From positions 26,113 to 90,112 of the IMG/VR virus record IMGVR_UViG_3300023223_001361: 64,000 nucleotides of DNA. One strand, 5' to 3'. The translations under genes were made by a program, and so were the position numbers. Source of the DNA: a virus. Positions 1 to 64,000 of the stretch are shown in pieces; the first letter of the stretch is position 1, and every line of letters starts with the position of its first letter. Under the pieces are notes generated by a model, which was given only the letters and a program-made list of their open reading frames with translations, was not told the origin of the DNA and made no database searches.

Positions 1-2
1 CT

Positions 3-164
3 GATGGAGTTTTGAGAGAATTGCTTACTGAACCAGCTCCAGGAGATCGTTTAGAAGAGGAGAGAATTGCTGCAATGGTTAATGAAGGTTCACCAGTAAA
101 GCTCAAGGCTAAACGAAAAAAGAAATACCCAAATAGCAATGAAGGAAAATACGATGTCAGATAA
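3..164 (+). CDS. 3' end of upstream gene, probably portal protein gp20 (partial)
   Basis: Open frame from window start to TAA at 162-164; position just before gp67/gp68/gp21 matches the T4 order. The sequence itself is not diagnostic. Confidence 0.45.
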   Translation, partial: DGVLRELLTEPAPGDRLEEERIAAMVNEGSPVKLKAKRKKKYPNSNEGKYDVR

Positions 165-318
165 AATTAATGATCTTGTTCAAGCGTGTCAAAAACAAGA
201 ACCAGTATCGGCGAAAGCAGCTTTTACTGATGCTATTAAAGCTAAACTCCAAACTGCATTAGCAGATAAAAAGACCGAAGTAGCTACTACGCTTTTAACA
301 AAGTCGAATGAAAAATAA
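154..318 (+). CDS. gp67: prohead core protein gp67-like (54 aa, below ORF-track cutoff)
   Basis: MSDKINDLVQACQKQEPVSAKAAFTDAIKAKLQTALADKKTEVATTLL; RBS AAGGA; syntenic position before gp68/gp21. Confidence 0.65.
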   Translation: MSDKINDLVQACQKQEPVSAKAAFTDAIKAKLQTALADKKTEVATTLLTKSNEK

Positions 319-688
319 TATTCTTAGTTTAATTGAATTGGCTGCAAAGAGAAATGTTATTGCTTTTGAACAAGAAGCAAAGAAGACACTCAATAGAGTA
401 AAGGAATCAAAATTACAAAAATTTGGCTCCATAATAAAGAAAGAGTTTTTGAATACTAAAGGTTTTAATAAAGATACTTTAAGAAGTATTGTTGAAACAA
501 AGAATGCAAGAAGAGTAAGATTTATAGATGGTAGCACAGCTAGAATTGATTTTTTCAGTGCAAATACTTTAGTGAAAATTTATGATGCTTTGATATCCGA
601 GAATCAAGAGAAAATGATGAAGACTCTTGGTAAAAACGAAGCAGAGTATAAAAAAATACTCAATTTTGCTTTAAGCCATACGGGATAA
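308..688 (+). CDS. prohead core protein (gp68 position)
   Basis: 126 aa; LRSIVETKNARRVRFIDG..IDFFSANTLVKIYDAL resembles conserved head proteins of environmental T4-like phages; synteny. Confidence 0.5.
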   Translation: MKNNILSLIELAAKRNVIAFEQEAKKTLNRVKESKLQKFGSIIKKEFLNTKGFNKDTLRSIVETKNARRVRFIDGSTARIDFFSANTLVKIYDALISENQEKMMKTLGKNEAEYKKILNFALSHTG

Positions 689-695
689 ACGACAA

Positions 696-1352
696 ATGAA
701 ATTAATTGTAGAAACTATAGATGATGTAGAATTTATCAGTGAAGGAACTGGTGAAGGTAAGCAATTTTTTATTGAAGGTATCTTTATGCAAGCTGATATT
801 ACCAATAGAAATGGCAGAAGATATCCAATGGGTATTTTAGAGAATGAGGTTAATAGATACGTTAGGGAAAAGATCAAAACTGGTAGAGCCTTTGGTGAAC
901 TAGGTCATCCAGAGGGACCACAAATTAATCTTGATAGAGCTTCCCATATTATTGTAGATCTTCATCGAGAAGGGAATGATTTTATTGGGAAAGCAAAAAT
1001 TATGAATACTCCGATGGGAAATATTGCTCGTAATATTATGGAGAGTGGTGGAAAATTAGGAGTTTCTTCAAGAGGTATGGGTTCTTTGAGAGCTAGTGGT
1101 GGTGTAAATGAAGTTCAAAAAGATTTTCATCTAGCTACTGCTGCTGATATAGTAGCTGATCCATCAGCGCCTAAAGCATTTGTTAATGGAATACTTGAAG
1201 GAAAAGAATGGGTTATAGTAGATGGTAAGATTAAAGAACAGACCATTGAAGAATATAAAAAACAGTTTAATAATTGTAAAATGAATGAATTCGAGAGTTT
1301 AATGATAACATTATTCGAAGATTATTTGAAAAAAGTTGACTTAAAATTATAA
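696..1352 (+). CDS. gp21: prohead protease gp21
   Basis: EGIFMQAD..NRNGRRYP, GELGHP, LGVSSRGMGSL, DIVADPSAP motifs. Confidence 0.97.
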   Translation: MKLIVETIDDVEFISEGTGEGKQFFIEGIFMQADITNRNGRRYPMGILENEVNRYVREKIKTGRAFGELGHPEGPQINLDRASHIIVDLHREGNDFIGKAKIMNTPMGNIARNIMESGGKLGVSSRGMGSLRASGGVNEVQKDFHLATAADIVADPSAPKAFVNGILEGKEWVIVDGKIKEQTIEEYKKQFNNCKMNEFESLMITLFEDYLKKVDLKL

Positions 1353-1356
1353 AATT

Positions 1357-1364
1357 CATAAATA
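1357..1364 (+). promoter_or_regulatory. late (gp55-type) promoter
   Basis: CATAAATA, near the T4 consensus TATAAATA, upstream of gp22. Confidence 0.6.
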
Positions 1365-1424
1365 TATTAGATTAAAGAGTTTTCAATTGAGCTTCCAGTT
1401 TTAATGACTATAGGAGAGTAACAG

Positions 1425-2795
1425 ATGTCACATAGAATGTCCTTGGACGAAAAAATTGCTGCCCTCGTCGAACAGAAGAAAGCAGAAAAGGATCCTAAAA
1501 AGAAGGATCCCGACATGGATGAAGTCCATGACAGAGAAGATGCATCAAAGTCTAAGAAAGACAAGAAAGACGATAAGGACATGGATGAAAGTGATGCTAA
1601 GCATAAACGCCCTGCTGACAAAGATCAAAAAGAAAAAGAAGAAGTTAGTAAGACTAAACAAGTAGGTGTCAAAGAGGATGATGAAGATGATGAGGATGAA
1701 GAAGACATGGATGAGAGGAAAGATGAAGATGATGAGGATGAAGATAAAAAAGTAGCTGAACAAAAAGATGATGAAGATGATGAGGATGAAGAAGACATGG
1801 ATGAGAGGAAAGATGAAGATGATGAGGATGAAGAAGACATGGATGAGAGGAAAGATGAAGATGATGAGGATGAAGATAGTGTTCCTACTGCTAAGAAAAA
1901 TAAGAAGAATATGAAAGAAAGCGATGCTGCGCATAGGCGAAAAGCTGATAAAGAGCAACGCGAAAAACATCCTCCAATGAAGAAAGCAAAAGGCCAAGAT
2001 TCAGCTCAACAAACTGATCCAGATAATAAAAAAGCTTTTGACTACACACAAACGAAACCTAACTTTTCTGTTGGTGAGGATATTGAAGCTCTTTTTAATG
2101 GCGAAGATCTTTCAGAAGAATTCAAAACCAAAGCAACCACGATTCTTGAAGCTGCTGTGAATCGACATCTGGATAAAGCTCTTGAGCAAATTCAAGAAGA
2201 TGTTGATGCAAGACTCCAAGAGGAAGATGAAGCTCGCACTAAAGCTTTAGTTGAACAAGTGAGTAAGTATCTTGATTATGTTGTAGAAGAGTGGTTGGAA
2301 GAAAACAAATTAGCAATTGAGCGCGGGTATGCGATTGAAACAACTCAAGATTTCATTACTGGTTTGAAAGGTCTTTTTCAAGAACACTATATTGAAGTGC
2401 CAGATGTACCAAAAAATGTTCTTGATGAACTTCAAGATAAACTTTATCAACAAGAAAAAGATCTCAATGAAGCTCTTAATAGAATCATTGATTTGAGTAC
2501 AGATAATGAAGAAAAAAAGAAAGAGCAAATCTTTTCTGATGTAACTTCGGAACTTACTGATACTCAAGTAGACAAATTTCGGGAGCTTTCAGAAAGCGTA
2601 GAGTTTTCTGGAGACGAAGATTATCGTGACAAACTTGACACGATTAAGACAAACTATTTCCCTAACGAGCAAAAGTCCGGACAGGAAATTGGAGATTCGG
2701 TAGATGGAGGCTTTGAACCCAAAGCACCGTCGACGCCACAAGTTAAAGCGTACGCTGATGCCCTTACGAGAACATTGGCGCACAAAAAATTGTAA
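1425..2795 (+). CDS. gp22: prohead core scaffold protein gp22 with long acidic N-terminal extension
   Basis: C-terminal ALFNGEDLSEEFKTKATTILEAAV, YLDYVVEEWLEENKLAIE, GLKGLFQEHYIEVP; lies between gp21 and gp23. Confidence 0.95.
   Translation: MSHRMSLDEKIAALVEQKKAEKDPKKKDPDMDEVHDREDASKSKKDKKDDKDMDESDAKHKRPADKDQKEKEEVSKTKQVGVKEDDEDDEDEEDMDERKDEDDEDEDKKVAEQKDDEDDEDEEDMDERKDEDDEDEEDMDERKDEDDEDEDSVPTAKKNKKNMKESDAAHRRKADKEQREKHPPMKKAKGQDSAQQTDPDNKKAFDYTQTKPNFSVGEDIEALFNGEDLSEEFKTKATTILEAAVNRHLDKALEQIQEDVDARLQEEDEARTKALVEQVSKYLDYVVEEWLEENKLAIERGYAIETTQDFITGLKGLFQEHYIEVPDVPKNVLDELQDKLYQQEKDLNEALNRIIDLSTDNEEKKKEQIFSDVTSELTDTQVDKFRELSESVEFSGDEDYRDKLDTIKTNYFPNEQKSGQEIGDSVDGGFEPKAPSTPQVKAYADALTRTLAHKKL
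1674..1876 (+). repeat. coding tandem repeat (42-bp unit, DEDDEDEEDMDERK) in gp22
   Basis: Three identical gatgaagatgatgaggatgaagaagacatggatgagaggaaa units plus partial copies. Confidence 0.9.
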
Positions 2796-2835
2796 TTGAT
2801 ACTTTAATAGTAAAAATAGAAGGAGAAAATTACTA

Positions 2836-4212
2836 ATGTATCTTAATGAAAACCTAAAAGAAAAATGGTCTGGGGTTCTTGATCACGAAGATTGTGAACC
2901 AATCAAAGATCCATATCGAAAGGGTGTTATAGCGCATCTACTTGAGAATACCGAAGAGGCAATCCGTCAGGATAATGAACAGTCTGGTTTTTTCACAGGA
3001 ACTCTTACTGAGGCACCTGCTAACCAATCTGGGGCGTTTCCAAATAATCCAAACCTCCAAGGTTATAATCCAGTTTTGATTTCACTTTTGCGCCGTGCAA
3101 TGCCAAATCTTATTGCATTTGATGTCGCTGGTGTTCAACCAATGTCTGGTCCTACTGGTCTTATTTTCGCGCTACGCTCTAAGTACACATCGCAAGGTGG
3201 AACTGAAGCCCTTTTTAACGAAGCTGATACTGAATTCTCTTCAGATGATACGCCTCCACATGAAGGAACTTCGGATGACTTCTTGCCACTTGCTGGAACA
3301 ACTATCGCTCCCGGTACGGATCTCGAATCCTTTGTTGGTGGTGGTGCTCAAAGTTACTCCCGTGGAGCTGGCTTGGATACCCTAGAAGGTGAATCTCTTG
3401 GTGATGGTTCTGCCCCTGAGTTTGCTGAAATGGCATTCAGTATCGACAAAGTAGTTGTTGAAGCAAAGACTCGCGCACTTAAAGCCGAGTACACAATGGA
3501 ACTTGCTCAAGACTTGAAAGCTATTCATAACTTAGATGCTGAAACTGAGCTTGCAAATATTCTATCAGCGGAATTGCTTTTCGAAATTAACCGAGAGCTT
3601 ATCCGTTCGATTTACTTGATTGCTGTTCCTGGTGCCCAAGAAGGCGATATCGCTTCTCCTGGAGTATTCGATCTTAATGCTGATGCTGATGGTCGTTGGT
3701 CTGTAGAGCGATGGAAAGGTCTTATGTATCAGCTCGAAAGAGATGCTAATGCTATTGCTAAGTCAACCCGTCGAGGACGTGGTAACTTCATGATTTGTTC
3801 ATCGAATGTTGCCTCTGCTCTGTCGATTGCTGGTTTACTTGCCTCTGCTACTGCACTCAAAGATAACTTGAGCCATGACGGTGATAACGGTAACACTTTC
3901 GTAGGTGTTCTTAATGGACGTATCAAGGTTTATGTAGATCCATATTCCGATACTGCTGGAAAAGATTACTACGTTATGGGATATCGTGGTTCATCTGCAA
4001 TGGATGCTGGACTTTTCTACTGCCCATACGTACCACTTCAAATGGTTCGTGCGGTTGGCGAAAATAGCTTCCAACCTAAAATCGGTTTCAAAACTCGTTA
4101 CGGAATGAGAGTAAATCCATTCTCCAATGCAACGGGTGATGCTGATGGTGTGTTGAGACTATCAAGCAACATTTACTACAGACGTGTCCAAGTAGATAAT
4201 ATTCTTGTATAA
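2836..4212 (+). CDS. gp23: major capsid protein gp23
   Basis: PVLISLLRRAMPNLIAFDVAGVQPMSGPTGLIFALRS, KTRALKAEYTMELAQDLKAIH, FQPKIGFKTRYGM. Confidence 0.99.
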   Translation: MYLNENLKEKWSGVLDHEDCEPIKDPYRKGVIAHLLENTEEAIRQDNEQSGFFTGTLTEAPANQSGAFPNNPNLQGYNPVLISLLRRAMPNLIAFDVAGVQPMSGPTGLIFALRSKYTSQGGTEALFNEADTEFSSDDTPPHEGTSDDFLPLAGTTIAPGTDLESFVGGGAQSYSRGAGLDTLEGESLGDGSAPEFAEMAFSIDKVVVEAKTRALKAEYTMELAQDLKAIHNLDAETELANILSAELLFEINRELIRSIYLIAVPGAQEGDIASPGVFDLNADADGRWSVERWKGLMYQLERDANAIAKSTRRGRGNFMICSSNVASALSIAGLLASATALKDNLSHDGDNGNTFVGVLNGRIKVYVDPYSDTAGKDYYVMGYRGSSAMDAGLFYCPYVPLQMVRAVGENSFQPKIGFKTRYGMRVNPFSNATGDADGVLRLSSNIYYRRVQVDNILV

Positions 4213-4238
4213 ATCTGAGTAAACAGATAAATTCTTTG

Positions 4239-4270
4239 AAAGAGCTAGTGTTACACTAGCTCTTTTTTTG
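4239..4270 (+). terminator. intrinsic terminator after gp23
   Basis: AAGAGCTAGTG-tta-CACTAGCTCTT stem followed by a T run. Confidence 0.9.
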
Positions 4271-4348
4271 TTTAATAGTTGGATAACTACTTATAATTAT
4301 TAAAGAATTAAGGATAGTGACAGAATTGATGTCTTTGGATAAATACTC

Positions 4349-4377
4349 TTGACATATTGATTGGAATTTGAGATAAT
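4349..4377 (+). promoter_or_regulatory. sigma70-type promoter
   Basis: TTGACA-17 nt-GATAAT. Confidence 0.65.
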
Positions 4378-4636
4378 AGTAAATAGGTTTATTATGAATG
4401 AAAGAAGAATGTATCAATTGAAGAATAAGATTTCTGGTCATTGGTGGGCAGGTAATCGTGGTTGGTCGAAAAATCCAAAGATATATAAAAGACTTTGTGA
4501 TTTGAGATCTGCTATCACATACCATAAAGATTGGTGGATTAGATTGAACAAAGAAGCTAATAAAACTGTTATCGATTTGGTCATTGTGGAATTTAAAATA
4601 GAGAAACATTCAACTTATCCTGTAAACATGGAGTAA
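4361..4636 (+). CDS. hypothetical protein (true start probably a downstream ATG)
   Basis: ORF between promoter and gp3. Confidence 0.5.
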   Translation: MEFEIIVNRFIMNERRMYQLKNKISGHWWAGNRGWSKNPKIYKRLCDLRSAITYHKDWWIRLNKEANKTVIDLVIVEFKIEKHSTYPVNME

Positions 4637-4639
4637 TAA

Positions 4640-5179
4640 ATGCCTCTTCAACCAGACAATATAAACTTTCTTCACAACAATAAGTTTCAATTAAACTTTG
4701 CTATTCTTCCAGGAATAACTTATTTTGGAACTGGTGTTACTTTACCTGGATTAACTTTACCCACTGCTGATTTCCCTAATCCTCATGCGAATATCAGAAT
4801 TCATGGTGACACCCTACAGTTCGATGATTGGTTAGTTACTTTTAATGTTGATGAGGAATTGTCTTCATGGTTTCAGATTTTTGATTGGATGAATGGTTTA
4901 GGAAAACCACAAAATTTTCAACAGTTCAAATCAAGAAAAGGAAAAGAGAATTTACCTAAAGGTGTTATTCTGCCTACAACAGAAAATGCTGCATTGTATT
5001 CTGATGCCACTTTGTTAATACAAACAAGTGCCAAAAACCCAAAAATTGAATGCCACTTTGTTAATATTTCTCCTACAGCTTTAGGTGGTGTGGAACTCAC
5101 CTCACAAGATAATGATACAAATGTTATTTCAGCAACCGCAAATTTTGTATACGATTACTACACTATAGACATCAATTAA
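4640..5179 (+). CDS. gp3: tail completion / sheath stabilizer gp3
   Basis: NINFL..NKFQL....PGITYF....LPG...GDTLQFDD..VTFNVDEE; usual position after gp23. Confidence 0.85.
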   Translation: MPLQPDNINFLHNNKFQLNFAILPGITYFGTGVTLPGLTLPTADFPNPHANIRIHGDTLQFDDWLVTFNVDEELSSWFQIFDWMNGLGKPQNFQQFKSRKGKENLPKGVILPTTENAALYSDATLLIQTSAKNPKIECHFVNISPTALGGVELTSQDNDTNVISATANFVYDYYTIDIN

Positions 5180-5198
5180 ATTATGAGATGTATTTGTT

Positions 5199-5582
5199 AT
5201 GACATTGATGAGAGGAATGATGGCTAAGAAAATTATAAAGTTGCCTATTGATAATTTGAAGATAGGCTATGCTGATTTCAAGCTCACTGCTTTGACTGAG
5301 AAGGATGCCGGACGAAGATTGATTGATGGTGAATGTCACTTGAAGGAACAAGAAATTGATTACGATTCAGCAATGCATGAACAATTAATAATGAATACAA
5401 TTTTACATGAAGCTGGTCATGCTATGGTTCATGTATTTGGAATGAAATTCAAAGATGATGATCATGAAGAACATTTAGTCAATGCTTTAATGGGCGGAGT
5501 CATCACTCTATTCAGAGACAATCCAAAATTATATCGAGAAGTTGGTCGAGTATTTAATCTACTTGAAAAAGAGGAAGAATAA
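5199..5582 (+). CDS. small zincin-like metallopeptidase
   Basis: NTILHEAGHA (HExxH) plus downstream EEHLVN. Confidence 0.6.
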   Translation: MTLMRGMMAKKIIKLPIDNLKIGYADFKLTALTEKDAGRRLIDGECHLKEQEIDYDSAMHEQLIMNTILHEAGHAMVHVFGMKFKDDDHEEHLVNALMGGVITLFRDNPKLYREVGRVFNLLEKEEE

Positions 5583-5920
5583 TGGAAGAAGTTTTATTGG
5601 ATTTAGTTGATTATAATGGTATAACTGTTGTTACTCAGCACCCGCACGGTTTTCAAGGTTGGGAGATGCCTGATACAGACAAACCAGTGTGGCAAACCCT
5701 AGATGGATCGTATGTTCCTCTAAGGGTGATGACAGATGATCATGTAATAGCTTGCTATCAAATGATAAATGAAAGTATGAAAGAGGATAATATTCTCAAA
5801 AGTATTTTTGGTCATGAGCCAGAATCTTTGAAGCACAGAAATGAATGTTGGATGGCTTGGGAAGAAGCTCTTTTTAATGAAGCAAATAACAGGGGTTTCG
5901 TCACTAAGTTATATGACTAA
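5582..5920 (+). CDS. hypothetical protein
   Basis: Coupled ORF with RBS GAGGA. Confidence 0.55.
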   Translation: MEEVLLDLVDYNGITVVTQHPHGFQGWEMPDTDKPVWQTLDGSYVPLRVMTDDHVIACYQMINESMKEDNILKSIFGHEPESLKHRNECWMAWEEALFNEANNRGFVTKLYD

Positions 5921-6120
5921 AACAATAGAGGAAAGTAAATGATTAAAATATGGTTAAAGAAATTATTATTTGGTTTTGTATCTTGTAAATGTAGAGATTG
6001 TAAAGATTTAGTATTTCCAGATGATATGTCAAACAGACATCCTATTTGTGTGAATTGCGAAATGAAATCCAAATACCAAACAAAGAAAACATCATCTTAT
6101 TTGAAAGGTTTCGGTTTATA

Positions 6121-6519
6121 ATGAAAAAGAAAAGTCTTGGAATTAAAATAATTCCAACTGTTCATTATGCTCCAGGTCAAATGCTCGCTGGCACCAGTGA
6201 AGATTATGGAGAAGAAGAGGTGGAATTTTTTGAATATGAATGTGAGTATTGTAGTCATACAAGTAGAGATGAAATAGAAATAAAAAACTGTGAAAGGAGA
6301 TGTATTATTCGAGAGAAACAGTTGAAATGCAAACATAAAAATAAAAATTATCATGTATCTGAAGATAATTTATTAATATGTTATTGTTTAGATTGTAATA
6401 TTCGTTTTGAGGGCATTGATATTGGATATAATAATCTTCATACATGTTACCCAGAAGAATATGAAATGTTACAACAATGCTTACAAACAATATGGGAGAA
6501 ACATGGGGAAAGCAAGTGA
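6121..6519 (+). CDS. Cys-rich hypothetical protein (zinc-binding?)
   Basis: CEYC, CERRC, CLDC; ATG overlaps the previous stop. Confidence 0.5.
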   Translation: MKKKSLGIKIIPTVHYAPGQMLAGTSEDYGEEEVEFFEYECEYCSHTSRDEIEIKNCERRCIIREKQLKCKHKNKNYHVSEDNLLICYCLDCNIRFEGIDIGYNNLHTCYPEEYEMLQQCLQTIWEKHGESK

Positions 6520-6953
6520 AGTTAGACGAAATTTTAGGTCTGTGGAGGGTTGATACTAAGATTGATCGTGGCAAACTGGATGAAGAATCTTTAAAGATTC
6601 CAGAACTCCATCATAAATATTATAAGATTTTTTGTCAAGAACGTATGCTTTTAAAAAAGAAGCAACTGGATTATAAAAAGCTCTACAGACAGAAGATGGA
6701 ATATTATGAGGGTAGACTTGATAAAGATGAGCTTGATGAAAATGAATGGGAACAATTTGATATTAAAGTTTTGAAAAAAGATGTTCCTATCTATATAGAG
6801 GGTGATACCGATATAGTTAATCATCTTTTGGGGATGCAATATCAAGAAGAGAAGGTAGATCTATTGAAAAGTATATTGAATACTATTAATGCCAGATCTT
6901 TTCACATAAAAGATGCAATTGAATTTCTTAAATTCACCCAGGGAAATTTTTAA
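6516..6953 (+). CDS. uvsY: recombination mediator UvsY
   Basis: DTKIDRGKLDEESLKIPELHHKY...KMEYYEG...RSFHIKDAIEF; GTG start overlapping upstream TGA. Confidence 0.92.
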   Translation: MKLDEILGLWRVDTKIDRGKLDEESLKIPELHHKYYKIFCQERMLLKKKQLDYKKLYRQKMEYYEGRLDKDELDENEWEQFDIKVLKKDVPIYIEGDTDIVNHLLGMQYQEEKVDLLKSILNTINARSFHIKDAIEFLKFTQGNF

Positions 6954-7262
6954 TGGAAAAATTACTGAAATATTTTTTAGAAAATATGCAGGATATAGAA
7001 CTTGAATTTGTTGATGTTGTAGAAGAAGATTTTTGGGAGCTGTTAGCATAATGGAAATAGAGGAACAGGATCCTGAGATACTTGTCGATATATTCGCTAA
7101 AGTTGTGGGAGGATTTTTAGAAAACATGGAAGCTATTCATGTTGAGTGGGAAAATTTTAGGTATATGGTTTATCGCCAAGAAGATACTATCCATGTTGTT
7201 GGTGTTGAAGATGATGAAGACTTTGAAGATCTTACAAAGTTTATGTTAGTAGAGATGCACTA

Positions 7263-7514
7263 ATGACAAACGAAGAAGCGCTGGCAAAAATAATATCTGA
7301 TGGGATTCTTCGAGATTTAGATTTACTTGCTGGTGGAAGAGAGAATTTACTTATGACTATACATGATATAAAAGAAGAACGTTTAGGAGCGGATTTCGGA
7401 GTGGATTTTATTCGGTTGGCTCACATACCAACTGGGATTTATGTTGAAGGTGATTCGGATAGACGATATGAATTAATTAAAGAGTTATGTGAATTATTGA
7501 GAGAACCTTTATGA
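7263..7514 (+). CDS. small protein with release-factor-like HxPTG motif, no GGQ
   Basis: FIRLAHIPTGIYVEG. Confidence 0.45.
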   Translation: MTNEEALAKIISDGILRDLDLLAGGRENLLMTIHDIKEERLGADFGVDFIRLAHIPTGIYVEGDSDRRYELIKELCELLREPL

Positions 7515-8029
7515 AATTGATAGTTGCCGGTTCCAGAGATTTCACAAATGGAGAACTGATTTACCATATTCTTGATCTCTGGAAGCCTAAGATAACAGAG
7601 ATTGTATCTGGCAAAGCCAAAGGTGTTGATAATTTTGGAGAAACTTGGGCACTTAAAAACCAAATTCCTATTAAAGAATTTCCTGCTGATTGGAAACGTA
7701 AAGGCAAATCTGCTGGTCCAATTCGTAATGGGAAGATGGCTGAATATGCTGATGTTCTGTTTGCTTTTCATGAACCAACTAGTAGAAGTGGCGGCAAAGG
7801 CACTCTGAATATGATAAATTGGATGAAGGAATCTGGAAAAGCTTATATCATTTGGGAAAATTCTCACAACATACCACTGGAACAAATTTTAACATCAGGT
7901 CACACTTTTGGTATTCATCCTGAAGAAACAAAAGTCGAGAAGAAACCAAATCCTTTTAAGGTTATCGAAAGTGATACCATCGCAGTCGACAAGTCTATAT
8001 TCGATCCTATCAAACACTTACTAGGATAA
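7511..8029 (+). CDS. SLOG-family (DUF2493/YspA-like) protein
   Basis: MKLIVAGSRDF..IVSGKAKGVD..FPADW..GKSAGPIRN..MAEYAD. Confidence 0.85.
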   Translation: MKLIVAGSRDFTNGELIYHILDLWKPKITEIVSGKAKGVDNFGETWALKNQIPIKEFPADWKRKGKSAGPIRNGKMAEYADVLFAFHEPTSRSGGKGTLNMINWMKESGKAYIIWENSHNIPLEQILTSGHTFGIHPEETKVEKKPNPFKVIESDTIAVDKSIFDPIKHLLG

Positions 8030-8047
8030 TCTCTTCAAAATTACCCA

Positions 8048-8055
8048 CCTAAATA
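8048..8055 (+). promoter_or_regulatory. late promoter-like site before uvsW
   Basis: CCTAAATA, 5 nt before the GTG start. Confidence 0.5.
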
Positions 8056-8060
8056 TTTTC

Positions 8061-9566
8061 GTGGATATTATTAAAATATACAAGAAAGATGAAGTGTACA
8101 TGTATATTGCCACTTCGTCATCGATTGACCATGAGTTGCAGGAATTTTTCAAATTCCGTGTTCCAGGGTGTAAGTTTATGCCAAAATATAAAAGTGGTCA
8201 ATGGGATGGATTTATTAGATTATTTAATAAATTCACAAAAGAACTTTACCTTGGCTTGTTTCCCTACGTTATTCGTTTCGCAAAAGAAAGAGATTATGAG
8301 ATAGAAGTTGATGATGTTATTCTCGAAAGGGAATATCTCTCTCTTGTGGATGCTGAGAAATTTTATAAGAAATTGAAGCTGCCAGTTGTAGCAAGAGATT
8401 ATCAAATAGAAGCTTTATCTAAATCAGTAACCAGTAAGAGAAGATTAATTCTTTCGCCAACTGCTTCTGGAAAATCATTAATCATTTATGCACTTGCTCG
8501 ATATTATAATAAAAAAACTTTATTGATTGTCCCAACTGTATCTCTCGTTTCTCAAATGTATAATGACTTTGATGAATATTCATCTAAAGATAAGAGTTTC
8601 AATGTAGAAAAGAAGTGTCATAAAATCTTTGAAGGTCAGAAGAAAACTTCCGACAAACAAATTTTTATTTCGACTTGGCAATCATTGTATCGGCTACCGA
8701 AGAAATATTTTCAACAGTTTGATGTTGTGATTGGTGATGAAGCCCATCTAATGACAGCTGATTCCTTGAAAACTATTTTGTCTAATCTTTCTAATGCAAA
8801 ATATAGATTTGGCACAACAGGAACAATAGAAGAGAGTAAAACCCACAAGTTAGTTCTAGAGGGGTTATTTGGTAATTTGTACCAAGCCACAACTACCAAA
8901 GAATTAATGGATAGGAAAGAACTTGCAAACCTAAATATTAAGTGTATAGTTTTGAAATATAGTGAGGAAACTAGAAATCAAAACAAGAAATTAAAATATC
9001 AGGAAGAAATAAAATTCTTAGTGGAGAATAAAAATAGGAATGAGTTTCTTGCAAACCTTGTTGTAAAAATGGAATCAAATTCTTTGATTCTTTTTCGACT
9101 TATTAATCATGGTAAATTACTAGCTCAATTAATTGAAAAAAAAGTCGATAAAAGAAGAAAGGTATTTTTAGTATATGGTGGAACAGATAAGGAAACTAGG
9201 GAAGAAGTTCGGAAGATCACTGAAAAAGAAAAAAATGCAATTATTGTTGCTTCAGTTGGTGTCTTTAGTACTGGCGTTAATATTAAAAATCTTGTTAACA
9301 TAATCTTCGCATCTCCGTCTAAGTCTCGCATCAGAACTTTACAATCTATAGGAAGAGGCTTACGAATAGGAAGAAAAGATTATGCTAATTTATATGATAT
9401 AGTTGATGATATGTCTTACAAATCTCGTAAGAATTTTGCCTTGATTCATTTTGTTGAACGGATGAAGATATACAATTCAGAAAAGTTTCAGTATAAAATC
9501 TTCAAATTGCAACTAAGGGAACACTCAAATGGCAATCCGAATACTAAAGCTATTAAACGGAGATAA
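8061..9566 (+). CDS. uvsW: SF2 DNA helicase UvsW
   Basis: WDGFIRLF, RDYQ, SPTASGKS, GDEAH, GTTGT, QSIGRGLR. Confidence 0.97.
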   Translation: MDIIKIYKKDEVYMYIATSSSIDHELQEFFKFRVPGCKFMPKYKSGQWDGFIRLFNKFTKELYLGLFPYVIRFAKERDYEIEVDDVILEREYLSLVDAEKFYKKLKLPVVARDYQIEALSKSVTSKRRLILSPTASGKSLIIYALARYYNKKTLLIVPTVSLVSQMYNDFDEYSSKDKSFNVEKKCHKIFEGQKKTSDKQIFISTWQSLYRLPKKYFQQFDVVIGDEAHLMTADSLKTILSNLSNAKYRFGTTGTIEESKTHKLVLEGLFGNLYQATTTKELMDRKELANLNIKCIVLKYSEETRNQNKKLKYQEEIKFLVENKNRNEFLANLVVKMESNSLILFRLINHGKLLAQLIEKKVDKRRKVFLVYGGTDKETREEVRKITEKEKNAIIVASVGVFSTGVNIKNLVNIIFASPSKSRIRTLQSIGRGLRIGRKDYANLYDIVDDMSYKSRKNFALIHFVERMKIYNSEKFQYKIFKLQLREHSNGNPNTKAIKRR

Positions 9567-9906
9567 TGTAATTTGTGAGCTTATAGAAATCCTCAATGGG
9601 GAATATAGAGTAAGAAACGTATTAAGAATAATCGAAAACTATAACAAGAAACAGAAAGCTCATAATATATTCCTTGTTCAATGGTTGCCATACACACAAG
9701 AAGTAATATTCCGGATTCCAAAAAATCATGTGGTGGTCATGGTTACTCCCACAGAAGGTATGCCAGATCATTATTATCGAAGAGTTGATGAGGTATTTGG
9801 ATTCCCTGAAGATGAGATACATCTTACAGAAGAAGATATCCTTTTGCTCCAAGATTTTGAGGATGCTATGGCAGAATTACCCGATGATGACGATATTATT
9901 CACTAA
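9529..9906 (+). CDS. conserved T4-like protein (possible Sm-like fold) downstream of uvsW
   Basis: IRILKLLNGDNVICE...QWLPYT; synteny. Confidence 0.55.
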   Translation: MAIRILKLLNGDNVICELIEILNGEYRVRNVLRIIENYNKKQKAHNIFLVQWLPYTQEVIFRIPKNHVVVMVTPTEGMPDHYYRRVDEVFGFPEDEIHLTEEDILLLQDFEDAMAELPDDDDIIH

Positions 9907-10090
9907 TCAAAAAATTCGTGTTTTATTCTCCTTTAATTCCGGGTACTTATTGGGGGTAAATTAAAGGAAAATTGTGTTAAGGTATCCGAGATAAGGTTAG
10001 TTCTATTTTTAGGTGTTTCAATTTAATGGGATGTGTTAAGATCCCAAAAATATTATACTTTTATACCATATATTTCATCTTATATTTTTC

Positions 10091-10119
10091 TTGACTTAGT
10101 TGCGAGATTACAGTATACT
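10091..10119 (+). promoter_or_regulatory. sigma70-type promoter
   Basis: TTGACT-17 nt-TATACT. Confidence 0.75.
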
Positions 10120-10155
10120 GAAAGTATTATTTTAATATAATCATAAAAAGGTAGT

Positions 10156-10713
10156 ATGTTCCATAAGCAATATAAAGAGTCTTTATGTCAAGTTGTTTTT
10201 GATGAGATGCAAAAGGTTTATCAAAGTTTCGATCAAGGTGTGAATAATATTATTCATCAAATGAAAACTCAGACATTTTGCTTCCAATCGGGTATGCCTC
10301 AGTATCTTTATGTAGATGGTCAAGAAACACAAATTAAAGAAGTTCTCAAAGAATATTATGATACTGGCGTTGGTCTTGAAGCCACAGTAGATAAGATTGA
10401 AAAGATTTTCTATCCTAAATTAGAGGAAACAATTTCTTGTGGACTTTTAGATATTGCTATCAAAGCTGAAAATAGATTCCAGTCTGGATTTATTGATTCA
10501 TCAAAAACTGATGAGTTGTGTTGTGGAGATCCTAATTCTTGTGGTAAGAAACCTTGTAGCATACTTCTTGAAAGTATAAGCGATGATCCAGATAGTAATC
10601 TTAATGATTGGGTCCCAAACGCTTTCGGCTCAGCTTTAATATATGAAATAATAGAAAACCCGTACAGGACTTATCCTGTAATTTTAACTTACCAAAAAAG
10701 ACTGCTTACCTGA
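10156..10713 (+). CDS. hypothetical protein
   Basis: 185-aa ORF after promoter, RBS AAGG. Confidence 0.6.
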   Translation: MFHKQYKESLCQVVFDEMQKVYQSFDQGVNNIIHQMKTQTFCFQSGMPQYLYVDGQETQIKEVLKEYYDTGVGLEATVDKIEKIFYPKLEETISCGLLDIAIKAENRFQSGFIDSSKTDELCCGDPNSCGKKPCSILLESISDDPDSNLNDWVPNAFGSALIYEIIENPYRTYPVILTYQKRLLT

Positions 10714-10744
10714 TGAAATTCCAGAAGATTTTTAAATAAAAAGC

Positions 10745-10773
10745 TTGCATTAAGTTTTATTTTCTGTTATACT
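10745..10773 (+). promoter_or_regulatory. sigma70-type promoter for gp55
   Basis: TTGCAT-17 nt-TATACT with TG extension. Confidence 0.65.
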
Positions 10774-10783
10774 TCAAGTATGT

Positions 10784-11329
10784 ATGGAAAAGAAAATTAA
10801 AAAAAATCATTATATAAACAATGAAAAATTTCTCAAAGAAATGGTTTCGTGGTTGGAAGATGTCAAAAAAGCTAAGAGGAAAGGTCAACCTAGACCGAAA
10901 GTTCCTGATTATATTGGCGAATGTTTGTTAGCTATTGCAACTAATCTATCATACAAACCCAACTTTATTAATTATCAGTATCGAGATGATATGGTGATGG
11001 ATGGAGTAGAAAATTGTCTTCAATATATTACTAATTTTGATCCAGAAAAATCTAGTAATCCTTTTTCATATTTTACACAGATATCTTATTGGGCATTTGT
11101 AAGGAGAATTGAACGAGAAAAAAAACAACTCTATGTAAAATTGAAATCAATTCAAGATAATATTATTCACGATGAAAAAGTAACAGTCACTCAATACGGA
11201 AGTGATCACGCAAATTCACAGATGGAGCAGTTTATACAACAGTTTGAAGAAAAGAAAAAAGCTAAGAAGAAAGTCAAAGAAAAGAAATCCAAGTCGGCCA
11301 TAACTGATCTTATCAACAGAGTTGATTGA
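10784..11329 (+). CDS. gp55: late transcription sigma factor gp55
   Basis: HYINNEKFL..YIGECLLAIATNLSYKPNFINY..DMVMDGVENC..NFDPEKSSNPFSYFTQI. Confidence 0.97.
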   Translation: MEKKIKKNHYINNEKFLKEMVSWLEDVKKAKRKGQPRPKVPDYIGECLLAIATNLSYKPNFINYQYRDDMVMDGVENCLQYITNFDPEKSSNPFSYFTQISYWAFVRRIEREKKQLYVKLKSIQDNIIHDEKVTVTQYGSDHANSQMEQFIQQFEEKKKAKKKVKEKKSKSAITDLINRVD

Positions 11330-11337
11330 AATAGAAT

Positions 11338-12402
11338 ATGAAAATAGCTGTAATCGCGGATACACATTGCGGTGCTCGTAATGATACAGAAGTATTTAAT
11401 GCTCATTTTCTTAAATTTTTTCATGAGCAGTTTTTTCCATATCTAGATGAGCATAATATCAAAACTATTATTCATCTTGGCGATGTATTTGATCGTCGTA
11501 AATATGTTAATCTAAAAACTTTAAGTAGTTGGAAGAATAATGTGTTTGATGCCCTTGAAGAAAGAGGTATCGAAATGCATATTATTATTGGAAACCATGA
11601 TACTTATTTTAAGTCAACTAATGAAGTGAATTCCCCAACAGAACTTTTATCCGAATATTCCAATATTATAGTTCACACAAAACCAACAACTATTCAAATA
11701 GATGGTTTGGATATTTGTATTTTGCCATGGATCAATGATGATAACTTAGACGATACAGTAAAAGAAATAGAAACCACCAAAGCTGAAATCGCAATGGGTC
11801 ATCTTGAGATACTAGGTTTTGAACAAGTAAAAGGACATATTAATTATGATAAAGGGTTTGACAGAACTCAGTTTAATAAATTTGATGCTGTATTCAGTGG
11901 CCATTATCATCATCGGTCTAATGGGGGGAATATTTGGTATGTCGGATCTCCTTATGGTTTTGTGTGGTCTGATTGGAATGATAGTAGAGGCTTTCATATA
12001 CTTGAAACGAAATCCAGAGAAATGGAATTCATTGAAAATCCGAATGAAATCTTCCACAAAATATATTATAGAGATGGTGCAAAAACTTACGAAACCATAA
12101 GAGATACAGATTATTCTTATATTAAAGATTGTTATGTAAAAGTTATAGTAGAAGAGAAAACAAATCCTTATTTGTTTGAACAGTTTCTTGATAAACTTTA
12201 TCAACAAAATCCTGCCGACTTAAATGTAGTTGATGGATATGATGATTTGGATGATGAAGATCCTGAAGCAATTGATCAAGCTAAAGATACTTTGACTATT
12301 CTTCGGGAATATATTCATCAGATAGATGTGAGTGAAGATAAGAATGAATTAATAACTCTTATGCATGAGTTGTATAGTGAAGCTGCCGATATAGAGGTGT
12401 AA
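11338..12402 (+). CDS. gp47: recombination nuclease subunit gp47 (Mre11/SbcD-like)
   Basis: ADTHCG, HLGDVFDRR, GNHD, GHLE, SGHYH. Confidence 0.97.
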   Translation: MKIAVIADTHCGARNDTEVFNAHFLKFFHEQFFPYLDEHNIKTIIHLGDVFDRRKYVNLKTLSSWKNNVFDALEERGIEMHIIIGNHDTYFKSTNEVNSPTELLSEYSNIIVHTKPTTIQIDGLDICILPWINDDNLDDTVKEIETTKAEIAMGHLEILGFEQVKGHINYDKGFDRTQFNKFDAVFSGHYHHRSNGGNIWYVGSPYGFVWSDWNDSRGFHILETKSREMEFIENPNEIFHKIYYRDGAKTYETIRDTDYSYIKDCYVKVIVEEKTNPYLFEQFLDKLYQQNPADLNVVDGYDDLDDEDPEAIDQAKDTLTILREYIHQIDVSEDKNELITLMHELYSEAADIEV

Positions 12403-12403
12403 T

Positions 12404-12736
12404 GTGGATAATACTATTAGTATACACGTTAAAGAAAAGGAAATTTGTCGAATCGATGAACTTGGAATTTGGTTAACAAAATATTCTTGGTGTCAAGATC
12501 CAAAGACTGTTGCTGACTTCCTGTTTGATGTTTTTGAACGGTGTTGGCATGGAAGCTTTCAAAGTAATCCAATATTAAATCGAACAGTTGATATGAGAGT
12601 TGAAAATAAACTAGTATGTTTAATTAGTAGGGATAATATATGGTTCAATTCTGATTTAGTTATACCAGATTACTTTACCGAAGAAACAATACGACTATTA
12701 CAAAAGAGATGGAGAGAAACTTTATCTAAAAAGTAA
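12404..12736 (+). CDS. hypothetical protein with internal two-fold repeat
   Basis: ISIHVKEKEICRIDELGIW vs VDMRVENKLVCLISRDNIW. Confidence 0.5.
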   Translation: MDNTISIHVKEKEICRIDELGIWLTKYSWCQDPKTVADFLFDVFERCWHGSFQSNPILNRTVDMRVENKLVCLISRDNIWFNSDLVIPDYFTEETIRLLQKRWRETLSKK

Positions 12737-12743
12737 TTATACT

Positions 12744-14456
12744 ATGATTTATTTTGAAAAGATTCGATGGAAGAACTTTCTAGCTACTGGAAATCACTTC
12801 ATCGAAATCGAACTTGACAAATCTAAGACCAGTATTCTACTTGGTCCGTCTGGGAGTGGTAAGAGCACGTTGCTCGACGCAATGTGTTTTGCTTTATTTG
12901 GTCGTGCCTTCCGAGCGATAAACAGAGATCAATTAGTCAACTCAGTCAATGAAAAGGATTGCTTAGTTGAAATTGAATTCAAAATTGGAACCAAAGAATA
13001 TGTGGTGCGACGTGGCATCAAACCAAATATTTTTGAAATCTATCGTAATGATAGAATGATTGAACAGGATGCAAGCGTTCATGATTACCAGATGAAGTTA
13101 GAGAAACAGATATTAAAGTTTAATCGTAAGACATTTACCCAAATTGTTGTATTGGGAGCATCAAATTTTACACCATTTATGCAATTGAAGCCTTCAGATA
13201 GAAGAATTATTATTGAGGAACTTCTGGATATTGAAATTTTTTCCGTAATGCATAATCTTTTGAAAGAAAGAATTTCTAAGTTGAAAGAAGAAACTACAGA
13301 AAATGAAATGCAAATTAAGATGCTTGAAAAAGAAATAGAATTGCATGAGCAGTATGTTAAAAGTTTAGCAAGCGACAAGAATTCAAAGATCGAAAAAAAT
13401 GAAGAAGATATAGTCGAGAATACTTTACAGATACAAGCATTGCAGAAAATTATTGATGATTCTAAGGATATATTGGATGGTTTAAAGAAAGATATCGAGG
13501 ATCAAAAAGAGGTTGATAAAAATATCCAAAAGTTTTATGATTTAGAAGATCAAATCGAACGTAATATCAAGAAGACTAAAAAAGAAATAACTTTCTATGA
13601 AGATCATGATGATTGCCCAACATGTAATCAACCAATTAATGAACAGTTTAAGTTAGAGGAAATAGGAAGAAAAGAAAATAAGCTTTCTGATTTTGCTGCT
13701 GGTATTAAACAGATTCAAGATAATATATCAACACTCCAAAAAAGATTATGTGATATTTATTCTACTAAAGGTGTAATAAATGACAAAGAAAGGGAAAGAA
13801 CTAGAAATATATCTTCTGTAAATGCTTTAAGAAACTATGTCAAGAAATTGGAAGATGAAAACGAAGAGTTAAAGAAACCAAAGAAATCAATTTCAGATGA
13901 AAAGGATAATATTAGAAGTATGTATGGTGATAAAGTTGAGTGTACAGATAAAGCACAATCTTTTTCATATAAAAAAGCTTTGTATGATACCACCTCAAAT
14001 CTTCTAAGAGATGGTGGAATTAAGTCTAGGATTATAAAACAATACTTGCCTTTAATTAACAAATATGTTAATAAATATCTTAATTCCATGAATTTTTTTG
14101 TCAGTTTCCATTTGGATGAAGAGTTTAATGAGAGTATAAAATCTAGAGGAAGAGATATTTTTTCTTATGAAAACTTTTCCGAAGGAGAAAAACAAAGAAT
14201 TGATTTAGCTTTACTCTTCACTTGGCGTGCAATAGCACGTATGAAAAACTCAGTAAATACTAATTTGCTTATCATGGATGAAGTATTTGATAGTTATTTG
14301 GATAATGCTGCAACTGAGAATGTTATTGAGTTATTAAACTCAGATTTGTTTCGCAATACTAATATTTTTGTAATTTCACATAAAGATACTATTGCTGATA
14401 AATTTCATCGATTAATTCGTTTTACTAAAGTTAAAAGTTTTAGCAGGGTAGAATAA
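12744..14456 (+). CDS. gp46: recombination ATPase gp46 (Rad50/SbcC-like)
   Basis: GPSGSGKS, zinc hook CPTC, FSEGEKQRIDLAL, MDEVFD. Confidence 0.97.
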   Translation: MIYFEKIRWKNFLATGNHFIEIELDKSKTSILLGPSGSGKSTLLDAMCFALFGRAFRAINRDQLVNSVNEKDCLVEIEFKIGTKEYVVRRGIKPNIFEIYRNDRMIEQDASVHDYQMKLEKQILKFNRKTFTQIVVLGASNFTPFMQLKPSDRRIIIEELLDIEIFSVMHNLLKERISKLKEETTENEMQIKMLEKEIELHEQYVKSLASDKNSKIEKNEEDIVENTLQIQALQKIIDDSKDILDGLKKDIEDQKEVDKNIQKFYDLEDQIERNIKKTKKEITFYEDHDDCPTCNQPINEQFKLEEIGRKENKLSDFAAGIKQIQDNISTLQKRLCDIYSTKGVINDKERERTRNISSVNALRNYVKKLEDENEELKKPKKSISDEKDNIRSMYGDKVECTDKAQSFSYKKALYDTTSNLLRDGGIKSRIIKQYLPLINKYVNKYLNSMNFFVSFHLDEEFNESIKSRGRDIFSYENFSEGEKQRIDLALLFTWRAIARMKNSVNTNLLIMDEVFDSYLDNAATENVIELLNSDLFRNTNIFVISHKDTIADKFHRLIRFTKVKSFSRVE

Positions 14457-14652
14457 TGGATTTGCCAATAAAATATACTGTGTTTATCACTACCAATAAA
14501 ATAGGTAGGAGAGCTGTTCATTGGTCAAGTAGCAATCCAAAAGCAAAGGTAACACGTTCAACAATTGCTAAAGATATTCAACAGCTTTTACCATCGTGGG
14601 AAGAAACATGGGGAAAGATATTAAAGATTGAAATAGTTAGGGGTGATTACTA

Positions 14653-16629
14653 ATGGATACAAAAAAGATAGCAGAAATCGAAGCGAAGCAAGAGCATCTC
14701 AAATGGGTCAACAAAAAACTTAAGGAACACTTTGTTGGGATTGACAATATTATAGATGATGTCACAGATAGTCTTGAAGCTTGGTATGTCATGCCAGAAC
14801 TTCAGATGCGACCTACTGTTATTTGTTTGTGGGGTATGACTGGTGTCGGCAAAACTGATCTAGTAAATCGTTTGGTAAAACTTCTTGGTTGGGATGATTC
14901 CTTTTTAAAGATTGAACTAGGGGATAGGACAAATTATTTCAAATCTATTCTTTCTCAGTTGAAAGATCAGAGTAATATTATGAATGGTACTTCTGGTATT
15001 CTTTTATTTGATGAGATACAAAAATTTAGAACTGTTGATGAAGACAGAAAAGAAAAACCTGATGCCGGCTATAGTGATTTTTGGGAAATGCTTTCTGATG
15101 GTCATATCGACCAACGTCATATTATTAAGGATATTATTGATACCCTTTCAGCAAAGATACGTCAACAGGAAAAAAAGAAAGCTGAAAAAGCTTTAGGGGA
15201 AAACAAAGAAACAAGAAAGAAAGGAATAAATCAGAGTCTTCGAGAGATAATTGGCGGTGGTGATGATGAAGAAGATGTTGAGGAGGATGTTGATGTGAAA
15301 ATATATAGTTACGATGCTGAAAAAATAATTTATTATCTTGGTTTAGATAAGATGCATAGTTCTGATATTACTGGCATTGGTGAAAAAGAATTGGTAGAAT
15401 TTTGCAAAAAATTATTGAATAGCTCAAACAAACACTTCTTCGATATGTCAAAGACATTAGTATTTATTTCGGGAAATTTGGATGAAGCATACTCATTTGC
15501 AAAAACTGTTCAGGATGCTGATACACATGCAGATATTTATCATGAGCTTTCAAAAAAGATTAGTTTTCTTGATATTAAGGAAGCATTATTGCAAAGATTT
15601 CGTGCTGAGCAGATAGCAAGATTTGGGAATTTTCATTTAGTATATCCTTCTTTATCCAGTAAATCTTATAAGGAGATCATTAAAAGAAGATTAAAAACAG
15701 TTTCGAATAACGTTTTGGATAAACATAATATCGATGTTCAATATGATGATAGTATATACAAATATATTTATGATAATGGTGTTTTTCCCACACAAGGTAC
15801 ACGCCCTGTGTTTTCTACGATACAAATGGTTGTAGAGAATAATCTTCCAAAGATTTTATTAAATTGTTTCAAAACTTCTATTCTTAATGTAAAACTATTT
15901 TCCGAAGATGGGAAAATTGTTGCAAAGTATGGTGATAAGACTTTACATATTCCTTATGTTGGTCAAATTGATTCAATTCGGAAGAAGAAAACACTAGATC
16001 AACTTGCGATGGTTAGTGTGCATGAAGCTGGTCATGCTCTTGCAATAGGTAAACTCTTTGGTGTTGCACCATCACAGATTAGCGCACGAGCCTCTAAGTC
16101 TGATGTTGATGGATTTGTTTTCATGCCTTATATTAAAATGTCAAAGGGCAATATATTGAAAAAGATTATATGTGCTTTAGCTGGTCGAGTAGCAGAAGAA
16201 TTTTATTTTAAAGATGAAATGATATCTCCTGGTGCTGCTGAAGATATTGCACACGCAACAGAGATGGCTTGTCTCATGATGAACGATTGGGCAATGACAG
16301 AATGTAAAGATGGTATTCCTTATAGAACTGGTACAAGAAATTTTAATGAAAGAGGTAATTATATCCCAACACAGGATGAAATGTATTCCGATTCAACATT
16401 TATTATAAGAGAATCATATAAAAAAGCACAACAAATTATTGAAGAGCATTCGGAGTTGTTGAAAGATTTGGTTGAAATATTGATTCGAGATACTACTATT
16501 AGTCCTGAAAATTTTGTTATATTATGTGATGCTAATGGTATGGATAACATTCGAGTTATGAAAGATGGTGAAGAAATCTCTGACAGTTATTCGGATGCCT
16601 TAAAAGTGAAGCATGATCGCAAAAACTAA
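14653..16629 (+). CDS. AAA+ ATPase fused to M41 (FtsH-type) metalloprotease, no membrane anchor seen
   Basis: Walker A GMTGVGKT, Walker B LLFDE; HEAGH, LAGRVAEE, GAAEDIAHAT as in the FtsH protease domain. Confidence 0.85.
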   Translation: MDTKKIAEIEAKQEHLKWVNKKLKEHFVGIDNIIDDVTDSLEAWYVMPELQMRPTVICLWGMTGVGKTDLVNRLVKLLGWDDSFLKIELGDRTNYFKSILSQLKDQSNIMNGTSGILLFDEIQKFRTVDEDRKEKPDAGYSDFWEMLSDGHIDQRHIIKDIIDTLSAKIRQQEKKKAEKALGENKETRKKGINQSLREIIGGGDDEEDVEEDVDVKIYSYDAEKIIYYLGLDKMHSSDITGIGEKELVEFCKKLLNSSNKHFFDMSKTLVFISGNLDEAYSFAKTVQDADTHADIYHELSKKISFLDIKEALLQRFRAEQIARFGNFHLVYPSLSSKSYKEIIKRRLKTVSNNVLDKHNIDVQYDDSIYKYIYDNGVFPTQGTRPVFSTIQMVVENNLPKILLNCFKTSILNVKLFSEDGKIVAKYGDKTLHIPYVGQIDSIRKKKTLDQLAMVSVHEAGHALAIGKLFGVAPSQISARASKSDVDGFVFMPYIKMSKGNILKKIICALAGRVAEEFYFKDEMISPGAAEDIAHATEMACLMMNDWAMTECKDGIPYRTGTRNFNERGNYIPTQDEMYSDSTFIIRESYKKAQQIIEEHSELLKDLVEILIRDTTISPENFVILCDANGMDNIRVMKDGEEISDSYSDALKVKHDRKN

Positions 16630-17896
16630 GAAAGATTATGATGAAGAATTTCAAGAGTGGTTAAAAAAGAATCCCACTAGTGAAGTTCCTGATATAGATT
16701 TTCATGATACTCGTGAGAAAGTCATAGATATATTGTCTTATGTTTCTCAGATGACTGTTCAGGAATATACTTTGTATGAGAAGTGGCAAGAAATTCGGAG
16801 AAAGTATCCGACAGAAATTATGAGTACTTTAGATCATGATAAATCAACAGAAGTTCTTTTGGATCCTAAAAAGATTTTAGAAGTTAAAAAATGTAAGAAT
16901 AGTATTTGGATTCCAGAATCACCTGAAGATTATTTAAAGCTTCAACCGGAAATTCTTTACACAAATAATGGGGAAGAAGCTGATCATCTTATGACAGAGT
17001 GGTCTAATTTGAGGTTATTGATTCACACGATGCCTTATAATAGTGCGGTCGGTCGTAATATGCATTTCATTATCAAAGATAAAGTTTCAGAAAAATATCT
17101 TGGTATTATTTGTATCTCTTCAGATTTTATGGATCTAACCTGTAGAGATAATTATATTGGCTGGACCAGACAGATTAAGACAGATGAGCGTATGATTAAC
17201 CATATAGCGATAGGTTCAACTATCGTTCCAACACAACCACTTGGATTTAACTTCTTGGGTGGGAAATTATGCGCTTTACTTTGTCTATCTGATGAAGTTC
17301 AAACTGCTTGGAAAGACTCATATAATCAGATTTTAGTAGGCTTGACAACTACTTCATTATATGGTACACTATCACAATATAACAGTTTACAATACTGGAA
17401 CAAGCGAGGAGCTACAAAGGGTAGCATCGGATATAATCCGGGTCGCCATTTAAGAAAACAGATGATGTACTGGCTCCAAAAGAATGAGCCAAGAATGTAT
17501 TGGGATTGGTATCATGCCATGAATGAAAAGAATCAAAGATCGAAACGGGATTACCGGAATCGAGCTTTGCTTTTTGCTTATAGAAAGTTTAATATACCAA
17601 AGGAATTAATACATACCAAGCATCAACGGGGCGTATATTTTTCCCCTTTGTATAATAATACTTGTGATTTTTTGAGAAAGGAAATAGATAAGGATGGTTT
17701 GGTGAAGAGAATGGATACTTCCGTCGATCATTTGGTTCAGGTTTGGAAAGATAGATATGCATCAAAGAGAGCAGAAAAGATGGTAAAGCAAGGAAGATAC
17801 AATACTGAGACTCTTTTTTATGGTGATTTGATTTATATGGATAATTTTGAGGACGTTAAGGCTAAATATCTTTCTAAAGTAGGTATTGATAGATGA
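16613..17896 (+). CDS. DUF4338 / DruA-like protein
   Basis: GRNMHF...YLGIICISSD..RDNYIGW...IVPTQPLGFNFLGGKL...TTTSLYG..SQYN. Confidence 0.75.
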   Translation: MIAKTKKDYDEEFQEWLKKNPTSEVPDIDFHDTREKVIDILSYVSQMTVQEYTLYEKWQEIRRKYPTEIMSTLDHDKSTEVLLDPKKILEVKKCKNSIWIPESPEDYLKLQPEILYTNNGEEADHLMTEWSNLRLLIHTMPYNSAVGRNMHFIIKDKVSEKYLGIICISSDFMDLTCRDNYIGWTRQIKTDERMINHIAIGSTIVPTQPLGFNFLGGKLCALLCLSDEVQTAWKDSYNQILVGLTTTSLYGTLSQYNSLQYWNKRGATKGSIGYNPGRHLRKQMMYWLQKNEPRMYWDWYHAMNEKNQRSKRDYRNRALLFAYRKFNIPKELIHTKHQRGVYFSPLYNNTCDFLRKEIDKDGLVKRMDTSVDHLVQVWKDRYASKRAEKMVKQGRYNTETLFYGDLIYMDNFEDVKAKYLSKVGIDR

Positions 17897-17988
17897 TTGA
17901 GTGGCTTACAGAACCAGCTTTATTTAGTCGATTAGAAATGGCATTAATGTTATTTGGGTTGTATTTGGTTCTTAATAAATAATTAAAT

Positions 17989-18062
17989 GCGCTTGTAGTA
18001 TAATGGCATTATGTCTGCCTTCCAAGCAGAAGACCACAGTTCGATTCTGTGTTGGCGCTCCA
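17989..18062 (+). tRNA. tRNA-Gly(TCC)
   Basis: Anticodon arm TCTGC-CT-TCC-AA-GCAGA, T arm CACAG-TTCGATT-CTGTG, encoded CCA; weak inner acceptor pairs. Confidence 0.85.
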
Positions 18063-18070
18063 ACTAAATA
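18063..18070 (+). promoter_or_regulatory. late promoter-like site
   Basis: ACTAAATA upstream of the spike-base pair. Confidence 0.5.
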
Positions 18071-18102
18071 GCAATGTAATAAAATTAACTTAGAGGAATA
18101 AA

Positions 18103-18333
18103 ATGGCAGAAGGAAAACATGCTTTCGCAATTACGCCGGATGATGGAAACGATTTGCCGGAAGTTGCTTTGAAATTATATGTTGATGTTGGTGGAGATGT
18201 TGTTGTTACTTTGTCTGCTGATACTGTTTCGATAACTTTATCAGTTGCTTCTAATTCGTTTATAGATGATTTGCGGATTAAGAAGGTTCATGCAGCTGGA
18301 ACAACTGCAACTGGTTTAATCGGATTTAACTAA
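18103..18333 (+). CDS. head spike base protein-like (RcGTA Rcc01079 family), copy 1
   Basis: AFAITPDDGNDLP...LYVDVGGDVVV...RIKKVHAAGTTATGLIG. Confidence 0.75.
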   Translation: MAEGKHAFAITPDDGNDLPEVALKLYVDVGGDVVVTLSADTVSITLSVASNSFIDDLRIKKVHAAGTTATGLIGFN

Positions 18334-18343
18334 GGAGAAAATA

Positions 18344-18580
18344 ATGGGAGATTCAAGAAATTCGGTAAGCATCACTCCTAATGATGGTGCCGATTTAACA
18401 AATCTTGTTAATAAAATTCGTGTAGATGGGCTTGCTGGAGATGTTGTTGTTACACTTGCTGGTGATTCAACCTCACTAACTTTTGCTCTTGCTGCTGGAG
18501 AATTATTAGAAGGATTTCTAATTAAGAAAGTACACGCAACTGGAACAACTGCAACTGTTTTGGTTGGATTTTACGAGTAA
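18344..18580 (+). CDS. head spike base protein-like, copy 2
   Basis: SITPNDGADL...GDVVVTL...IKKVHATGTTATVLVG; clear paralogue of the previous gene. Confidence 0.72.
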   Translation: MGDSRNSVSITPNDGADLTNLVNKIRVDGLAGDVVVTLAGDSTSLTFALAAGELLEGFLIKKVHATGTTATVLVGFYE

Positions 18581-18657
18581 ATAATGAAAAATGTATCTTG
18601 TCAATTTTGGTTACTATTGTTACTCGCGTAAGCGAGATAATATAGTTACGATCAAAT

Positions 18658-18733
18658 GGCAGGGTACGCAAACGGTATAGCGGTTAGTTTTAGAAACTAA
18701 TGATTGTGGGTCCGAATCCCTCCCCTGCTACCA
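18658..18733 (+). tRNA. tRNA-Leu(TAG), short variable loop
   Basis: GGCAGGG/CCCTGCT acceptor, TTAGT-TTTAGAA-ACTAA anticodon arm, A73-CCA; T loop TCCGAAT. Confidence 0.8.
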
Positions 18734-18862
18734 TTCTACCCCAAAAAAGCTGAAAAATCTAATTCCTACAGATTCCGACAAATTATTTTTCCCAAAATTT
18801 TTCCGCAAGGGTCGAAAAAGTAAATTATTTAAATTTTTCAATAATTACGGATATTTAATGTC

Positions 18863-18891
18863 TTGACAAGCTTTATGGGGTATGAGATAAT
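18863..18891 (+). promoter_or_regulatory. sigma70-type (early) promoter
   Basis: TTGACA-17 nt-GATAAT with TG extension. Confidence 0.75.
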
Positions 18892-18915
18892 GATAATGTA
18901 ATAGGGAGGAAACGA

Positions 18916-19011
18916 ATGAAAAACGACAAAATATTCCCGATTTTTTTGGTGATTTTTGATGTGACAATAATTCTTTTTAATGTTGTTGCACTAGCAATAA
19001 CGGTTTATTGA
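18916..19011 (+). CDS. 31-aa hydrophobic membrane peptide
   Basis: RBS AGGGAGGA; MKNDKIFPIFLVIFDVTIILFNVVALAITVY. Confidence 0.55.
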   Translation: MKNDKIFPIFLVIFDVTIILFNVVALAITVY

Positions 19012-19013
19012 TA

Positions 19014-21203
19014 ATGTCTAAAGTTGATATATCAGTAAAAGATATTCTTGCTCAGCTTATGGCAACAGAAAAACTTTCGATTGAACATCGTTCTGGTGCT
19101 CATACTGCTGCTTTTGATTTAAAAAACAGAATTCTCATTTTGCCAATTTGGAAAGAAATGGATGACCATCTTTATAATATGTTGATAGGTCATGAAGTTG
19201 GTCATGCTCTTTATACTCCTCAAGATTACATTGAAGAAGTGAAGAAAAATGCTTCACTTAGTTCGTATCTCAATGTTGTTGAGGATGCTAGAATCGAAAA
19301 AATCATCAAAAATGATTTTCCAGGAATTCGACGATCTTTTAGAGAAGCTTACCAACAATTAAATAAGAGAGATTTCTTTGGTAGACAAAAAACAGGTAAT
19401 CTTAAGAAATATGATTTAATTGATCGAATCAATCTCCATTTCAAATTGAATTCTTACATCTCTGAAGAGATTGCTTTTACTGATGAAGAAAAGTTTTGGG
19501 TTGAAAAAGTGGATTCGTGTAAAACTTTTTCTGATGTTGTTAGAGTAGCAAAAGAACTTTTTAAATACCAAAAAGAACAAAACCAACAACAACAAAAAGC
19601 CAAAATTTCAGAAGATGGTGATGGAAAAATTGATTCAGGAACTATGGAAAAGGATAATTCTGAAGAAAATAGTTCCACTTCTGATAGTTCTGAAGAATTT
19701 CAAGATTCTGAAACCAATCAATCCAAAGCTGATCAGGATTCTGATGAAAAAGATAAGAATTTGCAAGATCCCTTTTCCGAAACAGATCAAAATCTTCAGG
19801 AAAATTTAAAAAATCTACGAGATGAATTTGCTGATGAATATGCCTATGTTGATTTTCCAAATCTCTCAAAGGAAGAAATTAGTAATTATATAATTCCTTT
19901 CCAGACAGTTCATAGACAAATTCGAGAGCATTACATTAAAGAATATGAAAGAAATCTTTCTTATACTGAATCTCATCGTGGAGAAAATTGTTGTTGCTTA
20001 AATGAACTTAAAGAGGCAGAAAATAGACTTTCTCAATTTAAATCGGAGAGTATTAAAGTTGTTAATTATCTTGTCAAAGAATTTGAAATGAAAAAAGCAG
20101 CACATATCCATGACAAAACGAGGATTTCTAAAACTGGCGTTATTGATATGAATAAACTTTTTTCTTACAAATATAATGACGATATTTTTAAAAGAAGTTC
20201 AGTTGTTTCCACAGGAAAAAATCATGGTATTTTAATTTTTTTTGATATGTCAAATTCGATGTCTTCTCATATGGCAGGAACTATAGAACAAATGATAAAT
20301 CTCGTTTTGTTCTGTAAGAAAGTTCAAATCCCTTTTGAAGTTTATGGTTTTACGACTTGCGATAATAATTCTCGAATTGATTCAGCCCCAAACGTACCAA
20401 AGAAGGAAATTATTTTAGGAAACCATTTTACATTAAGGAATTATTTTTCTCATCGAATGAATTCTGGACAATTTCAAAATGCTTTAGTCAACATGATGGC
20501 AATTTTACATTATTATGAAATCGCAAAGGAGTATCCCACAAAAAAATATAGTTTACCTACTTCTGAACAATTACACTATACTCCATTGAATCAAACAATA
20601 ATTATTGCTACTCATCTTGTTCCACTCATTCAAAGGAAATATAATATTGAGATAATGAATTGTATCTTCATTACTGATGGATGTCATTATACAGGTGGTC
20701 AAGATTTGAGATTTATAGATTATGATGGTTTTTCGAAATCTTTATGTCAATATCAGAAAATCTTCATCAAAAAAGATAATAAACAATATGAATCGAATTC
20801 GCGGGAAGATAATTTTACAAAAATCTATTTTGAAATATTAAAAAAATCTTGTCAAACAAATAATATTGGCTTCTTTATCCTCCAATCTGGTAAAAGTGGA
20901 TTTGAATCTGTGATTTCCCAAAAAGATAATAATCTCCAAAATAAAAGTAAAACAGAAAAGAAAGATATCATTAATAAGTTATATGATCAATATCAAAATG
21001 ATGGTTTCTTTAATGTTCAAACTGCTGGCTATGATGATTATTTTGTTGTTCCGGGTGGTGATCAGTTAAGAACTCATCAAGGTTATATCCCAGTCAAGCC
21101 AGGAGCTTCACGACTCAAGATAACGAAAGCATTCAAAAAGAGTCAAGCTATTATGATAACTAGTAGAGTTATGCTTTCCAAATTTATCGACAGGATAGTA
21201 TAA
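19014..21203 (+). CDS. HExxH peptidase-like + vWA domain protein (CobT-like partner of CobS)
   Basis: GHEVGHALYTP, NVVEDARIE, acidic linker, DMSNSMS MIDAS-like motif, FITDG. Confidence 0.85.
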   Translation: MSKVDISVKDILAQLMATEKLSIEHRSGAHTAAFDLKNRILILPIWKEMDDHLYNMLIGHEVGHALYTPQDYIEEVKKNASLSSYLNVVEDARIEKIIKNDFPGIRRSFREAYQQLNKRDFFGRQKTGNLKKYDLIDRINLHFKLNSYISEEIAFTDEEKFWVEKVDSCKTFSDVVRVAKELFKYQKEQNQQQQKAKISEDGDGKIDSGTMEKDNSEENSSTSDSSEEFQDSETNQSKADQDSDEKDKNLQDPFSETDQNLQENLKNLRDEFADEYAYVDFPNLSKEEISNYIIPFQTVHRQIREHYIKEYERNLSYTESHRGENCCCLNELKEAENRLSQFKSESIKVVNYLVKEFEMKKAAHIHDKTRISKTGVIDMNKLFSYKYNDDIFKRSSVVSTGKNHGILIFFDMSNSMSSHMAGTIEQMINLVLFCKKVQIPFEVYGFTTCDNNSRIDSAPNVPKKEIILGNHFTLRNYFSHRMNSGQFQNALVNMMAILHYYEIAKEYPTKKYSLPTSEQLHYTPLNQTIIIATHLVPLIQRKYNIEIMNCIFITDGCHYTGGQDLRFIDYDGFSKSLCQYQKIFIKKDNKQYESNSREDNFTKIYFEILKKSCQTNNIGFFILQSGKSGFESVISQKDNNLQNKSKTEKKDIINKLYDQYQNDGFFNVQTAGYDDYFVVPGGDQLRTHQGYIPVKPGASRLKITKAFKKSQAIMITSRVMLSKFIDRIV

Positions 21204-21243
21204 ATGTTTGAAATTATTGAATAAATTTTAAATGGTTAAATGT

Positions 21244-21272
21244 TTGACAGATGTTTATGAATATGACATAAT
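21244..21272 (+). promoter_or_regulatory. sigma70-type promoter
   Basis: TTGACA-17 nt-CATAAT with TG extension. Confidence 0.75.
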
Positions 21273-21295
21273 ATAAGAGTAAGAAGGAGATAAAA

Positions 21296-21523
21296 ATGTC
21301 ACTCAATTTAAAATATGTTAAAGTAGGTGATTTGGTCCAACTGGTTGCTCAATCTGATGCTTATTCAAATCGTATTAAACGACAAATGGCTTCAGTTGAA
21401 AAAATTACTAATAGGATTTATCTTTTTGCCCTTCGGAATAGTTTAAGAAATTTGAGTTTTAGTAATGTGATTTTTGATGTGAAATCTTATGGGAAAGATT
21501 GGTATCTTGAAAATATTGAATAA
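21296..21523 (+). CDS. hypothetical protein
   Basis: RBS AAGGAG; follows promoter. Confidence 0.55.
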   Translation: MSLNLKYVKVGDLVQLVAQSDAYSNRIKRQMASVEKITNRIYLFALRNSLRNLSFSNVIFDVKSYGKDWYLENIE

Positions 21524-21535
21524 TTTGGAGGTATA

Positions 21536-22732
21536 ATGCGTTTAGCTAAAAGAAATAAAGTTCATGAAGAGAGAAAAAATTTTGCTGAGCTTGCTTATGA
21601 AGAATATGGTTCCCCAATTAACAGAAATCAACTTGAATATTTTTGTGCTAAACATGGTTACAGTTGGCCTTCTTGGTTAGTGAAAGGTCATGAATATCGA
21701 GCTGGTTACGGTTTATATTATTTACCTGTAGGAGATTTTGAAAGCGCTTTACCTGAAAAATCAGTTTCAAAAAAACAAAAAGTAGAGAGTATTACAACTT
21801 CAATTGAAAATTATACCAATTTAGAAGAAAAGATAATCCCGGATAAAGATCCTCTTTATGTTCCTTTTGGTCAATTTGAGTTAGTTGAAAAAATAGTTGC
21901 TTCAGGAATTTACTATCCCTTATTTGTCACTGGTCTTTCTGGTAACGGGAAAACTTTTATGATTGAACAGGTTTGTGCCCAAACGAAAAGGAATCTTTTC
22001 CGAGTTAATATTACAATTGAAACTGATGAGGATGATTTACTAGGTGGTTTTCGGTTGATTGATGGTGAAACAGTTTGGTTTAATGGTCCTGTTATTAAAG
22101 CTATGCTTACTGGATCAGTTTTACTTTTAGATGAAATTGATCTTGCAAGTTCTAAAATTCTTTGTTTGCAACCAGTTCTTGAAGGTAAAGGTGTTTTTCT
22201 CAAAAAGATTAATCAATTTGTGAAACCTGCTCCTGGTTTTACTGTTCTCGCAACAGCTAATACTAAAGGTAAAGGTTCTGAAGATGGTCGTTTTATTGGA
22301 ACTAATATTTTAAATGAAGCTTTTCTTGAACGCTTTCCTGTAACAATTGAGCAAGAATATCCTGGTCGATCCGTAGAAGTCAAGATTTTGAGACGTGTTT
22401 TAAAAAGTCACAATATTAATAATCTCGATTTTGCAAAGAGACTTGCAGAATGGGCAGATGCAATTCGTGATACATTTTTTGATGGTGTGATTGATGAATT
22501 AGTTTCAACTCGTCGCCTGGTACATATCGTTAATGCTTATGCGATTGTTAAAGATAAAGAAGAAGCAATCAGACTTTGTATCAATCGTTTTGATGCTAAG
22601 ACGAAAGAAGCTTTCATGCAACTTTGGTCAATGTTTAATCTGTCCCCGGAAGAATTAGAAAGAAATCAACAAAGTGAAAGAGATGAAGAATGGCTAGAAG
22701 AAACGGAAAAAGCAACAACTATTCCTTTTTAA
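21536..22732 (+). CDS. cobS: CobS-like MoxR AAA+ ATPase
   Basis: GLSGNGKT, RVNITIETDEDDLLGGFRL, LLLDEIDL, ATANTKGKGS, NEAFLERF, STRRL. Confidence 0.92.
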   Translation: MRLAKRNKVHEERKNFAELAYEEYGSPINRNQLEYFCAKHGYSWPSWLVKGHEYRAGYGLYYLPVGDFESALPEKSVSKKQKVESITTSIENYTNLEEKIIPDKDPLYVPFGQFELVEKIVASGIYYPLFVTGLSGNGKTFMIEQVCAQTKRNLFRVNITIETDEDDLLGGFRLIDGETVWFNGPVIKAMLTGSVLLLDEIDLASSKILCLQPVLEGKGVFLKKINQFVKPAPGFTVLATANTKGKGSEDGRFIGTNILNEAFLERFPVTIEQEYPGRSVEVKILRRVLKSHNINNLDFAKRLAEWADAIRDTFFDGVIDELVSTRRLVHIVNAYAIVKDKEEAIRLCINRFDAKTKEAFMQLWSMFNLSPEELERNQQSERDEEWLEETEKATTIPF

Positions 22733-22753
22733 TAATTATTAACTCCCTGCTAT

Positions 22754-22772
22754 ACTTACGAAATTCGTAAGT
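22754..22772. promoter_or_regulatory. palindromic operator-like site
   Basis: ACTTACGAA-A-TTCGTAAGT perfect inverted repeat about 27 nt upstream of a -35 box. Confidence 0.5.
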
Positions 22773-22799
22773 TATTGGAATTCTTCGAAAAAATATCTC

Positions 22800-22828
22800 T
22801 TGACTTCTACTAAGGATTATAGTATTAT
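22800..22828 (+). promoter_or_regulatory. sigma70-type promoter
   Basis: TTGACT-17 nt-TATTAT. Confidence 0.6.
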
Positions 22829-22878
22829 AATAATTGAAAAGAAAAAGTGAAATTATTAACTTAATGAAAAGGAAAATT

Positions 22879-23133
22879 ATGATGGCTAAAACACAAATTG
22901 AAAAGGTGCTGAATTTCCTAGCTTCGGGAAAGCAGCTCACAGTAAGTGAAGCTCGTAGTCGTTTTGGTGTGCAGAATCTTCGATCGATAATTGATCGGCT
23001 GCGAAACCGAGATGGTTTTACTATCTACACAAACCAAAAAACATTTAGTCGTGGTCTTCATCGAGGTCGAATGGTTACTACTTATCGTCTTGATAATGCA
23101 GATCAAGAGTTTGTTCTTTCTGGTAGAGGATAA
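22879..23133 (+). CDS. winged helix-turn-helix protein
   Basis: TQIEKVLNFLASGKQLTVSEARSRFGVQNLRSIIDRLR..GFTIYTN. Confidence 0.75.
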   Translation: MMAKTQIEKVLNFLASGKQLTVSEARSRFGVQNLRSIIDRLRNRDGFTIYTNQKTFSRGLHRGRMVTTYRLDNADQEFVLSGRG

Positions 23134-23177
23134 TTCCAGAAAGTGATTTGAAATGATTCCGCCAAGCGGCGCTTGAC

Positions 23178-23206
23178 AAGCGGGAGTAGACTACTCCCGC
23201 TTTATT
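23178..23206 (+). terminator. GC-rich hairpin / terminator
   Basis: AAGCGGGAGTAG..CTACTCCCGCTT followed by TATT. Confidence 0.7.
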
Positions 23207-23229
23207 CAACTATTTAAGGCAATTATATT

Positions 23230-23922
23230 ATGAAAATTTCTTCTGATACTCTTACCGTCCTAAAGAATTTTGCTTCTATTAATCAAGCTTTGCTGGTGAG
23301 AAAAGGAGACGTTCTACAAACTATTTCCCCACAAAATATTATTGTTTCTGAAGCTATTGTTGATGACTCCTTTCCACAAGATTTTGCAATCTATGATTTA
23401 AATAAATTGATTAATGTTGAAAGTTTGCTTGAAGAACCTGATTTCTCATTTAAGAAAACTAATTTACATATTGTTAGCGGAAATCGTTCAGTAAATTATA
23501 TTTATGCAGATCCTTCTAACATTCATACTTTGCCTGAAGGTTTGAAAGAAAAACTTGCAAGTTACCTTTCAAAAGCTGAGATTTCTTTTAAGTTTTCTGA
23601 AGATGATTTTTCTGGAGTTCTAAAAGCTTCTTCGGTAATGGGTTTTGAACATCTTGTAGTTGTTGGAAATGGTGAAGTTATTAGTCTTGTTGCTGAATCA
23701 TCTGGCCCTAAGAAAAAGACACAAGGAAATTTTGTTATTTCTCTTCAAGATACAACAATTCATACATTTAAGATTGTTTTTAATATTGAGCATTTAAAAC
23801 TTCTGCCTGGAAATTATGATGTCAATATTTCATCAAAAGGTATTGGTCATTTTCAGAACAAGGATGTACAAGTTGAATATTGGATTACAGCTCAGAAAGA
23901 ACTAACCGAATTTGGAGAATAG
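23230..23922 (+). CDS. gp45: sliding clamp gp45
   Basis: MKISSDTLTVLKNFASINQ..FPQDFAIYDLN..LKLLPGNYDVNIS. Confidence 0.95.
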   Translation: MKISSDTLTVLKNFASINQALLVRKGDVLQTISPQNIIVSEAIVDDSFPQDFAIYDLNKLINVESLLEEPDFSFKKTNLHIVSGNRSVNYIYADPSNIHTLPEGLKEKLASYLSKAEISFKFSEDDFSGVLKASSVMGFEHLVVVGNGEVISLVAESSGPKKKTQGNFVISLQDTTIHTFKIVFNIEHLKLLPGNYDVNISSKGIGHFQNKDVQVEYWITAQKELTEFGE

Positions 23923-23923
23923 A

Positions 23924-24196
23924 ATGACTGACACAAAACAACTAAGCGACGAACAACTGGCGGAATTCAAGTCTTATGTGCCTGAAGGGCCTATCGACAA
24001 TGTTAGTGTTGATATTAGATACGCGCACGGCGCGATCAGGGAGCTCCTCACAGAAATCTCCCGACTGCGGAAGACGGGCACAAAACTAAACGAGGTAGCA
24101 GCAGAAGCATATCAATACATCGGTTCCAACGGTGAAGGATGGTCGGAAAAACAAACAGTAGAGTTGTTGGACAAGCTTACGGAACAAATCAAATGA
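23924..24196 (+). CDS. hypothetical protein, GC-richer than neighbours
   Basis: AHGAIRELLTEISRLR; many CG-containing codons. Confidence 0.55.
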   Translation: MTDTKQLSDEQLAEFKSYVPEGPIDNVSVDIRYAHGAIRELLTEISRLRKTGTKLNEVAAEAYQYIGSNGEGWSEKQTVELLDKLTEQIK

Positions 24197-24453
24197 CTGA
24201 CAAAAAACCAGAAGTTACACCAAAAGAAACTGTTCAAGAAAATATGGTGCGTCCCAGACCACCAGTAGGAACTTATAATTCTTATGAGAATGAATTTTTA
24301 ACTGTTTTGCATCTTCTTAAATATAATCTACATCTTAATGCTAAAGCAATTGTATTTGCTGGTCTTTTAGCTAAAACATCTACTACTGAAGAAGCTGTTG
24401 AGGCTACTCAAAGAGTTATGGAAGCAATGAGATTGAAAGACGACGTAAAATAA
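24193..24453 (+). CDS. hypothetical protein
   Basis: ATGA-coupled ORF. Confidence 0.5.
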   Translation: MTDKKPEVTPKETVQENMVRPRPPVGTYNSYENEFLTVLHLLKYNLHLNAKAIVFAGLLAKTSTTEEAVEATQRVMEAMRLKDDVK

Positions 24454-24484
24454 TCATTTGGCAACTTGAACGGAAAAATTTATT

Positions 24485-25429
24485 ATGTCTAAGCGTGAAT
24501 CCTTTTTGTGGACCGAGAAATATCGACCTGCCACAATATCCGATTGTATTTTACCCAAACATATTAAAGATGTATTTCGTGGATCACTGAAAAGTGGTGA
24601 GATTACTAACTTTCTACTTTGTGGTAAACCGGGCATGGGAAAGACCACTGTAGCAAAAGCTCTTTGTTCTGAATTGAAACTTGATTATCAGTTTATCAAT
24701 GGTTCAGAACAAAACGGCATTGATGTTCTAAGAACTATGGTGAAGGATTTCGCTTCTTCTGTAAGTCTTATCAGTGATAAAAAGGTTGTCATTATTGATG
24801 AAGCGGATTATATTACTGCTAATGCTCAAGCTGCTTTGCGTGGAATGATTGAAGAATTTTCATCTAATTGTACTTTTATCTTTACTTGTAATTTTGAGAA
24901 TAAAATCATTGACGCTATACACTCTAGATGTGCTGTTGTTCAGTTTGTCGTGAGAGATAAAGATAAACTATCTCTTATACAGGATTTCTACAAAAGAACT
25001 TCTCATATTTTAGAGAAAGAAAATGTGGAGTTTAATAAGGAAGTTCTAGGTAAAGTAATTGTTGATAATTTTCCAGATTTCCGAAGAACTATCAATGAGC
25101 TACAAAGATTTGCTACAGCAAACGGAAAGATTGATGAAGGTATTTTAGCTCAAACGTCAAACATCAATATTGATAGTTTGTTTAAAGCGATCACAAATAA
25201 AAAATATGGTGATTTACGTGAGTGGGTTGTTGAATCTCTTGATAATGATTCGACAAAGATTTATCGACAAATCTATGATGCACTTGCGGATTATTTGGAG
25301 CCTGGTAGCGTGCCAATGGCAGTTATGATTCTTGGAGATTATCAATATAAAGCTGCATTTGCGGCAGATCACGAAATCAATTTACTAGCTTGTTTAACTG
25401 AAATTTGGAAAGATTGTGAGTTTAAGTAA
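24485..25429 (+). CDS. gp44: clamp loader large subunit gp44
   Basis: LWTEKYRP, GKPGMGKTT, IIDEAD, SRC. Confidence 0.97.
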   Translation: MSKRESFLWTEKYRPATISDCILPKHIKDVFRGSLKSGEITNFLLCGKPGMGKTTVAKALCSELKLDYQFINGSEQNGIDVLRTMVKDFASSVSLISDKKVVIIDEADYITANAQAALRGMIEEFSSNCTFIFTCNFENKIIDAIHSRCAVVQFVVRDKDKLSLIQDFYKRTSHILEKENVEFNKEVLGKVIVDNFPDFRRTINELQRFATANGKIDEGILAQTSNINIDSLFKAITNKKYGDLREWVVESLDNDSTKIYRQIYDALADYLEPGSVPMAVMILGDYQYKAAFAADHEINLLACLTEIWKDCEFK

Positions 25430-25896
25430 TGTCCGCACGATATGAAGCTGAGCTAAAGAGATTAAGTATGTTGCTCAAACAATTAGTTGGCGAAGAAGTG
25501 GAATGGCAAGCGCAAGAAGGTAGACGCGCTGCCGACCTGAAGCGGTTGGAGGAGCTGGAGGACTCGCTTACAGGCAAAGCAACTACTCCGCTTGAATTAA
25601 TAGAAGAGCTTGATTTTGTTTGCAAACAAAAGGACGAAGTAATCGAAATAGCCCGTCGTGCGAGCGCCGGAGATGGAGAACCGGTCCGGACTGTGGTCCA
25701 TCCACCGCTCTTTGTGAATACGAAAGTATTTGAAGAACAATGCCGAAAATGGGCGAAGAAACCATCAGCCGAGCAATTGAAGCGGTGGAAGAACGCGATA
25801 CAGAATTTTGAGTGGTTTTCTCATGTAGAAGCACCACTTTATGATGCCGCCCGTGAAATGCTGGATTTTTTAAAAGATGACAAAAGAACCAACTAA
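25429..25896 (+). CDS. hypothetical protein, GC-richer
   Basis: Coupled to gp44 stop; C-terminus resembles the next ORF. Confidence 0.55.
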   Translation: MSARYEAELKRLSMLLKQLVGEEVEWQAQEGRRAADLKRLEELEDSLTGKATTPLELIEELDFVCKQKDEVIEIARRASAGDGEPVRTVVHPPLFVNTKVFEEQCRKWAKKPSAEQLKRWKNAIQNFEWFSHVEAPLYDAAREMLDFLKDDKRTN

Positions 25897-26056
25897 AGAA
25901 CAATTAGAGCGGTGGGAAGCATTTCTCAATCAGGTAGTAATAATGGAAACGTCTCCACTTCTTTCGACTATCGAAAGTATCTATGTTCGAAATATACATG
26001 AAGCACTAGGTGCCGCCAAAGAAATGTTGGAGTTGTTGAAAGGTGAAAGCAGATGA
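25877..26056 (+). CDS. 59-aa hypothetical protein, similar to C-terminus of previous ORF
   Basis: MTKEPTKEQLERW...AAKEMLELLK vs KPSAEQLKRW...AAREMLDFLK. Confidence 0.5.
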   Translation: MTKEPTKEQLERWEAFLNQVVIMETSPLLSTIESIYVRNIHEALGAAKEMLELLKGESR

Positions 26057-26077
26057 CAACGCCTGGAGGTGGATTAA

Positions 26078-26732
26078 GTGAATAATTGGCAAGAAATACT
26101 TTCCGAAGAATGTAAAAGGGATTACTTTATTAAAATTCAATCTTTTCTTCGGGAAAAGAGAAAAGAAGGCATTACTGTTTACCCAAAGAAAGAAGATTTA
26201 TTTGCTGCTTTTTCTCTTACACCATTTGAAAAGATTAAAGTTGTAATTTTAGGTCAAGATCCTTATCATGGTATGAATCAAGCTCATGGTTTGGCTTTTT
26301 CAGTACATGATAAGATTCAAATTCCACCATCTTTGCAAAATATTTTCAAAGAATTGATGCGTGATGTTGGTAATGTGACTATTTGTGAAGGTGGATGTCT
26401 TATTAATTGGGCAAAACAAGGTGTGTTATTGTTAAATTCAGTTTTTAGTGTAGAAGCCGGTCACCCAGGGTCACATTCTAATATTTGTTGGCAGCGTTTT
26501 AGTGATTTTGTTATCGAATCAATTAATAAAGAACATAAAGGAATTATTTTTCTTCTTTGGGGGTGCATATGCACAATCAAAAGAAAATCTTATTGATAAG
26601 AAAAAACATTATGTATTGAAAACTTCTCACCCTTCTCCTTTATCTGCCCATCATGGATTTTTGGGATGTGGTCATTTTTCAGAAGTAAATCGTATTTTAT
26701 GTGAACAGAACAAACAAGAAATTAATTGGTGA
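26078..26732 (+). pseudogene. ung: uracil-DNA glycosylase (family 1) broken by a frameshift (one extra G) at the G5 run 26559-26563
   Basis: Frame 1: VVILGQDPYHG, PPSLQNI, WAKQGVLLLN, FLLWG; frame 2: AYAQSK, SHPSPLSA, GFLGCGHFS. Removing one G restores FLLWGAYAQSK. Confidence 0.85.
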
Positions 26733-26737
26733 TTAAA

Positions 26738-27118
26738 ATGAAAGAAACATTAGTTCAAATTGGAGACGTTATTAAATCCGAAATGTTTGGTTGTGTTTCT
26801 GTGCTGGGTCGACAGGTTCCTATCAAAAAAGGTAAACATGGCGTGATGCAAGTGGTTGAATTTATCGATGAAACTTTAGCTGATGCAGAGTTTGTTGTCG
26901 AGGAGACAAAATCTAAGGGAGGGGGAATCGGACATGGTCCACATGACATTTATCCAAATGGATGGCATGTTACTGCAAGAAAATTATCAAAAGATGGAAG
27001 TTATAATCCAGATGGTGAGGTTATCAAATTTTACCAAAGTGGTGCTTTCTCAAATAAGATATCAGAAGTGGAAGTTGTGGGCAAGATGGAAATAAGTAAA
27101 AGTTTTGTAAGATTATAA
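26738..27118 (+). CDS. hypothetical protein
   Basis: GGGIGHGPHDIYPNGWHVTARKL...FYQSG. Confidence 0.55.
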   Translation: MKETLVQIGDVIKSEMFGCVSVLGRQVPIKKGKHGVMQVVEFIDETLADAEFVVEETKSKGGGIGHGPHDIYPNGWHVTARKLSKDGSYNPDGEVIKFYQSGAFSNKISEVEVVGKMEISKSFVRL

Positions 27119-27119
27119 T

Positions 27120-27506
27120 ATGGCAGAAATAAAGCTATTTGATTTTCTCAATTCCATTAACTTCACGAAAGAAGATATTTTGACTGAAGAAAATCAGAAA
27201 GAGTATACACCTTATGTCATTAATCATTTTTTATCTGGGACGATGGATACCATTCTTGCTGCCAATGAGATGAATATTAGACATCATCTAGATAAACGAA
27301 TGCAATATGATTTTTTGAAAAGGATTGTTCGTAAAAGGAAAAGATTTACTAAGTGGTTGAAACCAGATAAGTTTGATAAGATAGATGCTATCAAAGAATA
27401 TTATGGTTACAGTAACAATAAAGCTAAGTCCGTTGCAGATTTAGTCTCGGATGAGGAATTAGAACATATGCTCAAACGCCTGGAAAAAGGAGGCGTCAAA
27501 AAGTAA
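27120..27506 (+). CDS. gp62: clamp loader small subunit gp62
   Basis: LFDFLNSINFTK..YTPYVIN..ANEMN..MQYDFL..RKRFTKW..IKEYYGYS..KGG. Confidence 0.93.
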   Translation: MAEIKLFDFLNSINFTKEDILTEENQKEYTPYVINHFLSGTMDTILAANEMNIRHHLDKRMQYDFLKRIVRKRKRFTKWLKPDKFDKIDAIKEYYGYSNNKAKSVADLVSDEELEHMLKRLEKGGVKK

Positions 27507-27551
27507 AAATCCTATTATCCTAAATAATTACAGTATTATTTTACATTACTG

Positions 27552-28004
27552 ATGATAGGATTGAAAATGAGCAATGTTGTAGATGATTTAATTGAGGTGA
27601 AGTTAAAAGCTCCAGATGATTTTTTGAAAGTTCGAGAGACTCTAACAAGAATCGGTGTTGCTTCCCGGCACGAAAAAACTCTCTATCAGAGTTGTCATAT
27701 TCTTCATAAACGAGACAAAAAAGTTAAAGATGAAACTACAGGTTTAGGCTTGAGCAGATATTATATAGTTCATTTCAAGGAACTTTTTAAATTGGATGGA
27801 AAACCTACTAATATGGATGAAAGTGATATTGCTCGGAGAAATACAATAGCTAATATTTTGGAAGAGTGGGGCTTAGTTGAATTAGTTGATTCGGAGAAAA
27901 GTGAAAATCCAGTAGCACCAATCAGTCAGATTAAAATACTTCCTTTTAAAGAAAAAGAAAACTGGACTCTAGCAGCAAAATATAATATCGGTAATAAAAA
28001 ATAA
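27552..28004 (+). CDS. regA: translational repressor RegA
   Basis: PDDFLKVRETLTRIGVAS, LYQSCHILHK, YYIVHFKELF, RRNTIA; ~12-aa insertion after HK. Confidence 0.96.
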   Translation: MIGLKMSNVVDDLIEVKLKAPDDFLKVRETLTRIGVASRHEKTLYQSCHILHKRDKKVKDETTGLGLSRYYIVHFKELFKLDGKPTNMDESDIARRNTIANILEEWGLVELVDSEKSENPVAPISQIKILPFKEKENWTLAAKYNIGNKK

Positions 28005-28138
28005 TGATTTTAATAATTGGTTATACCGTTTTAATTTCTTTGTTGATATATCAAATTATCTTCACAGTCAATTTAAACAAAACAAGAAAGAAACGAAAAA
28101 TAAATGTAGAGGAAATTATTAAAAAATATTTTGATTGA
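28004..28138 (+). CDS. 44-aa membrane-anchored peptide
   Basis: MILIIGYTVLISLLIYQIIFTV followed by a basic tail; TAATG coupling. Confidence 0.4.
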   Translation: MILIIGYTVLISLLIYQIIFTVNLNKTRKKRKINVEEIIKKYFD

Positions 28139-28158
28139 TTATTTACAGGTGATTTATT

Positions 28159-28665
28159 ATGAACGAATTTTTTCGTGTTAGTGATCAAGTTATTCCTCCA
28201 AAATATGCTACAGATGGTTCTTCTTGTTTTGATATTTGTGCTTATTTGCCAGCAGAAAAACATGTTCAATTCAAAATGTCCAGCAATATAAATTTTTTTC
28301 GCATGGTAATGAATAGTCATACAGTTATATCTCCAGGAGAAAGAGCTCTTATTCCAACAGGTTTACATTTTAATATTCATTCAGGATACGAATTAAAACT
28401 TTATTCTCGTTCCGGCATTCCTTGGAAACACAATATTACTGTTCATAATGGTGTTGGTGTTATTGATAGTGATTATATTAATGAGCTTTTTGTGATGTTA
28501 CAGAATCATGGTAGTAAGACTTTTATTATCAATCATGGTGATAGGATTGCTCAAGCTCAGTTTGTAAAGATTTTGAGAAAACCTTTAAAAGAAACTGTGA
28601 TTAAACCTACTCAAAAAACTAGTAGAATTGGTGGTTTTGGATCAACTGGAGTAAATAAATTATGA
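28159..28665 (+). CDS. dut: trimeric dUTPase
   Basis: SRSG, GVIDSDY, GDRIAQ, RIGGFGSTG. Confidence 0.95.
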   Translation: MNEFFRVSDQVIPPKYATDGSSCFDICAYLPAEKHVQFKMSSNINFFRMVMNSHTVISPGERALIPTGLHFNIHSGYELKLYSRSGIPWKHNITVHNGVGVIDSDYINELFVMLQNHGSKTFIINHGDRIAQAQFVKILRKPLKETVIKPTQKTSRIGGFGSTGVNKL

Positions 28666-28860
28666 GAATCTATGAAATGAAATCTATACCTGGCCTTAAA
28701 ATTGATTTAGAGAAAATTTCTTGTTTTTCTGTTGATGATATTTCTTTTGATATTCGTGTTGATGGAGTAACTTTCCATTCTTATCATGTAGCAAAAAATC
28801 AAGAAGTTTTTGATGCAGATGTATATTTTATTAATAAGTTTTTAGATTCGAGGAAATGTA

Positions 28861-29724
28861 ATGCCTTCTAAATTAATTATGACAAAAGGCTTGCCTGGTT
28901 CTGGGAAAAGCACTTGGGCAAAACAAATGGTAGAAGAATCTGGGTTCAAAAGGGTGAATAAAGATGACTTACGTGCAATGATTGATGGTGGAAAATGGTC
29001 AAAAGCTAATGAGAAGTTTATATTAAATATCAGAGATAGGATTGTTCAACATGCTTTGCTAGCTAGACATAATATTATTGTAGATGATACCAATCTCCAT
29101 CCAAAACATGAAGAAAATCTCAGGGCGGAAGCAAAATCTAATGGAGCAGAATTCAAAATAAAAGATTTTACTGATGTTCCATTGCAGACTTGTATAGAAA
29201 GGGATTTACTTCGACAGGTTTCGGTTGGCAAAGATGTTATCTTAAAAATGCATCGAGAATTTTTGAAAGACAAATCAGGTAGGCGGACTCCAGAATATAA
29301 TCACACTTTACCAAATTGCATTATTGTAGACATTGATGGAACACTTGCTATCAATGATGGTCATCGTCAATTTTATGAATGGGATAAAGTTGGTCTTGAC
29401 AAACCGAATAAACCGGTTGTTAACTTAGTTCGATATTGTGATGATTTAACAACACGCATTATTGTTTTTTCTGGTCGAGATGGTTCATGTATAGATTTAT
29501 CTAGAGAATGGTTAATTGCGAACGAAATCCCTTTTGATGCTTTATATCAAAGAGCTTCTGGTGATAGTCGTAAGGACAACATAGTAAAGCGGGAATTATA
29601 TGATGCTCATGTGTTGGGAGTATACAACGTTTTATTTGTTTTGGATGATAGGAATCAAGTTGTTGATATGTGGAGGAATGAACTAGGTTTGACTTGCCTG
29701 CAAGTAGCTGAAGGAAATTTCTAA
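28861..29724 (+). CDS. pseT: polynucleotide 5'-kinase / 3'-phosphatase
   Basis: GLPGSGKST kinase; DIDGT HAD motif; SGRD; DDRNQVVDMWR. Confidence 0.95.
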   Translation: MPSKLIMTKGLPGSGKSTWAKQMVEESGFKRVNKDDLRAMIDGGKWSKANEKFILNIRDRIVQHALLARHNIIVDDTNLHPKHEENLRAEAKSNGAEFKIKDFTDVPLQTCIERDLLRQVSVGKDVILKMHREFLKDKSGRRTPEYNHTLPNCIIVDIDGTLAINDGHRQFYEWDKVGLDKPNKPVVNLVRYCDDLTTRIIVFSGRDGSCIDLSREWLIANEIPFDALYQRASGDSRKDNIVKRELYDAHVLGVYNVLFVLDDRNQVVDMWRNELGLTCLQVAEGNF

Positions 29725-30410
29725 TGACTAAGTTTGTTTGTATTTCAGATACACATGCTACAGAAAATCGACTGCATTATCCTATTCCCGATGGAGATGT
29801 TTTATTGTTTGCTGGCGATGTTATGACTTGTGGTTATAGGGAATATGAAATTGTTGAATTTCTCAATTGGTTTTCGGCACTTCCCCATAAACACAAAATT
29901 TGGATTGCTGGAAATCATGATAGGAAATTTGAATATAATCCTGAAAGTGTAAAAGAATTACGAGATGAAAATAGTATACTTTTGGAGAAACAAGGTTTTA
30001 TATCTCCAATTTATTTACAAGATGAATCTGTTACTATTGAAGGCTGGAAAATTTATGGTTCCCCTTGGCAGCCTTGGTTTTGTGATTGGGCGTTCAATCT
30101 GCCTCGTGATGGGGAAATATTAGATGAAAAGTGGGCAGTAATTCCTGATGATACAGATATTCTTATTACTCATGGTCCACCTTTTAAAATTCTTGATAAT
30201 TCACCTGGAGTTTGTCATAGTGTTGGTTGTAAACTTCTTATGGAAAGGGTTAAGAGATTAAAGCCTAAAATTCATTTGTTTGGGCATATTCATGGTGGTT
30301 ATGGTGTTCACTTCGATGAAAACATTAATACATACTATGTTAATGCAAGTCTTGTTGACGAAAGATATGAACCGGTAAATGCCCCAATTGTAATAGAGCT
30401 ATATAAATGA
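29724..30410 (+). CDS. calcineurin-like metallophosphoesterase
   Basis: SDTH, AGD, AGNHD, THGPP, GHIH. Confidence 0.9.
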   Translation: MTKFVCISDTHATENRLHYPIPDGDVLLFAGDVMTCGYREYEIVEFLNWFSALPHKHKIWIAGNHDRKFEYNPESVKELRDENSILLEKQGFISPIYLQDESVTIEGWKIYGSPWQPWFCDWAFNLPRDGEILDEKWAVIPDDTDILITHGPPFKILDNSPGVCHSVGCKLLMERVKRLKPKIHLFGHIHGGYGVHFDENINTYYVNASLVDERYEPVNAPIVIELYK

Positions 30411-30931
30411 TAAATTATTGGAAAATAGAAAAGATAAAGAAAAAACGATTTACTATCGATAAAGATGTAGATCATGAATGTAGTCAAGAATGCATCGATC
30501 TAATTAAGTATTTTGAGGGTTTTAAAAAAGAAGCTTATCCAGATACAGGTGGTGTCTGGACTATTGGTTACGGAACAACTCGTTATAGTAAATTCAAAAG
30601 AGTAAAAAAAGGCGATGTTGTTACAAAAACTCAGGCAGAAGCATATCTCAAAGAAGATGTTGCTAGATTTGTTAAAGCCGTCAATAAACGTGTAACTGTT
30701 CCTTTAGAGCAACATCAATTTGATGCTTTAGTATGCTGGACTTATAATCTTGGCGAGACAAATTTACGAAAGTCAACTATGCTCAAGGTTTTGAATAAGG
30801 GTTTGTATGACCAAGTTCCAAATCAAATGAGAAGGTGGAATAAGGATAATGGTAAAGTAATAAGAGGATTGGTCAGGAGAAGACATGCTGAAGCTACATT
30901 ATTCGAAAGTGGAATTTCTATTAGAGGATAG
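30407..30931 (+). CDS. GH24 lysozyme (endolysin)
   Basis: FEG..AYPDTGGVWTIGYGTT, QFDALV, GLVRRRHAE. Confidence 0.93.
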   Translation: MINYWKIEKIKKKRFTIDKDVDHECSQECIDLIKYFEGFKKEAYPDTGGVWTIGYGTTRYSKFKRVKKGDVVTKTQAEAYLKEDVARFVKAVNKRVTVPLEQHQFDALVCWTYNLGETNLRKSTMLKVLNKGLYDQVPNQMRRWNKDNGKVIRGLVRRRHAEATLFESGISIRG

Positions 30932-30934
30932 ATT

Positions 30935-31282
30935 ATGTCAGAAAAGAAAACCGAAAAGAAGAAATATAATATCAAATTGGTTCATACTCATCTTGGGGAA
31001 GATATTGTTGCTGATGTTGAAGAAAAGAAGGATTCTGTGCTTTTAACAAATCCAATTGTTATTGGTATGGTTGGCAGAGCTGGTCCACCACAAGTAGCGG
31101 CTTCACCTTGGTTGTTATTTTCTACTGAAACTTTTGTAGATCTGGATCGATCTTTCATCATGTATATTAAAGAACCAGTTCAACAACTTCGTGATGAATG
31201 GCAAAGAATTTTCAATCCTAGCCAGATTATTCAACTATCTGGCGATAACAAAGTAGTAGTTCCTGAATTGAAAGTAAAATAG
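30935..31282 (+). CDS. conserved T4-like protein upstream of DNA polymerase (Sm-like?)
   Basis: IKLV..GEDIVAD..LTNP..PWL; synteny. Confidence 0.55.
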   Translation: MSEKKTEKKKYNIKLVHTHLGEDIVADVEEKKDSVLLTNPIVIGMVGRAGPPQVAASPWLLFSTETFVDLDRSFIMYIKEPVQQLRDEWQRIFNPSQIIQLSGDNKVVVPELKVK

Positions 31283-31285
31283 TAC

Positions 31286-31314
31286 TTTACTAGTTTACAA
31301 CATTGTGATATAGT
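31286..31314 (+). promoter_or_regulatory. sigma70-type promoter; probably leaderless gp43A mRNA
   Basis: TTTACT-17 nt-TATAGT with TG extension, ATG 6 nt later, no RBS. Confidence 0.55.
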
Positions 31315-31320
31315 TACATT

Positions 31321-32802
31321 ATGCGTTTTTTTACGAATTGTTTATGTATTCAGAATAAGATATATTTACGTGAAATCGTGGATGGCAACCGCAACAAGCG
31401 CAAGCTCAATTATCAACCTACTCTATTTTTGCCAGCTAACGAAGAATCCAAGTGGAAAACTCTTGATGGTAAAGATGTCAAACCGATGCAATTCTCATCT
31501 ATTAAAGATTCTAGGGAATTCATATCTCAGTATAAAGATGTAGAAAATTTTGAAATATATGGGAATACGAATTATCATTATTGTTTTATGGGTGATGAAT
31601 ATCCTGGAAAGATAGAATATAATTTTGATGATTTGATTGTTTGTAATTTAGATATTGAGGTGGCAAGTGAGAATGGTTTTCCTACTGCCGATCTTGCACA
31701 AGAAGAAGTTATAGCAATCACAATGAAAGTAAAAGATTTATTTTTTGTGTTTGGCTGCGGTAATTACAAAAATTATAATCCGAAAGTGACTTACTTTCAA
31801 TGTGAAGATGAAGTTGAATTACTTTCAAGATTTCTTGATATTTGGGAAAAAATTTCTCCAGATATCATTACTGGATGGTATATAGAAGATTTTGATATAC
31901 CATATCTTGTTAATAGAATTACTAAATTGCTTGGTAATCAAGAAGTATCAAGACTTTCTCCTTGGAAATGGGTTAAGGAGAAACGGTATTTTTATCAAGG
32001 AAAAGAAAAGATTTTGTATAATTTGGTAGGAATTTCTTGTCTGGATTATTTGACACTTTATAAGAATAAAAGTTTGAATCCTAAAGGTGCAAATAAAGAA
32101 AATTATAAGTTGAATACGATTGCTCATCTTGAACTTGGTGAAAAGAAGCTTTCCTATGAGGAATACGGAAATCTGTATAACTTATATAAGAACAATTATC
32201 AGAAGTTTATTGATTACAATATCAAGGATGTTGAGCTTGTTGATAGATTGGAAAATAAATTGAAATTTATTGAGTTAGTTGTGGGGGTCGCATATGATGC
32301 GAAAGTAAATTTTGATGATGTTTTATATCAAGTGAGAACTTGGGATACAATTATATATAATCACTTAAAAGATAGAAATATTGTTATTCCACAAAAAGAA
32401 AGACATGTTAAGAAACAACAATATGCTGGAGGGTATGTCAAAGAACCCCAGTGTGGTATGCATGATTGGGTTATGTCTTTTGATTTGAATTCATTGTATC
32501 CTCATTTAATTGCTCAATTTAATGTATCACCCGAAACAATTCGCCCGGAAATGTTTAAAGTGGTAAATGTAGAAGGTTTGCTGAAGGGGAGTTTTGATTT
32601 ATCAGATTTAAAGAATAAGAAAGTTACAATGGCAGCAAATGGTCACCATTTTGATACTACTAAAGAAGGATTTTTACCAAAGATTTTAATGGAAATGTAT
32701 TCCCTAAGAACTGTTTATAAGAACAAGATGCTTAATGCTGAAAAAAAGTTGGAAAATATCAATACTGAAATGCGCAAAAGAAAATTAGAAGTAAATGAGT
32801 AA
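31321..32802 (+). CDS. gp43: DNA polymerase B, N-terminal subunit (gp43A: exonuclease, motif A, first fingers helix)
   Basis: DIE, FDIPY, YNIKDV, YAGGYV, SFDLNSLYP; stops in the fingers domain. Confidence 0.95.
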   Translation: MRFFTNCLCIQNKIYLREIVDGNRNKRKLNYQPTLFLPANEESKWKTLDGKDVKPMQFSSIKDSREFISQYKDVENFEIYGNTNYHYCFMGDEYPGKIEYNFDDLIVCNLDIEVASENGFPTADLAQEEVIAITMKVKDLFFVFGCGNYKNYNPKVTYFQCEDEVELLSRFLDIWEKISPDIITGWYIEDFDIPYLVNRITKLLGNQEVSRLSPWKWVKEKRYFYQGKEKILYNLVGISCLDYLTLYKNKSLNPKGANKENYKLNTIAHLELGEKKLSYEEYGNLYNLYKNNYQKFIDYNIKDVELVDRLENKLKFIELVVGVAYDAKVNFDDVLYQVRTWDTIIYNHLKDRNIVIPQKERHVKKQQYAGGYVKEPQCGMHDWVMSFDLNSLYPHLIAQFNVSPETIRPEMFKVVNVEGLLKGSFDLSDLKNKKVTMAANGHHFDTTKEGFLPKILMEMYSLRTVYKNKMLNAEKKLENINTEMRKRKLEVNE

Positions 32803-32968
32803 TCATATACAAATTTTTAAAAAATATAAGAGTGTTTGCTGTAAAGCGCCAATTCAGAGAGAAAGCTGGCAAATTAGGTGGTTAGCTGGAACGCATCATA
32901 TTTGCACCAACTGTAAAAATTTTGTTTCTGATCCTGAGATTTGTTTATCTGATAGGAAAATAAAATGA
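32795..32968 (+). CDS. 57-aa Cys-rich protein
   Basis: SVCCKAP...HICTNCK; overlaps both neighbours. Confidence 0.45.
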   Translation: MSNHIQIFKKYKSVCCKAPIQRESWQIRWLAGTHHICTNCKNFVSDPEICLSDRKIK

Positions 32969-33798
32969 TCGGCGAAACAAAATATGGGCCTACTGTTCCG
33001 ATAACAAAAATTGATGGATATGATAGACTATTTGCTGTTGGTGACGTTCATGGTTGCAAAGCTGAATTAGATATTATTCTAAATCATCTTGTGGAAAAAG
33101 AAAAGCTCACTCAGAATGATCAATTGGTTTTCATTGGTGATTATATTGACCGTGGACCCGATTCACCTGGAGTTATCCAGACCTTAATAGAATTCAAGAA
33201 AAAGTTTCCAAGGACGGAATTTCTTCGTGGAAATCATGAGGATATGTTGATAGGTTATCTTTATGGCGAAACGGGAATGTCTAGTTGTAGCCCAAATCGG
33301 CGCTTCGGCGGTCTATTTGGTAATATGTTTTTCTATAATGGTGGTAATGAAACTGCAACGCAATATGATCCAGATATTCATTTCAGTGAAGCAATACCGC
33401 ACGACCATAAAAAATTTATATTAAATTGCAAACTAATAATTGATACACCAAATGCATATTTTGTTCATGCTGGTTTCGAGAATTTTAAGAAGGTTCCTCT
33501 TGAAGAACAAGTTCTTGGATGTGTTACATGGATGCGTTTCCCATTTCTACATGCTCAGTGTAAATTTGGAAAGACTGTTGTACATGGTCACACTCCAACA
33601 GAAAGGCTACATTGGATTACTACAAAAAATGGTGCAGATCAGGTTAATCTTGATACTGGATGCGTTTATCATGGTAAAAGAGTTAAGAATGGAAGGTTGA
33701 GCTGTTTGAATGTTAAAGAAAAATATGCTTTCTGTGTTACTAAAGGTGAAACAGAAATTGTTGATGTTAATAGGAAAGAACTTTTTGAAAAGCAATAA
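32965..33798 (+). CDS. PPP-family Ser/Thr phosphatase / ApaH-like metallophosphoesterase
   Basis: GDVHG, GDYIDRG, RGNHE, VHAG, HGHTP, LDTGC. Confidence 0.9.
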   Translation: MIGETKYGPTVPITKIDGYDRLFAVGDVHGCKAELDIILNHLVEKEKLTQNDQLVFIGDYIDRGPDSPGVIQTLIEFKKKFPRTEFLRGNHEDMLIGYLYGETGMSSCSPNRRFGGLFGNMFFYNGGNETATQYDPDIHFSEAIPHDHKKFILNCKLIIDTPNAYFVHAGFENFKKVPLEEQVLGCVTWMRFPFLHAQCKFGKTVVHGHTPTERLHWITTKNGADQVNLDTGCVYHGKRVKNGRLSCLNVKEKYAFCVTKGETEIVDVNRKELFEKQ

Positions 33799-33873
33799 TC
33801 CGGGGTAGCTCAACGGTTGAGCAGACGGCTGTTAACCGTCCGGTTGCAGGTTCGAATCCTGCCCTCGGAGCCA
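33799..33873 (+). tRNA. tRNA-Asn(GTT)
   Basis: TCCGGGG/CCTCGGA acceptor, GACGG-CT-GTT-AA-CCGTC, GCAGG-TTCGAAT-CCTGC, G73-CCA. Confidence 0.95.
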
Positions 33874-33882
33874 AAATTTGAA

Positions 33883-34584
33883 ATGAGAGAAGCAAAAATT
33901 TATATGATAGAGCATAAAACTCTCTATAGAAGATATATAGGTTTTACATTAAATTTAAATGCCAGAATTTCTTGTCATAAAAATTGTAAAGAAAATGGAT
34001 TACTTCATAGAGATATAAAAAAATATGGTTGGGATGCTTTTGAAACAACAATTTTATACGAATCACCAGATGAATATCACACTTTACTATCTATGGAGCC
34101 TTATTTTATTGGATTACATCAATCTCATGTAGCCTTTGGTGGCTATAATCAAAGTTTTGGTGGGGAACATGGTCAATTAAAATTAGAGAGTTATATTATA
34201 AGGAAAGGAGGTACGAAAAATAGGGATAGTAAGCTTTATGGTCATAATCAATTTGAAGTTCCAGGAAAGATTTACTTTCCTGAAAGTGAAAAATTTGAAT
34301 TAAATCCACCATCTGTTGCTTTACCTAAGCAACCCAGAACAAAAAGATTAGAATGGAATAATCTTTTGGAGTATGTTGAAGATGCTACACGATGTAAAGA
34401 TAATATTGGTAAATATGCAATTTCTTATAAGGATAAAATAAAAATCCTTGACAAAGAAAAATTAAAAGAGTATTGTAATAAAAATTATTTAAATTTTTGG
34501 CATATGCTTCAAAAGGCAGAGGGAAAGAAAAATCAACATCTTAAATATCACAGTAAGTGGCATTTTATTAAAAGGATAAGATGA
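33883..34584 (+). CDS. GIY-YIG homing endonuclease-like protein
   Basis: KIYMI...RYIGFT...R...H...IKKYGWDAF...E...GYN; start moved to ATG 33883 because the TTG start lies inside the tRNA. Confidence 0.8.
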   Translation: MREAKIYMIEHKTLYRRYIGFTLNLNARISCHKNCKENGLLHRDIKKYGWDAFETTILYESPDEYHTLLSMEPYFIGLHQSHVAFGGYNQSFGGEHGQLKLESYIIRKGGTKNRDSKLYGHNQFEVPGKIYFPESEKFELNPPSVALPKQPRTKRLEWNNLLEYVEDATRCKDNIGKYAISYKDKIKILDKEKLKEYCNKNYLNFWHMLQKAEGKKNQHLKYHSKWHFIKRIR

Positions 34585-35681
34585 ATTTACAAAACTTAAC
34601 AAATCAAGAATTAAAAGCTCTACATTCCAAAACATCTGATGAAGTTTTTGAATTTAAGAACTTGCAGGAAGCTAAGAAGGTTCAGCTTAACTCAGCTTAT
34701 GGTGCCTTGGGGAACCAATATTTTCGTTTTTATGATATTAGACAAGCTGAAGCTATTACACTTTCTGGTCAACTTGTGATTCAGTGGATTGAAAAAACTT
34801 TGAATGATTTTCTAAACAAAATGCTTCATACTGAAGATATAGATTATATCATTGCAATGGATACTGATTCAGTTTATGTGAAATTGGATAAATTAGTTGA
34901 TACAGTTTTTAAAGGTAATGTACCAGAACCAAACAAAGTCGTTGACTTTTTAGATAAAGTAGCCGAACAAACTTTTAAGCCATTAATTGATAAGTCTTAT
35001 CAGAAACTAGCAGATTATCTTAATGGATACGCACAAAAAATGCAAATGGATCGTGAAGTGATTGCTAGAAAGGGTATTTGGACGGCAAAGAAACGATATG
35101 CTTTACAAGTATATGATTCTGAAGGTATTCGATATAAAAAGCCAAAAATCAAAGACATGGGTTTGGAAACTGTCAAATCTAGTACACCTGAATTTTGTCG
35201 AAAAAAGCTAAAAGAAGCACTAGAAATTTTAATGGTAAAGGATGAAGTTGCAATACAAGAATTTATTGCTAAAGTAAAAGAAGAATTTGATGCACTTCCA
35301 CCAGAAGAAATGGCTTTCCCGAGAGGTGTGAATAATCTAGAAAAGTATGCAAATAAAGAATTTATCTATAGTTCAGGAACACCACAAAATGTGAAAGCTT
35401 CTCTGGTTTATAACCACTTGTTAAAAAAGCATAAATTAACCAGAAAATATCATCTGATCAAGAGCGGGGATAAGATGAAATTTTTACCTTTAATCTTGCC
35501 TAATTCTGCACAAAATGCTATAATAGGATTTTCAGATGAATTACCAAAAGAGTTTAATTTACATGATCAGATTGATTATGATAAGCAATTTGAAAAATCT
35601 TTTCTCCATCCTTTAGTTGGATTATTAAAACATGTTGGTTGGGAAACCGAGAAAAAATCTTCTTTGTTGGATTTTTTATAA
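34581..35681 (+). CDS. gp43: DNA polymerase B, C-terminal subunit (gp43B)
   Basis: KKVQLNSAYGALGN, AITLSGQ, DTDS, KKRYA, GLETVKSSTP, C-terminal clamp-binding SLLDFL; own RBS AAGGA. Confidence 0.95.
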   Translation: MNLQNLTNQELKALHSKTSDEVFEFKNLQEAKKVQLNSAYGALGNQYFRFYDIRQAEAITLSGQLVIQWIEKTLNDFLNKMLHTEDIDYIIAMDTDSVYVKLDKLVDTVFKGNVPEPNKVVDFLDKVAEQTFKPLIDKSYQKLADYLNGYAQKMQMDREVIARKGIWTAKKRYALQVYDSEGIRYKKPKIKDMGLETVKSSTPEFCRKKLKEALEILMVKDEVAIQEFIAKVKEEFDALPPEEMAFPRGVNNLEKYANKEFIYSSGTPQNVKASLVYNHLLKKHKLTRKYHLIKSGDKMKFLPLILPNSAQNAIIGFSDELPKEFNLHDQIDYDKQFEKSFLHPLVGLLKHVGWETEKKSSLLDFL

Positions 35682-36433
35682 TGATAGAATTATTTCTTGG
35701 TGACTGTTTAGAAATTATGAGAAATATAGATGATAATTCTATAGATATGATTCTATGTGATTTACCTTATGGTACAACAAGATGTAAATGGGATATTCCT
35801 ATTCCTTTTAAATTTCTATGGAAAGAATATGAAAGAATTACAAAAGAAACAGCTAATATTATACTAACTTCAGCTCAACCATTTACAAGTAAATTGATTT
35901 TAAGTAATCTTAATTTATTCAAATATGAATTAATTTGGAATAAACGAAAAGTTACTGGTTTCTTAAATGCTAAAAAGCGCCCTTTAGTTCAACATGAAAA
36001 TATTTTAGTATTTTATAAAAAATTTGGAACTTATAATCCAATAATGCATGATAATAAACTAAAAAGAGAATTTAAAGAAGTGAAAAAAATCGATAAGACA
36101 AAAGTTTATGGAAAACAAAAATCTCATATAAAAAATATCGAAGATAATATTTCTTATCCAAGAAGTATAATTGAAAAAGTGGGTGTTCTTGGAAATAGTG
36201 ATGAAAAGGTTAATCATCCAACACAGAAACCAATCGGTTTATTTGAATATTTAATTAAAACTTATAGTAATCCTAATGATTTGGTTCTAGATAATTGTAT
36301 GGGTTCAGGTACAACTGGCGTTGCTTGTAAAAGAAATAATCGCAATTTTATTGGTATAGAATTGGATAAAGGATATTTTGACATAGCTAAAGATAGGATT
36401 GATGGTGAAAATAATTTGTTGGAATTTTTATAA
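35681..36433 (+). CDS. DNA amino-methyltransferase (beta class, DLPY)
   Basis: LCDLPYG, HPTQKP, DNCMGSGTTG. Confidence 0.92.
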   Translation: MIELFLGDCLEIMRNIDDNSIDMILCDLPYGTTRCKWDIPIPFKFLWKEYERITKETANIILTSAQPFTSKLILSNLNLFKYELIWNKRKVTGFLNAKKRPLVQHENILVFYKKFGTYNPIMHDNKLKREFKEVKKIDKTKVYGKQKSHIKNIEDNISYPRSIIEKVGVLGNSDEKVNHPTQKPIGLFEYLIKTYSNPNDLVLDNCMGSGTTGVACKRNNRNFIGIELDKGYFDIAKDRIDGENNLLEFL

Positions 36434-36858
36434 TGGGAAACTATACTTATATGGAGCTTTGGGATATGCCTAATGTAGAAATGAGTAAATTAGTAGGTAA
36501 GGTTTTCACTTCTATAGATGTAGGAGATGATAGTATTACATTTAAAGCAAATGATGGTTCTGAGTATGTCATGTGGCACAATCAGGATTGTTGCGAAAAT
36601 GTTTATGTTGAAAGCGTTGTTGGTGATATAATAGATTTAATAGGAAATCCTATTTTACTTGCAGAAGTAGTGAGCCAAAATGAGACACCAAAAGGAATTT
36701 CAGATGAGGAATTATCTACTGGAGAAAGTTTTACTTGGACTTTTTACAAATTAGCAACGATTAAGGGTCATGTTGATATTCGATGGTTTGGCTCATCTAA
36801 TGGTTATTATTCTGAAAGGGTTAATTTAGTCGAAACGAAAGATGCTAAAGTTGAATAA
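36433..36858 (+). CDS. conserved phage protein
   Basis: HNQDCCENV...TWTFYKLAT.KG.VDIRWFGSSNGYYSE. Confidence 0.65.
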   Translation: MGNYTYMELWDMPNVEMSKLVGKVFTSIDVGDDSITFKANDGSEYVMWHNQDCCENVYVESVVGDIIDLIGNPILLAEVVSQNETPKGISDEELSTGESFTWTFYKLATIKGHVDIRWFGSSNGYYSERVNLVETKDAKVE

Positions 36859-37639
36859 AATATATCATGGCAATTGTCTTGAGTTGATGAATGAACTGGA
36901 TGATGGTTGTATTGATTTAACTGTAACTTCTCCACCTTATGATAACTTAAGAGATTATAACGGATATGAATTTCGATTTGATGAAATCGCAACTGAGTTG
37001 TTTCGGATTACCAAACCTGGAGGTATTGTTGTTTGGGTTGTGGGTGATGCTGTTATAAAAGGAAGTGAAACTGGCACTTCATTTCAGCAAGCATTATATT
37101 TTAAAGATATTGGTTTTCGGTTACATGATACAATGATTTGGCAGAAAAGTAATTTTTCAAATCCTAGTAAAAATAGATATCATCAAATTTTCGAATATAT
37201 GTTTGTGTTTTCAAAAGGTAAACTAAAAACATTTAATCCTATTAAAGACAAGAAGAATAAGTATGTTGGTCAAGCTACAGTGGGAAAGAATACTAGAAGA
37301 TTAGCTAATGGAGAAATGGTTGAGTCAAAAAAGAATATTATTAATGAATATGGTATGAGAACAAATATTTGGTTCATGAATACAGTAGGTCAGGAATACA
37401 TGTGTAAAAAGTTGCCGCATCCAGCTATGTTTCCCGAAAAACTTGTAAAGGATCATATTATCTCGTGGTCAAATAAAGGTGATTTAGTTTTGGATCCCTT
37501 TATTGGGAGTGGGACAACTGCTAAAGTAGCTATGTTGAATAATCGAAACTATATTGGGATGGATATTTCAAAAGAATATTGCGAAATGGCAAGAGCAAGA
37601 ATTGATGAGAGTCAAGGATTGCTATCAGTCATGAAATAG
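36842..37639 (+). CDS. DNA amino-methyltransferase (beta class, SPPY; likely m4C)
   Basis: VTSPPY, HPAMFP, DPFIGSGTT. Confidence 0.92.
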   Translation: MLKLNKIYHGNCLELMNELDDGCIDLTVTSPPYDNLRDYNGYEFRFDEIATELFRITKPGGIVVWVVGDAVIKGSETGTSFQQALYFKDIGFRLHDTMIWQKSNFSNPSKNRYHQIFEYMFVFSKGKLKTFNPIKDKKNKYVGQATVGKNTRRLANGEMVESKKNIINEYGMRTNIWFMNTVGQEYMCKKLPHPAMFPEKLVKDHIISWSNKGDLVLDPFIGSGTTAKVAMLNNRNYIGMDISKEYCEMARARIDESQGLLSVMK

Positions 37640-37877
37640 GAAAAAATTATGGAATGGAAATTAATTGAAACAGTAGAAGACTTTGGCAAAATTTTTGAGG
37701 TTGGTGGATTCAAAGTATGGGAAGCATCACCACTTGCTCTTTTACATGGCGCGCTTCCTTATCAAATGTTAATGGTGTTGGCTGCCGACGAAACTAAAAA
37801 AGAATTGGCGAGTTTTTCTGATAGAGAAAATGTAGAATCTTTTATAGAAGAGGGAATGAAATTAGAAGGGATGAAAT

Positions 37878-38927
37878 ATGATGGCAAATAGTTTTTTGAA
37901 AGATATGCTGAAAGTTGCTGGGAATGATTATGGTTCAATTGTGGAAGATGGTATCAAAGGTGCTGAAGTTAGAGGTTGGATTGATACGGGTTCATATATT
38001 CTAAATGCTCAGTTAAGTGGAAGTCTCCATAAAGGATTACCAAATAATAAAATAACAGCTCTCGCAGGCCCTGAAGGTACAGGTAAAACATTTTTTATGT
38101 TTGGTATGCTTAAAAACTTTCTAGAGAATGATCCAAAAGCTGTTGGTGTTATATTTGAATCTGAATCAGCTATCACTAAAGACATGATGAAAGCTCATAG
38201 TATTGATGTATTAAGAGTAATGGTTTTACCTTGTGTTACCGTAGAAGAGTTTCAATTCCAAGCTGTGAAAATGATAGACAACTATACAGCACAACCTGAG
38301 AAAAATAGAACACCTATGTTTTGGGCACTTGATTCTCTTGGGAATTTATCAACTATTCCTGAAATGGAGAAAGCTGGAAGTGGTGATACCTATAATGATA
38401 TGGGTCGGCGAGCGAAACTAATCAAAGGAACTTTTCGTGTTCTTGGTTTGAAATTGGGTCAAGCTGGAGTCCCCCTTGTTGTTACTAACCATATTTATTT
38501 GCCGCCTGGAGTTATGTATCCAACTCCTACGATGTCTGGTGGAACTGGATTAAAATATCTTGCAAGTGCTATTCTATTTCTTTCAAAAAGAAAAGAGAAA
38601 GACGGAACCGAAGTCATTGGAAATATTATTCATTGTAAATTGGGGAAAGGTAGACTTTCAAAAGAAAATACTGTAGTTGATGTTAGATTAAGCTATGATA
38701 AAGGACTTGATAGATATTACGGCTTGTTAGAATTAGCTGAGAAATATGGTATCTTCAAAAAGACATCAACTCGTTTTGAACTTCCTGATGGCTCAAAGGT
38801 ATTCGGTAAAGCCATATTAAAGGATCCACAGAAGTATTTTACAAATGAAGTAATGAATGAATTAGAAAAAGCTGCCCAGCGAGAGTTTTCTTATGGGAAT
38901 ATGATAGAGGAAAATGATGAAGAGTAA
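37878..38927 (+). CDS. uvsX: RecA-like recombinase UvsX
   Basis: IDTGSYILNA, AGPEGTGKT, DSLGNL, VTNH, SGGTG. Confidence 0.96.
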   Translation: MMANSFLKDMLKVAGNDYGSIVEDGIKGAEVRGWIDTGSYILNAQLSGSLHKGLPNNKITALAGPEGTGKTFFMFGMLKNFLENDPKAVGVIFESESAITKDMMKAHSIDVLRVMVLPCVTVEEFQFQAVKMIDNYTAQPEKNRTPMFWALDSLGNLSTIPEMEKAGSGDTYNDMGRRAKLIKGTFRVLGLKLGQAGVPLVVTNHIYLPPGVMYPTPTMSGGTGLKYLASAILFLSKRKEKDGTEVIGNIIHCKLGKGRLSKENTVVDVRLSYDKGLDRYYGLLELAEKYGIFKKTSTRFELPDGSKVFGKAILKDPQKYFTNEVMNELEKAAQREFSYGNMIEENDEE

Positions 38928-39073
38928 ATCTTACACTAAAATCAAAACTGGTCAACCTAGTGATGGAGCTAAAATCACAGCAGTTAAAAGAAAAGGCATA
39001 TATTACATTACTCATGCTGATGGATGTACAACATCACTCAGTGAAGGAAAATTTAATAAAAGGTATGTAGAAG

Positions 39074-39442
39074 ATGGCACAGGACGAAAAACTACATAGT
39101 AAGTTCTATGAGCTTATTCCAGATCCAGAAGATGTAAAAAAATGGGTCATTAAAATTTTGATTGGTCCTTGTAAGGATACTATTGTTCGTTATGGGAGAT
39201 TAAAATTGACTCCTGAAGAGGAAAAACAAGGCGGCGCCCCTTTTGTTTTCGAATGGACATTTGTTAAACCTATACCTGAACAATTAAAAGATATAGAATT
39301 ATCAGATGCAGACTCAAAAGATTTTGAAGTTTTATTAGCGAATATTGCTTTAGAGTTGTTAGAAGATTGGTTTCTTTATGAGGAATCGATGAAAGGGTTT
39401 AATGTAGCCTGCCAACAGTCTGAAACAGAAGAAAAAGAATAA
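39074..39442 (+). CDS. hypothetical protein (gp40 position between uvsX and gp41)
   Basis: Synteny only. Confidence 0.45.
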   Translation: MAQDEKLHSKFYELIPDPEDVKKWVIKILIGPCKDTIVRYGRLKLTPEEEKQGGAPFVFEWTFVKPIPEQLKDIELSDADSKDFEVLLANIALELLEDWFLYEESMKGFNVACQQSETEEKE

Positions 39443-39479
39443 TCGTTTTAATTATTCTTAAATTTGGTATTATAGTGGT

Positions 39480-40862
39480 ATGGTTGATCGTATCGAAATC
39501 CTTATTCTCAGCTCATTATTTTTTAATGAAGACTATATCAGAAAAGTTTTACCTTTCATCAAACCGGAATATTTTTCTGAAAGAATAGAATCTCTAATTT
39601 TTGAAAAGTGTTTTAATTTCATTACAAAATATAATTCTCTTCCCACTAAAGAAGCTATTATCATTCAAATGACTTCAGGTGAAGATGAAATCAGCGATAA
39701 AGAATACCAAGCTGCTATTGATTTAATTTCTTCTCTCAAAAAGAATAAAGAAGTTACAATGGATTGGATGCTTGATCAAACAGAACAGTTTTGTCAAGAT
39801 CAAGCATTGCATAATGCTGTAATGCAAACTATCAAGATTGCTGGTGGTAAGAGTAAAAACATATCCAAAGGTGCAATACCAGAATTAATGAAAGAAGCTC
39901 TTTCGGTATCTTTTGATCCAAATATTGGTCATTCTTATCTAGCCGACTTTGAAAAAAGATTTGATTGGTATCATTCAGAAGAAAGAAAAATCCCATTTGA
40001 TATAAAATTTCTCAATAAGATTACTGGTGGTGGACTCCCATTAAAGACTTTAACTGTTATTCTTGCTGGAACTGCTGTTGGTAAATCATTAGCGATGTGT
40101 CATTTTGCAGCATCAAATTTAATGGCTGGGTATAACGTATTGTATATAACACTTGAAATGTCTGAAGAAAGGACAGGAGAAAGAATAGACGCTAATCTTT
40201 TAAATTTACCGATAGAGAATTTGGATGAGGTTTCTAAAATAATTTTCGAAAGTAAAATAAATAAGCTAGTTAATAAAACAAATGGTGAACTGATCATTAA
40301 AGAGTATCCTACTGCTATGGCATCAACGACACATTTCCGTCATTTATTGAGTGAACTGCATTTAAAGAAAAATTTTGTTCCCGATATCATTTATATTGAT
40401 TATTTGAATATTGCTTCTAGTGCTCGTTTGAAACCTGGTAGAGCAAGCAGTTATGAATATGTTAAAGCTATTGCTGAAGAGTTGAGAGGTTTGGCTGTAG
40501 AACAAAATTTACCTATAGTGACAGCTACACAAACTAATCGAGCTGGTTTCTCATCCAGCGACTTAGATGCAACAGATACTAGTGAAAGTTTTGGTGTGCC
40601 AATGACAGCAGATTTGATGTTTGCTCTTATTACTAACGAAAATCTTGAGAAAATGAATAAACTTCAGATACAACAGGTAAAAAACAGGTATAATGCTCTT
40701 ACCAAGAATAAAAGATTCTTAATTGGAATAGATTTAGCAAAAATGAGATTATATGACTTAGAGGAGCAAGCTCAGGAGACTTTAAGTGAATCAGGTCAAG
40801 AACCAGAGACAACTACCAAAAGAAAAGACAAACGTGGTGTTTTTGACGACATAGAAATCTAA
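39480..40862 (+). CDS. gp41: replicative helicase gp41 (DnaB-like)
   Basis: AGTAVGKS, YITLEM, IDYLNI, TATQTNR, DTSESFG, KNRY. Confidence 0.97.
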   Translation: MVDRIEILILSSLFFNEDYIRKVLPFIKPEYFSERIESLIFEKCFNFITKYNSLPTKEAIIIQMTSGEDEISDKEYQAAIDLISSLKKNKEVTMDWMLDQTEQFCQDQALHNAVMQTIKIAGGKSKNISKGAIPELMKEALSVSFDPNIGHSYLADFEKRFDWYHSEERKIPFDIKFLNKITGGGLPLKTLTVILAGTAVGKSLAMCHFAASNLMAGYNVLYITLEMSEERTGERIDANLLNLPIENLDEVSKIIFESKINKLVNKTNGELIIKEYPTAMASTTHFRHLLSELHLKKNFVPDIIYIDYLNIASSARLKPGRASSYEYVKAIAEELRGLAVEQNLPIVTATQTNRAGFSSSDLDATDTSESFGVPMTADLMFALITNENLEKMNKLQIQQVKNRYNALTKNKRFLIGIDLAKMRLYDLEEQAQETLSESGQEPETTTKRKDKRGVFDDIEI

Positions 40863-40888
40863 CCCAAACTGAGGAAATCCTTCAGCTT

Positions 40889-40896
40889 TATAAATA
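40889..40896 (+). promoter_or_regulatory. late promoter heading the internal-protein operon
   Basis: Perfect TATAAATA after a small hairpin (CTGAGGAAATCCTTCAG). Confidence 0.75.
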
Positions 40897-40901
40897 AGAA
40901 G

Positions 40902-41963
40902 ATGACATTGTATGTTGTCGATTGTTATTGTTTAAAAGAAATGGCAGATATTTCAGGTACAAGGACATCAGGCTTACCAGCCTGGGATTATTACATAAAA
41001 AATAATCCTGATTGGAAAAAATTGGAACTACGGATAGAAAATAAGAAATCTACTTATATTTTCCAAATTAAAAATAAAGGGTTAATTCCAGGTAAAAAGC
41101 TCTATAAAGCAAAAACAAAACTTCAGCTCTTGGATAATAAAATCAAAAAAGTTGGAAGAATTTCAATGGCTAACGTTCAAATTGGGGATGAAAAAGGTTT
41201 TATCTCCATTGCTACAATTCGTAAACCCTCTAAAGCTGGAGAAAGAGGAACTACATTTGATGAAAAAGTGGCTTTCAAAGATTTAAAAAAGCTTATTAAG
41301 AAATTTAAGACTCCTATGGTACCTATAAGTCTTGGTGTTAAGAAAGAAGGAAAAGTAATGTTTACCATTCATGATGCTATAGATGTCCAGACATTCAAGG
41401 GAAATCCGAAAGCTGATTTTGCTATTGTATCTAAAAGTAATAAAATGCCTTTATTCATTTCCCATAAAAAAGCTGGTGGTCCTAAAGCATTTCAACAATT
41501 TTCAGGTGTAAGCTTGAAAGCTGGATTAAGAATTTCAGAGCATAAAGAAGTAAAGAGTTTTTTGAGGAAGTTAGTAAGTTTTATGGATATTGAAAAAAAG
41601 AGGTTAATAAAACCTGTATTTTCAATAATTAAAGATCCGAAGCTGAAAAATTTAGCTGTATTTGGATCGGAATATAAAAAAGGTTCCAAGGATTTTAGTG
41701 AAGAATATGTTCAGATCATTGGTCAGGGGAATCCGATTTTGACTTCAGGTAAGAAAAAGTCTTCTTTTACCTTAGAATGGTCGGAACATTTTGCACCTGC
41801 CGGGGAAATAAAATCATTTAAGGGAGATTTAGAGATTGTTTTTCTTGCTACTTTTAGAGCAGGCAGAAAATTTCATATAGATGGGAAAACATATACTGGA
41901 GCAAGAATAATGATTGCTCCATTGGCTCTCGCGAAAGGAAGATCTGATTTGACTGAGATATAA
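40902..41963 (+). CDS. basic protein with PD-(D/E)xK-like nuclease motif
   Basis: E..PKADFAIV...FISHKK..FQQFSG; start may be ATG 40941. Confidence 0.55.
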   Translation: MTLYVVDCYCLKEMADISGTRTSGLPAWDYYIKNNPDWKKLELRIENKKSTYIFQIKNKGLIPGKKLYKAKTKLQLLDNKIKKVGRISMANVQIGDEKGFISIATIRKPSKAGERGTTFDEKVAFKDLKKLIKKFKTPMVPISLGVKKEGKVMFTIHDAIDVQTFKGNPKADFAIVSKSNKMPLFISHKKAGGPKAFQQFSGVSLKAGLRISEHKEVKSFLRKLVSFMDIEKKRLIKPVFSIIKDPKLKNLAVFGSEYKKGSKDFSEEYVQIIGQGNPILTSGKKKSSFTLEWSEHFAPAGEIKSFKGDLEIVFLATFRAGRKFHIDGKTYTGARIMIAPLALAKGRSDLTEI

Positions 41964-41964
41964 A

Positions 41965-43131
41965 ATGAAAAGTTTTAAAATATTTTTTACGGAAGTAAAA
42001 AAGAATACACATTTAGAGCATATCGAAGATTGGATATTGAATGACGGTGCCGTTGGTGGACGTGATGCTATTTTGATTCTCCAAGATATTGTTGATGATA
42101 TAGCTTCTGGAGAGAAATCTACTCAAATTACGGTAAAATGGGATGGTAGTCCAGCTATAATTTGTGGAACAGATCCCGAAACAAAAAACTTTTTTGTTGG
42201 AACGAAATCTGTTTTTTCGAAGAAAAAACCAAAACTCAATTTCACTTCGGAAGATGTGAGAAGGAACTATTCCAATGAAAATCTACAAGAAATTTTAATA
42301 TTATCTTTAGAGAATTTAAAAGACTTAAATATCAAAGGTGTGTTACAAGGGGATTTGATGTTCACAAAAGATATGTTAAGAACAACAAAAGTACATGGAG
42401 AAGAACTCCTTACTTTTAAACCAAATACGATAACTTATGGTGTGGCAACAAATCTCCCATTAGCAGTTCAAATGAAAGAAGCACAAATAGGAATAATTTT
42501 CCATACAGCATATAGTGGTTCTGGTACTCTTTGTGATTTAAAAGCGAATTTTGAACCAAAAGTTTCTTCCCTCAAAAAAGTTCCAAATGTTTGGTTCGAT
42601 GATGCATCAATAACAAATATTGATAAGTCTTTGTTTTCTCTAGAAGAAAGAAAAAATATTCAATCAATATTGAGAAAAGCGGAAAATCAATTAGCATCTG
42701 CTTCTAAGTTTGCTAATGAGTTATCTATTAATGGTGGAATTCTGAATCACATTAAAAGATTTATAAATGAAAGAATTAGATCGGGGAAGTTAACAGAAAC
42801 AAAAGATATTCCAGAAATAATTGATTTTATTGAAAATCAGTTTCGTTCTGAACTTGGAAAAATTAAGGCTACGACTTTTCTTAAAAATGAACAAGAAGGT
42901 TTTGCAGCATTGATTGAATATCAAACAAGCATAATTCAAGCAAAATTAGAAATATTAAATAAGTTAAATGGTCTAGCAAACATTAATTCATTTAATGAAA
43001 TATCATCAGGAGATTTACAAGTTACTCCACCAGAAGGTTTTGTTTCTATTTCATCTAAGTTGGGTAAAGTCGTTAAATTAGTTAATCGATTGGAATTCAG
43101 TTTCAGAAATTTTTCAAAGGCTGAAGGATAA
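41965..43131 (+). CDS. DUF6267-like protein with ATP-dependent ligase motifs and capsid-targeting leader
   Basis: MKSFKIFFTE; KNTHLEHIED; TVKWDG (motif I), QGDLMF, EGFV, VKLVNR. Confidence 0.75.
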   Translation: MKSFKIFFTEVKKNTHLEHIEDWILNDGAVGGRDAILILQDIVDDIASGEKSTQITVKWDGSPAIICGTDPETKNFFVGTKSVFSKKKPKLNFTSEDVRRNYSNENLQEILILSLENLKDLNIKGVLQGDLMFTKDMLRTTKVHGEELLTFKPNTITYGVATNLPLAVQMKEAQIGIIFHTAYSGSGTLCDLKANFEPKVSSLKKVPNVWFDDASITNIDKSLFSLEERKNIQSILRKAENQLASASKFANELSINGGILNHIKRFINERIRSGKLTETKDIPEIIDFIENQFRSELGKIKATTFLKNEQEGFAALIEYQTSIIQAKLEILNKLNGLANINSFNEISSGDLQVTPPEGFVSISSKLGKVVKLVNRLEFSFRNFSKAEG

Positions 43132-43135
43132 TATA

Positions 43136-43996
43136 ATGAAATTCAAACAGCTAATAAAAGAAGGTGGAAATGCTGTTTCTAATACTTCTCGAATTAATAA
43201 AATAAATGTCAACCCTACTTTGGAATCTTTGTATCGAATTCTTTTGCCAAAAATGAATTTGACAAAGAAAGCTATTAGTATTTTAGGAACCACTGGCAAA
43301 AGGAAAACTTCTGGAGATATTGATATAGCTGTAGATACTCAAGCTTTGATGAAAGGAAGTAAAATAAGTAATATAGATGATTTGTATGATGTAATGGTTT
43401 CCGCTTCAAAATCTGTTAGTAAAGAAGTAAAAGATACAAGAAGTTTAGGAACTATTTCTTTTTCTTTTCCAATCACAAATACAGATGGAAAACAAGCTGG
43501 TAAGTTGGTACAAATAGATTTGTTTCTTGTTAGTAATTTATCTTGGGCTAATTGGATATACTTTGGACCAAGAGAAGAAGAGAGTAAGATAAAGGGATTT
43601 TATAGGAATATTCTTCTTGGTCAAGTCGCTAAACATGTTTCTCTTAAGATTAGAAAAAAAGAAAATGGGGAAAATATAGAACAAGAAAGATTTTTGTTTA
43701 TATTTTCTCAAGGATTAATGAAAGCGATTCAAAGTCGTAGAGGCAAAAAGAAGCTTTTGAAGAATTTTAAAAGCATAAACAGAGAATTAATATCAACGAA
43801 TCCAAATAAAATTGTAAAACTGTTATTTGGTCCAAAAGCCAAACCAGACAATTTGTTAACATTCGAACAAATGTTTGCGGCTGTACAATCGAATGGTTTT
43901 CCGAAGAAATCAAAACGAAATGTTATTTTTTCCGAAACCAAAAAAGTTTTACTAAAGTTGAATGTGCCTATTCCTAATGAATTGGAGCCATTCTAA
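43136..43996 (+). CDS. Pol-beta-superfamily nucleotidyltransferase with capsid-targeting leader
   Basis: MKFKQLIKE-GGN; LGTTG..SGDIDIAVD; VQIDL. Confidence 0.75.
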   Translation: MKFKQLIKEGGNAVSNTSRINKINVNPTLESLYRILLPKMNLTKKAISILGTTGKRKTSGDIDIAVDTQALMKGSKISNIDDLYDVMVSASKSVSKEVKDTRSLGTISFSFPITNTDGKQAGKLVQIDLFLVSNLSWANWIYFGPREEESKIKGFYRNILLGQVAKHVSLKIRKKENGENIEQERFLFIFSQGLMKAIQSRRGKKKLLKNFKSINRELISTNPNKIVKLLFGPKAKPDNLLTFEQMFAAVQSNGFPKKSKRNVIFSETKKVLLKLNVPIPNELEPF

Positions 43997-44907
43997 TGAA
44001 GAGTTTTAAATTTTTTATGAAAGAATCTCTTATTGATCCTGTCCAGGACACCCTTTCGAAACAGATATTCGACAAGACAGATACTCCGAATCCCATAATG
44101 AAAAAGCGCGTTAAGGGTTTCATTATGCGTGGTATTGGAGATTTAGAAGATATCGCAAGAATACTTGATATTCAGATAGTAGGAAGTATTCTCACTCGAC
44201 AGTTTGCACTCAATGCCGATATAGATGTCAATATTTTATTTAAACCATTTGGTGATGCACAAACTGTGCTCAAAAGACTTAGAAAAAGAGCTGCTAAGAT
44301 TAATGGTGCGAAAGTTACAGGAACCAAACATTCAGTGAATTATTTTAGTGTAGTGAGCCAAGAGGTTTTTGATAGAGCTAGTGAATTAACCGATGCTGCT
44401 TATGATTTAAATACAGATAAATGGCTCAAGAAAGCGAAAGCTCAACCATTTGATCCAGATAAGTATATTGAGGAGTTTGATAAAGCTGCGTCTAAGCTTG
44501 ATATTATGAAAGATGAACTAGTCAGAGACATTGCAGACTTTAAGCAATTACAGTCTTTAAAACCAATTGAATTATCCAAGCTTTCCCAAAAAGTTAACGG
44601 AAAAGTTCAAGAACTCGAAAAAGATATGAAAGACATCATCGACACTCATCAATTAGCAAAACAAGTTAGAAGAGATATTTTCTCTAAACCCCTTTCACCA
44701 AAAGAAATAAAAGATTATGGCAGTAAGAACGCATTACCAGAGAATGTAATCTTTAAACTATTAGAGAGATTTTTATATTGGAATTTAGCATCCAAGCTAA
44801 AAGAAATAATTGGAGATGATAAGAAATTATCGAAGCCGGAAGCGAAGAAATTGAAGAACGTAAAGGTGCCGCCAGATGCGAAAGGAAGACTTAAAAGCTC
44901 ACGTTAA
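43996..44907 (+). CDS. second Pol-beta-superfamily nucleotidyltransferase with capsid-targeting leader
   Basis: MKSFKFFMKE; IVGSI...ADIDVNI. Confidence 0.7.
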   Translation: MKSFKFFMKESLIDPVQDTLSKQIFDKTDTPNPIMKKRVKGFIMRGIGDLEDIARILDIQIVGSILTRQFALNADIDVNILFKPFGDAQTVLKRLRKRAAKINGAKVTGTKHSVNYFSVVSQEVFDRASELTDAAYDLNTDKWLKKAKAQPFDPDKYIEEFDKAASKLDIMKDELVRDIADFKQLQSLKPIELSKLSQKVNGKVQELEKDMKDIIDTHQLAKQVRRDIFSKPLSPKEIKDYGSKNALPENVIFKLLERFLYWNLASKLKEIIGDDKKLSKPEAKKLKNVKVPPDAKGRLKSSR

Positions 44908-45559
44908 GAGTAGTTATACAGTAACTTGGAAAGGTGATAGATTTGATTATTCTTATCCAGATGATAAAGGTAAATCTGTGCCTTGGTTTGCTGTGATCGA
45001 AGATGATAAGATTACATTTGGTAAAGGCACTGGGGATGAAATAGTCTACGAAATTGGAGACCTAGATATACTCGATAAAAGACTGAAAAATCATGATGTG
45101 CCAAAGAAGAAAAAGTTGGAATCATTTAAGAAATTTGTCGCAACAGAAGAAACGCTTGATAGTTTTGCTGCTAAAGCTTGGAAAGCTGGTGATCCCAAGC
45201 TGAAAAAAGATATTCAAAAGATTCTTTCGGAAAAGGAAGGGTATAAAGTAACAACTTCTATCTCTACTTTGGGCGGTGCTGATAGACCTTCTTTTAGTGT
45301 TAGTTATTGGAATATTAATGATGCTAAAGGAAATATTAAACAAAATTCAACAGCCCATACTATTTTGATTATGCACACTGATAAAAATAACAAAGTCTGG
45401 AAGTGGGAGATGGCTACTGCCCACTTCAAACAAAAACAGAATGGTATTAAATTCCGTGCCCTTCGATCAACCAAGTCAATGGATGATGCTAATGCCAAAC
45501 TGCTTGCATGGATTAAGAAAAATAAGCCTGATTTAGATGCTTTAAGGGATGGAAAATAA
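44876..45559 (+). CDS. hypothetical two-domain protein with internal leader-like motif
   Basis: Internal LESFKKFVATEE. Confidence 0.55.
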   Translation: MRKEDLKAHVKSSYTVTWKGDRFDYSYPDDKGKSVPWFAVIEDDKITFGKGTGDEIVYEIGDLDILDKRLKNHDVPKKKKLESFKKFVATEETLDSFAAKAWKAGDPKLKKDIQKILSEKEGYKVTTSISTLGGADRPSFSVSYWNINDAKGNIKQNSTAHTILIMHTDKNNKVWKWEMATAHFKQKQNGIKFRALRSTKSMDDANAKLLAWIKKNKPDLDALRDGK

Positions 45560-46134
45560 TGAAATCTTTTAAGTATTTTGTGGAAAAAGTAATAGGAACT
45601 GGAAGTAAATCATTAGGTGTTGAGCGGGATGATATGCCCCAAATAAAAGATCCTGAAAAATTTGTTTCCTTCTTAAAAAGAAATGGTTTAAAGGTTTCTG
45701 AAGATCATATAAAGGCAAGTGATATTAAATTTACCCAAAAACACTTAAAGACAGAAAAAATAGATGATATCTTAAAACAGAAAGGAGAAATTAATTGTTC
45801 TGATTTTCTTGTTTCTTCAGATAATCATATATTGGATGGGCATCATAGATTAGCAGCTCAAAAGAGAAAAGATGAAAATAGGGTAATATGTGTTCAGAAG
45901 GTAAATGCAAAAATGCCTGTTGTTTTAAAATTTGCAAATGACTTTTCTGGAGCAAAATTTGTTGGTGTTGATGAAGTCATCGATTTAAAGAAAGGTTCTG
46001 AACAGGATGCAATTAAGAGAGCTATTGATGATTTCAAAGATAGTGATGCTCCACAGTTCAAAGGTAAGAGTAAAGAGAAACGCATACAAATGGCAGTAGC
46101 CGCAGTTAAAGCAGTAAGAAGAAGAAATGGCTAG
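45559..46134 (+). CDS. ParB/Srx-like domain protein with capsid-targeting leader
   Basis: MKSFKYFVE; RDDMPQI; LVSSDNHILDGHHR; C-terminal DFKDSDAPQFKGKSKEKR. Confidence 0.75.
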   Translation: MKSFKYFVEKVIGTGSKSLGVERDDMPQIKDPEKFVSFLKRNGLKVSEDHIKASDIKFTQKHLKTEKIDDILKQKGEINCSDFLVSSDNHILDGHHRLAAQKRKDENRVICVQKVNAKMPVVLKFANDFSGAKFVGVDEVIDLKKGSEQDAIKRAIDDFKDSDAPQFKGKSKEKRIQMAVAAVKAVRRRNG

Positions 46135-47143
46135 AAAAACTTTTCAAGATTTATTGGTAGAGCAGCAAGGTAAAACTGTTGTATTTGCATTTGGTAGATT
46201 TAATCCACCAACAATAGGTCATGAAAAATTGTTGGATAAGGTAGTTCAGCTTGCTCAGCGAAATAGAGCTGAAGCTAGAATTTATCCTAGTTTATCTCAA
46301 GATAACAAAAAAAATCCATTATCTGTTAAAGATAGGGTTAAGTTCCTAAAAATGATGACTAAATTTCCTAAGATGATAGTCAATAATAAAGTATTGAAAA
46401 CACCTGGAGCTGCTTTAGAAGCTCTTGCACAAGAGGGGTTTGAAACTGTTGTTATAGTAGTTGGTGGGGATAGAGTAAAAGATCTAAATAGATCTTTAGG
46501 TCCATTTTCAGAAAAGTTAGGTATTAAAAACTTTCAAGTTATTAGTGCTGGGATAAGAGATTTAGATGTCGAAGGAGCTACAGGTATGAGTTCTTCAAAG
46601 ATGAGAGCTGCTGCATCTGATGGTAATTTCACTTTATTCGAAAAAGGTATCTCTAAAAAGATTAATGTGAAGTTTAAGAAGCAAATATTTCAAAAGGTGA
46701 GAAAAAGTTTAGGTTTAAAAAAGATTAATGAAGAAATTCAAAGACCAAATATAGTAAAACTGAATGAAGTTGATTTTTGTTACTTTAATAAAGAAACGAC
46801 TTTTAAATTTACTGACTCTTTGGGTTTTACTGTTTCAAACATGAAAATTTCTGAAGTGAAATTATGTGATCCAAATATAGATTATGAGAAAGCATCAAAA
46901 ATAGCTCAAACAGCTAATAGAGCATGGCTTGGTAATATATTTCATATTAGCGAAGATAATTTTCTTTATGGAGATTTGGAAAGATTTGTTGCTTTATTAA
47001 GCAGAGATCCTAAAGCAATCATCAGAGTTAGAAGAATCAAAGGAACTATTCAAGAGATTTTTCAAAGTGCTAATAATTATTCAAACGAGGTATCAAGTAA
47101 ATTAAACTGTCAATTTGAAGAGGTTATTAATGAAAACATTTAA
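46127..47143 (+). CDS. HIGH-family nucleotidyl (cytidylyl) transferase + degenerate ParB-like domain
   Basis: FGRFNPPTIGHEKL, VVGGDR, GMSSSKMR; leader RKTFQDLLVE. Confidence 0.85.
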   Translation: MARKTFQDLLVEQQGKTVVFAFGRFNPPTIGHEKLLDKVVQLAQRNRAEARIYPSLSQDNKKNPLSVKDRVKFLKMMTKFPKMIVNNKVLKTPGAALEALAQEGFETVVIVVGGDRVKDLNRSLGPFSEKLGIKNFQVISAGIRDLDVEGATGMSSSKMRAAASDGNFTLFEKGISKKINVKFKKQIFQKVRKSLGLKKINEEIQRPNIVKLNEVDFCYFNKETTFKFTDSLGFTVSNMKISEVKLCDPNIDYEKASKIAQTANRAWLGNIFHISEDNFLYGDLERFVALLSRDPKAIIRVRRIKGTIQEIFQSANNYSNEVSSKLNCQFEEVINENI

Positions 47144-47336
47144 GACTTTCGCTGAAGGCGAAAACACAGATCGAGTAAAAATCAAACAAGATAAAGAAAA
47201 AGGAGCTTTACAACGTCGTCAAGATGATGAAAAAGATAAAGCATCACAGGATGACTTTGATGTTGATCAAGCGAAAAAACAAAGAGAAAGAGAACAAAAG
47301 AAAAGAGAAAGTGATAGAGAAAAAGCTCTTAAATAG
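47130..47336 (+). CDS. highly charged small protein with capsid-targeting leader
   Basis: MKTFKTFAE; RBS GAGG. Confidence 0.6.
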   Translation: MKTFKTFAEGENTDRVKIKQDKEKGALQRRQDDEKDKASQDDFDVDQAKKQREREQKKRESDREKALK

Positions 47337-47443
47337 TAATTTTGGAGCCAGTATTTAGGCAAGAGTCAAAATTTGCTTGAAAAAGTGAATTTTTTGATAG
47401 TCTTAAAGTTTTTTTGGACATTTGAGTTTTGAGGATATAAATA

Positions 47444-47638
47444 ATGCCTTTTTATGAATATAGACGCAAAGATGGAACAATTTTTGAGATAGAACAGAAG
47501 ATAACAGATGACAAATTAACTGTGTGCCCAGAGACAGGTCAGAAATGTAGAAAGGTTATTTCAAAAACCGGTGCTCCTATATTTAACAAGGGATGTGGTG
47601 GCTTTTATTCTTGCGATTATAAAAAGAAAGGCAAATAA
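47444..47638 (+). CDS. FmdB-family zinc-ribbon-like protein
   Basis: MPFYEY...FEIEQKITD..LTVCPE...GGFY..DY. Confidence 0.75.
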   Translation: MPFYEYRRKDGTIFEIEQKITDDKLTVCPETGQKCRKVISKTGAPIFNKGCGGFYSCDYKKKGK

Positions 47639-48400
47639 ATGTGTTTAATTGCTGTTAAATATATTCCTGAGCAACAATCATGGGTTGGTGTCAAGAACAG
47701 AGATAGAGTTGCAAAGCCGGTAATACGAATTCGCAAAAGCTTTCGACGTGGTATGGAACGACTATATATGTGGGATGATAAGACAAAATACACTGAAGGT
47801 ATTAATGAATTTGGTGTTGCTATTTTGTCTGCTGGTATGGATTCAGAAAGAGATACAATTGATGGGCTTGCTATAAGAACAGCATTATTTGAACAGACCG
47901 TAGAAGGTGCTGTTCAGAAAATTGTAGATTTAAAAGTAAGAGGAAGAACATTTGTTTTCTCAAAAGATATAGCATGGCAAGTTGGAATAGAAAAAGGTAA
48001 TGGTAAAGATTTTATGATTGCAGATGTAGAAATGAGTAGACAAGAACATCATGTTTTTATTTCAGTTGATGATGCTTTTCAAGAGCACAAAAGATGGCGC
48101 ACTGCAATGAAAGAAACACAATTGGCTAGAAGTGCAATGGAATTATTTGATGGTATGTCATCTACAGATGATGAGAATCCACAAGATAATCCATTAATTG
48201 TTACCGATAAAAGAAAAGCAATGAAAACTACGGGTCAAGTTATGATTCTGCCTTCAGAGATGACTATGCATTATAGAGCTATGTGGGGTGATGTTCGTTT
48301 CAGCTTAGACAAATTAAATTCCCCGATTGAGAAAACATTTTTTGAAATTGTGTCGACTAGAAAATTAATAAGTTTCGGAGAAGAAAGTGCAAACTCTTAA
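47639..48400 (+). CDS. Ntn-hydrolase-like protein (N-terminal Cys)
   Basis: MCLIAV...KNRDR...EGINEFGVAI. Confidence 0.65.
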   Translation: MCLIAVKYIPEQQSWVGVKNRDRVAKPVIRIRKSFRRGMERLYMWDDKTKYTEGINEFGVAILSAGMDSERDTIDGLAIRTALFEQTVEGAVQKIVDLKVRGRTFVFSKDIAWQVGIEKGNGKDFMIADVEMSRQEHHVFISVDDAFQEHKRWRTAMKETQLARSAMELFDGMSSTDDENPQDNPLIVTDKRKAMKTTGQVMILPSEMTMHYRAMWGDVRFSLDKLNSPIEKTFFEIVSTRKLISFGEESANS

Positions 48401-48584
48401 ATATTTTTTGCGAGAAGCAAAAAACAAATCACAAGCTTTGAAAACACTTCAAGATAAAAAGAGCGATGCTCTTGCTAAATTGGGGGCTATAGATACTCTG
48501 AAATCTCTCAAAGTATCAGATGGTGAAATAAATAGGGCCTTGAGAAAGGCTGGGATTAAAAACGCAGACGAGCTATTGAAATAG
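48387..48584 (+). CDS. small protein with capsid-targeting-like leader
   Basis: MQTLKYFLRE. Confidence 0.55.
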   Translation: MQTLKYFLREAKNKSQALKTLQDKKSDALAKLGAIDTLKSLKVSDGEINRALRKAGIKNADELLK

Positions 48585-48594
48585 GAGAAAGAAA

Positions 48595-49095
48595 ATGATT
48601 CGTGACTTACCAAAAGGTTTGCTTGACACTGCCCAAAAGACTTTAGATAGAAATCGTCTTATGGAGAATAAAGCTGCCGAAGTTGTAAAACAAGAGTTGG
48701 GAAAGATGGGTAAAAGTCTTGAACAGCTTACACCAGAAGAGAAAAAGGCATTATTTGCTAAAGTCGATAGATTGGTCAAAGCTGATGATGAAGTCAAGGA
48801 AGCTACAAAAGCACTTGGTTTTTCGAAAGACCTAAAAACTGCTCCACAAAAAGATACTGATGGTGCTCATGAGCATAATCCTGTTGACTATCAATCTGGT
48901 AGTGAACAAGAACAGGATGAAGCTAAAAGAAAGAAGAGAGACATGAATGTCACTCATCATCCATTAGAAGATAGAGATATGTCTAAAGTTACAGCAACGG
49001 AAGCTGTTGCAGAAGCATGTGTCCATCATGCAGAAGAAAATTGTTCTAAGTGCCAGGATGAAGCTTATACGGCACCAAAGAAAAAGAAAAAATAG
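48595..49095 (+). CDS. charged putative internal head protein
   Basis: Several (L/V)xE sites; RBS AGGAG. Confidence 0.5.
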   Translation: MIRDLPKGLLDTAQKTLDRNRLMENKAAEVVKQELGKMGKSLEQLTPEEKKALFAKVDRLVKADDEVKEATKALGFSKDLKTAPQKDTDGAHEHNPVDYQSGSEQEQDEAKRKKRDMNVTHHPLEDRDMSKVTATEAVAEACVHHAEENCSKCQDEAYTAPKKKKK

Positions 49096-49277
49096 AGGAA
49101 ATTATTATGAAACATAAAAAAGTAAAATGGAAATGTGTGGTTAATTTACCAAAGGATAAATCTTATACTATCGAAGAATTTGTTGATTTGGTTAATAATC
49201 CTGAAAAAATGGAACAGGAAAAAAAAGAAACAACAAGAAAATTATCATTTTCTTTACAAACAATGGAGGAAAAATAA

Positions 49278-49490
49278 ATGGCAAAGAAACCGACTCTGCC
49301 TAGACACAAATATGGTGTCATGGCAACTAAAAGAGGTTGGGAATGTAAAAAAACTGGCGAACTTCTCAAGTGTGTGAAAGGTTTACTAGAATATTTTCCG
49401 CCAAAAGAAGCTCCAAAGCCTAAAAAGAAAAAAGCAAAAAAGGTAGAGGAACCCAAAGTTGAAGATGCTCTAACTGAAGATAGCGAATAA
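49278..49490 (+). CDS. small conserved T4-like protein
   Basis: ATKRGWECKKTGELLKCVKGL; RBS GGAGG. Confidence 0.55.
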   Translation: MAKKPTLPRHKYGVMATKRGWECKKTGELLKCVKGLLEYFPPKEAPKPKKKKAKKVEEPKVEDALTEDSE

Positions 49491-49503
49491 TCTAACATTT
49501 ATC

Positions 49504-49899
49504 ATGGATTTCGATGATATTCAGTTAAATGAATCTAATTTTGTTTTGTTTGCAATGAAATGTTATGATTGTAGTAATTGTTTAGATGCAAAAGAATTTT
49601 ATGATGATATTAAAAAGATCAAATATCTCAAAAGACTTTTTAATCGTTATCTAAAAGAACAAGAATTGAAAGAAAGATTGATTGTCAATCATTTAGTAGA
49701 GCTTTATAATATGTTTGGTAATGATGCAACCAAAATGCTTTTTTTTAAACTGGAAGATGAATTTCATCCACTACTAAAAACGTTTTTGGTGTATCTTAAT
49801 CGTATGCCTTCGATTGTACGTGGTGCGAGAGAAGATGCAATTGAATCAATTAACATTTCAATAGATTTGGAAGTAGCTAATAAATTACGAAAAATATGA
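49504..49899 (+). CDS. conserved T4-like hypothetical protein
   Basis: LNESNFVLFAMKCY..EFYDDIKKIKYLKRLF..LKERLIVNH..YNMFG. Confidence 0.75.
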   Translation: MDFDDIQLNESNFVLFAMKCYDCSNCLDAKEFYDDIKKIKYLKRLFNRYLKEQELKERLIVNHLVELYNMFGNDATKMLFFKLEDEFHPLLKTFLVYLNRMPSIVRGAREDAIESINISIDLEVANKLRKI

Positions 49900-50492
49900 A
49901 TAAAAATGGATATGAGATAATAATCCTGAATGAAGGAATTGTAATTGATACTTTTCTTTTATATCAATTTTTGAAACGGCTTGCAACACCCTTTGATAAT
50001 TGGAAAGCTTTTAAATTGGGCATAATTGATGAGCGCGGTAAAGTCCTTCGCAAAAGAAAAACACTTAAAACAAAAAACGAAAAAGATTCTTTTGGTTTGT
50101 TTGACATTTTGGTATTAAATCTTAAAAAAATAATGGAGAAATTACCTCTTGGTAAAACTCGATTAGGTTCTTTTGCTGCCGCTTTATTCCTTATTAAAGA
50201 ACATCAGAATCCAAGAATTAGCGATTCTGAATTTTTTGTTGAAAGTTTTTTAGACTTTATTGATGATATTGAATTTTTGCCAGAGTATGAACAACAAGTT
50301 CGTAAATTATATGAAGATATCGATAATGAAGTTTTTGGAATGCAGTTATCTGAAATGATGCACGAAGAACCAGCAAACACCATTGGTTCTGGAAAGATTA
50401 AGGGTGTCACAGATGAACCTGGACTTCAACAAACTCGAAAAAGAAAAAAGAAGAAAAAGAAAGAAAAGGATAAAATACTTCGTCGTATGTAA
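49896..50492 (+). CDS. conserved T4-like protein (gp61.1-like)
   Basis: YQFLKRLATPF..WKAFKLGIIDERG. Confidence 0.65.
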   Translation: MNKNGYEIIILNEGIVIDTFLLYQFLKRLATPFDNWKAFKLGIIDERGKVLRKRKTLKTKNEKDSFGLFDILVLNLKKIMEKLPLGKTRLGSFAAALFLIKEHQNPRISDSEFFVESFLDFIDDIEFLPEYEQQVRKLYEDIDNEVFGMQLSEMMHEEPANTIGSGKIKGVTDEPGLQQTRKRKKKKKKEKDKILRRM

Positions 50493-50507
50493 TATGAGAA
50501 TTTTGTT

Positions 50508-50909
50508 ATGTCATTAGTTAAAGATCCTACAATAGTTTATATTTGCTATCCGACCACAACTGGAAATATAAACGAAAATATCAATACTATTTTAAATTTG
50601 TGTTTAGATATTCAAACGCATTGTCCCAATACTATTCCTATAGCTCCATATCTTATGTTTATGAATTACCTAGATATAAGTGATCCTGCTCAAATGTCTA
50701 TAGTAGTAAAAAATACTAGAGAATTTTTCAGAAGAAAATCATTTGATGAGATGTGGGTCGCTGGACAAATTATAACAGAAGAAATGACATTACAAATTGA
50801 ATGGGCAATTGATTATGATATTCCCACAATAGCTTACACTCCACTTATTGTTAAAGATTTGGAAATTATGATGGAAGAGTATGAAAATCTCCGAAAAGTT
50901 CTTCATTAG
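50508..50909 (+). CDS. DUF4406 / nucleoside-deoxyribosyltransferase-like fold protein
   Basis: VYICYP..G...N...PIAPYL..YLD...DEMWV.G..ITEEM..IEWA....IP. Confidence 0.6.
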   Translation: MSLVKDPTIVYICYPTTTGNINENINTILNLCLDIQTHCPNTIPIAPYLMFMNYLDISDPAQMSIVVKNTREFFRRKSFDEMWVAGQIITEEMTLQIEWAIDYDIPTIAYTPLIVKDLEIMMEEYENLRKVLH

Positions 50910-50952
50910 TGAATTTTCTGAGAAAAAATAGTTTGATATAAAGGAAAATGGT

Positions 50953-51357
50953 ATGAATAATGATAATGTAGTTAAGCCACCTTCAACAGAACAAATTGGT
51001 GATCCAGAAGACAATATGAAAAAATATGTTGAGGATTTGAAAAAATATAACAAAGAACAAATTAGATTAAATATTGAACATCAGGAGCAACAACAGAAAA
51101 ATTATCTTGAGCATCAAGAAAAATGTGCTCGGGAAGAAGAAGAAGCTCACAAGCGGGCTAGTGTTGAATATATTCCAACAGAAATAATAATTAATAAAGC
51201 TGAAAATGGTTGGGTTCTTCATCATGTTAGAAATGTTCAAAATGAACTTTCTTTGGGTCAATTTCATGAAGTATACTATACTGCTCAAGAGTTGTTAGAC
51301 CGCCTTTCTTTGGTTTTAATAAATCAAATAAATATTGATAAGAAACAAAATGAATAA
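50953..51357 (+). CDS. hypothetical protein
   Basis: IIINKAENGWVL; RBS AAGGA. Confidence 0.5.
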   Translation: MNNDNVVKPPSTEQIGDPEDNMKKYVEDLKKYNKEQIRLNIEHQEQQQKNYLEHQEKCAREEEEAHKRASVEYIPTEIIINKAENGWVLHHVRNVQNELSLGQFHEVYYTAQELLDRLSLVLINQINIDKKQNE

Positions 51358-51588
51358 TGATGAAATAACTCTTGATCCTGAAAAGATGTATGAAACGTCT
51401 TTAAAAGCTAAACTAATATATGAAAGGGCTGTTCAAAATCTTAAAGATACAAGAGAAGATGAAAGAAAACAAATAATGAAAATAGTTCAACAGAGAAATT
51501 CAGCTCGTGATCTTTTATTGCAGATTCGTAAAGATACAAAGAGTAAAAAAATAATTAGTAAAATTAACAAATTTTTTGGAGACAAGTA

Positions 51589-51915
51589 ATGACTAAGAAC
51601 CCTATCGGTGACCCATTCGATTTCCCACCAAAAAAGATCGATGATGAATTAATTATGCCAAATGAACCAAAGCTTTACCCCAATTCCTTCGAGGATCTAT
51701 CGGCCATCGAAACTCTCTTCACCACTCAACTTGATGGTAGTTACAAATGGAATGAAAAAATAATCAAAAGTTTGACCGATGAAATTGTAAAAGAATTACA
51801 AAAAAGAGGATATGACAAAGAAAAAGGTGCTGGATCGACGATACAGCAATGCTGGATCGTAGTATTAACCATTACTGCTTTATTCACGATCCGACTATTG
51901 AGTAACACCCTGTAA
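51589..51915 (+). CDS. hypothetical protein with C-terminal hydrophobic segment
   Basis: CWIVVLTITALFTIRLL. Confidence 0.5.
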   Translation: MTKNPIGDPFDFPPKKIDDELIMPNEPKLYPNSFEDLSAIETLFTTQLDGSYKWNEKIIKSLTDEIVKELQKRGYDKEKGAGSTIQQCWIVVLTITALFTIRLLSNTL

Positions 51916-51933
51916 TCATTGAATATTTAAAGG

Positions 51934-51962
51934 TTGACAAAAGGATTCATATTTGATATACT
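51934..51962 (+). promoter_or_regulatory. sigma70-type promoter
   Basis: TTGACA-17 nt-TATACT with TG extension. Confidence 0.8.
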
Positions 51963-52010
51963 CACAACAAGTATTTGTTAATGTATTAACTCCAATAATG
52001 GGGAATTGAA

Positions 52011-54668
52011 ATGAAACATATATTATGCTGTTTTTTACTATATTGTTGTTGTTTTTCTCATGATGTTTCCGCAATGTGTGAGCCGGAGACTTCAGCAAAC
52101 TTCATTTCTGCTACAGAAGTTGTAGCAATTTCAGATAAAGATTTATCAAATGTTGTTTTAAAGTTCTGTGATGATACTATCCAGAAGTTTGATGATTTAA
52201 GTGGTTTATTTGGAACTTTTTCTGGTACAGGCGATAATTCTGGAAAGAAACTTGTAGGTATTTACATCAAATCAGGTTGTAACCAAAGTGATGAAGGACT
52301 GGGTTTTGGTGAATTTCATGTTAATCTCGATGATGATGTTTGTGGTAATCATAACTGTAATAATGACGATGATGACGATGACGATGATTGTTGTGAAGAT
52401 GATGACGACGATGATAGCAATGCTTGTGAACCAGTTTGCCCGCAAGGTTATGATGAATGTGGTGTTTGTGGTGGAGAAGGTTCGGGTGAATGTGGGTGTA
52501 ATAGTTCAGTTGTAAAAGATCGGTGTGATGTATGTGGTGGTGACAACACATCTTGTCAAATTGAAGTTTGTCAAGTTCTTGATAATGACTATGATAATGC
52601 GAAAGTTGTTGTTATCCTTGAAAGCGAACTTGATGAAACAAAACACTTTGATGTTGCTGAATGTAAACCAACTGTTATTTGTATTAGATCTGGATGGGGA
52701 CCAACTGTCACAGTTCCTTGGATTGCTTTCTACAATAAATATCTGAATGAAGGATCCGGGCTTGGTGAATGTCGATTCACAGTTTGTGTGAAATCTGAAG
52801 ATGGTCGATTTGCTATTGCTGGGTTTGTTCTTGAATCAGAATTTGCTGTTCTTATCGAAGAAGGACGTGCTACGGGAGATTTGTCTGAGTGTGATAATGT
52901 AAAAGTCTGTATTAATCCCAATACTACTCCGCCTACAACAAAATTAATTCCAAAATTTGTCTTAGATTGGTATTTGAGTAATGGATTTAAAGAAGGTGAA
53001 TGTCCGATTAAGGTATGTAGACCTGGAATTGAAAATGAAGCTGATGCAACTGTAATAGAGATTGATCTAAGTGAAAAATTAGAAACGGATAGATTCGTTG
53101 AAGATTGTGAACCAATGACAATCTGTTTAGATGGTCAAACTTTAACGTTACCAAAATTTGTTGCAATCCCTATAATTGTAAATGATGGTGCAAATCAAGG
53201 TGAATGTAATGGTGAATGTCCAACACATAATGAATGTGTAACTGAGTGTTCTGAATCATACGATCCTCTTTGGGTTCCGCAATGTGTGGCATTTTGTGTT
53301 GAAAATTGTGGCATTTATTGTGATAAACCAAAAGATTGTATATTTACCGATCTTGAGCCAGAAACTTGTGCAAACGCTAATGGTTTTCTTGGTCAGGTCA
53401 ATATTGCGACTGTAGTTAATACTTCACAAAAACCTCTCAGAGTTCAAGTTCAATATAGAGATTTGTTTGGTGTTGTCCAAGGCCAAATTGCTAATACAGT
53501 TGAAACCAAATGGGATGTTATTGTGAATGACATCGGTTTATTGCCAGATACTTATGGAACAGTTTGTGTTCAAACTGATGCTGAAGAAGCAGGAAAGTGG
53601 ATTGGTGGTGTTACACTTTATAAAGGCATAGATGATAATGCTTGGGGCGGACCTTATGAGTTTGCATTATACTATCCATTTGAAAACTTCAAAATTGGAT
53701 TTCAGGCAACCGCACTAAACACTCATGATTTAGGTGGTAGCGCTACTGCTAATTGGATTAGGATAACTGATGGTGAAATTGATAATCATCCTCTTGGTGG
53801 CTCATTGTTTATTTACGGTGGAGATGGTACATTAGAACAGTTACACGATGTTCATATCCCTGATGGTGGTAGGTTTGATTTTAGTGCTCATGATGCTCTA
53901 GGTCATAATAAACTAGGAACAGCTATATTTGCTCCACACCTAGTTAATGGGAAATCACCAAATTATTATTTCTCATCTGCGAGATATACATATAATTGTG
54001 TTGATAATCCAAATGGATTTGCTTGCAACGATTTCTTAACAGCGTTTGTGACACCAAATAGAACGCCTATTAAAGGAATTACTTATAATCAGGTTTCGAG
54101 CGTAGGTGAGTTGACCTATCTCGAACTTCATAATCCAGTTGAAAAAACAACATCAATTCGATTGTCTGTATTTTCGGAAGATGGAATTAAAGTGCATAAT
54201 GAAACAATTCAACTCACACCATATCAAGTAAGACATCTAGCAATATACAATGTATTGGATGGTGTAGGTCATGCTAAGTTAAATTCAGAGAATTATTATA
54301 TTGCAGGTCGATCTTCCTATAAGCTGGAAAGTTCTATTGTGGAGTTTGGTTATTCAACAGCATTTACTAGGCTAACTCCAAATAGTAAACAAATGACTGA
54401 ATATAATAGTTTCTTAAACCAATCCAATACTGTTGAAGTGACTAACACACTTGAGAGAACGAGTAATGGAACTATTAAAGTGATTGACTATTTGGGGAAT
54501 GTAGTATTTGATGCTTTTATTTCAGCAGCTCCAAATACAACTACTAGATACAAGTTGAATATACCTGTTGATAGTTATGGGGTAATAATCGTGGATGCGC
54601 CAGGTGTATTCATTCGAAACTATGTGGTTAATGATAACCAATATACTTTGCCTTTTATAGGCAAATAA
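52011..54668 (+). CDS. 885-aa secreted Cys-rich multidomain protein
   Basis: Signal-peptide-like N-terminus (..FSHDVSA), poly-Asp tract, DxCxVCGG repeats, ~35-aa VC...EC repeats, beta-rich C-terminus. Confidence 0.8.
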   Translation: MKHILCCFLLYCCCFSHDVSAMCEPETSANFISATEVVAISDKDLSNVVLKFCDDTIQKFDDLSGLFGTFSGTGDNSGKKLVGIYIKSGCNQSDEGLGFGEFHVNLDDDVCGNHNCNNDDDDDDDDCCEDDDDDDSNACEPVCPQGYDECGVCGGEGSGECGCNSSVVKDRCDVCGGDNTSCQIEVCQVLDNDYDNAKVVVILESELDETKHFDVAECKPTVICIRSGWGPTVTVPWIAFYNKYLNEGSGLGECRFTVCVKSEDGRFAIAGFVLESEFAVLIEEGRATGDLSECDNVKVCINPNTTPPTTKLIPKFVLDWYLSNGFKEGECPIKVCRPGIENEADATVIEIDLSEKLETDRFVEDCEPMTICLDGQTLTLPKFVAIPIIVNDGANQGECNGECPTHNECVTECSESYDPLWVPQCVAFCVENCGIYCDKPKDCIFTDLEPETCANANGFLGQVNIATVVNTSQKPLRVQVQYRDLFGVVQGQIANTVETKWDVIVNDIGLLPDTYGTVCVQTDAEEAGKWIGGVTLYKGIDDNAWGGPYEFALYYPFENFKIGFQATALNTHDLGGSATANWIRITDGEIDNHPLGGSLFIYGGDGTLEQLHDVHIPDGGRFDFSAHDALGHNKLGTAIFAPHLVNGKSPNYYFSSARYTYNCVDNPNGFACNDFLTAFVTPNRTPIKGITYNQVSSVGELTYLELHNPVEKTTSIRLSVFSEDGIKVHNETIQLTPYQVRHLAIYNVLDGVGHAKLNSENYYIAGRSSYKLESSIVEFGYSTAFTRLTPNSKQMTEYNSFLNQSNTVEVTNTLERTSNGTIKVIDYLGNVVFDAFISAAPNTTTRYKLNIPVDSYGVIIVDAPGVFIRNYVVNDNQYTLPFIGK

Positions 54669-54673
54669 TTACA

Positions 54674-54715
54674 GGCTGGCAAGGGATTTCCCCATGCTCT
54701 TGCCAGCCCCTTTAT
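54674..54715 (+). terminator. hairpin / terminator
   Basis: GGCTGGCAAG...CTTGCCAGCC stem then CCTTTATT. Confidence 0.7.
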
Positions 54716-55209
54716 TCGAGATTTAATTATGAGTGATGAAAAATCCAATATGGTAGGTAAAAAACCTATTAGAGTTTCTGGAGATGGTATAGTTGAAGAA
54801 AGTGAAATAACAGAAGAAATTTGGTATTGGGTAAGAACATTACATTTCAATGGTGCTCAACCTAAAGAAATACCAATATTAATAGAGGAAAAGGTTCCAG
54901 GAACTTTCATAACAGTTGCTACAATATTGGATATTCTAAGATGAGGATTTTTAGTAAAAATGATGCAGATTCTTGCAAACGTATTCGTAATTCAGTCGTA
55001 AATGGTTATGACATTAGTCCTAGGGACACCCATTTTTTATTAGGATGTATTAAGAGATTAACTACTAAAATCAGTTCGGATAAAATAACAATAGAAGATT
55101 TGAATAAGAAAATATCAGCAATGCAATGTGCTGATAAACTAAGGAAAAGTGGATTCGGCATTTCGGACCAAATGTTTATAAATGATTTGTTTAAAGGCTT
55201 AAACAAAAA

Positions 55210-55419
55210 ATGAGCGAACATGGGCAAATAGAAAATAAATGTGGTGAATGTGGTGCTATCGCAAAGCTCAATGTATATCATCAAGATAACAAAATAATGT
55301 TTGAGATTGCTTGCTCAAGTGGTTGTTATTCTTCTGGATTCAAAAATTCATTTGAAGAAAGTTTAGAGAGATGGGATAAAATATACAATTATCTTAAGGA
55401 ACAAAACAACAATAAATGA
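55210..55419 (+). CDS. Lar (restriction alleviation)-like zinc finger
   Basis: CGECG...IACSSGC...SFEESLERWD. Confidence 0.5.
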   Translation: MSEHGQIENKCGECGAIAKLNVYHQDNKIMFEIACSSGCYSSGFKNSFEESLERWDKIYNYLKEQNNNK

Positions 55420-55905
55420 TACTAAAATATATGAAATCTTGGCTCAATAAAAAACAAGGTAAGAGAATATCTATTCAGGAGGCACATAAGTTAGCTTCTA
55501 AAGTTGCCTCTGAGACTTCGACCCGAATAGCCAAGGAACGTAAACAAGAAGCTGAATTCCTCCAACAGTATTGGGATGGTGAGGAAATCACCGAAGAAGA
55601 AAGTGATTTGAGAATGGCACAAATCGAAGCACTACAGAATAAAACAAAATGGCACTAACGTTAGAACAAATTGAATCTGATATTGCAGAAATAGATGTTC
55701 AGCTGGCAGAATTGGATGCTCAGGAAGCTGCTTATGTTGATGGAACTATAGATGATGGGAATTCTGGTGGACCACCTACTTCTCCAACATTAGAAGAATT
55801 TTTAATCAGGACTTCCATAGCTAGAACAGATTTAGAAACAGCAAGAGAAGATTTAGTAACTATAAGAGATACACAGGATTTTAGTATTTTAACTGGGGAA
55901 TAAAG

Positions 55906-56193
55906 GTGATGATAATGAAGATTAAATTGATGATATTAATTTTAATATTTTATACAGGTTGCTCTACAATGGTAAAAAGGACTATAGAACCCAGTCTTGA
56001 TACCGAAAACCAAAAGCTTAAAGCCAGAGTTCAAGAGTGCGAGACAACAGTTAATCAACTGGCAGGAGATTTGGAGAAGTGTTTTCGAGAGTATAAAGAA
56101 TTATTAAACTTTGTCGTACTATGTTCTCAAATGGGAGAAAAGATGATAGCAAATTCGAAAACCCAAACTTTAACTTGTGGAGAACCAGAGTAA
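55906..56193 (+). CDS. putative lipoprotein with coiled coil
   Basis: KIKLMILILIFYTG-C lipobox-like. Confidence 0.5.
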   Translation: MMIMKIKLMILILIFYTGCSTMVKRTIEPSLDTENQKLKARVQECETTVNQLAGDLEKCFREYKELLNFVVLCSQMGEKMIANSKTQTLTCGEPE

Positions 56194-57130
56194 ATTAAAT
56201 ATGGGGTAAGAAATGTCTGAAAATATCAAGATAGAGCTTAATAGTCTACAAAGAACAAATTTTGCTTTTCCGGGCCTTTGGGAGGCAAGTGGAACAAATG
56301 GAGAAATTATTTTACTGCATTTTAGATATGGTGATTTAAGTGTATACATTTGTGACAATGAAAAAATTCGAGGAGAGTTGGCATATCAATTATTTGTTAA
56401 TGTGTCTAGTGAATCAAAAATAGAAGGAATAAAACTTTTATTAAAAGAACCGAAAGATGAGTTTTGTTTAGATGGATTTATTACTGATGAGGAACTATTT
56501 ATTATGCTTGAAAAGGAAGAATTGATATATTATGAAAAAGAAAATTAAATTACAACTATGGTCTGCTTTTGTTGGTTTCTCGGTGTTTATGGCTTTCTTT
56601 GCTTTAACTAATATTGTTTTATTAGTCTCTATTCCAAACACAAAATTAACAAATGCTGAACTTTATGGGAACCAAGTACAAATTAACAAAAATGATTTAG
56701 GAACTTTAATTTGTGATAAACCAGAACCAAGTGTATGTGTCCAATTAGATCCGAATGGAGAATTTATTCATTTTATTTACAAAGAAAAGGTGATACATGG
56801 AGGAGAAAAATTTTGATATTAACATCGATAAGGTATTTTCTATAGAAATACCTGAAGATGGTGGGCTGGTCGTTTATATTCCGACGATGTATTTTAATGC
56901 GAAATATGAGATGATGCATAAACAATTAAAGAACCAACTCCATAAAGCTTTAAACAAATTGGGTCGTACAGATATACCTGTAGTTATCTTACCAGATCAG
57001 TTTACATTAGAGCGTATCAGTGAGGGCCAGTATAAAGCTAAAAAGAATAATTGGTTATTACGAACCATATTGTTAAGTTTATTCAACATTATGACGACTA
57101 TACTAGTAGTAAAGTTTTTATGTAGTTAAA

Positions 57131-57325
57131 ATGCAAAATTTTACTGATCTAATTAATAACAAAACAGTTACGGTTTGTGTCAATAATGGAATCGTAAAAC
57201 TTGTTCATGTTCCTACTGGAATAACGATATCTAAAGCAATTGGAATTGAAGGCAGATTTGTGACTATACACAAATTACGATTTGAACTTTATGAACAAGT
57301 CAAATCCAAAAAAAATTCTGATTAA
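57131..57325 (+). CDS. small protein with release-factor-like HxPTG motif, no GGQ
   Basis: VKLVHVPTGITIS. Confidence 0.45.
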   Translation: MQNFTDLINNKTVTVCVNNGIVKLVHVPTGITISKAIGIEGRFVTIHKLRFELYEQVKSKKNSD

Positions 57326-57565
57326 TATAATGCAAGAAAAAATTTTAAATAAAACTATGGATGAAATCGCCGAATGTATGATGTCTCTTACTTCAGTTTT
57401 ACGTACACAAAGTATGAAAGAAGTATATAGAATTCTTGATGAAGTTGACGAAAAGAGAAACTTCATAAACAGTCAAGAACACCCAGAAGAAATATTAGAA
57501 GCTTTAAATCTATTGAATGAACAGTTTGAACATATGAGAAAATTATTAGGATGGGGGTTAAATTA

Positions 57566-58072
57566 ATGACTAAAATCGTTCATATTCATGAAGCACATAT
57601 TAGCCGGATTAAAAAGCAAATTCGAAATGGAACATATGAAATAGATTCCATTGCTGTGGCTCAAGCTACTTTGCGCTGGCTTGAAAATGAAATGGAATCG
57701 CTCAAGTCATTAAAGAATTTATACGATTTGGAACAATCGAAACTTCCGGGTTTTCGTAAAGGAACTGGAATAGGTCAGAGATTCACTCAGGCTATAGACA
57801 TTTTAGATCCTTCTTTTTGGAATAAAATGTCAAAATGGGATTTTGGTGTGATAGCTGGAAATTCAACTCAAGGTCGTGATATTAAAGGTTCATTTAATAC
57901 AATTGTTCTGGAAAAGGGTAAGAAAACAATAAGAATTTCTACCCCAAGAAACGGAAAGGATTCTTCTTTACCTTGGAAAGCGGTTTTGAGTAATGCTAAA
58001 AATGGTATAGAAAAGGAAACGAAAGAATTACCTTTTAGAAAATTATTAAAACAATTGAAGAAAATGCTATAA
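57566..58072 (+). CDS. protein with N-terminal FlgM-like (anti-sigma28) motif fused to unknown domain
   Basis: HISRIKKQIRNGTYEIDSIAVAQATL. Confidence 0.55.
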   Translation: MTKIVHIHEAHISRIKKQIRNGTYEIDSIAVAQATLRWLENEMESLKSLKNLYDLEQSKLPGFRKGTGIGQRFTQAIDILDPSFWNKMSKWDFGVIAGNSTQGRDIKGSFNTIVLEKGKKTIRISTPRNGKDSSLPWKAVLSNAKNGIEKETKELPFRKLLKQLKKML

Positions 58073-58102
58073 TAGAATCATTTAAGTATAGAGAAAAAGA
58101 AA

Positions 58103-58423
58103 ATGATTGAAAAAATTTTTGGTGATACGTTTTTTACTGATATGCTTGGTCAGAAAGTTCGAATTGGTGATTATATCGTATATCCAGGTCGTCGAGGCTC
58201 TTCTTGTTGGCAAAATATAGGTCGAGTTTTGAGAATGAAGAATCAAGCTCATCGTTGGAGAGACAACCACTTTACTGCTACTGTTAAAGTTCTTTCTGCT
58301 AATCAGAACTGGAGAACTCAACAATGGGAAGCAAACGATAAAGCTGGATATATTACAAGATTGGATAGAGTTGTAAAAATTGATAGTATTGGAGAAGAAC
58401 TCAGAGCGATACTTGCAAAATGA
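58103..58423 (+). CDS. hypothetical protein (KOW/SH3-like)
   Basis: DMLGQKVRIGDYIVY. Confidence 0.5.
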   Translation: MIEKIFGDTFFTDMLGQKVRIGDYIVYPGRRGSSCWQNIGRVLRMKNQAHRWRDNHFTATVKVLSANQNWRTQQWEANDKAGYITRLDRVVKIDSIGEELRAILAK

Positions 58424-58863
58424 GTAGGCCTAATTGGGATCAATTCTTTCTTGGCATAGCAAAGCAGACTGCCAAAAGAGCTACGTGTAATCGAGCAAAA
58501 CATGGTTGTGTATTAGTAAAAGATAATGGTGTAATATCTACTGGTTATAATGGCGCTCCACCAAAAATTAGTCATTGTGATGAGGGTGGCTGTTTTGTAA
58601 TTAATGACCATTGTGAAAGATGTAATCATGCTGAAGTAAATGCAATATGTCAAGCAGCGATTCGAGGTCATAATACAAGGGGTGCGACTGCTTATGTGAC
58701 TGGTGAGTCTTGTTTAGAATGTTTAAGAACTTTGTTATGTGCTGGTATCGAGAAAATTGTTTACATTAAAGATGGCCATTATACTTTTCCTAAAGAAGAG
58801 GAAAAACTCCGACATTTGTTTATGACTCAACTTGAAATAAAGGCTATGGAATATGATCAGTAA
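58420..58863 (+). CDS. cd: dCMP deaminase
   Basis: RPNWDQFFL, RATC, STGYNGAP, HAEVNAI, CLEC. Confidence 0.9.
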   Translation: MSRPNWDQFFLGIAKQTAKRATCNRAKHGCVLVKDNGVISTGYNGAPPKISHCDEGGCFVINDHCERCNHAEVNAICQAAIRGHNTRGATAYVTGESCLECLRTLLCAGIEKIVYIKDGHYTFPKEEEKLRHLFMTQLEIKAMEYDQ

Positions 58864-59524
58864 AGAAACATTGTTTTTGACCATTTTACCAGGTATAGCA
58901 GTATTAGCAGCATTCGTGGGATTCATTTGGTGGCTAGGAAGCGGCTCATGGGCAACTTTAAGCACAGAACATAGTTGTTTAAGGGCATGGCACACATACA
59001 CCATAAGTGAGGAAATTGGAGATGTTGACCAGTGGCTAGGACTTGAAAACTGTATAAAACAACATCCAAAATATCAAGAGCTTTATAAAAAATATGCATT
59101 ACCCAAACTAAAAAAATCATGAAACTTAGTGATTTGGAAATTGGTGATAAAGTAGAGGATATTACAGTTGTATTAGATAAACCGAAATATGGATACATTT
59201 CACAAATTAACAAAAATAATATTTCTGTTATTGATAATGTCTCAAAAACGATAATTATAAATTTGGGAACAAAAGAAAAACCAATTGAATGGTGGACAGA
59301 TATTAATCACTATGAAAAAACTTGGATATTAGTAAAATGAGCGAAATATTTCAGAGACTATTAGAAAAAGCAAAAGAAGAATTTAATAAAATAATGGCTG
59401 CCCCTTGGACCAAGGGGAAAACACTTTTAAAAAATGAGAATATTACATTTAGTGGAATAATGTCTATAACACCAACAAGAGCAAAAGAACTCGCATATCG
59501 AGCTGGGTATTGGGTCCCAATATT

Positions 59525-59827
59525 ATGATATTTGCATTTGATATGGATGATACTGTTACAGCAATGCCAGAGTTTTTTGCAGTGCTAGCAAAGGCTTTAA
59601 GAGCTGATGGACATAAAATCTATATTATCACTGCAAGAGATGAAATATTAACAACCCAAACTGAACAATTTTTAAGTGATCAAGGAATAGAATATGATGG
59701 TGTGTATTTCACCTATGATAAGCAAGTTGTAGCGCGGAACCTTGGTGTAGATTTTGCATTCGATGATATGCCTTTATTTTATCAAGGCTTGACGTTGCCA
59801 TTTCGTATCATAAAGGTATCAAAATGA
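59525..59827 (+). CDS. small HAD-superfamily hydrolase
   Basis: FDMDDT, ITAR, K, FDD. Confidence 0.75.
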   Translation: MIFAFDMDDTVTAMPEFFAVLAKALRADGHKIYIITARDEILTTQTEQFLSDQGIEYDGVYFTYDKQVVARNLGVDFAFDDMPLFYQGLTLPFRIIKVSK

Positions 59828-60381
59828 GCATCGAGTCATTAAAGAAAAATGCTTATAAAAAAGGTTATATTAAAAAAGAAACGAAACCGACTAAAAAAGA
59901 ATTAACGGTCATCCAAACTATAGAAAATGAAGAACAAAGAAAACGTGAATTAATTGGTAGTATTGAAAATCTAAAAAAAGCTGAAACAAATGTCGACTGT
60001 TTGATTAAAATAGGAATGTCTGAAATCTTTGAAATATTTGATGAATATATTTCTAGTTTATCTGAAATAAAATGGAAAGTCAAGAAACCTCTATTTGAAA
60101 AAAGATATGTTTTTTATCAAATTAATGAAAATATTGAAATCCAATGTGAATCTTTTCTAGAAAACACAGAAGCTCATTTGGTTATAAAAGATGATTGTCA
60201 GGTATATTATATACAGACACATACAAATTTTTACAAAAAACTAGCAAAACATTATATTTTATCATTGAAAATAAATGAATTGGAGAAAATAAACAAAAAT
60301 AGAAATAGAATTGAAAAAGCGTTAAAATCTAATACTTTTCAAAGAAAAAAATGGTTCAAATTTGGTCGAAAAAATGATTGA
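59824..60381 (+). CDS. shared-leader family member 1
   Basis: MSIESLKKNAYKKGYI. Confidence 0.6.
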   Translation: MSIESLKKNAYKKGYIKKETKPTKKELTVIQTIENEEQRKRELIGSIENLKKAETNVDCLIKIGMSEIFEIFDEYISSLSEIKWKVKKPLFEKRYVFYQINENIEIQCESFLENTEAHLVIKDDCQVYYIQTHTNFYKKLAKHYILSLKINELEKINKNRNRIEKALKSNTFQRKKWFKFGRKND

Positions 60382-61204
60382 AGAATTATTAAAACATGCT
60401 CAAGCAAAAGGTTATATTTCAGAACGAAAAAAAATAGTGCCTGGACGTATGAAATGGTCTTATAGAGCCAGAGATATCCATAAACAAGACTATGATTTTT
60501 CAGATCCAGGAACATATGTTTTTAGCTTTGATAATATTTCTCATATGTTTCAAATACACGCTACCTTTTCATCTACCGTTGTTCGAGACGAAAACAATTC
60601 TTTGCTATATGACCATACTATAAAAAATAATTCTACTTTTCTAGAAATAAAAGATCATTTATCTCCTCAGGCGGAGGAAAAATATAAAAACATTAACCAG
60701 GAAAAATTAATCAAAAGATTTTCTGAAATGGTCGAAATAGTAGATGAACAAGGAAAGAGAGGTAGAACACTCAAAAAGAGTCAAAATTATCATTATAGTT
60801 ACATCTATAACTATAATAATCCAGGCAAACCTTATTGGTCGATCTCCCATAAAAATTATCCGAATTTCAATTTTGCAGTATATCCAGGAGAAGGATTTAA
60901 TACAATATATAAAAAATATGTTAGAGCTGACGCTTATATTGCATACCGAAATATTGCATACCAACGTGGTGAAGATTACATGGAAACCAAACAAAGACTC
61001 GGAATATTTCTGCATCAAACAGTAAATAATGACAAAATATTGGAATACATAAGTTTGTGTCAAGAAATGTTAGCAATAGCTGAGAAAGAAGAAAAAGACA
61101 GAACAAAAAAGTGCAAAGTATCCGAATGCACAAATCGGAAACACCAGGGAAATTTTATAGATAGTTATTGTGCTCCTTGTTATAGTGACAAAATAAGATC
61201 ATGA
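60374..61204 (+). CDS. shared-leader family member 2
   Basis: MIEELLKHAQAKGYI; C-terminal C..C...C..C. Confidence 0.65.
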   Translation: MIEELLKHAQAKGYISERKKIVPGRMKWSYRARDIHKQDYDFSDPGTYVFSFDNISHMFQIHATFSSTVVRDENNSLLYDHTIKNNSTFLEIKDHLSPQAEEKYKNINQEKLIKRFSEMVEIVDEQGKRGRTLKKSQNYHYSYIYNYNNPGKPYWSISHKNYPNFNFAVYPGEGFNTIYKKYVRADAYIAYRNIAYQRGEDYMETKQRLGIFLHQTVNNDKILEYISLCQEMLAIAEKEEKDRTKKCKVSECTNRKHQGNFIDSYCAPCYSDKIRS

Positions 61205-61566
61205 TAGACGAATTAATAAAGAAAGCAAGAGAGAAAGGATATATTACTGAAGAAAAGATTCTACCAACAGAAGTAGTACCTCTTAATACAAATTATTGGC
61301 CTGTTGACGTTTTAGAGGCAAGTAATACTATATCTCATTTACGAAATGAAATATTAGAAATAATCAGTCCTTGTCATCTTGATAAAATAGAAGCTCTGAT
61401 CTGGAATTCGAACATTGAGTATATACGTGAATTATTAAATGAATTAGAAAAATGTAAGCAACGACAAAAAACCCCTTCTTTATTTGGAGACAAAATTCAA
61501 GATGTCGGTGCATTTATAGATTTAATATGCAAATATAGATATCCTAAATGTGACAGTGATAAATGA
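61201..61566 (+). CDS. shared-leader family member 3
   Basis: MIDELIKKAREKGYI. Confidence 0.65.
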   Translation: MIDELIKKAREKGYITEEKILPTEVVPLNTNYWPVDVLEASNTISHLRNEILEIISPCHLDKIEALIWNSNIEYIRELLNELEKCKQRQKTPSLFGDKIQDVGAFIDLICKYRYPKCDSDK

Positions 61567-62051
61567 TAGACGAATTAATAAAGAAAGCAAGAGAGAAAGG
61601 ATATATTGCATCAGTGCCGTCGAAATTGATGTCATCAGTGCCGAAAGACACGGTGAAGTGGGATGTTCGAGAATTAACATGTGAACGGACTACTGCGCCT
61701 TTAGGGGTACTTCGTCTCGTCTTCACTCATCGAGGATTTAAAAATTATAAATTTCTAATCCATCCAGCTCTAGGGTGCAAAAGACTTTACAAATTATGTA
61801 ATGCCGGTTTTAAATATAAAGACATAGAAGCGTATGATTCTTCTATTGATACGATTGAAACTATTAAAGCTCGATTAGAAACAGATGATGATTCTATAGC
61901 TGAAAGTTACATAAAAATGTGTAAAAGGATACTTTCATATGTAAAAAATACATATAATACTCCGAAGAAAGATTCATCCAGTCTCTTTTCGGAACATAAT
62001 TTAACTCCAAAGGATTTTTGGGAAGAAATATTTTCGGTAACAAATAAATGA
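61563..62051 (+). CDS. shared-leader family member 4
   Basis: MIDELIKKAREKGYI; first 45 nt identical to member 3. Confidence 0.65.
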   Translation: MIDELIKKAREKGYIASVPSKLMSSVPKDTVKWDVRELTCERTTAPLGVLRLVFTHRGFKNYKFLIHPALGCKRLYKLCNAGFKYKDIEAYDSSIDTIETIKARLETDDDSIAESYIKMCKRILSYVKNTYNTPKKDSSSLFSEHNLTPKDFWEEIFSVTNK

Positions 62052-62389
62052 TAGATGAACTGATAAAGAGAGCTCAAGAAAAGGGATACATTCCTGAAGC
62101 AAAATCACCACAGGCAAAAACGGAACTTCCCATACTCGAAATGCCCATCCCTCAAGATCCAACGCTCGCCACATCTGATTTACAGAAACGTATATTAAAA
62201 ATAGTAGACACGAAACGACCAGGTAAAATAGAAGACGTGATTATTAATTCATCTGTTAAAATGATTCTTGGAATGATAAATGAACTAAGGAAATTTCAAG
62301 AAAATTATGGAGCTGTTTGTTTCGATGGAGAAGAAATCAAAAATATTGATGCATTTATCCATTTAATACTTGAATATAGAGATATTTAA
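62048..62389 (+). CDS. shared-leader family member 5 (paralogue of member 3)
   Basis: MIDELIKRAQEKGYI; body aligns with member 3 (KIE..I.NS...NEL...G..I....AFI.LI..YR). Confidence 0.65.
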   Translation: MIDELIKRAQEKGYIPEAKSPQAKTELPILEMPIPQDPTLATSDLQKRILKIVDTKRPGKIEDVIINSSVKMILGMINELRKFQENYGAVCFDGEEIKNIDAFIHLILEYRDI

Positions 62390-62646
62390 GAATCGTCAAT
62401 AACTACCTTGATTTTCTCTCCAGCAGCAATTTGCCCTGGATTCAAATAGACTCGGATACGAGTTTTATCAACGATAGAATTTTCGACACGGACAGTTTGT
62501 GGAACAATATCTTCAATATAGACATCTGAAGATGAATATCTAGAAACGGTGACTTTTATTAGATGATCAATAGCTAATTCTGCTGTATCGAAATCAACTA
62601 AATCCGCAACGGGTTCAACCAAGCCGCTTGTATATAAATTTGCCAT
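62386..62646 (-). CDS. probable virion structural protein
   Basis: MANLYTSG..., RBS AGGAG, downstream of a late-promoter gene. Confidence 0.5.
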   Translation of the reverse strand: MANLYTSGLVEPVADLVDFDTAELAIDHLIKVTVSRYSSSDVYIEDIVPQTVRVENSIVDKTRIRVYLNPGQIAAGEKIKVVIDDS

Positions 62647-62656
62647 AATATATCTC

Positions 62657-63295
62657 CTATGGTTTAATGTAAAAGAATTGAATTTTACCTGATGATGCTG
62701 AATCATCAAAAGTAGTTGTAAGACGAATAACGGTACCTGTAAGAAAATAAAATCTATTTGTTGAAAAGTTCCACTGTGCTGCTGCTGCTGTGTCGGCTGC
62801 TATAACTTTCATCTCATATGCATCAGTTTCTATAAGTCCAGCAACGCCATGAGCTGTGTCCACATTACCATTGTTTGGAAAGGATGCAATATTAAATTGT
62901 TTACAGAATATGGTTTCTCCAGCATCAGTTACTTCATAGGGCCATATTTGTTCTGATGTAGACCATTGGAAAGCAGTGCTGCTAGAGGTAGTAACACCAA
63001 AGACATAATCGACTACAATAACTGAGCCTCCTGTAGGAGCAACAATAAAAGTTATAGTATCCCCAGAAACGCTATAATCTGTAGTTCGTTCTTGTTCAAC
63101 CCCATCTAACGTGACTTCTTCTGTATCAGTATTAGGTGTATTAGTAAGAGTAAAGGTTACATTGACCCCATTGATAGTTCCAGAAGGAAGCTCCCCACGT
63201 ATAAATCCAGAAAGAGTAATTTTTTCATCTAATTGATCTTGAAGTGGGTCAGTAACGCCACTAATTTGAGATGAACGAACTTTAGTTTCAGCCAT
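62657..63295 (-). CDS. virion structural / fibre-like protein
   Basis: PSGTINGVNVTFTL..P...V.LDGVEQ...DYSVSGDTITF..AP..GS.IVVDY repeat domain; late promoter upstream. Confidence 0.65.
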   Translation of the reverse strand: MAETKVRSSQISGVTDPLQDQLDEKITLSGFIRGELPSGTINGVNVTFTLTNTPNTDTEEVTLDGVEQERTTDYSVSGDTITFIVAPTGGSVIVVDYVFGVTTSSSTAFQWSTSEQIWPYEVTDAGETIFCKQFNIASFPNNGNVDTAHGVAGLIETDAYEMKVIAADTAAAAQWNFSTNRFYFLTGTVIRLTTTFDDSASSGKIQFFYIKP

Positions 63296-63326
63296 ATAAT
63301 TTATAATCCAATTGAATATCTACTTG

Positions 63327-63334
63327 TATTTATA
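63327..63334 (-). promoter_or_regulatory. late promoter (minus strand)
   Basis: TATAAATA on the reverse complement. Confidence 0.7.
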
Positions 63335-63495
63335 ATCTTGGAAAATGTGCCGACCCTTTATAGGCTGTAATCGGTAGAAATATTGAAGATAAAGGCAATA
63401 ATTGGTAAAGTCTCCTATTTCTAATAAATGCGTTTTTCGACGTTTATCGCGGTGTTGTTCGTTGTGTATACTTGGTATCTGGAGGATTGATCGTA

Positions 63496-63558
63496 CTCTT
63501 TGATGCCTACACTTTGCTCTTTGATGCCTACACTTTACTCTTTGATGCCTACACTGTG
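63496..63558. repeat. three tandem 21-bp direct repeats
   Basis: CTCTTTGATGCCTACACT(TTG/TTA/GTG) x3. Confidence 0.9.
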
Positions 63559-64000
63559 CCAGCTAAGCGTGCGACGGAAGGCGGCTCCAATTTTTTCCCG
63601 CAGGATTCGAACGAGTATTCGTTTCATTACTTGGACTGTCCAGGTTGCAACATCGAATATTCGTTCTATAGGCTCCAGAAATTACTTGACAAAACTCCCA
63701 AACTATGATTCCAAAATACATGAGAAAAACTTAGCATGCCCTTTGCATTAGCAATTTTCGTACCAACTATATATTTGGAATGAATCTTGCAATTGCAAGA
63801 ACTGTTCAGAACGAATATTCATTCCACCTAAAGGCACAAAATATTATGAATGTCAAGTTTGATCCAAAAATGTTGAAAGGACATTATGATCCGAATGACA
63901 AAATTCTTCGGATCCTTAGAGATTCGGAACTCACAGATGATGAAATAGAATTACTCTTAGCTGCTTACTTTCTAGCCTTTTCTACTACATATCCAAAGAA

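Follow-up and report, generated by a model that had tools for sequence, protein, structure and literature searches.

Eight proteins encoded in a single block of late genes open with a short peptide resembling the one that loads proteins into the head of T4, and hence they probably travel in the virion and enter the cell along with the DNA. The block occupies positions 41965-48584 of the 64,000-nucleotide stretch of phage DNA analysed here (the window; all features described below lie on its plus strand). We read it as a late transcription unit of enzyme-type 'internal proteins' that would be loaded by means of the tag, processed and ejected, and we assign this reading a probability of roughly 65%. 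The first-pass annotation of this DNA had already taken the leaders for capsid-targeting sequences (CTS). At the sequence level this view is now well supported, albeit indirectly, by the functional positions of the T4 CTS and by the presence of a prohead protease, a scaffold and a late sigma factor; it is further backed by the modularity of the tag, which in three families is present or absent precisely at the predicted cut site, and by tagged homologues in cyanophage virions.

All eight units begin with the pattern M-K-(S/T)-F-K-x-F-h-x-E. The leaders listed in the first-pass annotation, namely MKSFKIFFTE (41965), MKFKQLIKE (43136), MKSFKFFMKE (43996), MKSFKYFVE (45559), MKTFKTFAE (47130), MQTLKYFLRE (48387) and that of 46127, are all present at these positions. 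The leader reported within ORF 44876 is also real; it begins at an in-frame TTG at 45116, which corresponds to the true N-terminus of stand-alone homologues. In 8/8 leaders, position 4 is aromatic and position 7 is Phe or Leu (the register being shifted by 1-2 residues in 43136 and 46127), position 8 is hydrophobic and Glu follows at 9-10; the leaders end in hydrophobic-x-Glu, with one of the eight ending in hydrophobic-x-x-Glu. In both AlphaFold models, the leader is the sole N-terminal segment of low confidence. Moreover, the leader codons vary from gene to gene, which argues for conservation at the peptide level and against a recent DNA duplication.

The first-pass annotation had proposed scanning the genome and its relatives with a motif built from the leaders, and such scans reveal that the leader is specific to the block in this genome and PSSM-enriched in related loci. 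Across the 160-kb genome, long ORFs opened by the leader pattern are confined to 41965-48584. In a six-frame translation of all 160,399 bp, a loose regular expression found long-ORF openings only at 41965, 43136, 43996, 45559, 46127 and 47130, the leader of 48387 escaping solely through its GTG start. A tight expression matched 7/258 gene starts in crude gene calls, five of the seven inside the cluster. With the seven leaders at N-termini counted versus the two matches elsewhere, the Fisher p was about 3e-10, an approximate value, given that two of these leaders had been identified by eye. A PSSM trained solely on database DUF6267 leaders detected no further long ORF in 190,547 scanned windows of the genome.

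The genes are closely packed, with successive junctions of 1, 4, -1, -32, -1, -8, -14, 107, 0, -14 and 10 nt. The perfect T4-type late promoter motif TATAAATA that had been noted ahead of the operon lies at 40889..40896, 44 nt upstream of the corrected start of the first gene, and a motif search placed a second copy within the cluster (47436..47443). The motif is rarer than expected, with 3 copies in the window versus 9.0 in shuffles (14 in the whole genome), and all three directly precede an ORF, one of them tail-fibre-like; it was absent from the proximal 60 nt of nearby head genes. A gp55-type late sigma factor (10784..11329; phrog_234, E 9e-61) is also encoded, and the sequence hence holds both the motif and the gp55 gene expected for gp55-dependent late transcription of the block. 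The assembly genes include a T4 gp21-type prohead protease (696..1352; PF03420 (S77), E 6e-40), presumably the processing enzyme, a T4-type scaffolding core protein (1425..2795; PF25623, E 4e-62), presumably the docking partner of the tag, as well as gp23 and a prohead core protein. The phage's own prohead-protease substrates carry short N-terminal segments ending in hydrophobic-x-Glu.

T4 IPII and IPIII start with MKTYQEFIAE, as read in the T4 sequence, and mutational mapping of this CTS assigned targeting to residues 4 and 7 and processing to residues 8 and 10 (PMC9026906). The window leaders retain all of these functional positions. The IPII/IPIII tag scores just 1.1 with the marine PSSM, and the match to T4 rests on the pattern and the mapped positions. 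With the T4 internal proteins, the set described here shares an N-terminal tag of about 10 residues, the same key positions and the hydrophobic-x-Glu end, an encoded gp21-type protease and gp22-type core, the late promoter motif, and a conserved tag on diverse cargoes; T4 Alt provides a precedent for an injected enzyme (PMC9026906). That the CTS might be a general loading device of T4-like phages was anticipated in a 2022 review (PMC9026906). Unlike the T4 internal proteins, to which they are unrelated, most cargoes here are nucleic-acid or nucleotide enzymes of 20-42 kDa, and their block, known from sequence alone, is situated between genes 41 and 61, away from the T4 ip loci.

Related loci were gathered by an alignment query, a single-protein query of viral contigs having yielded one locus. 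Across 80 such loci, the tag is present on unrelated cargoes. Outside the two main families, the loose leader expression showed no enrichment in these loci (19 observed versus about 16 expected) and was superseded by an independently trained PSSM, with which 17 N-termini scored at least 10 versus 0.11 expected. N-termini of the UvsX type are able to mimic the leader pattern. In the DUF6267, Pol X-like and nuclease-like families, untagged members start where the Glu of tagged members ends; the tag has been gained or lost precisely at this residue in three families and therefore behaves as a discrete, removable module. P0056 is an example of a leaderless database protein. In the nuclease-like family, 68 homologues begin with MA.LSGK and 4 have the leader fused directly before that N-terminus. 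The tag is kept in thousands of homologues.

Proteomes of related cyanophages place members of this cluster in virions. Mass spectrometry identified the NMNAT-like ORF91 of S-SCSM1 and four neighbouring genes as virion proteins (PMC9602691), and ORF154 of S-CREM2, a homologous HIGH-motif enzyme, was likewise detected (PMC10665884). Both enzymes start with the leader behind an ATAAATA motif, and the S-SCSM1 protein is 39% identical to 46127 over 190 residues. The virion-associated NMNAT-like or cytidylyltransferase proteins of S-SCSM1, S-CBWM1 and S-CREM2 share with our block the gp41-gp61 cluster, the leader, the promoter motif and homology to 46127. The S-SCSM1 and S-CREM2 papers report detection alone, with no targeting sequence, processing or packaging mechanism, nor do they treat the ligase-fold and Pol X-like neighbours as a single tagged set (PMC9602691, PMC10665884). 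The first-pass annotation's statement that the set had no functional description is hence to be softened, as the NMNAT-like protein has already been reported in virions (PMC9602691, PMC10665884) and the generality of the CTS was foreseen (PMC9026906). Our literature search for the CTS or prohead protease together with cyanophages found no paper making this link, and searches for 'cytitidyltransferase' and gp61.1 returned nothing useful.

The authors of both proteomes warn that late proteins made in abundance may contaminate virion preparations (PMC9602691, PMC10665884). Such contamination would suit a different, in our view unlikely, explanation, in which the leader remains uncleaved as an N-terminal helix, or serves translation initiation, in a family of late enzymes that stay unpackaged in the cytoplasm, for example to mature DNA before packaging. 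AT-rich genomes favour Met-Lys starts and A/U-rich early codons, AAA and TTT codons are present in the leaders, and the first gene of the operon and two others are untagged. Codon bias, however, leaves the spacing of the aromatic, Phe, hydrophobic and Glu residues unexplained, and the leader is missing from highly expressed products, the capsid protein among them. The gain or loss of the tag as a unit exactly at the Glu also speaks against an unpackaged helix, as do the five adjacent cluster proteins in the S-SCSM1 virion proteome.

The first tagged gene (41965..43131; leader residues 1-10) encodes a DUF6267 protein, for which the first-pass annotation had proposed a KxDG ligase fold; the call is supported, in that K58, D60 and G61 of motif I are invariant in 24 diverse DUF6267 sequences and the predicted structure best matches Rnl2- and REL1-type adenylyltransferase domains, at modest Z. 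The model thus resembles an RNA-ligase-type fold, closer to RNA than to DNA ligases. Neither a PDB sequence match nor sequence similarity to T4 Rnl2 or Rnl1 was found (hhalign probability about 0.1). DUF6267 is represented in 467 phage records and by >7,000 database homologues, and our literature search found it mentioned in no paper. The parallel with T4 Rnl1, Rnl2 and Pnkp lies in these structural matches and in the fusion of the modules to kinase and phosphatase domains in other phages; unlike the T4 repair enzymes, which are not known as tagged or packaged, the present block holds no kinase or phosphatase.

Next to it lies a minimal Pol X-like nucleotidyltransferase (43136..43996), in which leader residues 1-9 are followed by an invariant GGNAV. 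S59, G60, D61, D63 and D128 do not vary among 24 sequences of its family, forming GS...SGD-x-D plus a downstream Asp, and by motif and spacing we take the carboxylates to correspond to the Pol beta triad. Its fold comprises a palm and a thumb, as in Pol X enzymes, and the protein is, from its sequence, a Pol X-like polymerase of predicted activity. African swine fever virus carries in its virion a minimal family-X polymerase, Pol X, which works with a DNA ligase in a viral base-excision repair set. 43136 has no detectable sequence relationship to that enzyme, and its ligase-fold partner is more like RNA than DNA ligases. The following gene (43996..44907; leader residues 1-10) encodes an NTP_transf_2-type nucleotidyltransferase, with an Atlas score of 0.97 to viral NTP_transf_2 clusters; structurally it also matches proteins in which such a domain is fused to CTP_transf_like, PAP2 or kinase domains, and in 5 related loci it is joined to the HIGH enzyme. 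The earlier assignment of two Pol-beta nucleotidyltransferases is thereby sharpened, the first being specifically Pol X-like and the second NTP_transf_2.

The earlier ParB/Srx call for 45559 (45559..46134; leader residues 1-9) is retained as a lead only: the DGHHR motif is present and the Atlas score is 0.85 (ParB_N in 12-14% of cluster members, TM about 0.6); no Pfam match was found. The protein also matches phrog_2859 and the C-terminal part of phrog_3041 'cytidyltransferase'. As for 46127 (46127..47143; leader residues 1-12), PF01467 (E 1e-9) and the HIGH motif bear out a HIGH-motif nucleotidylyltransferase (CTP_transf_like), with no PDB sequence match. Its nearest family is NMN/NaMN adenylyltransferase; we rejected the NMNAT label, since TIGR00482 gave 23.1 bits, far under its cut-off of 112, and only the superfamily PF01467 passes.

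The remaining members are smaller or untagged. The first gene, untagged and restriction-endonuclease-like (40941..41963; PADLOC REase_II, E 1e-19), was called as ORF 40902, its true start being the ATG at 40941; the 352-residue gene preceding the DUF6267 gene in HTVC008M has no detectable homology to it. ORF 44876 comprises a small N-terminal module (44876..45115), overlapping the preceding gene by 32 nt and in frame with the next unit, and a leader-bearing module (45116..45559). Residues 4-78 of the former align with the C-terminus of P0222, a protein that ends at the point corresponding to the start of the next leader; stand-alone homologues of the latter are 130-150 aa long, all with canonical leaders aligned here. 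The second module may either start at the TTG or form the latter half of a polyprotein, in which case tag and cut site would be internal. A small, highly charged leader protein (47130..47336; predicted mature form 59 residues) precedes an untagged FmdB-type zinc-ribbon protein (47444..47638; PF09723, E 4e-11) and an untagged 253-residue protein (47639..48400), for which family searches gave no match and which one relative (L085) carries as a fusion to the HIGH enzyme. The last unit (48387..48584; GTG start) encodes a small basic leader protein with a predicted mature form of 55 residues and pI 9.9.

Predicted mature forms of the tagged proteins are mostly basic (pI 9-10), and two of the tagged products are small and charged, with no enzyme fold. 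Given that T4 internal proteins are themselves basic and abundant (PMC9026906), the tagged proteins could be packaged chiefly to condense DNA or fill the core, their enzyme folds lying idle after injection. We consider this improbable: the KxDG of DUF6267 and the Asp triad of the Pol X-like protein are invariant, which argues for selection on enzyme activity, 46127 has its HIGH motif, and Alt is a precedent for an injected enzyme. That the leaders are alike by chance, or as functionless relics of duplicated 5' gene ends, might be thought from the unenriched loose expression and the UvsX-type mimicry, but is very remote and largely refuted by the genome-wide specificity, the PSSM enrichment, the differing codons and the conservation of the tag over thousands of homologues.

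For the preferred reading, of tag-loaded enzymes, we infer docking, cleavage and ejection in a marine T4-like phage. Transcription would begin at TATAAATA (40889) under the gp55-type sigma factor, and the eight products would be made with an N-terminal propeptide of 9-12 residues working like the T4 CTS. This propeptide would dock each protein on the gp22-type scaffolding core during prohead assembly, and the gp21-type protease would then cleave after the terminal Glu. The mature proteins would remain in the head with the DNA and exit with it at infection. In several cases the cargo domains are fused to one another in other phages, and we therefore suspect that they act on one substrate class. 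The first-pass annotation had offered tRNA or RNA end repair, NAD+ restoration and the making or destruction of signalling nucleotides as possible roles. Possibly, and here we are tentative, the set processes nucleic-acid ends by gap filling and nick sealing, its substrate being either the genome as it enters or RNA of host or phage, ahead of phage gene expression. More speculatively still, marine T4-like phages may carry in the head and inject a gap-filling and nick-sealing kit of Pol X-like polymerase, ligase-fold enzyme and accessory nucleotidyltransferases that mends or protects DNA or repairs RNA before phage genes are switched on, its targets being, for example, sunlight-damaged or defence-nicked incoming DNA, or cleaved RNA.

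The predicted mature N-termini render the idea directly testable against existing mass-spectrometry data, and, as with the T4 CTS, the tag could be exploited to load chosen proteins when marine phages are engineered. T4-like myoviruses are among the most abundant ocean viruses. If the tag loads enzymes into the head, it would define a large, unrecognised class of injected phage enzymes and provide a mechanism for the puzzling 'non-structural' proteins in cyanophage virion proteomes. A repair kit, if it exists, would be the first case described of a bacteriophage with nucleic-acid repair machinery in its virion, and, given the thousands of marine homologues of DUF6267, a widespread one.

Eight tagged units occupy the block at 40889-48584 when the TTG-start module at 45116 is counted (the others start at 41965, 43136, 43996, 45559, 46127, 47130 and 48387), and all ORFs and leaders lie where the first-pass annotation, which proposed a head-packaged, injected enzyme set, had placed them. 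The leaders, of M-K-(S/T)-F-K-x-F-h-x-E type, keep residues 4, 7, 8 and 10 of the T4 capsid-targeting sequence (CTS), which we read from the T4 genome as MKTYQEFIAE at the N-terminus of both IPII and IPIII. According to a review of Black's work, residues 4 and 7 are mainly responsible for targeting and residues 8 and 10 for processing, while gp21 cleaves after Glu and removes N-terminal propeptides of 7-65 residues (PMC9026906). Judged from the sequences, the strongest new argument for a capsid-targeting reading is the modularity of the tag: three cargo families, unrelated to one another, have untagged members whose N-terminus falls precisely behind the leader Glu of their tagged relatives. 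In DUF6267 (41965), the leader sits ahead of the conserved core and is 9-11 residues long in 50 of the 68 scorable genes of related loci; most of the remaining genes have a variant extension with the same ending, and three are truly untagged. The Pol X-like family (43136) has an invariant GGNAV after the leader, at which its two untagged members begin, and in four members of the nuclease-like family the leader is fused ahead of the usual N-terminus. Hence, cutting at Glu would yield the same mature end as in the untagged proteins. Considering this, we regard it as unlikely that the leader stays uncleaved on late enzymes acting in the cytoplasm.

Comparison with homologues corrected two gene starts. 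ORF 40902 is present as placed, but nearly all of its 68 homologues start with MA.LSGK, aligned to residue 14 of the ORF, and the predicted start of this nuclease-like gene is therefore 40941, 44 nt 3' of the promoter motif; the gene is untagged in this phage. The leader described as internal to ORF 44876 does exist; however, its first codon is an in-frame TTG at 45116. This is the exact starting point of free-standing homologues (130-150 residues), all of which carry a canonical leader, and it is also precisely where a homologue of the upstream part ends. ORF 44876 thus consists of two modules joined in frame, which would either form one polyprotein, with the tag and its cut site inside it, or represent separate genes.

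The cargo includes, besides the predicted RNA-ligase-type fold of DUF6267 and the Pol X-like enzyme, an NTP_transf_2-type enzyme (43996) and the restriction-nuclease-like product of 40941-41963. The assignment of 46127 as a HIGH-motif nucleotidyltransferase holds, but its score is far below the NMNAT cut-offs; the ParB/Srx domain proposed for 45559 is only a lead. Fusions in other phages connect the set: DUF6267 is joined to the HIGH enzyme, the HIGH enzyme to a ParB-like module, and the 43996-type enzyme to PAP2 phosphatases, to zeta-type kinases and to the HIGH enzyme; a single related locus (L085) has the 47639 protein fused to the HIGH enzyme. In the window, this protein (47639-48400) is untagged, has 253 residues and starts with Met-Cys followed by hydrophobic residues, as in N-terminal-nucleophile hydrolases; no family match was found for it. 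S-PM2 (locus L003, 7992-9771) has an untagged DUF6267 homologue that seems to be split: the tblastn alignment covers an ORF of 192 residues and runs into the beginning of the following gene, annotated as a cytidyltransferase. Among the tagged products are two small charged proteins, and the mature forms mostly have a pI of 9-10. A purely structural role for the packaged proteins is judged slightly less likely than an uncleaved leader.

The source genome is a single contig of 160,399 bp with terminal repeats and 34% G+C, from a T4-like phage (the window being its bases 26113-90112), and nearly all genes lie on the + strand. A head module in T4 order comprises an S77 prohead protease (696-1352), a T4-type scaffold (1425-2795), the major capsid protein gp23 (2836-4212) and a prohead-core protein; a gp55-type late sigma factor is encoded at 10784-11329. 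The protease substrates of this phage have short N-terminal segments ending in hydrophobic-x-Glu. In the scaffold, the conserved T4_CASP domain follows a long, strongly acidic and internally repeated N-terminal half. The first 9 of the 458 capsid protein residues end in Leu-Lys-Glu, followed by a conserved Lys-Trp, and the S-CREM2 protein has a similar N-terminus; thus, both phages may remove a very short capsid propeptide, compared with 65 residues for T4 gp23.

The tagged block begins directly 3' of a gp41-type helicase (39480-40862). The late promoter motif TATAAATA at 40889 has 3 copies in the window versus 9.0 expected, and 14 in the whole genome; the remaining two window copies lie 5' of an in-cluster zinc-ribbon ORF and of a tail-fibre-like gene. 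Gene junctions in the cluster are tight, and within the block we found neither an excess of sigma-70-like promoters nor a + strand terminator. After the helicase stop codon and ahead of the motif lies a short imperfect hairpin (40866-40888), a possible boundary at which the preceding transcription unit ends. FmdB-type zinc-ribbon ORFs (starting MPFYEY and MPVYEY) stand immediately 3' of 2 of the 14 motif copies, at 47436-47638 in the window and at genome position 132105; since the motif at 47436 abuts the ATG, this promoter may serve the next gene instead.

A motif scan of the whole genome, suggested in the first-pass annotation as a check, confined leaders opening long ORFs to the cluster: of the long ORFs in the six-frame translation, only those of six cluster genes began with a match to a loose regular expression, and a PSSM trained solely on database DUF6267 leaders added no further one. 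A tighter expression matched 7 of 258 crude gene starts, five of them in the cluster; seven N-terminal leaders against two outside matches give a Fisher p of ~3e-10, which is approximate, as two of the seven were added by eye. Codons differ among the leaders, so selection acts on the peptide. Because the loose expression alone was not significant on related loci, an independently trained PSSM was used on 80 of them; it scored 17 N-termini from other, unrelated protein families as tagged versus 0.11 expected. The 51 helicases of these loci have no tag. With such numbers, a chance likeness of the leaders is highly improbable.

The synteny around the cluster (gp43-uvsX-gp41 ... gp61-nrdA) is kept in HTVC008M, S-PM2, Syn9 and S-SCSM1. 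Scanned with the marine-leader PSSM, the whole T4 genome gives its highest score (19.5) at the start of gene 61.1 (NC_000866, 18966-19130, - strand; locus L088), a 54-residue hypothetical gene between 61 and 41, where marine phages have the tagged cluster. Going by this match, gene 61.1 may encode a small internal protein of T4 whose CTS has gone unrecognised; a literature search on gene 61.1 found nothing. In S-SCSM1, five consecutive cluster genes encode virion proteins detected by mass spectrometry, including the NMNAT-like ORF91 (PMC9602691), which is 39% identical to 46127 and has a canonical leader with an ATAAATA motif 5' of it. S-CREM2 ORF154, with the same kind of leader and promoter motif, was also detected in virions (PMC10665884). 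The authors of these proteomes note that such proteins are often detected in cyanophage virions, offer no mechanism and warn of co-purification (PMC9602691, PMC10665884). The first-pass annotation knew of no functional description of the set, and our literature search likewise found no paper tying these proteins to a targeting sequence or mentioning DUF6267; however, detection of the NMNAT-like protein in virions is published (PMC9602691, PMC10665884), and a 2022 review anticipates a general use of the CTS for loading in T4-like phages (PMC9026906). Taken together, the nuclease-like gene, the Pol X-like enzyme and the ligase-fold enzyme suggest, tentatively, that the cargo processes nucleic-acid ends, whether of DNA or of RNA. 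The most likely reading, to which we assign a probability of roughly 0.65, is that these proteins enter the prohead by means of their tags, which the protease would remove there, and that the enzymes would be delivered with the DNA.

Follow-up and report, generated by a model that had tools for sequence, protein, structure and literature searches.

Genes and family members

The analysed stretch of 64,000 nucleotides (the window) belongs to a T4-like phage genome of 160 kb. Between positions 59824 and 62389 its plus strand carries five coupled genes, which all open with the same module of 15 residues and share the consensus M-I-[DE]-E-L-[IL]-K-x-A-x-x-K-G-Y-I. The first gene, M1 (59824–60381, +), codes for a basic protein of 185 residues (pI 9.4). 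Its module comprises residues 2–16, with one additional residue after the methionine, and is encoded by codons 2–16 (59827–59871, +). In M2 (60374–61204, +; 276 residues) the module begins at the ATG at 60374 and not at the TTG upstream (60362), and its coding tract (60374–60418, +) is 73% identical in nucleotides to that of M3. M3 (61201–61566, +) is an acidic protein of 121 residues with a module-coding tract of 45 nt at 61201–61245 (+). M4 (61563–62051, +; 162 residues) carries its tract, also 45 nt, at 61563–61607 (+). M5 (62048–62389, +; 113 residues) is the final gene of the plus-strand unit; its tract (62048–62092, +) shows 78% nucleotide identity to that of M3. The original prediction had described five ORFs with common N-termini at this locus, and the ORF coordinates agree.

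A scan of the genome (2348 six-frame segments) with a profile of the module, which had been proposed earlier, matched only seven ORFs: the five genes of the array and two beyond the window, M6 (genome 92703–93188) and M7 (genome 104908–105354), the latter directly upstream of the primase gene. The five members listed originally are all real; the family as a whole, however, comprises seven at three loci of this one T4-like phage genome. The module is N-terminal in 7 of 7 members, starting at residue 1–5 of the ORF. Its sharing is far above chance, because a leave-one-out HMM search of the same 2348 segments regained every omitted member as the top non-training match (E-values from 1e-8 to 0.015), with each match beginning at residue 1 or 2 of the ORF. 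With residues 1–24 of M7 as the sole query, the best non-self matches were M3, M5 and M4.

Several look-alikes were rejected. M0, a 63-residue ORF two genes upstream of M1 (59337–59528, +), had been thought to end in a related module, but its C-terminal 'RAKELAYRAGYW' is not significant (i-E ~900). The N-terminus of M0 slightly resembles M7, again without significance (E 0.78); judged by its sequence, M0 might at most be a degenerate relative. A 100-residue ORF elsewhere in the genome (L102:2544–2846) opens with M-N-I-D-E-L-I-K and is not significant either (i-E 7.6), and another N-terminal look-alike (L094) is no more than chance would produce.

Gene context and expression signals

M3, M4 and M5 each start on an ATGA that overlaps the stop codon of the gene before, M1 and M2 share 8 nt, and the start of M1 overlaps the stop of an upstream HAD-like gene, likewise as ATGA. 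This bears out the overlapping, coupled arrangement described before. M3, M4 and M5 are without a Shine-Dalgarno sequence, and the first codons (ATG ATA GA) double as the stop codon of the upstream gene. Such features would suit a translation-initiation cassette that acts at the level of RNA for coupled genes of this kind, with the peptide as a by-product. We consider this very improbable, since the conservation extends to codons 12–15, which we judge to be past the reach of the initiating ribosome, and since synonymous sites are free to vary while the amino acids are kept. The upstream contexts of M1, M6 and M7 also differ.

Neighbours of the family members include a dCMP deaminase, a HAD-like phosphatase and the primase. 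At its downstream end, M5 converges on late minus-strand virion genes. The earlier statement that no late promoter is visible holds: exact copies of TATAAATA occur only at 40889 and 47436 on the plus strand and at 63327–63334 on the minus strand, and the plus strand is free of them from 47443 to the array. Promoter-like matches inside the array score 9–10 out of 12 and are located within coding sequence. The scanned region as a whole contains 51 of them, compared with 39.0 ± 7.4 in shuffles (about 1.6 standard deviations above), and no plus-strand terminator was found in it. The array proteins are probably early or middle in timing.

Selection on the module and its predicted shape

The module peptide is under purifying selection. 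Between M3 and M5 the module gives pN = 0.07 and pS = 0.94, compared with pN = 0.39 and pS = 0.59 for the body. Their module tracts differ at 10 nucleotides, 7 of which are synonymous, and 13 of the 15 residues are kept, six of them by codons that differ synonymously. Outside the pair M3/M4 the tracts have just 28–35 of 45 nucleotides in common, and the peptide is nonetheless retained. The view of the module as a unit of its own is thus supported, and selection on it acts at the protein level.

In all members the module ends with K-G-Y-[IL]. AF2 models of M3 and M4 place a helix at residues 2–11, followed by a coil of approximately 25 residues and then the body. Since the pLDDT of these models is only about 46 (low confidence), this helix–linker–body picture is weak, as are the differences in fold described below. 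The hydrophobic moment of the module helix is low in M6 (0.15) and ranges from 0.35 to 0.59 in the other members. The 20 residues C-terminal to the module contain 1–5 prolines and 4–9 charged residues per member.

A motif that lies exposed at the very N-terminus, ahead of a stretch modelled as coil, would also fit a regulatory recognition tag, e.g. an N-terminal degron that sets the same lifetime for a group of early proteins. Its reader could be a host protease or the protease-like AAA+ protein which the phage encodes (window 14653–16629; PHROG 'ATP-dependent protease'). This is not known as a usual gene of T4-like phages. Nevertheless we regard a degron as improbable: both the AAA+ protein and the module are known from just this genome, and the module resembles no degron known to us.

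Paralogue classes of the bodies

The bodies fall into at least four classes without detectable cross-class similarity. Class A consists of M2, M4 and M6, whose bodies are mutually paralogous (E-values from 1e-6 to 1e-18), and class B of the paralogues M3 and M5. M1 constitutes a class of its own (C), because its body has no detectable relative, and M7 likewise belongs to its own class. The original prediction had called the bodies mostly unrelated and only M3 and M5 similar throughout. Neither statement stands, since the bodies of M2, M4 and M6 are all paralogues of one another, and five of the seven members thus form two ordinary paralogue groups that arose by duplication.

M2 contains the module, what looks like a degenerate class-A body (residues ~17–130) and a full class-A body (residues ~135–276). 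The score of its first half against the class-A body was equalled by 7 of 500 shuffles. A cluster of four cysteines lies at the C-terminus, and the HMM finds one module only, with no second, internal relic. In the low-confidence AF2 models the body of M4 has three strands together with helices and that of M3 is all-helical; an Atlas model of the M7 body is a β-barrel or sandwich. Structural look-alikes in the Atlas were weak only, and no Pfam or PHROG family was assigned to any of the bodies.

These data bear on the possibility that all seven genes are full-length paralogues of a single gene, the bodies having diverged beyond recognition and the helix being that part of a common fold which is under the strongest constraint. 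Five of the seven members do belong to two clear duplication groups, phage ORFans evolve fast, and the body pN has already reached 0.38–0.39 within classes. M2, M3, M4 and M6 each have a tryptophan 28–33 residues after the start, and the body-profile scores of M5 against class A and of M4 against class B were equalled by 5 of 300 shuffles. Between classes, however, Smith-Waterman and HMM comparisons of the bodies alone stay at the level of shuffles (z ≤ 2.1), whereas within classes they are highly significant, and hhalign confines its cross-class alignments to about residues 1–18. The module is hence borne by dissimilar body classes, as had been predicted; full-length paralogy holds within A and B and fails between classes at the depth of the profiles used. 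The predicted secondary structures differ as well (strands with helices, all-helical, β-barrel). Moreover, the histories of module and body disagree, because the module DNA of M4 is identical to that of another class. Since the body profiles are shallow, with 2–3 sequences each, all bodies may yet share a deep common origin; we rate descent of all seven from one gene as unlikely, though worth keeping in mind. Motifs that seemed by eye to join M1 and class B to class A were unsupported in shuffle tests. They comprise a Y-I-x-T-H stretch, an A-F-x-I-D stretch and the tryptophan near residue 30.

The identical tract of M3 and M4

The tracts 61201–61245 and 61563–61607 are 100% identical over 45 nt and mismatched at either flank. 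The identity followed by divergence noted before is confirmed, and it joins a class-B gene (M3) to a class-A gene (M4). Identity at 45 of 45 nucleotides despite different body classes indicates the footprint of a gene conversion bounded by the module. It makes the pair a small, clean case of exchange limited to a coding module. Of the earlier idea that effector domains are swapped like cassettes, one part is retained, namely at least one exchange that ends at the module border; no effector domain was identifiable. This is the one footprint of exchange between otherwise unrelated sequences in this single genome.

Such a footprint raises the question whether the module works mainly as DNA, i.e. 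as 45 nt of in-phase homology that let T4-type recombination swap, duplicate or delete bodies. In addition to M3/M4, the location of the members in regions of small ORFan genes would agree with this, and in T4-type phages shuffling of this sort does take place through PeSL repeats (PMC2839356, PMC4122927). The remaining pairs argue against it: with 28–35 of 45 nucleotides in common they are poor substrates for homologous recombination, and saturated synonymous sites combined with a low pN point to selection on the protein. Besides, M6 and M7 are dispersed single copies. A role mainly as DNA, which would make the module a coding counterpart to the intergenic PeSL cassettes, has a low probability in our opinion.

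Searches for relatives

Searches with blastn and tblastn against GenBank phages, with peptide patterns in IMG/VR, and by word index in 5.8 billion proteins (queries M4, M3 residues 1–40 and M7) returned self or nothing. An exhaustive HMMER search of 1.84 billion proteins with the class-A profile yielded no relative, and sequence searches of the PDB were empty. Degenerate DNA patterns of the module gave no match in IMG/VR with an ATG anchor, 17 without it and 16 in JGI metagenomes, none of them related; all were isolated or inside unrelated ORFs, and none recurred within a locus. The closest capsid-protein relatives of the phage are just 53–59% identical. The family appears to be lineage-specific and is known so far from one metagenomic genome, which limits the value of the conclusions drawn from it.

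Proposed role of the module

The observed anatomy of the genes, their paralogy classes, the purifying selection on the module peptide and the DNA identity that stops at the module border lead us to propose a lineage-specific family whose proteins, early or middle in timing, carry a tethered N-terminal docking helix for one common partner. We prefer this account, while holding it tentatively, at somewhat less than even probability. The weak structure models, the shallow profiles, the lack of homologues in the collections searched and the low hydrophobic moment of the M6 helix speak against it. Each protein would consist of the 15-residue module, forming a helix that is short, mostly amphipathic and capped by K-G-Y-[IL], of a variable stretch with prolines and many charged residues, and of a body that falls into one of the four or more classes. 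Growth of the family would have occurred by tandem duplication (M2/M4/M6 and M3/M5), by internal duplication of the body in M2 and by recombination limited to module DNA. Most likely it is as a peptide that the module acts, namely as a tethered helix for docking or recognition, and it may recruit the different bodies to a single partner from phage or host. We infer both the docking role and the single partner.

A more specific version of the docking account takes the K-G-Y-[IL] helix as the address of a second targeting system, separate from capsid targeting, in which one reader recognizes the tag on many unrelated small proteins and module-bounded recombination places new bodies under this address. 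We regard this as rather unlikely. A candidate reader would be a hub of phage or host, such as a component of the replisome or of RNA polymerase, or the soluble AAA+ protease of the phage.

The small early genes of T4-like phages are mostly without known function. If true, a tag maintained by selection would tie seven of them to a single pathway, and the 15-residue peptide could be used as bait for the common partner.

Comparison with known systems

Sigma70_r1_1 (PF03979) is the sole Pfam family that recurred for the module. Residues 2–20 of M3 align to positions 7–25 of the profile, with the common pattern L-I-x-x-x-x-x-x-G-Y-[IL]-T-x-E-x-I. The scores (12–17 bits) stay below the Pfam gathering cut-off of 22.5; the best were 16.7 bits for a fragment of M3 and 14.7 bits in the six-frame genome search. 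Matches are restricted to M3 and M4 (none for M1, M2, M5 and M6) and cover approximately 20 of 81 positions, within 4–25. The three-helix domain of region 1.1 is absent, because the sequence after G-Y-I is variable and contains prolines. We rejected mimicry of sigma-70 region 1.1 and treat the match as a resemblance only.

Polymorphic toxin and effector systems combine a constant N-terminal part with variable C-terminal parts (PMC3482391). The family shares this layout, and recombination at the junction is plausible here, too. Its constant part, however, has just 15 residues, whereas theirs is a trafficking domain. All copies are full genes that have a start and a module of their own, so the array contains no silent cassettes, and no toxin or immunity domains were identified in the members.

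PeSL cassettes are intergenic promoter/stem-loop repeats through which modules are shuffled in T4-type phages (PMC2839356, PMC4122927). Like them, the module is a short repeat linked to ORFan genes in a T4-type genome, and one pair (M3/M4) has a recombination footprint bounded by the repeat. In contrast to PeSLs with their promoter and terminator, the module is in-frame coding sequence and shows no clear signal of either kind; what is conserved in it is the peptide, not the DNA.

The sequence of the module is unrelated to the phage's own capsid-targeting leader, as had been noted originally. Capsid-targeting sequences (CTS) end with the prohead-protease site [LI]-x-E, where they are cut. The module ends with K-G-Y-[IL] instead and lacks this site there; I-[DE]-E is found only at residues 2–4 of M2–M5 and is missing from M1, M6 and M7. 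Unlike CTS genes, the module genes have no late promoter and lie among genes of nucleotide metabolism and replication, not among head genes. Nevertheless, the CTS of the T4 internal proteins is also a short N-terminal peptide on diverse, fast-evolving proteins of a T4-type phage (PMC3012670). In both cases the tag alone is conserved and several tagged genes are adjacent. If our proposal is true, the one-tag, many-cargoes logic of the CTS would be used a second time, outside the capsid.

Gene array and shared module

The virus record comprises 160,399 bp with a G+C content of 34% and direct terminal repeats. Judged by its capsid, scaffold, split polymerase, helicase and primase genes, the phage is T4-like. 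On the plus strand, five ORFs lie back to back without gaps between positions 59824 and 62389: M1 (59824–60381, 185 aa), M2 (60374–61204, 276 aa), M3 (61201–61566, 121 aa), M4 (61563–62051, 162 aa) and M5 (62048–62389, 113 aa). All five proteins begin with a 15-residue module of the consensus M-I-[DE]-E-L-[IL]-K-x-A-x-x-K-G-Y-I, with one extra residue after the methionine in M1. The module of M2 starts at ATG 60374; the ORF lister instead gives the upstream TTG 60362 as the start.

The starts of M3, M4 and M5 form ATGA overlaps with the preceding stop codon, and M1 and M2 overlap by 8 nt. ATGA coupling also joins three upstream genes: a 73-aa ORF, a 63-aa ORF (59337–59528) and, between the latter and M1, a HAD-superfamily phosphatase-like gene (59525–59827, 100 aa) with an N-terminal D-x-D-x-T motif, weak Pfam HAD matches and a match to PHROG 4256 at E = 2e-11. 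Eight successive genes (59119–62389) are thus chained by stop/start overlaps, with ATGA at six of seven junctions and the 8-nt overlap at the other. Together with the lack of Shine-Dalgarno sequences at M3–M5, this chain suggests obligatory translational coupling of the whole unit.

A repeat finder grouped the first 45 nt of the module genes into a four-copy family. The tracts of M3 (61201–61245) and M4 (61563–61607) are, as originally noted, 100% identical, with a mismatch at either flank. A module profile was searched against the whole genome (2348 six-frame segments, each at least 30 aa). It matched solely module-bearing ORFs (E = 1e-6 to 1e-10); the next score (E about 0.1) turned out to belong to a further family member. 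Two members lie outside the window. M6 (genome 92703–93188, L084:7704–8186 on a piece of the same genome; 161 aa) lies roughly 2.6 kb beyond the end of the window, as the lone member within a further cluster of small plus-strand ORFan genes. M7 (genome 104908–105354, L102:3409–3855 on another such piece; 148 aa) carries a module ending in K-G-Y-L and shares 16 nt with the beginning of the DNA primase gene (L102:3840–4880). In leave-one-out tests each member was the best non-training match (E = 1e-8 to 0.015), with the match in every case at the opening residues of the ORF, and the first 24 residues of M7 as lone query gave M3, M5 and M4 as best non-self matches (E = 0.012–0.17). The module is real, statistically solid and broader than first noted: all five genes of the original observation carry it, and the family extends to seven members at three loci with at least four body classes. 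A 100-aa ORF (L102:2544–2846, genome 104043–104345) starts with M-N-I-D-E-L-I-K and then diverges without K-G-Y-I. Its match is not significant, and the resemblance could reflect either a decayed family member or chance.

Protein bodies and predicted structure

The bodies following the module had been described as mostly unrelated, with similarity throughout only between M3 and M5. The latter pair is indeed 39% identical over its full length (E = 1e-19), but M4 and M6 also share 36% identity over 133 residues (E = 1e-18) and each of them resembles the C-terminal half of M2 (E = 1e-6 to 1e-10), so neither statement can be maintained. The first half of M2 marginally resembles its second half and the M6 body (in both comparisons, 7 of 500 shuffles score as high); M2 thus probably holds two class-A bodies in tandem. 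Within its last 30 residues (61108–61201) M2 contains four cysteines (C-x4-C ... C-x2-C), absent from M4 and M6, which could form a small zinc knuckle.

Between classes, hhalign of class A (M2, M4, M6) against class B (M3, M5), and of each against M1, aligned nothing beyond residues 1–18. Body-only Smith-Waterman scores stayed within the shuffle range (z at most 2.1, compared with 10 to 25 within classes), and body HMMs gave no significant score across classes. Since no similarity beyond the module was detected between classes, the proteins appear to fall into at least four body classes: A, B, M1 and M7. That all seven are instead deeply diverged full-length paralogues seems to us rather unlikely, while the shallow profiles and poor structure models leave room for it. 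AF2 models of M4 and M3 reached mean pLDDT values of only 46.6 and 45.6. At this low confidence, both show a helix (residues 2–11), about 25 residues without regular structure and then the body, predicted as three strands plus helices in M4 and as all-helical in M3. The ESM Atlas model of M7, also of low confidence, has a β-barrel or sandwich body, which tail-tube-like and PilZ-like models resemble at a TM score of about 0.5. Directly behind the module, the next 20 residues contain 1–5 prolines and 4–9 charged residues.

Selection and exchange

Between M3 and M5, 13 of 15 module residues are kept, and six of the corresponding codons differ synonymously. The module has pN = 0.07 and pS = 0.94, as against 0.39 and 0.59 for the bodies. 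By our own count 7 of the 10 nucleotide differences in the module are synonymous; the binomial chance of at least seven is about 0.004, assuming that roughly a quarter of random changes are synonymous. The low pN with high pS and the excess of synonymous changes indicate that purifying selection acts on the peptide, not just on the DNA. An RNA-level initiation cassette is accordingly very improbable, as synonymous sites change freely and conservation reaches codon 15.

The M4 body belongs to class A, yet its module is identical over 45 nt to that of the class-B member M3; M6, the closest body relative of M4, differs at 7 of 15 module residues. The identity and its borders are directly visible, and from the disagreement between module and body histories we infer at least one gene conversion or crossover confined to the module. 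With its copies 362 bp apart, the 45-nt direct repeat should likewise permit array units to be lost or gained in frame. The M3/M4 tract would fit a module serving mainly as a DNA-level recombination handle. Most copies, however, share only 28–35 of 45 nt yet keep the peptide, and we consider this role improbable.

Genomic context

The array forms the end of a long plus-strand block. The closest promoter-like site ahead of the array (58046–58073) lies upstream of the gene at 58103. Promoter-like matches within the array are weaker (9–10 of 12), located in coding sequence and not clearly above shuffle expectation, and no plus-strand terminator-like site was found in the scanned region. The exact late promoter TATAAATA occurs only at 40889 and 47436 (plus strand) and at 63327–63334 (minus strand). 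The minus-strand copy precedes two converging minus-strand genes, one with weak tail-fibre or virion-protein matches. Just beyond it, non-coding positions 63496–63559 hold three tandem copies of a 21-nt unit (93% matches). Family neighbors are a dCMP deaminase, the HAD-like phosphatase, small ORFans and the primase, which suggests early or middle expression.

Relatives and known families

Blastn and tblastn against GenBank phages found nothing similar. The nearest capsid proteins to those of this phage are only 53–59% identical. A peptide-pattern search of IMG/VR with M3, M4 and a neighboring late gene yielded no relative. A word-indexed search of 5.8 billion proteins with M4, M3 residues 1–40 and M7 returned only the queries themselves, and exhaustive HMMER with the class-A profile against 1.84 billion representatives only the three query proteins. 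Degenerate module DNA patterns gave no ATG-anchored and 17 unanchored matches in IMG/VR and 16 anchored matches in JGI metagenomes. These were dismissed: each is isolated or lies inside an unrelated ORF, and no locus holds a second copy. An unrelated phage ORF recurred on IMG/VR and JGI contigs (L090, L101, L104, L108, L110, L113–L115), found only through its fit to the degenerate pattern. Internally it contains M-I-E-x-F-R-x-x-A-x-x-K-G-Y-I-[IV]-K-K-A, after which comes a conserved tail that is basic and hydrophobic.

Pfam and PHROGs held no family for any module-bearing body, and PDB sequence searches were empty. The sole recurring Pfam lead was Sigma70_r1_1, matching M3 (residues 2–20 to profile positions 7–25, 14.7–16.7 bits) and M4 (12.4 bits) but no other member. 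Membership was rejected, since all scores are below the cut-off of 22.5 bits and the resemblance covers one helix and a turn. The module family is so far confined to one metagenomic genome.

Proposed role and comparison with known systems

On the best-supported reading, which we propose tentatively, the members of a lineage-specific family share the module as a helix for docking or recognition. Tethered to each body at the N-terminus, the helix would dock or be recognized, and the different bodies would thereby be delivered to one common partner. A shared degron or regulatory tag, with the AAA+ protease of the phage itself as a conceivable reader, is about as improbable as the recombination handle.

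Among known systems, the one nearest in logic to a docking helix is the capsid targeting sequence of T4, a short N-terminal tag that is all that diverse internal proteins have in common (PMC3012670). The module differs from it in sequence and gene neighborhood, has no protease site, and its array lacks a late promoter. PeSL cassettes, known as recombination handles in the hyperplastic regions of T4-type phages, lie between genes and consist of a promoter and a terminator (PMC2839356, PMC4122927), whereas the module repeat is the first 45 nt of genes. Polymorphic toxin systems (PMC3482391) likewise combine a constant N-terminus with variable C-termini, but they differ in scale, in their domains and in having silent cassettes. 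The family may represent another case in which diverse phage proteins carry a short tag for targeting or docking.
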